This document shows positions 1-16,550 of a DNA stretch of 16,550 bases, piece after piece. The notes under the pieces are model-generated. The model did no database searches and had not been told where the DNA came from. It saw nothing but the letters and a program-made list of their open reading frames with translations. This stretch comes from Methanocaldococcus jannaschii DSM 2661 (lineage in GTDB: Archaea; AGJL01; Methanococci; Methanococcales; Methanocaldococcaceae). Each line of letters begins with the position of its first letter. The first letter of the stretch is position 1. The DNA is taken from the NCBI RefSeq assembly GCF_000091665.1, contig NC_001733.1, positions 1 to 16,550 on the forward strand. The letters are read 5' to 3'. The translations under genes and the position numbers were made by a program.

Positions 1-57
1 TATAAATAGTATAGTAACCCCTATAAACAATAAAAGGAATATATAAACAAAATTCAT
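1..57 (-). CDS. 5' end (19 codons, MNFVYIFLLLFIGVTILFI) of the transglutaminase-like membrane protein gene; contiguous with 15408..16550 only if the molecule is circular
   Basis: Reverse complement of 1-57 is in frame with the ORF that runs off the right edge. ATG at 57..55. The next in-frame upstream stop is at 102..100. The extension encodes a hydrophobic helix. Confidence 0.6.
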   Translation of the reverse strand, partial: MNFVYIFLLLFIGVTILFI

Positions 58-118
58 AAACAATCCCTTTTCAATGTTTGGTTTATTTATAGTAAAGATT
101 TAATATCCTCGTATTATT

Positions 119-310
119 CTACACCCCATTTTCAATAATCCTAACCCACTCATGAGATATTATTTTCTTAATTAATTTGTTTATTTCTTTATCACCTTTT
201 ATTGATTCATAAACTTCATTAATTGTTTTTAGATTTTCTTCCTCTAATTGTTTTAATTCCTCTTCCTCTTCTTCTGTTAAATCGCCTTCTAACAGCTTTT
301 TCCAATACAA
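119..310 (-). CDS. Small acidic hypothetical protein (63 aa from a TTG start; EEEEEE tract)
   Basis: ORF track. The first codon at 310..308 is TTG, not ATG, with no obvious SD. The frame stays open upstream to 424 without any ATG/GTG/TTG, so the start is unresolved. Confidence 0.35.
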   Translation of the reverse strand: MYWKKLLEGDLTEEEEEELKQLEEENLKTINEVYESIKGDKEINKLIKKIISHEWVRIIENGV

Positions 311-428
311 TTCAGCCCATCTATCATAATTTATTGGTTTTAAGTGCTTTGAAATTGTTTCTAATAGATGTTCTTCATCCCCACTGTATAATTTTGTTTG
401 GAGCGGAGCTTTTAAGGAACTTGGTTAA

Positions 429-1259
429 TTAAAGAAATCCCAGTTTATTAAGTATATCTTTTTCAAGAATCTCAAGGATTTCTAAGACATCTCGACCTTT
501 TGTAATTGGTCTGATAATCCAATATTCTGCATTTTTCTGTTTTAAGTCATCATGTTCTCCATAGTTTTCTAAGTCATCAAATGTGCAACCCCCTACAAAA
601 TAAACTTTTACGTTATTTTTAAAATAATCCAGAGCTTTATTTTTTTCCTGTTTAAAAGCATTTTCTAATCTTTTGTTATATTCCCATTTTTTTAAGTGAG
701 GATTATATCCATAATCTCCTGGATTGTGAAATATTATTCTAAAATAATAATCTTTATTATGTTCTTTCGACTTATAAGATGTAGTGTATGAACCCAATAT
801 ATCAAAATCTTTATTTAAAATGTCATTTAAGTCATATTTAGTGGCTATTGATGACCTAATCTCTATTGTAATTATCTCATCATTTGAAAGATGAATTTCT
901 ATGTCATTGTGGGATTCATAGTTAAAATTTTCATTGCTTACATTTGCACCTTTGATTTCAATGTAATCTTTTATTAACATTAATTTTTCAGTAATTAATT
1001 GTTTTACAACTTTTTCTGCAATAAGTCCGCAAAATGATGACAATAATTTTCTTTCTTCTGTTCTTATATCTCCACTTGGATTCTTTTCACAAACATCTTC
1101 TGCTAATTTTTTAGCTTCATCATGGATATTATTTAATTCATTATCATCTAATTCTACTTTTATTACTACAAAAATATTTTTTTGTGATATAGGGGTTATT
1201 TTGCTTCCATTATATTTATTTATAGGATGTCTATAGTATTTTTCAAATATAAATTTCAT
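429..1259 (-). CDS. Hypothetical protein, possible PD-(D/E)xK-fold nuclease partner of the upstream RM fusion
   Basis: 276-aa ORF with ATG at 1259. Its SD AGGTGAT overlaps the TAA stop (1269-1271) of the RM gene, which suggests translational coupling. Candidate nuclease elements by eye: helix GLIAEKVV, then HNDIEIHL, then ITIEIRSS (D...E-x-R). Confidence 0.7.
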   Translation of the reverse strand: MKFIFEKYYRHPINKYNGSKITPISQKNIFVVIKVELDDNELNNIHDEAKKLAEDVCEKNPSGDIRTEERKLLSSFCGLIAEKVVKQLITEKLMLIKDYIEIKGANVSNENFNYESHNDIEIHLSNDEIITIEIRSSIATKYDLNDILNKDFDILGSYTTSYKSKEHNKDYYFRIIFHNPGDYGYNPHLKKWEYNKRLENAFKQEKNKALDYFKNNVKVYFVGGCTFDDLENYGEHDDLKQKNAEYWIIRPITKGRDVLEILEILEKDILNKLGFL

Positions 1260-1268
1260 ACAATCACC

Positions 1269-4200
1269 TTAATTTTTATTCCGTATCTTACGCACCAATT
1301 CATTTGTATTTATGGTATTTAGTAATTTAATAATATTTTGGCAGTATTTTAAGCAGTCTATGGATTTTTCGTCATACTTTTTTATGATGCCATTAATTTC
1401 ATTGCAGATTTCGTTTAATTCCTCTTTTGGTATTAAGTCTTGGAAGTAAATCCCATAAACTAATGAATCTATTATATTTTCTAAAAATATTCTGTCATTT
1501 TCATTTAATTTATCGTTTAATTCGAACCTCAATTTACTTAACTGTGTTAAAGCGTTTATTATGTTTTTATTTTTGGGGATTACTATAGGTAACTCTCTTA
1601 ATTCTTCTAAGGTAGTCTGCCTAAAATCATCTTTTAATGCTATTGCCGACTTTCCAATGTATATATAAGATATTAACTCACTATTTAGTATTCCTAATAA
1701 ATAGAAGTAATTAATAGGAGTATCTGGCTTTAAAACAAACACATACAAATCCTTTTTTACAACTCCTTCAATATTTCCATAAGATGCCATAATTCTATCT
1801 TGTCTATTAACGATTCTCCGTATAAAGATTTTCTCGGGAGACATAAATAGATTAATAAGCTTTTCGTTGTTTTTATGTTTTGAGAAATCAACATAATTTT
1901 TTAATTTTAATTTAGTTTCATACCTATACACATTACCTTCTAAATATGGCAAATAATATTCGTTTTCTTTTTTATCTGAAAATTTATATTTTGAAGCTAA
2001 AATTCCTATTGTAGATTCTGTTAAATCTTCCAAGTAAGTTAGTGATTCTCTACAATTTTGTTTAATTTTATCTAATATTATGTAGATTTCGGGACTTTTT
2101 GGGAATATTCGACACTTTGGGTCATTTAATATTTTTGAATATTCTATGAAAAGGTCATTTTTAAACTCAAATGAGATTTTTTTAGTTTTTTTAGGGAATG
2201 CATATATCAAAACCAAATCTTCTGATTTTGGAGGTTTTTTATGCAGTATTATTATACAATTATCAACATACGCTCCTGAAAATACATCAAAAGGTAGATA
2301 GATTAATTTTTTCAGACACATTTTTGTAAATAACTCTTTTCTAAGATTTGAATATCTCACACCCGTTCCAAAACTTGATGGGATTATAAATCCTAAATAC
2401 CCCTCATTTTTCAATAATTTACTACTATGCACTATAAATGTTACAAAAATGTCAAATTCAGGAGTATCTCTACGTTTCATAATTTCTTTTTCAGTAGGAG
2501 ATAGCAAATTCCCATAAGGTGGATTTCCAATAATTACATCAAAACCTTCCTCTTTAATAATCCATCCGAAGTCAATCTTCCAATGGAAGGGTTTTAATTT
2601 TTCAAATTCCTCAACACGTGGTCTATTCTTTTTACTTTTTTTACCATTATTCTTTTTGTTATTTCCATTTTGGTAAATCTCAGCGAAATATGCTGGAGTT
2701 ACACTCTCATATATTGAATCTCTAATTTCATCTAATAATTCTTTTAACAGATTGGCTTTAAGTCCGTGGCTTGTTCTATATACTTCATAAAGGAGATGAT
2801 ACGCTTCCACATAATTGTCTAATACATATCCATCTCTTTTTTCAAGCAATTCTTTAGCTTTTTTCAGTTTTTTTCTCTCTTCAGAATTGTGAGCGTTGAT
2901 AATTAAACCTTCAAGAACACACATTATACGCACATTATCGCATAGGTAGGAGATGGAAAGCTGTTTTAAATTTTCATCAATCCATCCAACTAAACTGTTA
3001 CCACATCTTACATTATACTCAATATTTGGCAGTAAAACTTCTCCTCTTTTTAAAGCCTCAACGTCTAAATTCTCAATAAGAGCAAGCCACAACCTAAGTT
3101 TTGCTATTTCAACAGCAATATCATCAATATCAACACCATAAAGATTGTTTAGTATAATACCTAACTTTTCTTTGTAAATGTCCATCTCTTCTCTAAGTAA
3201 ATAATAAATCCTTTTCTTAATTTGGAGCAATTCCTTTAATGCAGATATTAAGAAATGACCACTTCCAACTGCGGGGTCTAAAATTCTTATTTTATCCAAT
3301 TCATCAAGAAAAGCTCTTAAAATATGTTTATTTTCAGCTATTTTACTATCTTCATTAAGAATTTCATCTAATGTTGAGAAATTAATGTCATTTATTTTCC
3401 AATTTTTAATAATCTCTTTAAACCTCTCTACAACAATCGGCTCTATTGTATTTTTGGCAATATAGCTTGTAATCTCATCTGGAGTATAATAAGCACCCAG
3501 TCCTTTCTGCCCTTTTTCTGCCAAAATATTAATTAACTTTTCATAAACATACCCAAGAATATCTGGATTTAATTCAACTTCTTCTGAACCTTCAGATGTA
3601 GATAGAGTGAATTTATACCTTTCTAAAAAATTAATAACCTCTCCAATAATTTCATTATCTTTTATAGTAAATGATAGTTCGTTAGGAACATTATTACTCC
3701 TGAATAATCCACCATTTAAGTAAGGGATGTCTTTATAGTAAGGATTAGTTCTAATATTTTCTTTTCTTTCATCTTCTGGAGTATTAAGCACTTCATAGAA
3801 TAATGGTTTAAGATAAGCATCATAATAATTTATTAAAACGTTAGATTTTTTGTAATCTTCATAAGTTCTTCTAAGCAAATCTCTTGGGACTATTCCCTTG
3901 TCCTCAAGGAATTTTATAAATATTAACCTGTTCATTAACAATACTGCAAATTTTTTCTTGTCCAATTCTGATGTATTGGGTGGAGCTTCAATACAATTGT
4001 ATAAGCATTTTTTAGTGCCTTTATCTTTTTCTGAACTACTTTTATCTTTTTTCTTAACATCCTTAACATCTTCAAATCCAAAAACAAGTTTTACGAACTC
4101 TTTATAGAATTCATTAGTAATTTCTTCTTTTTTATGTTTAATATTCTTTGTAGCAACTTCAATATATTCTTCAATATACTCCTTTGAAAAACAATAATAA

Positions 4201-4805
4201 AACTCAGAAAATACCTGTTTTAATTCATTTTCTAAATCTTTATCTTTTTTATTTTCAAGAACATACTCAAAAATAGATTTAAGATTCAATTCTTTGAGAG
4301 TTCTTATTTCTTTAATTGTATCATCATAGTGTAATAACACCCATTCTAAACCATTAGTGGCTATACCAGTATCTACGCCATAAGATTTGATAATTAACCA
4401 CTCCTTAACCTGGTGAATTCCAGAATCTTTTTTATTTAAATCACTACCTAAAGGTTCGGCTTCGATAAGAATTTCTTTGTTAAATACTGATACTCTATAA
4501 TCAGGAATTTTTCTATCTCCTAATGGTGATTTTTTAGATATTTCTGATGTGAATTCATAACCCAAGAATTCTAAAATTGGTTCTATAACCTTCTGCCTCG
4601 TAAATGGTTCTGGAAGTTGCCCTCCAAAATCATCAGATTTAAAATTGTATCTACCCTTTTTCAATAACTCTTTAAATTTGCCTTCTAATTCTGGAATTTG
4701 CTTAATAGACAAAATAATATTCCCAACAAGCTTAATAAAATCCTTCCACTTGTTATAAACTTCTTTTGGAATTTCTATATCAGAACACAATTTTGTTTGA
4801 GCCAT
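1269..4805 (-). CDS. Type IIG-like restriction-modification fusion: N-terminal HsdR_N/PD-(D/E)xK-like module, gamma-class N6-adenine DNA methyltransferase (Eco57I/PglX-like) and C-terminal target-recognition domain
   Basis: Motif X GAYYTPDEI. Motif I ILDPAVGSGHFL (about 3249-3278). CGNSLVGW insert. Motif IV GNPPYG (NPPY = 2514-2525). N-terminal IPDYRV...LIEAEPLG...IATNGLEW. C-terminal LRELPIVIP...IDSLVYGIYF, typical of TaqI/Eco57I-type TRDs. The track start at 4814 is GTG; I prefer ATG at 4805, preceded by AGGTGGT. Confidence 0.9.
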   Translation of the reverse strand: MAQTKLCSDIEIPKEVYNKWKDFIKLVGNIILSIKQIPELEGKFKELLKKGRYNFKSDDFGGQLPEPFTRQKVIEPILEFLGYEFTSEISKKSPLGDRKIPDYRVSVFNKEILIEAEPLGSDLNKKDSGIHQVKEWLIIKSYGVDTGIATNGLEWVLLHYDDTIKEIRTLKELNLKSIFEYVLENKKDKDLENELKQVFSEFYYCFSKEYIEEYIEVATKNIKHKKEEITNEFYKEFVKLVFGFEDVKDVKKKDKSSSEKDKGTKKCLYNCIEAPPNTSELDKKKFAVLLMNRLIFIKFLEDKGIVPRDLLRRTYEDYKKSNVLINYYDAYLKPLFYEVLNTPEDERKENIRTNPYYKDIPYLNGGLFRSNNVPNELSFTIKDNEIIGEVINFLERYKFTLSTSEGSEEVELNPDILGYVYEKLINILAEKGQKGLGAYYTPDEITSYIAKNTIEPIVVERFKEIIKNWKINDINFSTLDEILNEDSKIAENKHILRAFLDELDKIRILDPAVGSGHFLISALKELLQIKKRIYYLLREEMDIYKEKLGIILNNLYGVDIDDIAVEIAKLRLWLALIENLDVEALKRGEVLLPNIEYNVRCGNSLVGWIDENLKQLSISYLCDNVRIMCVLEGLIINAHNSEERKKLKKAKELLEKRDGYVLDNYVEAYHLLYEVYRTSHGLKANLLKELLDEIRDSIYESVTPAYFAEIYQNGNNKKNNGKKSKKNRPRVEEFEKLKPFHWKIDFGWIIKEEGFDVIIGNPPYGNLLSPTEKEIMKRRDTPEFDIFVTFIVHSSKLLKNEGYLGFIIPSSFGTGVRYSNLRKELFTKMCLKKLIYLPFDVFSGAYVDNCIIILHKKPPKSEDLVLIYAFPKKTKKISFEFKNDLFIEYSKILNDPKCRIFPKSPEIYIILDKIKQNCRESLTYLEDLTESTIGILASKYKFSDKKENEYYLPYLEGNVYRYETKLKLKNYVDFSKHKNNEKLINLFMSPEKIFIRRIVNRQDRIMASYGNIEGVVKKDLYVFVLKPDTPINYFYLLGILNSELISYIYIGKSAIALKDDFRQTTLEELRELPIVIPKNKNIINALTQLSKLRFELNDKLNENDRIFLENIIDSLVYGIYFQDLIPKEELNEICNEINGIIKKYDEKSIDCLKYCQNIIKLLNTINTNELVRKIRNKN

Positions 4806-4847
4806 AACTACCACCTAACATCTAAAAAATTTAAATTATTGATTAAT

Positions 4848-5174
4848 TTAAAGTTTCTTTAAAATTTGCTCATATTCGTCCTCTTTTACATATTTTCCAC
4901 AAACTGGAATAAATCTCTTTGGCTTAACAACTTTTGGATACTTTCTAATATTTTTTAAGATGATAACTATCCATGGTTTTTTCTTTTTCTTACCATATCC
5001 CCACTTTTTATTTGAATCTTCAATATATTTTTTAAATTCCTCTTCTGTTAAAAATAAATTATTTTTATATTTCTCAAGTATCTTCATAGGATTTTCAAAA
5101 AATTCTACTTCCTCAATCTCTGCCTCTCCATAAAATCCCTGCTCTTCCCTTGAAGCATAAAATATTATCTTCAT
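4848..5174 (-). CDS. ASCH/PUA-like fold small protein (apparently the C-terminal two-thirds of the domain)
   Basis: 108-aa ORF. The pattern IIFYAS...FYGEAEIEEV...LTEEEFKKY...WIVIILKNIRKYPKVVKP resembles archaeal ASCH-domain proteins from memory. Weak SD (AAGGGA). Confidence 0.55.
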   Translation of the reverse strand: MKIIFYASREEQGFYGEAEIEEVEFFENPMKILEKYKNNLFLTEEEFKKYIEDSNKKWGYGKKKKKPWIVIILKNIRKYPKVVKPKRFIPVCGKYVKEDEYEQILKKL

Positions 5175-5181
5175 TCCCTTT

Positions 5182-5295
5182 TCAAGTTTTGGTTAATGTT
5201 GCTGGTTTGACAAAAACATTTTTATGCTCATCCAAAATCCTACCAATTAATGACTTGGGAATTGGAAATGTAGCTCCTACAATTTTATCATCCAT
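5182..5295 (-). CDS. Unlisted 37-aa ORF (MDDKIVGATFPIPKSLIGRILDEHKNVFVKPATLTKT); probable N-terminal fragment of the ASCH-like gene, or alternatively a short AbrB-like peptide
   Basis: ATG at 5295..5293 is preceded by a strong SD AGGTGAGG. TGA at 5184..5182. It is below the 60-aa cutoff of the ORF track. It ends 7 nt before the ATG of the 108-aa ORF, in a different frame. Confidence 0.45.
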   Translation of the reverse strand: MDDKIVGATFPIPKSLIGRILDEHKNVFVKPATLTKT

Positions 5296-5334
5296 AACCT
5301 CACCTCTATTATGTAGAATATTTTAATATAGTGT

Positions 5335-5526
5335 TTAAAATTTATTCTTCAACCTCACTATTTTAACCCTACCTTTCTTAACAATCTCAACTCTTCCCTC
5401 TTTTTTAAGTTCATTTAATGCAGTATAAAACTTTCTCGTATCAACTTCAAGTATTTCAATTAATTTCCGTAATGCAATAATCTTTTTCAGATTGTAAGAG
5501 TTCCAACAATCTATTTTTAACATCAT
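5335..5526 (-). CDS. Winged-helix DNA-binding fragment (recognition helix plus wing); likely the 3' part of a frameshifted gene
   Basis: 63-aa ORF. LIEILEVDTRKFYTALNELKKEGRVEIVKKGRVKIV looks like helix-3 plus the wing of a wHTH. It overlaps the 135-aa ORF by 71 nt in another frame. Confidence 0.5.
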   Translation of the reverse strand: MMLKIDCWNSYNLKKIIALRKLIEILEVDTRKFYTALNELKKEGRVEIVKKGRVKIVRLKNKF

Positions 5527-5863
5527 CTACTGTATTAGAAGATTCTTTCAAATTATTTCCATGTGAAATGTTAATTATTAAACCATTAACCAAAGTAGAT
5601 AATGTATTTAGTTGATTAACAATGTCATTCAATTCTTTCTTGCTAACATAATCATTATTGTTAGAGTTAATAACATTATTAAACTCTAATTGAATTCTTT
5701 CAATTTCTTTCTTAATGAAATTTAGTTCGTTTTCAAAATTATCTAATTTTTTATTCAATTTTTCAAAATTTTCAAAGATTTCTTTTCTTTCACCCTCTAA
5801 CTCTTCAATTTTTTCAATATAGTTATCAATGCCTAACAGCTTAATAATAGCCTTTTTAAGCAT
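5456..5863 (-). CDS. Coiled-coil protein ending in the first helices of a wHTH (5' part of the split regulator gene)
   Basis: 135-aa ORF with ATG at 5863. Heptad-like E/K/L/N-rich region. The C-terminus NRLLELLQSEKDYCITEIN* stops in the middle of a wHTH-like motif. Confidence 0.7.
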   Translation of the reverse strand: MLKKAIIKLLGIDNYIEKIEELEGERKEIFENFEKLNKKLDNFENELNFIKKEIERIQLEFNNVINSNNNDYVSKKELNDIVNQLNTLSTLVNGLIINISHGNNLKESSNTVDDVKNRLLELLQSEKDYCITEIN

Positions 5864-5890
5864 AATAACAGCTCCAAGCAGTGATTAGGT

Positions 5891-5920
5891 TTCATTACCT
5901 TTCATTACTCATCATTATTA
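5891..5920. repeat. Three tandem 10-bp units TTCATTACCT / TTCATTACTC / ATCATTATTA just upstream of the coiled-coil/wHTH gene
   Basis: Read directly. Lies 28-57 bp upstream of the ATG at 5863 (minus strand), between a TATA-like stretch (about 5920-5935) and the start codon. Confidence 0.6.
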
Positions 5921-6103
5921 TAAATATAGTAAATAAAATTTACCTTATTTTTAATGTGTCCCTCAATTAATTTATTATACAAAATGACTGTCCATATTGA
6001 TAAAATCGGCAATATACGCTCTATAAGTGGTATGCACTTTGAAAATTCTTAACTTATCCTGAACTTTTAGGCAACCAATAATAAATAATATGCAATCTCC
6101 TTT

Positions 6104-6158
6104 TTAATTGATTAATTAATCAATTAAGCAATTAATTGAGTATCAATTGATTAATTGC
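6104..6158. repeat. Palindrome cluster: perfect 24-bp palindrome TTAATTGATTAATTAATCAATTAA (6104-6127), then GCAATTAA...TCAATTGA...TTAATTGC (6128-6158)
   Basis: I checked the reverse complement base by base for 6104-6127. There are 8-bp inverted arms at 6128-6135 / 6151-6158 and an internal 8-bp palindrome TCAATTGA at 6143-6150. The 12-mer AATTGATTAATT occurs at 6106 and 6146. Confidence 0.85.
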
Positions 6159-6322
6159 AAAACTTTTTATACTTCAATTGAGAAAAGAAAATGGTTGAAA
6201 ATAGTTAAAAACGAAAAGCTTATATTTTCTTAGAAATATACAACTAAAAAAGGTTATCTACTCTCAATTGGTTATTACACAAAAAGCCTACCCAATTTAC
6301 AAACTTGGAATTAACTCACCTG

Positions 6323-6330
6323 TTTATATA
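6323..6330 (+). promoter_or_regulatory. Archaeal TATA box TTTATATA for the 144-aa membrane protein gene
   Basis: Exact match to the methanogen TATA consensus, about 53 bp upstream of the ATG at 6383. A GGTG SD lies at 6373-6376. Confidence 0.5.
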
Positions 6331-6382
6331 AATGTTACTAAAAATTAGAAAAGTAGAAAGATAATGCCCTTATGGTGTTGTC

Positions 6383-6817
6383 ATGGAAAGTAAAGAATAT
6401 CGCAAATTAGAGTATAACTATAAAGCTTTTTTAATTTTTTCTAAAGTTGCCATGCTAACATTTCTAACCGTCGGTATTGGTGCTATATTTACGCCACAAA
6501 CATATCCAATAATGCCAACCATTGGTTTTATAGTTGTTGCTGGAATCGTATCCTTAATAGGTATGACTATCGGAGCATTAATTATTCACCAACAATATGA
6601 GACGTTACCAGCTAACGAAAAGTTAGAATTTAAACAAAAACTCCTACCAGAAGCATACTACATTTGTATAGAATTGTTTGGTTACGGTTCATTAGTATTA
6701 TTATACAACACATTTACATCAAACAATCCTACATTATGCGTTATGTCTCTATTAATGGCAGGATTGTTTATATTGGTAGTCTTAGTAATCTGGTATTTTG
6801 GCTACAAAAGTTATTAA
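6383..6817 (+). CDS. Integral membrane protein, about 4 transmembrane helices, unknown function
   Basis: 144-aa ORF with ATG, SD and TATA. Four long hydrophobic segments (AFLIFSKVAMLTFLTVGIGAIF, TIGFIVVAGIVSLIGMTIGALII, YYICIELFGYGSLVLLY, LCVMSLLMAGLFILVVLVIWYF). Confidence 0.8.
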   Translation: MESKEYRKLEYNYKAFLIFSKVAMLTFLTVGIGAIFTPQTYPIMPTIGFIVVAGIVSLIGMTIGALIIHQQYETLPANEKLEFKQKLLPEAYYICIELFGYGSLVLLYNTFTSNNPTLCVMSLLMAGLFILVVLVIWYFGYKSY

Positions 6818-6822
6818 GTATC

Positions 6823-6948
6823 TTATTCCTTAGATGCATCCTTAACTGGCTTTTTAAATAGCCAATAATTCAAAACTGCAAAGGCAATAATTAACAATCC
6901 ATACATCAACATGGCAGTAAAGAATATCCACAAATTAGCATCTTCCAT
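6823..6948 (-). CDS. Unlisted 41-aa single-pass membrane peptide (MEDANLWIFFTAMLMYGLLIIAFAVLNYWLFKKPVKDASKE)
   Basis: ATG at 6948..6946 preceded by GGTGGT. TAA at 6825..6823. Last ORF of the minus-strand replication block. Below the ORF-track cutoff. Confidence 0.4.
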   Translation of the reverse strand: MEDANLWIFFTAMLMYGLLIIAFAVLNYWLFKKPVKDASKE

Positions 6949-7005
6949 AACCACCAGCCCCTATTTTTCTACTTATGATTATGGCAACTAATGAGATATA
7001 AACCT

Positions 7006-7428
7006 TTACTCCTCTAACGGAATTAAAGCAACAATATGCCCTTTTTGGATTATAATCCTCTCAACTTCCTTATCATCAACCTTAGCGTCCAAAACCATAA
7101 TATTAAACCTATCCTTTGCCTTGACAGTTCCCTCAACAATCATACCATTATCTAAGTAAATTTTACACTTTTTCTTATGAGCAAATAATAGCATATAATC
7201 CTTATAATCGTCATCCTTCTTCTTAGGTTGCTTTTTCATCGGTTTTCTTTGTGGTTTATTCTGCTTATTCAAATTCTCAACCTCCTTAGCTATTATATCA
7301 TAATGCTTACTTTTAATGTGCTTTTTAATTGCCTTTACATCTGCATTAGTGTAATTACAGTATGGACATTTATAGAAAAATCCCTCTTTCTGTATTTCCA
7401 ATTTTTCAATATAATCATCTATGTTCAT
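7006..7428 (-). CDS. C2H2 zinc-finger plus basic linker plus Sm/LSm-like domain protein
   Basis: CPYC-x12-H-x4-H (classic C2H2). Lys-rich linker KQNKPQRKPMKKQPKKKDDD. The C-terminal KIYLDNGMIVEGTVKAKDRFNIMVLDA...IIIQKGHIVALIP fits the Sm1/Sm2 pattern. ATGA start/stop overlap with the primase gene; SD GGTGA. Confidence 0.8.
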   Translation of the reverse strand: MNIDDYIEKLEIQKEGFFYKCPYCNYTNADVKAIKKHIKSKHYDIIAKEVENLNKQNKPQRKPMKKQPKKKDDDYKDYMLLFAHKKKCKIYLDNGMIVEGTVKAKDRFNIMVLDAKVDDKEVERIIIQKGHIVALIPLEE

Positions 7429-8750
7429 TTTTTCACCAAATAGTTATTTTTATCCAACTCATAATACTTTTTATAAATCTCTATTTGCGTTTTTGCCTCT
7501 GGTATGTTCTCTTTTAGCCACTTAATAGAGCATACTTTACCATTCCTATCATAGAGATACCTAACTTCATAATCTATATGTTTGATGTATTTGTTGCCAT
7601 ACTTGGAAGCCCAACGGTTCAATAACTTTATAGTTTTATCTCTTCCATAGCCTAACAGCTTACATAATGAAGTTAAATAATAACAGCCTCTCATTTTGCC
7701 ATCTTCCCAATTGGAATTGATTAACTCATTAAGGTAGCTCTCCAACTTTACCTTATTTAATACAACTTCCTTATCTCCTATGGTTGTTTTGATGTATTCC
7801 CTCTTACTATGCTCTACCTTAGGTTTTGCCTTCTTATTGGTGTTTATTTCCAAATCTATCTTAATATCGTTATTCACTTTCTTAGTTGCTTGATAATATC
7901 TTAAAGCATCATCCACAAAGTCCGTTAAATCCCCTCTTATCTCTCCAAAGTTTTCATAGTATTTTGTTAGCTTCCTTATGAAGTATGGCTTTACATTCTG
8001 CAAATATATCGGTTTAAACTTCTCCACTTTGTTAATTGGAAACGGTATGCTTATCGGTGTCTTTCCCTCAATGTCTGCATAGTATAAGCTAAATGGTGCT
8101 GTTACAGTCATGTTTTCCTTATAGATTGATAAGTCAATACCCGTATCTCCTTCCTTGCCAACAAAATCTAACAACTTCCTTAGCTTAAAGTTTAGAAAGT
8201 TTGTTAATATGGTGCTTCCTTCAACATAGCCCTTATTTAGTATCTCATTAGGCAAATATCTGGCATTAATCCAAATATGAAAGCCCTTACTCCCACTAAA
8301 CTTTATGTGGATGTCCTTAACTCCATAATCTTTAAAAATCTCTCTTACTTCCTTAGCTATCTCCTTAGATTTCTTAAAGTTGCCTTTAAAGTCAATATCT
8401 ATAACCCAATCCCAATAATTGTAGTCGATAGCTGGATACTCCAACTCATATCTTGGACTCTCAAAGTAGTATGGAGAGCAGTAAATACTCCTAAGGTTCT
8501 CTATAATCCAATCCTTAAAGTTGCCTCTATAATCCCATAAATCAATATGCCTTAAATATGGCTTCTCCCCCTTTGGGATGTTGTTATAGTTCCAATACTT
8601 TGGATGTCTCCAATTGATTTTTCTATCTCTATCCAAATCCAACCTATGGCAACTTAATAACCTATCTAAACAAAAATAATATAAATATCTGGAAGTTAGT
8701 TTATAGTAGGTAAGCCTATCCATAGCTACCACCATTATAGTGGTCTCCAT
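7425..8750 (-). CDS. Archaeo-eukaryotic primase (AEP) / primase-polymerase with a C-terminal PriCT-like helical domain
   Basis: Motif I WVIDIDF (DxD). Motif [13 protein letters not shown] (sGxGxH). Motif III region GIDLSIY...TAPFSLY. An alternative start at the ATG at 8723 (M10) is preceded by GGTGGT and would remove the overlap with the helicase gene. Confidence 0.9.
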
Positions 8751-11700
8751 TGGTCGGATTCTGGATTATCCACATCTCCATTTTTCCACAGCTCTTTTAA
8801 AATCCCCCGTGCTGTATCTTCCGATATGTTGAAGTTTTCAGCAATTTCAACCGTAGTGTAGATTTTTGGATTTTGTAGCATGTAGTTTAAAATCTCTCTT
8901 TTTAGTTGGGATAACTTCCTACTTTCCTCTATAAGTTTGTTAATCTCTTCTAACTCTTCATCCTTTTGTTGTGTTTCTTTTATCTCTTCTCCAACCAATT
9001 TAAATATCTCCTTAACCTTATCTGGTGCTTTAATTCTTAACAAAACCCCTAAGATTGTCTTAAACCATATTTTTAATGCATCCCTAACATCCTCTAAATC
9101 CACATACTCCTTAAACTTAAGTTTAGCATAAGCTTTAGCCATATACTCAATTTGATTAAATAATCTATCGGAATATCCTTTAAATAGTCCGTAATCTCTC
9201 AATAAATCCCTTAACTTCTCCTCTACCTCCCAAAGTGTCTTTAATGCATCTTCCTTAAACTCAATATCCTTATTTTTAATGTAGCTAATGAATAAAGCAC
9301 ACTCGTAAGCTTCCAAATTCTTTTGTTTTATGAAGTTATTGTCTTCTCTCAATCTCTTAACTTTGTAGGTGTGTAGTTTAATCTCCTTCCAATCCTCGTT
9401 GGTGTATGGCTTTAATAGATAGATTAATGGAATTCTATCTGTCATTCCCCTCAAATTCTTCAAAGTAAAATCCAATATTTTTGACAATAACCATTCTGAT
9501 GCATTTAACTGGGGGTTAGCTCCCAATATATTATTAACTATCTTTTTAGCCCTATCTTCTGCCTCATTTCTATCATAGTCATGTTGTTTTAGTAACTTTT
9601 TAGCGAAGTAATTTATCATAGCTTCTTTAAACTCTTCAAATCCCTTTAAGTGGTAAATTTCCCAAAGCTCCATTAAGTCAATATCCTTAATGTTCCCTAC
9701 TCCAATCCATGGGCTTACCCCAATCATTGGGATGTTATAACCCTCTCTTTCTCTCTTCCAAATACCTGAAGTTTTACCACTTTTTAATAAGTCTAAGTCG
9801 TTGCCTACTCTTAAAATAAAGTCCATCATCTCTTCAATAAATATCGGTCTATTGTGGTTCATTGGGATTATTCCTTTTTTATAGAATTTTATGTTATCTC
9901 TGGAGATAACTAAACCTATTAAGTTCTCTATGTTAGGCATATCTACTCTTATCATGTCCTCAGTAGTGTTGTGGAGTTTTGCCAATGGTTCTATTGTTAA
10001 ACTCTTCCCTTGTCCATAGCTTCCAATGAACAAACAATCAATAGTTTCAGGCTTTAAGTGTCCATCCCTATTTTTATCCCAATATATATGGGATGATGCC
10101 AGTATCTCCAATGTTATTAAAGTGTCTATCGTTGGATTTTTCCCTTCTTTGTCCAATATTGCCTTCACTTCGTAAAATACCCTATCTTTAATATAATCTA
10201 AGGCATTACTATAACCAGCATTCTTAACCTTCCTAACAAAGGCATCATAATTGAAATTTATGGTCTTTTGTGGATTGATACTTAAGCCCTCTATGTAATA
10301 CTCTCCTTTATGGTTTGTTTTCAAAATTCCTACAATTTCAACATCCCTTAGGTTGTTAATCTCTGGTGTGTATGGAAGATAAACCCTATAAACTTCATCC
10401 GTTTCTTTTAATTGGATTATGGCTATCGTTAAATCCCTTTCCAACTTTATTGGTTCTCCATCTTCATCTTTGAATAGGGATTCTGAATATTTTATGTCTC
10501 TGCCACACTCTGGACACTTAATTTTATAATCTTGGCTGTTTTCCACTGGCTCATACAACCTTATAACTTCACAATTACATCCCTTGTTATTGCCGTTCTT
10601 ATCCAAATCAATACATACATAACGTCTCAAAATTGGTCTGCTTTTCCTATGGTGTATTATTCCCGCAATATCTCCCCTAAATACACACAATTTATTCCTA
10701 AACTCTCCCCAATCCTTAGCTTTTGTCATTATGGTCCTACTTCTTAGTGTCTCTAAGCCAATTATGTTAATCTCTAAAGGCTTAAATTGGAAGTATTTTT
10801 CATAATAAACTTTATAAATCATCTCTATGGCTTCATACGGTTCATTTAAGAGTAAGCTCCTAAAGTAAGCCCCTACAATTCTCTCTTTGCCCTTTAACCT
10901 ATCAACTTCGTTAATGTCAAATTCAAAGCCCTCTGGTGTTAATCTCTCTTCTATGAATTTTTTAAGTGATTTTTTCAAATCTTCCATAAATTCGCTTTTA
11001 GCTTCTGCCTCTTGGAATGCTTTTTTAGGTAAATACTCATCTAAGATGTCTTTAATGTCTTCATAGAATTTGTAAGTTAGATAAATGTATTTTCTATCGT
11101 AATCCTCTGGATTTTTCCTTATGTCAATCCATTCTAATTGTTTGTAAATCTTTAGGTGTTGCTTTAATGTTCCTTCTCCAATTTTCAACTGCTCTATGGC
11201 TTTATTCATAAATTCGTCAAATCTCATACCTTCAAAGGTTAGGATTGTGAATATTTTAGCAGTTTTTTTACAATCATCGTTTTTATAACTCTTTTTTAAT
11301 GTGTTGGCTCTCTCGCCGATTTTGTTGCATAGGTCTTCAATCATACTATTATCTTGTATATTATGCAGTAATTGGTGAAGCATAGTGAAGTCGTTATTTT
11401 GTTGGTGAAGTGCAGTGAATTCTTCACCACATTGGTGAAGCATAGTGAAGTCGTTATTTTGTTGGTGAAGTGCAGTGAATTCTTCACCAACAATTTCACC
11501 AATTTTTATGTCTCTATTTTGTTGGTGAAGCATTTCACCAGCTTTCACCAATTTTAATACGACTTCCTTAGGGTCGTGTATCTCCCAGAAGCTCCAACCT
11601 AAAATTGACGTAATTGCATCCTCCAATCTATATAGTTTGTCGGTTGGCAATTCTGCCCCTAACTCCCATAAACCATATTTTAATAATAGTTGCCTCTCTT

Positions 11701-11929
11701 TCAGAGGTAGCTTGTTTAATGAAAATAGCCATATATTTCCTAAGATTTCAGTATTGTTTTTGTTATGCTCGTCTAATTCTTTGATAGTATTAGGGTCATA
11801 TCTAATGTTCAGTAATTTTATGGCAACCTCTAAAACATCCTCTGGATATTGATTAATTTCATTAATTGTATATTCCAATACATTGTTGTTCTGTATGTTA
11901 TTTATACTACCATTTACATATTTATCCAT
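8735..11929 (-). CDS. Divergent MCM-like AAA+ helicase with an N-terminal extension (LHQ decapeptide repeats plus a wHTH-like segment), OB/zinc-ribbon, ATPase core and C-terminal winged helix
   Basis: Zn ribbon CNCEV...CPECG after VFRGDIAGI. Walker A GSYGQGKS. Walker B-like [15 protein letters not shown] (compare AAANP). Arg-finger-like [11 protein letters not shown] (compare SRFDLIF). C-terminal [51 protein letters not shown] before the ATG at 11929. Confidence 0.7.
11371..11490. repeat. Intragenic tandem duplication, 2 x 60 bp, 59/60 identical
   Basis: 11371-11430 and 11431-11490 differ only at the last base (c/a). They encode the repeated [21 protein letters not shown] degenerate third register appears at 11513-11530 (ATTTTGTTGGTGAAG again exactly 60 bp later). 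Confidence 0.95.
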
Positions 11930-12635
11930 GCCTAACCACCTCTGTTGTTGTTAGGTTTTTCGGAGTTTTGAGGGTATGGAGATACCTTTTATAGGTTCTC
12001 CCTATCTTTTCCAGTATATTTAATAAAGCTATTTTTGAAGTTTTAACTTTATAAACATTAAATGATGTTCTTTTATGTAGCATTATCAACTTGAAAGCAT
12101 TATTTTCAAATTCGTGATATAGAAATCTTTCAAAAGTTGATATTGCAAATACTTTTATGGAACATATACAATTATCCACATTTATTCTATTGTATCCTAA
12201 AATCAGTTTAGTTAAATATTCCAATTTATATAATTTATGTGTTGAAGCATCTTGATATTTAACCAATGAACCACAACTTAAAAATAACATCTCATCTTCC
12301 AAAGGTAGATTACACAATGAAAATAGCCAATGGGATAAACTTAATTTTATATAATACAACTTACTATAATAGTTAGTTAGTAACTTTATAGTGCCTTTCA
12401 ATACATTGTCAGAATAGCATTTAATCCATTTAACCAAATATTCCAAATCTATGATAATCAAAAAATATATATAATTGTTTATGACACACATATAATCACC
12501 TCCTTTGCAGTGGTTTTCCAAGTATTTTCCCAATTTGGGGAAGGAAGGGGGCTTAACACTATTTTTTTTAATTTCAAAGTATATAAACCTTACGAAATTA
12601 TCGGAATTATCTGTTCCATATTCAGGTAATGGCAT
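11922..12635 (-). CDS. Stand-alone paralog of the N-terminal domain of the MCM-like protein (237 aa from the ATG at 12635; 189 aa if started at the ATG at 12491)
   Basis: Matches by eye: [17 protein letters not shown] vs [17 protein letters not shown]; [16 protein letters not shown] vs [16 protein letters not shown]; [13 protein letters not shown] vs [13 protein letters not shown]; KVFAISTFE vs [17 protein letters not shown] start/stop overlap with the helicase gene. The internal ATG at 12491 is preceded by a near-perfect SD AAGGAGGTGAT. Confidence 0.6.
12580..12587 (-). promoter_or_regulatory. Perfect TATA box (TTTATATA on the minus strand), candidate promoter of the replication operon
   Basis: The plus strand reads TATATAAA at 12580-12587, 89 nt upstream of the SD-preceded ATG at 12491. 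It lies inside the N-terminal extension of the 237-aa ORF. Confidence 0.45.
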
Positions 12636-12890
12636 AAAAGCTTACTGGATTATATTTAACTATTAAAATTTATTAATTTTATTGAGAATAATGCGGAATT
12701 TTTACGCAGAGGAATTTTTTATTATCCAAACTATCGATTTAGATAGTTCTGATAGATTTAAACTATTGAAGTTATTTTATGTAATATTTTCTAAAATTTA
12801 CGGACATTTTCCGAGATTGCTACCACGATATTGTATAATTAAACAAACACCACTTAGGTGAAAAATATACCAGTAAAGAATACATTCATC

Positions 12891-12920
12891 TCGGAAAATA
12901 TCCGTAACGGAAAATTTTCA
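12891..12920 (+). repeat. Double-dyad repeat copy 1: TCGGAAAATATCCGTAACGGAAAATTTTCA
   Basis: Read directly. Matches copy 4 without gaps at 27 of 30 positions. Confidence 0.9.
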
Positions 12921-13094
12921 ATGCACAAACTTTTAATTATCTGTAAATATAAAAATTGTCAATAATTATTTTATATTTACCAGTGAAATTTGAAAACGTG
13001 AAATAATATCTTACATGTCATTATACTCGGAATTTTGCAAGTCCTTATATTTGAAATATCGGTTACACACACTATTGTAAAATACTCGTACTTA

Positions 13095-13127
13095 TCGGAA
13101 ATTTTCCGTGCGGACATTTTTCGAAGG
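13095..13127 (+). repeat. Double-dyad repeat copy 2 (diverged): TCGGAAATTTTCCGTGCGGACATTTTTCGAAGG
   Basis: Ungapped comparison with copy 3 gives 25/33 identities. The first half, CGGAAATTTTCCG, is a 6+1+6 palindrome. Confidence 0.75.
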
Positions 13128-13177
13128 AAGACATAATTTTAAGCCATAACAACATAAAAGAGAATGGATTACAAATA

Positions 13178-14014
13178 CTACTTCGGAAAATATCCGCACG
13201 GAAAATTTTCGCAGTCAGTAGTATATACATCTTCCATAAGTTTTGTAGGTATGTTATATTCATGTTCATCAACGTTTTTTTCTTTCATCATGAGATAATT
13301 TACAATTGCTAAAATCAATATTAATATTATAAATCCGAGAATTATCGCCTTCCACCTAATTTTTCCAGATTCTAATGTTTCACATAATACGCCTAAACCA
13401 AATATAAAACTAAAAGCACCAGTAATCGAATAAATAACTGATTTTGGAGGAATATTTTCAAGATTCTCTATAAACAACTGCTCAGAACGTGATTTCAGAA
13501 CTCTATCTATTATTTCTCTGTAGCACTTATTATCGTTTTCTTTGGTTTTCGAATCATTTATATTTTCTTCAATTTTTAAGTTTTGATTATTATTTATAAT
13601 TTGAATATCATTTTCCGTTTTTTTAACGTTTAACGAGTTTTCTATATTTTCGTTAATTTTAAACGTCTTAAATAGCTGTAAAGCAACATCAATTAATTTT
13701 TTTCCAGATAATTTCATAAGATTATTGTATTCATCCAATATTTCTAAAGTATGAGTTTTATTTTTCTTAGAATATAAGTGCTTTAGGTTTAAAATTTTAT
13801 TTTGTATGATTATTTTGTATGTTTTTTCATTAATTTTCATTACATGTCCGATTTTTTCAAATATTGATAATAACTTTTCAAAACCTTTTACTCCAACGTT
13901 AAAATTTCCAGTTTTAGAAGATAACGAATATCTCTTATTTTTACTATCATAAGTTGCCGATATTTCTAAGTAACTAATATTTACATAAAAATTACAGATA
14001 ATTTCGTCGGGCAT
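13178..14014 (-). CDS. Hypothetical protein with a soluble N-terminal region and two C-terminal transmembrane helices
   Basis: ORF track 13178..14038, whose start is TTG. I prefer ATG at 14014 (MPDEIICNF...), preceded by AAGGTG. TM segments VIYSITGAFSFIFGLGVLC and AIILGFIILILILAIVNYLMM. Confidence 0.7.
   Translation of the reverse strand: MPDEIICNFYVNISYLEISATYDSKNKRYSLSSKTGNFNVGVKGFEKLLSIFEKIGHVMKINEKTYKIIIQNKILNLKHLYSKKNKTHTLEILDEYNNLMKLSGKKLIDVALQLFKTFKINENIENSLNVKKTENDIQIINNNQNLKIEENINDSKTKENDNKCYREIIDRVLKSRSEQLFIENLENIPPKSVIYSITGAFSFIFGLGVLCETLESGKIRWKAIILGFIILILILAIVNYLMMKEKNVDEHEYNIPTKLMEDVYTTDCENFPCGYFPK
13183..13222 (+). repeat. Double-dyad repeat copy 3: TCGGAAAATATCCGCACGGAAAATTTTCGCAGTCAGTAGT
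   Basis: Overlaps the last 13 codons of the 286-aa ORF (...TTDCENFPCGYFPK*). Similarity to copy 4 extends through AGTAGT. Confidence 0.9.
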
Positions 14015-14094
14015 ATTCGACACCTTTTTAAAATTCAACTGTAAATTGACGGTTTGGTAGTATTATATTATTGTGATTACAAAGAATATACCTT

Positions 14095-14136
14095 TCGGAA
14101 AATATCCGCAACGGAAAATTTCCGAAGTTAGTAGTG
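14095..14136 (+). repeat. Double-dyad repeat copy 4: TCGGAAAATATCCGCAACGGAAAATTTCCGAAGTTAGTAGTG
   Basis: Lies 57-98 bp upstream (minus-strand sense) of the 286-aa ORF. The second half, CGGAAAATTTCCG, is a 6+1+6 palindrome. Confidence 0.9.
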
Positions 14137-14346
14137 AGACATTGAACCTATATGTTTTAAGAGTTAGAACATGCCCAAAACATGCTTGTATATTATATAT
14201 GTAATGAGTAAATTATGATTAGTATATTTTTATCCAAAAAATAGAGTTCAAAATTAGCGTTGCTAAATCCCATAACTTATGTGGCTATAAAGTAATAAGG
14301 TTATGAAATTATGAAATTCCTAACTTCCATAAACTTCTGGAAATTC

Positions 14347-14365
14347 ACAACTTTCACAAAGTTGT
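14347..14365. promoter_or_regulatory. 19-bp palindrome ACAACTTT-CAC-AAAGTTGT upstream of the yfbU-like gene
   Basis: Perfect 8-bp arms with a 3-bp centre, read directly. About 160 bp upstream of the ATG at 14527. Confidence 0.6.
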
Positions 14366-14406
14366 AAATGTTATAAACTTCAGTAGTGTCCAAAAATTAT
14401 TAACCT

Positions 14407-14436
14407 AAGTTAGACTTTGGGCTGAAAGTCCAACTT
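14407..14436. repeat. Inverted repeat AAGTTaGACTTT-gggctg-AAAGTCcAACTT
   Basis: Arms of 5+6 bp interrupted by one a/c mismatch, with a 6-nt loop. It uses the same AACTT/AAGTT core as 14347-14365 and 15168-15191. Confidence 0.55.
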
Positions 14437-14471
14437 CTATTAACTTTGAGACCATTTAATATGTGCATATT

Positions 14472-14479
14472 TTTAAATA
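14472..14479 (+). promoter_or_regulatory. TATA-like box TTTAAATA for the yfbU-like gene
   Basis: About 50 bp upstream of the ATG at 14527. SD GGTGAGTGGGGG immediately precedes the ATG. Confidence 0.4.
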
Positions 14480-14526
14480 TGGAATATACCCTATTAATCC
14501 ATACAAAAATATTAGGTGAGTGGGGG

Positions 14527-15033
14527 ATGTTATCTAAAATCGAACGACTTATATTGGCAAACCAATACAAAATTTTGAAAATTTTGGAAAATACTTCAGA
14601 ATATGATGAGATAATTAAGATTTTAGAGGAAGGGTATGAAATATTTTATGATGAAATTTTAGGACATATTTTTGATGAACTTCCAGAATCTGAAGGACAA
14701 TTTGTATTAGATATTCTCTCTTTTTACGACATTGTAGTTGAACCCTACAAACAAAAGAACCCTAATGACCATGAAATAATAAATCATCCATATTCGTATT
14801 TTAAAGGTTTTGATGGCAATAGCGAAACAAAATATATGGCGTTTGTAAGATTTCTTATAGAAGACCAGAAAAAATTTTCATTCGTAGCAAAGTATGCAAA
14901 GAAAACTGATAATTTTAATAGTCATTTCCCAATGTTGGATAAATATAGAAAAATGGTAGAGTTATGGGAATCGAAATACAATAAAAAGTATGACTTAAAA
15001 AGGGAGGAAATTCTTGACATCCTAAATGCATAA
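14527..15033 (+). CDS. yfbU: YfbU family (UPF0304) protein
   Basis: From memory of E. coli YfbU: [12 protein letters not shown] vs [32 protein letters not shown] vs [39 protein letters not shown] vs NAQTPMWEKYQRMLNVWHA; the C-termini end ILNA vs IINA. The homology begins at M28 of the track ORF (ATG 14527, strong SD). The track start at 14446 is TTG. Confidence 0.85.
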   Translation: [168 protein letters not shown]

Positions 15034-15070
15034 TTTTATTTATCTAAATATATTTTTAGATTTTTATTTT
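15034..15070 (+). terminator. Oligo-T tract cluster, candidate archaeal intrinsic terminator after yfbU
   Basis: T4 at 15034-15037, T5 at 15053-15057, T5 at 15061-15065 and T4 at 15067-15070, directly after the TAA at 15031-15033. Confidence 0.4.
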
Positions 15071-15167
15071 ATTATAAAATTCAAAAAATATCTTATCGTA
15101 TTATAGAAAGATTTGTAATAAACTCATTATAATAGTGAAATCTTACTTCGAAAATTTCTAACCTTGG

Positions 15168-15191
15168 CTGAACTTTGTTGATTAAGTTCAG
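15168..15191. repeat. Inverted repeat CTGAACTT-tgttgatt-AAGTTCAG
   Basis: Perfect 8-bp arms with an 8-nt loop, about 135 bp downstream of yfbU. Confidence 0.55.
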
Positions 15192-15407
15192 GATAAACAA
15201 AAAATAAAAAGAACAATGATTTTAAACTCACTATCAGTGTAGAGATTGGCATTAACTATTTATTTGTATTTATCTATCATACTGAGAGTTTTTTTATTTT
15301 CTTTTATTGCTTTATTGATTTTTCTTTGAATGATTCTAGTACTATTTTCTCATAAGGAAAAATGTTTGGTTTGTCATCTTAAATTTAAGTGATTTGATAA
15401 ATTATAA

Positions 15408-16550
15408 TTATCCCAACTTAAACTGTAAATGAACTACAATATCCTTTCCTTTTTGTTTAAGTTCTATATCTTTTATTTTTGAACAATTTCCACAGAATTC
15501 TTTTCTTAATATGTTTTTTATGTATCGGCATAAAGATTCTTTGATTATTGCATCGTTTATATCATACCAAATTGCATAATTTTTGAGTTCGAATTCAAAA
15601 TTTGGCTTTTTACTCTTCATTACCTCATATATTTCTTTAATAATATTGTCCCAGTTAGGTTTAATATATTCTTCATTTAATAAGTTTTTATCGATATATT
15701 TTTCAATATTTTCTTTCTGTGAGTCAAAACCATTTTTCTTTCGTATTATTTTATAGATTTTATACCCTCTTCCTAAAATCCTATGGTTAGTGGATTGTAT
15801 TTTTATCCATGTGTTAATTTCACGAATGGGTAGTCGTTGGTCTATTACATAGATTTTTCCATTTATCTCAATAGCTGCAGCAACATGCATAGGATGAGTT
15901 ACTAAATATAAGTTATAGTTGGGAAACAAATTCGAAAGTAAAGCAATAGTTAGTTTAGCATAATCTCTACATACTGCTTTTTTGTATTTTAGAATTTTGG
16001 ACACTTTAATATCATAACATAAAGTATCATGCAGCATAGCGATTGCTGATACAAAATTTCCATTGCATTGAAACAAATATTTTACTATCAATGTAAGTAT
16101 TAACACCCAAAGTCCTGAAATTATACTAATAATTATAAGATTTTCACTGAAAATATACAATGTGAAGATACTTACTAACAACAACATGCTAATGTTGTTT
16201 AAGTATTGTGAATATTTTGATGGCAATGATATTAATACTAAGAGAGCCACTACTGCAGATATTACCCATAGTATCAATACCATAATATCATTGATTATAA
16301 TCTCAAAACCTATTATCAATAACAATACCATAAATAACAATACCACACCATATAACATAGCCGCAATAACATAATAAATTAAAGAATCTGCCGCTCTTTC
16401 CATCCAATATCTAATATTAGTTTCTTGCCATTCCAAAATATTATTTAAAGTTTCAACAATTGAATTTTCCCATAACTGTTCAGACAGTTTTTTTATTTCG
16501 TTACTATAAATTTCTTTTAGAGAAGGAATACTTAAAAAGTGTGACAACTT
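15408..16550 (-). CDS. Multi-pass membrane protein with a C-terminal transglutaminase-like (Cys-His-Asp) core domain; the ORF continues across the window junction to an ATG at 57
   Basis: Triad context KKAVCRDYAKLTIALL (Cys), THPMHVAAAIEINGKIYVIDQ (His, Asp). At least four hydrophobic helices lie upstream. The track's M at 16547 is a TTG, and 16548-16550 is an in-frame AAG. Confidence 0.8.
   Translation of the reverse strand, partial: KLSHFLSIPSLKEIYSNEIKKLSEQLWENSIVETLNNILEWQETNIRYWMERAADSLIYYVIAAMLYGVVLLFMVLLLIIGFEIIINDIMVLILWVISAVVALLVLISLPSKYSQYLNNISMLLLVSIFTLYIFSENLIIISIISGLWVLILTLIVKYLFQCNGNFVSAIAMLHDTLCYDIKVSKILKYKKAVCRDYAKLTIALLSNLFPNYNLYLVTHPMHVAAAIEINGKIYVIDQRLPIREINTWIKIQSTNHRILGRGYKIYKIIRKKNGFDSQKENIEKYIDKNLLNEEYIKPNWDNIIKEIYEVMKSKKPNFEFELKNYAIWYDINDAIIKESLCRYIKNILRKEFCGNCSKIKDIELKQKGKDIVVHLQFKLG

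Follow-up and report, generated by a model that had tools for sequence, protein, structure and literature searches.

Methanocaldococcus jannaschii provided the first sequenced archaeal genome, and its small extrachromosomal plasmid, which is complete and makes up the whole window analysed here (16,550 nucleotides, the 16.5-kb plasmid), carries a dense array of one six-base word inside the gene of a divergent MCM-like helicase. This raises the question whether the array is a repeat of the protein or a DNA site embedded in coding sequence and, if the latter, what reads it and what it does. In the literature, we found no paper on the origin of this plasmid.

The plasmid and its helicase

The replication module of the plasmid is the divergent MCM-like helicase together with a primase-polymerase, and a paralog of the helicase lies upstream.

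8735..11929, minus strand: divergent MCM-like helicase gene (P0001, 1064 aa), from the ORF, a fold search, invariant columns and the Pfam MCM match of homolog P0015
7425..8750, minus strand: primase-polymerase (AEP) gene, which overlaps the stop codon of the helicase gene and stays beside it in relatives
11922..12635, minus strand: upstream paralog P0002 (237 aa), resembling the N-domain and part of the winged helix, without the array segment

The domain order of the helicase is a helical N-domain, the array-encoded linker, a MarR-like winged helix, a C4 zinc/OB region, a P-loop ATPase and a C-terminal wHTH. P0002 aligns with helicase residues 18-113 and 218-254, i.e., it skips the array-encoded residues, as the earlier note on this DNA had observed. 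The neighbour tables show no conservation of this paralog in related plasmids.

Neither DNA nor protein searches of PLSDB match the plasmid, and no relative of it is found among the IMG/VR viral contigs. NCBIfam and PDB sequence searches with P0001 return nothing, Pfam identifies only the C-terminal HTH_24 in P0001, and profile searches find no Rep-family match on the plasmid. An exhaustive search with P0001 against 1.84 billion representatives gives only 6 matches. P0013 and P0014 were rejected as homologs because their match is confined to the LHQ segment; these are unrelated low-complexity repeat proteins that match by chance.

The fold is more informative than the sequence. In a Foldseek search of the PDB with the full-length model, each of the top 50 matches is an MCM subunit, archaeal or eukaryotic (E 8e-6 to 1.5e-3, prob 0.96-1.0); the low TM-scores (0.13-0.34) result from the low confidence of the AAA+ region in the model. 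The Pfam MCM family (PF00493) does not match P0001 itself, while the homolog P0015, at 26% identity, reaches 26.2 bits against a cut-off of 23.3, and P0017 reaches 18.8 bits. Walker A, Walker B and the zinc-binding cysteines are conserved in the family, with invariant alignment columns at C439/C451/C472/C475, G639/G641/K642/S643, E699/E700/D703 and D831/R832, of which R832 would be the arginine finger. The MCM-like nature of P0001, proposed earlier from the sequence, is thus supported by the fold and by the Pfam match of a distant homolog.

The array and its tandem duplication

The array, its sites and the repeats that they form are located as follows.

11374..11549 (176 bp), no strand assigned: hexamer array of 14 sites in both orientations, from word counts and a whole-plasmid cluster scan
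11374, 11404, 11434, 11464, 11524: array sites reading GGTGAA on the plus strand
11384, 11414, 11444, 11474: array sites reading AGTGAA on the plus strand (complement of TTCACT)
11423, 11483, 11495, 11534, 11544: array sites reading TTCACC on the plus strand
11371..11430, minus strand: copy A of the 60-bp tandem unit, encoding 20 aa, with four direct sites and one inverted
11431..11490, minus strand: copy B of the unit, 59/60 identical to copy A
11474..11488, minus strand: 6-3-6 dyad GGTGAA-GAA-TTCACT, with a direct TTCACC 10 bp downstream and a second copy of the dyad at 11414-11428
11523..11540, no strand assigned: palindrome TGGTGAA-GCAT-TTCACCA, in the upstream section of the array that lies outside the duplication

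On the coding (minus) strand, nine direct copies share a single 10-bp register and five copies are inverted. In the scan, 11374-11549 is the densest hexamer cluster anywhere on the plasmid. GGTGAAG has 7 matches on the 16.5-kb plasmid, all in 11374-11530, where 1.0 is expected and 0/200 shuffles reach 7. TTCACCA has 13 plasmid matches, 10 of them in 11373-11550 (expected 2.1). The composite sub-patterns GGTGAANNNTTCACY and TTCACYNNNNTTCACC are confined to the array within the 1.74-Mb genome, and the lineage words discussed below do not cluster elsewhere on the plasmids or in the host genome. The comparison with shuffles confirms the motif clustering in both orientations noticed earlier, whose start coordinates were right within one base.

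The near-perfect 60-bp duplication is borne out by direct reading and by TRF (11371-11489, period 60, 2.0 copies, 100% matches), and the sole difference between the copies is the last base (C/A). However, the duplication did not create the array, as had been suggested. Relatives with one unit already hold 9 sites at matching positions, and the second unit contributes 5. It probably arose recently through slippage or unequal exchange, raising the number of sites from 9 to 14 and lengthening the linker by 20 residues.

Unit number rises and falls within the helicase family, as the comparison of copy number among relatives that the earlier note called for suggests: in another lineage L015 has two units and L016 one, in contigs where a perfect tandem repeat might have collapsed in assembly. 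For the same reason L008, a one-unit Logan contig that matches the window with 0 mismatches, was not accepted as proof that copy number is polymorphic, since k-mer assembly could collapse a perfect tandem repeat; single-base gaps also split its gene.

The word switches between lineages while the layout is kept

The comparison set consists of 13 related contigs. In 12/13 of them, the densest strand-symmetric hexamer cluster of the whole contig falls in the same linker, and this position of the array is common to 12 relatives. The linker of L014, a distant member, has only a weak array. The linker holds 6-14 copies of the word, compared with 0-1 across the remaining ~3 kb of the gene (3 in L006).

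The word itself differs by lineage: TTCACC in the M. jannaschii plasmid, and GCCACC, GCTACY, GCAACY, GCCATT, GTTACT and ATACCC in others, so that the contig-by-word matrix is diagonal. Constant across lineages are the site positions, the 10-bp register and the layout of an inverted word, three bases, a direct word (the 6-3-6 dyad) and a further direct word at +10. Six homologous slots are 87% identical within an element, whereas the same slot compared between lineages is only 57% identical. The ACY end of the word is conserved across lineages. The layout extends to a homolog with 26% identity on a contig of 42% GC, where an unbiased whole-contig scan detected an ATACCC/GGGTAT array of 10 copies with 6-3-6 dyads in the same linker.

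In translation the word takes several forms: TTC ACC encodes F T, cTT CAC Caa encodes L H Q and GGT GAA encodes G E, and tG GTG AAa also occurs. Between lineages these contexts, frames and orientations all change jointly, and a constraint at the protein level cannot generate such a pattern. Homogenisation by slippage or gene conversion alone was also rejected, because the spacers are not homogenised and because inverted copies and sites outside the tandem units also switch. Hairpin-templated correction could contribute to homogenisation; it leaves the conservation of the layout unexplained.

Selection acts on the DNA words and not on the peptide

The part of the protein written by the array is a linker.

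11351..11536, minus strand: disordered-linker coding sequence, residues 132-193, pLDDT 23-32, hypervariable peptide

Between the M. jannaschii plasmid and L002, the hexamer cores carry 0/70 changes and the spacers 16/92 (p = 8e-5). At third codon positions alone, this pair shows 0/23 changes in cores and 6/31 in spacers. Between L004 and L005, 1/45 core positions and 11/50 spacer positions are changed. These substitution counts indicate that the cores are under purifying selection relative to the spacers. Codon choice in the array also deviates from the remaining gene, in the direction that the word demands.

The structure model predicts residues 132-193 to be disordered (pLDDT 23-32), and not the solenoid of LHQ repeats that had been considered. 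Across homologs the linker peptide is hypervariable, and the repeat peptide is neither conserved nor folded in prediction. It had been reasoned that a mere protein repeat would show homologs keeping the amino-acid repeat and losing the nucleotide motif; the opposite is seen, with the peptide lost and the nucleotide architecture kept. Selection targets the DNA words, and the linker peptide is a passenger. Since homologs drop the peptide and keep the nucleotide architecture, the cores are selected and the codons are forced, a reading at the DNA level is strongly supported and a protein-only one is rejected. We therefore regard the array as very probably a cis element of the DNA.

A winged helix beside the array is the candidate reader

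The domain encoded directly after the array is a winged helix, and the array and part of this domain lie in a region that differs between otherwise similar plasmids.

11033..11350, minus strand: MarR/SarA-type winged-helix domain, candidate array reader, residues 194-299, from the model (pLDDT 85.9) and a fold search
11138-11176, minus strand: recognition helix, residues 252-264, within the winged-helix domain
11150..11578, minus strand: exchangeable cassette of the array plus the first helices and the recognition helix of the winged helix, residues ~118-260, from mosaic pairs

The model of residues 188-299 has a pLDDT of 85.9, and its best matches in the fold search are MepR, PecS, MarR and MftR bound to operator DNA (prob 1.0, TM 0.5-0.6); matches to HTH families by sequence are weak and sub-threshold. 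Dimers of the MarR fold recognise short palindromic sites whose halves are spaced by about one turn of the helix. The plasmid domain resembles these repressors in the fold of residues 188-299, and the 6-3-6 dyads fit binding by a dimer. Unlike them, it lies inside a helicase, none of the MarR dimerisation helices is confirmed, and its sequence similarity stays below threshold.

Two mosaic pairs, L002/L004 and L005/L006, are 90-100% identical outside the cassette and 3-40% identical inside it. The pairs show that the array and helices of the adjacent winged helix are swapped together, as a single cassette. Four other candidates, namely the N-domain, the MCM core, the C-terminal wHTH and the prim-pol, were rejected as carriers of specificity because they are near-identical in pairs with differing words. 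The co-inheritance of array and winged helix could also be mere physical linkage. For 10 proteins, each recognition helix seemed to go with one hexamer only, but such a code does not hold: L003 and L007 have near-identical winged helices and different words (GCCACC vs GCTACC), while L007 and L018 have GCTAC in common and differ in their recognition helices. On balance, we lean slightly towards the words being read by the plasmid's own winged helix.

What the array may do

We suggest that the helicase docks on the words with its own MarR-like winged helix, that the word-NNN-word dyads would seat dimers or opposed subunits, and that the helicase would load itself at the array, which would then be the origin of replication. 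Being neighbours on the DNA, the words and the reader helix would recombine as one specificity cassette, and cassette recombination between plasmids could give each lineage its private word. A loading site for a self-recognised initiator-helicase, placed in the coding DNA of a disordered linker, is in our view the best explanation overall, with about an even chance of being right. That the array is the replication origin of the plasmid is only a little less probable than that.

A copy-control operator is the main rival. Here, the array would be a set of sites for the plasmid's own protein that act in copy-number control, incompatibility or autoregulation, either as a transcription roadblock on the helicase gene or by handcuffing between plasmid copies, and the true origin would be AT-rich and intergenic. 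This is a possibility of lower rank that still deserves serious weight. It fits all DNA-level evidence as well as the origin reading does, and a protein bound to the array, which sits inside the transcribed helicase gene, would meet RNA polymerase. The composition of the plasmid also agrees with it. The third-codon-position GC skew does not shift at the array, and its sole significant partition, 4590-7545, follows individual genes; a raw GC-skew change near 11 kb was accordingly rejected as evidence of an origin. No long AT-rich unwinding tract flanks the array, the only AT-rich tracts being spacers of 14 and 23 bp inside it, though the whole plasmid is ~70% A+T and so no distinct tract stands out. 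AT-rich intergenic regions with clusters of other palindromes occur in the window at ~6100 and 12690-14136 and on pMP-2 at 5650-6290, and could be the origin instead. However, these intergenic palindromes lack the lineage word, so a word-specific helicase would find no address there, and the array is the only repeat element that accompanies the helicase gene in nearly all members, the 26%-identity homolog included.

An improbable third reading is that the nucleic acid itself folds, with hairpins or cruciforms acting in single-stranded DNA (priming, a single-strand origin) or in mRNA (translational control). The fold energy does exceed that of shuffles at 37 C (RNA z = -7.3, DNA z = -7.6), both arms of the dyads switch jointly between lineages as a stem would, and at 85 C structure is predicted to remain in the M. 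jannaschii plasmid (-12.8 kcal/mol) and in L003 (-19.4 kcal/mol). It is nevertheless predicted to be nearly gone at that temperature in L004 (-4.9 kcal/mol) and pMP-2 (-3.1 kcal/mol). Independent stems need no common word, yet all sites of an element share one, direct copies outnumber inverted ones (9 vs 5), and pairing alone does not require the ACY end to be conserved across lineages. Moreover, the extra direct copy stands exactly +10 bp away in every lineage, where it forces a second reading frame, a spacing that fits one face of B-DNA.

A partition site, centromere-like and bound by a segregation adaptor, is very unlikely. Phased arrays of short words in both orientations do resemble R1 parC and the heptad arrays of pSM19035, but Pfam finds no ParA, ParB or ParR-type gene on a minimal relative of 6.56 kb, and no such gene is conserved beside the helicase in other contigs. 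Apart from the helicase and the prim-pol, this minimal relative has only small orphan ORFs, and no Orc/Rep gene.

Least credible of all is a tandem repeat that matters only as protein, LHQ/FT decapeptides expanded by slippage with the DNA motif as a by-product: the segment is indeed in frame and translated, its 60-bp unit is a multiple of three and its unit number varies as in many repeat proteins, but among homologs it is the DNA layout and not the peptide that is conserved, the word occurs inverted and in several frames that all switch jointly, synonymous sites within the words are frozen and codon usage is forced, and the peptide has no predicted fold.

Comparison with known replicons

In lambdoid phages, type-specific iterons go with the type-specific DNA-binding part of the initiator. 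Their origins are placed centrally within gene O, and O becomes longer with additional iterons, 2 more iterons adding 13 aa in an Stx phage (PMC7466680). The plasmid array is similar in that it lies within the coding sequence of the candidate initiator and its sites form inverted repeats, and as in Stx phage O additional sites lengthen the protein, here by 20 aa for one 60-bp unit. Lambda differs in having 19-bp iterons followed by a clear AT-rich tract and in an O protein that recruits the host helicase via P. In the plasmid there are 6-bp words in a 10-bp register, no evident long AT tract, an MCM-like helicase as initiator candidate and an archaeal host.

SaPI Rep helicases load themselves via a winged helix at 6-12 element-specific penta- or hexanucleotide iterons in both orientations, with a primase adjacent or fused (PMC9371898). 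The plasmid likewise combines a helicase with a winged helix, hexamers in both orientations, numbering 9-14 per element among the related plasmids, and an adjacent prim-pol, its candidate reader coming from models. SaPI Rep is of the SF3 clade, with a C-terminal winged helix and an origin that directly follows rep and surrounds an AT-rich centre, whereas here the helicase is of the MCM clade, the MarR-like winged helix is N-terminal, the array is in the gene and there is no comparable central AT-rich region. Similarly, SV40 large T antigen and papillomavirus E1 are initiator-helicases that recognise words of 5-6 bp (GAGGC pentamers, E1 sites) through a dedicated origin-binding domain, and the opposed orientations of the words nucleate a double hexamer; both belong to the SF3 helicases, come from eukaryotic viruses and have origins outside coding sequence, and we know of no word switching by cassette exchange described for them.

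The iteron theta plasmids (pPS10, F, P1, R6K, RK2) have their own winged-helix initiator that binds repeats, and these sites govern copy control as well as incompatibility (PMC4980987). Iterons of the classical kind lie in non-coding DNA as direct repeats of 17-22 bp, read by a WH1-WH2 Rep that recruits DnaB, and none of these features matches the array. The earlier description of the array as iterons holds in so far as these are DNA-level sites, with the layout kept and each lineage using its own hexamers; it does not hold for iterons of the classical kind, as the array has 6-bp words in a 10-bp register and in both orientations.

Implications

The array bears on the question how archaeal plasmid or viral MCM-type helicases locate start sites without Orc/Cdc6. 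With the origin array beside the reader helix, a single recombination would yield a new private pair of origin and initiator. Such a swappable address cassette, an origin array within the helicase gene next to the helix that reads it, which would make the system archaeal, MCM-based and able to switch incompatibility, is a tentative proposal, for which we see somewhat less than an even chance. The candidate comprises 14 mapped sites and a putative reader domain of 112 residues, and the seven words that occur naturally can serve as specificity controls.

If the proposal is true, an MCM-clade helicase can serve as its own sequence-specific initiator, and strong selection at the DNA level can dictate the sequence of a protein linker. 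Nature would then supply at least seven orthogonal replicons for use in hyperthermophilic methanogens, and compact ones of 6.5 kb could become genetic tools in these organisms. Even as a control site, the array would be a clear overlap of protein and DNA codes with lineage-specific switching.

Genetic setting of the array

The window, the small extrachromosomal plasmid of Methanocaldococcus jannaschii, makes up the whole of contig 3 (16,550 bp) in a three-contig genome of 1,739,927 bp. Its G+C content is ~28%, and nearly all long ORFs lie on the minus strand. Three neighbouring genes matter here:

8735-11929, minus strand, array-bearing helicase ORF, 1064 aa
7425-8750, after the helicase ORF, primase-polymerase (prim-pol) gene
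11922-12635, before the helicase ORF, 237-aa ORF, paralog of the helicase N-domain

The near-perfect 2 x 60-bp tandem duplication reported in the helicase gene by an earlier note is confirmed by TRF (11371-11489, period 60, 2.0 copies, 100% matches) and by direct comparison of the two 60-mers, 11371-11430 and 11431-11490, which differ solely in the last base. The enrichment of GGTGAAG/CTTCACC also holds. GGTGAAG occurs seven times on the plasmid (expected 1.0; 0/200 shuffles reach 7), every time in 11374-11530, and TTCACCA 13 times (expected 2.1), of which 10 are in 11373-11550. A whole-genome search found the composite patterns GGTGAANNNTTCACY and TTCACYNNNNTTCACC confined to the array.

The 237-aa paralog does lack the repeat segment, as had been noted: it aligns to helicase residues 18-113 and 218-254 and skips the repeat. 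It is not conserved in the relatives, where the upstream ORFs are small and unrelated, and it seems to have arisen by local duplication of part of the gene, in the M. jannaschii plasmid alone. At 4590-7545 the third-codon-position GC skew is -0.55, against -0.11 in the remaining plasmid (z = 4.85; permutation maximum 3.96), driven by the small genes 4848-5174 and 7006-7428. The segment may thus differ in composition from the rest and was perhaps separately acquired.

Searches with the 1064-aa protein match only its C-terminal winged HTH, and the family has very few members, with 9 clusters in a set of 5.8 billion proteins and 6 representatives out of 1.84 billion. The description of the protein as a divergent MCM-like helicase is supported by sequence and model: the homolog P0015 (26% identity) passes the Pfam MCM P-loop threshold (26.2 bits against 23.3), the best 50 PDB fold matches of the full-length model are all MCM subunits, and the alignment is invariant, among other columns, at four cysteines, at the P-loop GxxGxGKS, at an acidic Walker B and at a DR pair. 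The AlphaFold model was built from 10 sequences and has a mean pLDDT of 60.7, with a low-confidence ATPase core.

Each lineage uses its own word

In the protein alignment the repeat segment is the single hypervariable part of an otherwise well-conserved helicase. We retrieved the homolog DNA and went through its coding strand one codon at a time. The DNA layout is shared by every lineage and built each time from a different hexamer, here called the word.

Words of the array and the plasmids or contigs (L numbers) that carry them
TTCACC / GGTGAA: window plasmid, L002, L015, L016
GCCACC / GGTGGC: L003
GCTACY / RGTAGC: L007, L018
GCAACY / RGTTGC: pMP-2 of Methanocaldococcus sp. 16A
GCCATT / AATGGC: L006
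GTTACT / AGTAAC: L004, L005
ATACCC / GGGTAT: L013, homolog with 26% identity

The pMP-2 word was predicted from the peptide ahead of the DNA, a partly blind prediction since most bases are peptide-constrained. In an unbiased count, the top strand-symmetric hexamer has 6-14 copies per ~200 bp of array and 0-1 in the remaining ~3 kb of the gene (3 in L006). The array is the densest hexamer cluster of the whole contig in 12 of 13 contigs, the contig-by-word matrix is diagonal, and the words cluster nowhere else on the plasmids or host genome. Most lineages have the word's 3' end (ACY) in common, while its first three positions vary.

Site positions from a common anchor are identical in all close lineages. 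The inverted copies are found around 17-36, 66 and 78 and the direct ones at 37, 87, 97, 117 and 127, with further ones where a second unit is present; all direct copies within an array fall on one 10-bp register. The recurrent sub-unit is a 15-bp dyad of an inverted word, three bases and a direct word; a further direct word comes exactly 10 bp downstream. Dyads of this 6-3-6 form also occur in L013. The six homologous slots show 87% mutual identity within an element, but the same slot only 57% between lineages.

Other repeats were seen in single relatives. In L002, intergenic 983-1045 carries four exact copies and one near copy of GGTTGC in one orientation at 9-10 bp spacing. This is the pMP-2 lineage's word, whereas L002's own array uses TTCACC, and the run may be a relic or decoy site set. 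L014, a distant homolog with a weak linker array, has its densest word cluster at 6940-7110 (~7 TGCCAGAnTTTGGCA palindromes at 20-30 bp spacing), which could be a site array located outside the gene. The pMP-2 record (L012 = G014:C3 = CP187553.1; 13,123 bp, deposited as a complete plasmid) consists over 1-13123 of two head-to-tail copies of a 6,562-bp unit (an exact dimer; 99.985% identity, one gap); the true plasmid is either ~6.56 kb long or itself dimeric.

Selection acts on the DNA

In translation the word appears in at least three contexts, namely Phe-Thr (TTC ACC), Leu-His-Gln (cTT CAC Caa) and Gly-Glu (GGT GAA), and also in a fourth frame, tG GTG AAa. Every context carries its own lineage's word (FT/AT/VT, LH/CH/GY, GE/GG/SN), which argues that selection targets the DNA rather than the peptide. 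A protein-level constraint cannot co-change unrelated residue pairs while the codons stay word or complement.

Between the window plasmid and L002, which diverge by 17% elsewhere in the gene, hexamer cores differ at 0/70 positions against 16/92 in spacers (p = 8e-5), and at 0/23 against 6/31 third codon positions. In the comparison of L004 with L005, cores differ at 1/45 positions and spacers at 11/50. Codon choice within the array is forced by the word: Leu is CTT in 5/9 cases in the array and 6/109 in the remaining gene, Gly is GGT in 4/4 and 9/47, and Phe is TTC in 4/4 and 14/38, while L003 and L004 show parallel departures fitting their own words.

The earlier note had allowed for a purely protein-level repeat, in which homologs keep the peptide and lose the nucleotide motif. 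The reverse is seen, as the peptide drifts and the DNA layout is kept. Nor are its LHQ repeats predicted to form a defined structure: residues 132-193, encoded by the array, have a pLDDT of 23-32 and so probably form a disordered linker. The array is thus very likely a DNA-level cis element.

Unit number and cassette exchange

Repeat copy number varies among relatives: the 60-bp unit is present once or twice, and the GTTACT lineage has two or three copies of its 30-bp unit. The second 60-bp unit brings four direct sites, one inverted site and 20 residues. However, the duplication did not create the array, as had been proposed, because the one-unit relatives L006, L007, pMP-2 and L016 already have 9 sites each. 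The two units of L002 are identical to each other yet differ from the window's at 7/60 positions, so the two copies must have been either homogenised or independently duplicated, which implies repeated contraction and expansion. The Logan contig L008 (ERR9765756) has 0 mismatches to the window yet a single 60-bp unit, and at 1325-4407 its helicase gene is broken by single-base gaps into 587-aa and 432-aa ORFs. The gaps and the missing unit could be true variants or assembly errors; we do not count L008 as proof of polymorphism, since k-mer assembly can merge perfect tandem copies into one.

Modelled separately, residues 188-299 give a confident structure (pLDDT 85.9) whose matches are winged-helix proteins of the MarR/SarA type, many in structures with bound operator DNA (prob 1.0, TM 0.5-0.6); several members also have weak Pfam HTH matches. 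In sliding windows, the pairs L002/L004 and L005/L006 show 90-100% identity over residues 1-105 and 262-1064 against 3-40% over ~118-255. These sharp mosaics show that the array travels as one cassette with the winged helix's first helices and its recognition helix, while the wing stays conserved. In both pairs the word differs although prim-pol (89% identical, no divergent block) and the helicase's N-domain, MCM core and C-terminal wHTH are constant, which rules these out as carriers of specificity.

From sequence and model, the plasmid's own winged helix is a plausible reader of the words. A simple helix-word correspondence is contradicted by L003 and L007, whose winged helices are nearly identical yet whose words differ at position 3, and by L007 and L018, which have a common word and different helices.

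A possible replication origin

We favour a self-loading initiator-helicase. The MCM-like protein would dock on the phased words through its N-terminal winged helices, the dyads would seat opposed subunits, the helicase would assemble on the array, and the adjacent prim-pol would then prime. This is suggested by the absence of any Orc/Rep gene on the plasmids, by the linkage of array and helicase, and by a site number (9-14) and layout that parallel SaPI origins (PMC9371898). The array is the sole repeat element accompanying the helicase in nearly all members, and a minimal 6.56-kb relative contains solely helicase, prim-pol and small orphan ORFs. That the array is the plasmid's replication origin is plausible but unproven.

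The main rival is a copy-control or autoregulatory operator, since third-position GC skew runs unbroken across the array, its flanks lack any long AT-rich tract, and AT-rich intergenic palindrome clusters offer conventional origin candidates. One such candidate is pMP-2 5650-6290, with three TTACAAAATTGTAA palindromes and two CG-containing dyads (AAAGTGCCGATT.../AAAATTGCCGAATT...) resembling the CG dyads at window 12690-14136. A structural hairpin role is less likely, as all stems have one word in common, there are more direct than inverted copies, the copy at +10 is kept, and the predicted structure is almost gone at 85 C in two lineages.

L003 (GCCACC-type) carries a tyrosine integrase gene (1876-3174) upstream of its helicase, so some members of this replicon family may be integrative.

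We found no literature on the origin or repeats of the M. jannaschii small plasmid, whose only mention concerns its zinc-finger/Hfq-like protein (PMC3543421). Lambdoid origins lie mid gene O, and the O protein grows longer with additional iterons (PMC7466680, PMC6022878). SaPI Rep helicases self-load via a winged helix reading 6-12 iterons of five or six nucleotides that occur in both orientations (PMC9371898). The plasmid would join the lambdoid feature, an array in the initiator gene, to the SaPI feature of self-loading, in an archaeal MCM-clade helicase. We did not find a description of words and candidate reader lying side by side and exchanged as a cassette.

Follow-up and report, generated by a model that had tools for sequence, protein, structure and literature searches.

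Paired palindromic sites in a Methanocaldococcus jannaschii plasmid accompany an orphan membrane-protein gene and not the replication genes

Introduction

Do palindromic repeats that lie upstream of a replication operon mark the origin of the replicon, or do they belong to something else? This question is raised by the small plasmid of Methanocaldococcus jannaschii, an organism for which, to our knowledge, there is no replicating shuttle vector. The window analyzed here is this entire plasmid (NC_001733, 16.5 kb). How replication is initiated in the replicons of Methanococcales, which have no recognizable Orc1/Cdc6, has long been a matter of debate (PMC3914693).

An earlier note on the window had singled out the repeats as the best candidate for the origin or copy-control locus, or for an operator set shared by the replication operon and a gene encoding a 286-aa protein. 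It had also stated that the replicon has no Orc1/Cdc6 or Rep gene, and Pfam scans of all ORFs of at least 100 aa indeed found none.

Results

The repeats are paired 13-bp dyads

The repeats are built from 13-bp dyads with the consensus CGGAAA-N-TTTCCG. Searching the window for CGGAAAWTWTYCG with up to two mismatches, we obtained 21 strand matches versus 2.33 ± 1.75 in shuffled sequences, and none of 200 shuffles reached 21. The repeat family is thus real and far above chance. All matches except one are located between positions 12694 and 14124 (Table 1), and the single outlier at 5457 relies on an extra G that is absent from resequenced contigs of the same plasmid. The hexamer CGGAAA occurs seven times in the 16.5-kb plasmid, each time inside the repeats. 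The CG-richness ascribed to the repeats was also evident, with 31 CG dinucleotides per kb in 12636–13177 against 10.8 per kb in the whole window. Avoidance of MmeI-like restriction sites was rejected as an explanation: outside the repeats, CGGAAA is absent (~0.6 expected) and TTTCCG occurs twice (~1.8 expected), the expected counts being rough hand estimates from base composition. An MmeI-like enzyme is encoded on the plasmid.

Most dyads form adjacent pairs with a center-to-center distance of 15–16 bp, spread over 1.4 kb. They are exact or near-exact 13-bp palindromes, as in operators of dimeric regulators, and the exact symmetry reported for copies 2 and 4 was found in the dyads at 13096 and 14112. 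The geometry would fit two dimers of a putative DNA-binding protein, as had been suggested. We recovered all four double units but not the uniform direct orientation previously assigned to them, because unit 2 is inverted. Its alignments with units 1, 3, and 4 score 16–24 in inverted and 12–16 in direct orientation, and its complementarity with unit 3 reaches 90%. Units 2–4 share an extension of ~10 bp past the second dyad, (A)AGTYAGTAG, and the similarity between units 3 and 4 extends into their flanks. Three further elements had been described as half-site relics; this applies to the one at 13028, whereas 12801 is a complete dyad and 12694 a complete but degenerate one. The placement in the largest non-coding region holds for units 1 and 2 and the single elements, but unit 3 covers the end of an ORF and unit 4 is part of another intergenic region, ahead of this ORF.

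Table 1 Positions of the dyads, the membrane-protein gene, and the conserved cassette parts in the window.
Feature	Position	Strand	Remarks
Degenerate single dyad CGGAATTTTTACG	12694–12706		2 mismatches to consensus
Complete single dyad CGGACATTTTCCG	12801–12813		1 mismatch
Double-dyad unit 1, TCGGAAAATATCCG-TAA-CGGAAAATTTTCA	12891–12920	+	
Half-site relic CGGAATTTTGCAAG	13028–13041		Conserved cassette starts just after, at ~13040
Double-dyad unit 2, inverted	13096–13123	−	100% conserved in variant cassette
Spacer of units 2 and 3	13124–13182		With both units, a 116-bp imperfect palindrome
Double-dyad unit 3	13183–13211	+	Covers last ~10 codons (ENFPCGYFPK) of the 286-aa ORF
Orphan membrane-protein gene	13178–14038	−	286 aa from TTG 14038
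Double-dyad unit 4	14095–14124	+	81–110 bp upstream of ATG 14014
Conserved non-coding part of cassette	14125–14434		Right boundary 14434

Unit 2 is found 54 bp past unit 3, and the cassette described below has its left boundary ~55 bp away from unit 2. The 116-bp palindrome formed by these two units has a single-stranded DNA fold with z = −7.7, weaker in the related contig L113 (z = −3.3), and the spacer has an ordinary base composition.

Dyads occur together with the membrane-protein gene

The dyads were seen only where a homolog of the 278/286-aa membrane protein is encoded. A cassette of ~1.4 kb (~13040–14434) recurs in another context on seven metagenome contigs from at least five samples. 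The region 13090–14434 is collinear, at 88% identity, with the contigs L113, L069, and L178, in which other genes flank it. This variant cassette retains units 2–4 although 7041–13039 is missing at that position, and its membrane-protein gene is split into ORFs of 140 aa and 127 aa. The sole other member of the protein family, P0011, is 40% identical overall and 57% identical over residues 1–120. On its plasmid (contig L163), the dyads CGGAAAATTTCTG-CAAAAATTTTCTG and CGGAAATTTTCTG-T-CGGAAATATTCTG lie 32–170 bp after the stop codon, have the form CGGAAA-N-TTTCTG, and are all placed between convergent genes.

The replication genes gave a different picture. In seven loci with MCM-like genes of 53–85% identity and primase genes of 82–91% identity to those of the plasmid, no dyad was detected, even with a relaxed pattern. 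This set amounts to 51.9 kb of sequence; its seven related replicons all lack the membrane-protein gene, and one of them (L001) is a complete 12.7-kb circle. L163 does carry dyads, and its MCM-like protein is only 47% identical to that of the plasmid; therefore, the distribution of the dyads does not follow the replication proteins. The earlier note had named absence from homologous plasmids as speaking against its proposal; the dyads are absent from these seven replication-gene relatives. Since they track the 286-aa gene instead, an origin or copy-control locus is no longer the best-supported view of the repeats. The best reading of this distribution is that the dyads would belong to a cassette with the membrane-protein gene, not to the replication genes.

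The plasmid family is mosaic, and the co-occurrence of dyads and gene was seen in only two independent lineages. The contigs L163, L113, and L178 are short, so that another linked gene could encode the binder. A 175-aa protein with a coiled coil and a winged helix-turn-helix (wHTH) could be this binder; its homologs are found on contigs of 2.6 kb or less.

Beyond these relatives, the double dyad yielded 117 loci in the metagenome collection, with L069 and L113 as the only real relatives, and a single, unrelated match in the viral collection. The genome collection, which did not return the plasmid itself, gave 38 unrelated single matches, from bacteria and a Methanoregula MAG; Methanococcales yielded none there. 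No match was obtained in the PLSDB plasmid collection, and protein-based locus searches of viral contigs found nothing. A literature search found no description of these repeats.

The dyads are better conserved than the surrounding non-coding DNA

Comparing the window with L113, we found 75 of 78 dyad columns (96%) to be identical versus 414 of 494 other non-coding columns (84%; Fisher p = 0.0013). The difference was also seen in 13040–13215 alone (49 of 52 dyad positions versus 87 of 124 others, p = 2e-4). Unit 2 is invariant in the variant cassette, whereas its flanks are only ~60–75% identical; in unit 3 the second dyad is kept and the first carries three changes. Unit 4 lies inside a block of ~100 bp directly upstream of the membrane-protein gene that is 100% conserved. 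Farther to the right, 14255–14386 is almost invariant in the variant cassette, and the adjoining 14387–14434, which contains a hairpin at 14409–14434, is also kept in the dyad-less L001, L002, and L003.

Judging from these alignments, the dyads are under purifying selection. The reading frame through the units differs from copy to copy, which argues for selection on DNA and not on a peptide. A coding repeat, suggested by the small ORFs FGKYPQRKISE and FGKYPHGKFSQ, was rejected because unit 1 is read in a different frame and the ORFs are not conserved. A structured RNA was rejected as well: no Rfam family was assigned, and individual stems of only 4–6 bp are too short. The only Rfam match, a miRNA precursor far below threshold (23 bits versus a gathering cutoff of 140), reflects the palindrome of units 2 and 3. 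No intrinsic terminator was called at any unit.

The membrane protein is an orphan with a basic N-terminal domain

For the membrane protein, ATG 14014 is a more likely start than TTG 14038; it is preceded by the ribosome-binding site AGGTG and yields 278 aa. The protein consists of a basic N-terminal domain (residues 1–120), a disordered linker, and two hydrophobic helices, and two hydrophobic segments are present in both homologs. The N-terminal domain has a pI of 9.6 (9.1 in P0011) with 11 conserved lysines, and its structure model reached a pLDDT of 93.7. Foldseek searches with this model against PDB and BFVD gave no significant match, and comparison with PUR repeats gave E-values of 0.04–0.24 with poor superposition. 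The protein has no sequence match in Pfam or PDB. An exhaustive HMMER search of 1.84 billion representatives returned only two true relatives and one spurious TPR protein. Using Pfam, we found no partition NTPase of the ParA, ParM, or TubZ type in the window.

Discussion

A possible recognition-site array carried by the cassette

Tentatively, we regard the dyads as an array of sites recognized by a dimeric DNA-binding protein with sequence specificity; the array would form part of the cassette and be bound by a cassette product. That a protein binds the dyads, which one it is, and to what effect are inferences. Within the cassette, unit 4 is upstream of the gene, unit 3 at its 3′ end, and unit 2 beyond, with unit 1 and the single dyads adjoining. 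Most plausibly, the binder would be the membrane protein itself, contacting the dyads through its basic N-terminal domain while the two transmembrane helices hold it at the membrane. Unit 4, at the promoter region of the gene, could then mediate autoregulation. The downstream units might constitute a cis-acting maintenance site, used for membrane tethering or segregation and possibly for the organization of replication.

Plasmid centromeres, such as parS/parC and the AspA site of pNOB8, and the membrane-anchored DNA-binding protein p16.7 of phage phi29 are the known systems to compare. Similar to these, the clustered putative sites adjoin the gene of the presumed binder, and a membrane anchor could localize the replicon. 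Some of the observations that count against the cassette-borne array also separate it from these systems. No DNA-binding fold can be assigned to the N-terminal domain, whose DNA binding is putative, and the 278-aa protein has neither sequence nor fold similarity to centromere proteins or p16.7; unlike in plasmid centromere systems, no partition NTPase is encoded. In addition, with the gene split as in the variant cassette, DNA binding and membrane anchoring would no longer be linked.

Possible operators of a winged-helix regulator

It is rather unlikely that the dyads are ordinary operators of a winged-helix-type regulator, either the 175-aa protein or a host factor, acting on the 286-aa gene and perhaps on non-coding transcripts and having no role in replication or segregation. 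Archaeal dimeric regulators typically have paired 13-bp palindromes as their sites, GC-ended and with A/T in the center, and Lrp-type and ribbon-helix-helix regulators of archaea bind tandem palindromic operators. The dyads resemble the latter in being palindromes of the 13–15 bp class with an A/T-rich center, adjacent as for cooperative dimers, and in having one unit beside a promoter region: unit 4 adjoins the conserved block near the promoter of the 286-aa gene. A gene for a wHTH protein is present at 5335–5863 and intact in the resequenced contigs. Unlike such operators, however, the L163 dyads are all flanked by convergent genes and have no promoter on which they could act, and unit 3 covers the 3′ end of an ORF.

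The promoter context was assessed with the TATA-like box pattern TWTATATA (PMC2699501), and 151 such boxes were found in the AT-rich window. The distance between units and boxes is not constant, only unit 4 is promoter-proximal, and the variant has lost the single good TATA match that precedes this unit. For the shared operator set of the earlier note, regulation of the 286-aa gene through unit 4 would be possible. The replication-operon half of that proposal is unsupported because no dyad overlaps the likely promoter (TATA at 12587–12580). The nearest dyad, at 12694, is ~107 bp upstream of this box, and over 300 bp separate the promoter from units 1 and 2.

A possible role in replication origin or copy control

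We consider it unlikely that the dyads are iterons of an origin or copy-control locus of an MCM-like/primase-polymerase replicon, bound by a plasmid replication protein. A 237-aa paralog could then be the binder, for example, or else the MCM-like protein through its C-terminal winged helix, and DNA would be unwound between the inverted units 2 and 3. Several features fit: the largest non-coding region, which precedes the replication operon, contains units 1–3 (unit 3 overlapping the ORF end), the replicon has neither Orc1/Cdc6 nor Rep, units 2 and 3 form the 116-bp imperfect palindrome, and units 2–4 survive in the variant cassette despite the missing 7041–13039. The position upstream of the replication operon alone does not justify calling the repeats the origin, and the distribution speaks against it, the dyads being absent from the seven MCM/primase relatives including the circle L001 and present in L163. 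A nearest-neighbor stability scan of the window was uninformative near the units and showed no marked easily melted stretch beside them; the least stable segment is 15030–15089, and 12931–12990, located between units 1 and 2, ranks only eighth. GC skew follows gene orientation, and the non-coding sequence shared family-wide is another element, 14387–14434.

In bacterial iteron theta plasmids (P1 incC/incA, F ori2/incC, pSC101), clusters of sites flank the rep gene, and the iterons are 17–22-bp direct repeats in helical phase. The plasmid recalls them in having sites on both sides of one gene, in mixed direct and inverted orientation, within the main non-coding region beside replication genes. 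In contrast to iterons, the dyads are 13-bp palindromes paired at 15–16 bp with one unit inverted, and they do not co-vary with the replication proteins. Moreover, the gene between the sites codes for an orphan membrane protein instead of a recognizable Rep, and no clear AT-rich unwinding element is apparent next to them. Archaeal oriC regions carry ORB or mini-ORB elements, to which Orc1/Cdc6 binds. Units 2 and 3, inverted around a short spacer (54 bp), are reminiscent of this arrangement, but the replicon is without Orc1/Cdc6, the spacer is not unusually AT-rich, and the dyad motif is presumably unrelated in sequence to ORB.

In pTN2-/pEXT9a-like plasmids, the predicted origins are repeat-rich intergenic regions before a helicase-primase operon (PMC3543421). 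The M. jannaschii plasmid has a comparable large intergenic region before its helicase and primase operon and has a ZnF-Hfq gene in common with them. Only GC skew and repeats underlie the prediction of these origins. Unlike there, the dyads reside in a separate cassette that is missing from the closer replication-gene relatives.

Possible relics of a mobile cassette

It is very improbable that the dyads, instead of forming a working array, are recombination sites or relics left by a mobile cassette (duplicated ends or crossovers at module joins): unit 2 lies close to the left boundary in a mosaic plasmid family, and the flanking similarity of units 3 and 4 is what a duplication would leave, but the dyads are better conserved than their flanks and still recur in variant form where protein identity has dropped to 40%, the right boundary at 14434 has a hairpin and no dyad, and neither an integrase or transposase nor terminal inverted repeats with target duplications were found in the window.

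Implications for plasmid maintenance

If the orphan protein binds the dyads, it would represent a new DNA-binding fold and a case of membrane-linked plasmid maintenance in archaea. Going further, there is a small chance that the N-terminal domain, which is basic, modeled with confidence, and without a fold match, is a new sequence-specific DNA-binding domain which, with the anchor, makes up a self-contained, exchangeable, NTPase-free module. Such a module may serve membrane tethering and inheritance, or origin recognition with recruitment of the MCM-like helicase and the primase; the latter role would matter because the lineage has no recognizable Orc1/Cdc6. The candidate cis-acting maintenance DNA is now narrowed to the 1.4-kb cassette, which offers precisely defined sites amenable to mutation and a single candidate binder. 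A second candidate maintenance element is 14387–14434, which is conserved family-wide.

The repeats and their setting

The CG-containing dyads described in the earlier note are present. The 13-bp palindrome CGGAAAWTWTYCG yields 21 strand matches in the window at up to 2 mismatches, compared with 2.33 ± 1.75 in shuffled sequences. The 30-mer occurs twice where 0 occurrences are expected, 7/7 CGGAAA hexamers of the plasmid lie inside the repeats, and the CG density at 12636-13177 is three times the window average. The sole outlying match, at 5457, needs an extra G of the window; resequenced contigs without this G have one 175-aa coiled-coil and winged-helix (wHTH) gene there.

Several details of the first description required revision. 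Units 1, 3 and 4 (each an adjacent dyad pair) are co-oriented, but unit 2 is inverted relative to them. Not all units are located in the largest non-coding region, as unit 3 forms the last codons of the 286-aa ORF (ENFPCGYFPK*) and unit 4 belongs to the following intergenic region. The presumed half-sites at 12694 and 12801 are both complete single dyads, and units 2-4 run about 10 bp further than first described, as (A)AGTYAGTAG. Together, units 2 and 3 constitute a 116-bp imperfect palindrome (ssDNA fold z=-7.7).

The identity of the 278-aa product to 'hypothetical protein [Methanocaldococcus jannaschii]' and the collinearity of many resequencing contigs indicate that the window is the complete small extrachromosomal element of M. 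jannaschii, named ECE2 in PMC3543421 and NC_001733 in PMC2699501. Among its genes, Pfam detected no Orc1/Cdc6, Rep, integrase or partition NTPase, in agreement with the earlier reading of a replicon without Orc1/Cdc6 or Rep.

Genes, repeats and non-coding elements of the plasmid and its relatives. Genes were assigned by Pfam; positions refer to the window unless a contig is named.
Feature	Position	Remark
276-aa protein		no Pfam match
Restriction-modification enzyme		MmeI/Eco57I-type
DUF365 protein		
Coiled-coil+wHTH protein	5456-5863 and 5335-5526	two ORFs in the window
144-aa membrane protein		
Replication operon		minus strand; 237-aa protein, 1064-aa MCM-like protein with C-terminal HTH, 441-aa primase-polymerase, 140-aa zinc-finger/Hfq-like protein
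286-aa ORF	13178-14038(-)	
278-aa protein	13178-14014(-)	same gene from ATG 14014
N-domain of 278-aa protein	13649-14014	
YfbU protein		
DUF553 protein		transglutaminase-like membrane protein
Dyad units 1-4	12891-12920, 13096-13123, 13183-13211, 14095-14124	
Single dyads or relics	12694, 12801, 13028	
AT-rich palindrome	6083-6148	66 bp
Tandem repeats in MCM-like gene	11371-11530; L002 4541-4701; L005 874-947; L163 995-1150	in frame, 30/60 bp
GC-rich segment	L163 1660-1860; L003 3706-3747; L004 3780-3820; L005 338-378; L001 6391-6450	
~48-bp element	14387-14434; L001 787-834; L002 937-979; L003 ~113-160; L113 ~2080-2127	hairpin 14409-14434

A variant cassette conserves the dyads

A double-dyad scan of a genome collection gave only scattered single matches in unrelated organisms; the window itself was not returned, so the host chromosome lay outside its scope. 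In metagenomes, the scan found two true relatives (L113 and L069), and a later look-up added L178-L183 with the same variant (7 contigs, at least 5 samples). The variant contigs are collinear with window 13090-14434 at 88% identity, with weaker similarity back to ~13040, between different neighbours: a DUF234 ATPase on one side, and the last 11 codons of a ZnF-Hfq gene plus a DUF5418 membrane-protein gene on the other. Window 7041-13039 is therefore missing at this position. The segment ~13040-14434 thus behaves as a cassette, in which a hairpin element and conserved non-coding DNA precede unit 4, the gene, unit 3 and unit 2.

The variant cassette keeps units 2 and 4 unchanged, as well as the second dyad of unit 3. 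Identical columns amount to 75/78 in dyads versus 414/494 in other non-coding DNA (p=0.0013), and to 49/52 versus 87/124 within 13040-13215 (p=2e-4). The first dyad of unit 3 carries three changes and the protein C-terminus differs there, so conservation acts on the DNA sites and not on a peptide. In 7/7 contigs the variant gene is broken into two ORFs, one of 140 aa for the N-domain and one of 127 aa for the membrane part (L178 3248-4095; also L113 and L179-L183).

The right cassette boundary is marked by a ~48-bp non-coding element, TGTCCRAAAATTWTTAACC..GTTRGACTTTGGGCTGAAAGTCCAAC, kept across the plasmid family including dyad-free members; it is a candidate family-wide cis element, e.g., an origin core, recombination site or terminator. 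The adjoining non-coding stretch 14255-14386 is nearly 100% identical between window and variant, whereas adjacent coding DNA is only ~88-90% identical. It contains repeated WAACTTC words and a perfect 8-bp hairpin (ACAACTTT-CAC-AAAGTTGT) and has no Rfam match; the RNA fold of 14250-14440 scores z=-4.2 on the minus strand versus -1.8 on the plus strand.

The dyads follow the 278-aa protein family

For the MCM-like protein, nine homologues were identified (53-97% identity). One contig, L006, represents the same plasmid, with 100% identity across the region. Among the other replication-gene relatives, the search of related plasmids proposed in the earlier note came out negative: no dyad was detected in seven relatives (L001-L005, L176 and L177; 51.9 kb in total) with MCM-like genes of 53-85% and primase genes of 82-91% identity, including by the relaxed pattern CRGAAANTTTCYG at ≤1 mismatch. 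One of these, L001, is a complete 12.7-kb circle, as judged from its exact 220-bp terminal overlap. The non-coding regions of these relatives hold their own, different repeats.

Among 5.8 billion clusters, the 278-aa family has three members, and exhaustive HMMER searching of 1.84 billion representatives added no true one. The sole distant one, P0011 (40% identity overall, 57% over residues 1-120), is encoded on another plasmid of the family, L163, whose MCM-like N-terminus is 47% identical. Two variant-dyad clusters, CGGAAAATTTCTG-CAAAAATTTTCTG and CGGAAATTTTCTG-T-CGGAAATATTCTG-CAGAATTTTTTCA, lie 32-170 bp past the P0011 stop codon. They are located between convergent genes, since the P0011 gene is followed by the 3' end of a ZnF-Hfq homologue that runs on the opposite strand; a ribbon-helix-helix gene precedes the P0011 gene. 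Taken together, L163, the variant contigs and the dyad-free relatives indicate that dyads occur in every locus encoding the 278-aa family and in no locus without it, independent of the relatedness of the MCM-like gene.

The repeats of L001 belong to families of its own (5315-5413; 1671-3920), with 8-bp CATGRTKC-type tandem repeats upstream of the replication operon and 25-110-bp repeats flanking both sides of a gene for a 153-aa coiled-coil and PadR-like wHTH protein, a layout that parallels the window dyads. Just upstream of the MCM-like gene, relatives carry a GC-rich, strongly self-complementary segment with GGTAGGGAGA / TCTCCCTACC-type inverted repeats (~200 bp in L163, without an Rfam match); the 237-aa gene takes the equivalent position in the window.

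AlphaFold2 modeled residues 1-122 of the 278-aa protein as a domain of beta3-alpha then beta4-alpha topology, very confidently (pLDDT 93.7) although built from two sequences only. In the full-length model there follow a low-confidence linker and two helices at 191-246, which match hydrophobic segments found in both homologues. The N-domain is basic (pI 9.6 and 9.1), with eleven invariant lysines. Foldseek against PDB and BFVD returned no significant match. PUR-repeat proteins reached E-values of only 0.04-0.24 with poor superposition, so no fold was assigned; the model may represent an undescribed fold. The split variant gene shows that the N-domain is able to stand alone and argues against an obligatory physical link to the membrane part.

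Promoters near the dyads

We scanned for promoters with the M. jannaschii TATA consensus TWTATATA and its TATA-to-TSS spacing of 23 ± 2 nt (PMC2699501), and found no fixed distance between units and TATA-like boxes. The variant has lost, by deletion, the only good box upstream of unit 4 (14194-14203), and it does not differ from the window between unit 4 and the start codon. The promoter of the 278-aa gene probably lies just downstream of unit 4, where the unit would be well placed to regulate this gene. For the replication operon, ATG 12491 (Met49 of the 237-aa ORF) is the more likely start; it is preceded by GGAGGTGAT and a perfect TATA box TTTATATA at 12587-12580. A 189-aa product is called for this ORF in one resequenced contig. 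The non-coding region would then reach to 12492-13177. The dyad nearest to this box is the relic at 12694, ~107 bp upstream.

Possible roles of the array

These observations support a site array for a putative dimeric DNA-binding protein, under selection and part of the 278-aa gene cassette. The dyads do not qualify as iteron or Orc1/Cdc6-ORB origins or as a canonical partition locus, and they share the features of a transcriptional operator in part only; hence we class them as a plasmid-borne repeated array of putative protein-binding sites. Their function we infer, and as the best explanation we tentatively propose that the N-domain of the cassette's own protein binds the dyads. Bound at unit 4, it would autoregulate the 278-aa gene, and the downstream units would serve in cis as a maintenance site, used either for membrane tethering or segregation or to organise replication.

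That the dyads are plain operators, bound by the 175-aa wHTH protein or by a host factor, appears unlikely, as the convergent genes around the L163 sites weaken this reading. We consider it distinctly unlikely that they are iterons of an MCM/primase replicon. Site clusters on either side of a gene do recall iteron plasmids, and the variant keeps units 2-4, but the distribution of the dyads weakens this reading. For the origin suggested in the earlier note, the retained units likewise speak in favor, and the absence from MCM-like relatives and the link to the 278-aa gene against. A literature search brought up no description of these repeats. What comes closest in print is a prediction for related helicase-primase plasmids, which places their origins in repeat-rich intergenic regions ahead of the replication operon (PMC3543421). 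Recombination relics are a highly improbable explanation.

The repeats themselves are solid, and their tie to an orphan membrane protein without a fold match makes them of more interest than a generic operator. They offer tangible starting material for studies of plasmid maintenance and for vector development in a model archaeon without Orc1/Cdc6.

Further features of the plasmid

The extra G of the window at ~5468, which resequenced contigs of this plasmid (L166) do not have, is probably a reference sequencing error or strain difference; its removal joins two ORFs into the single 175-aa protein, with an N-terminal coiled coil and C-terminal winged helix. Upstream of this gene, a 519-bp non-coding region contains the AT-rich palindrome, with many TTAATTAA / CAATTAA words. 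Within the N-terminal part of the MCM-like gene, the tandem repeats have a different sequence in each relative, which gives the appearance of a fast-evolving repeat domain in the replication protein.
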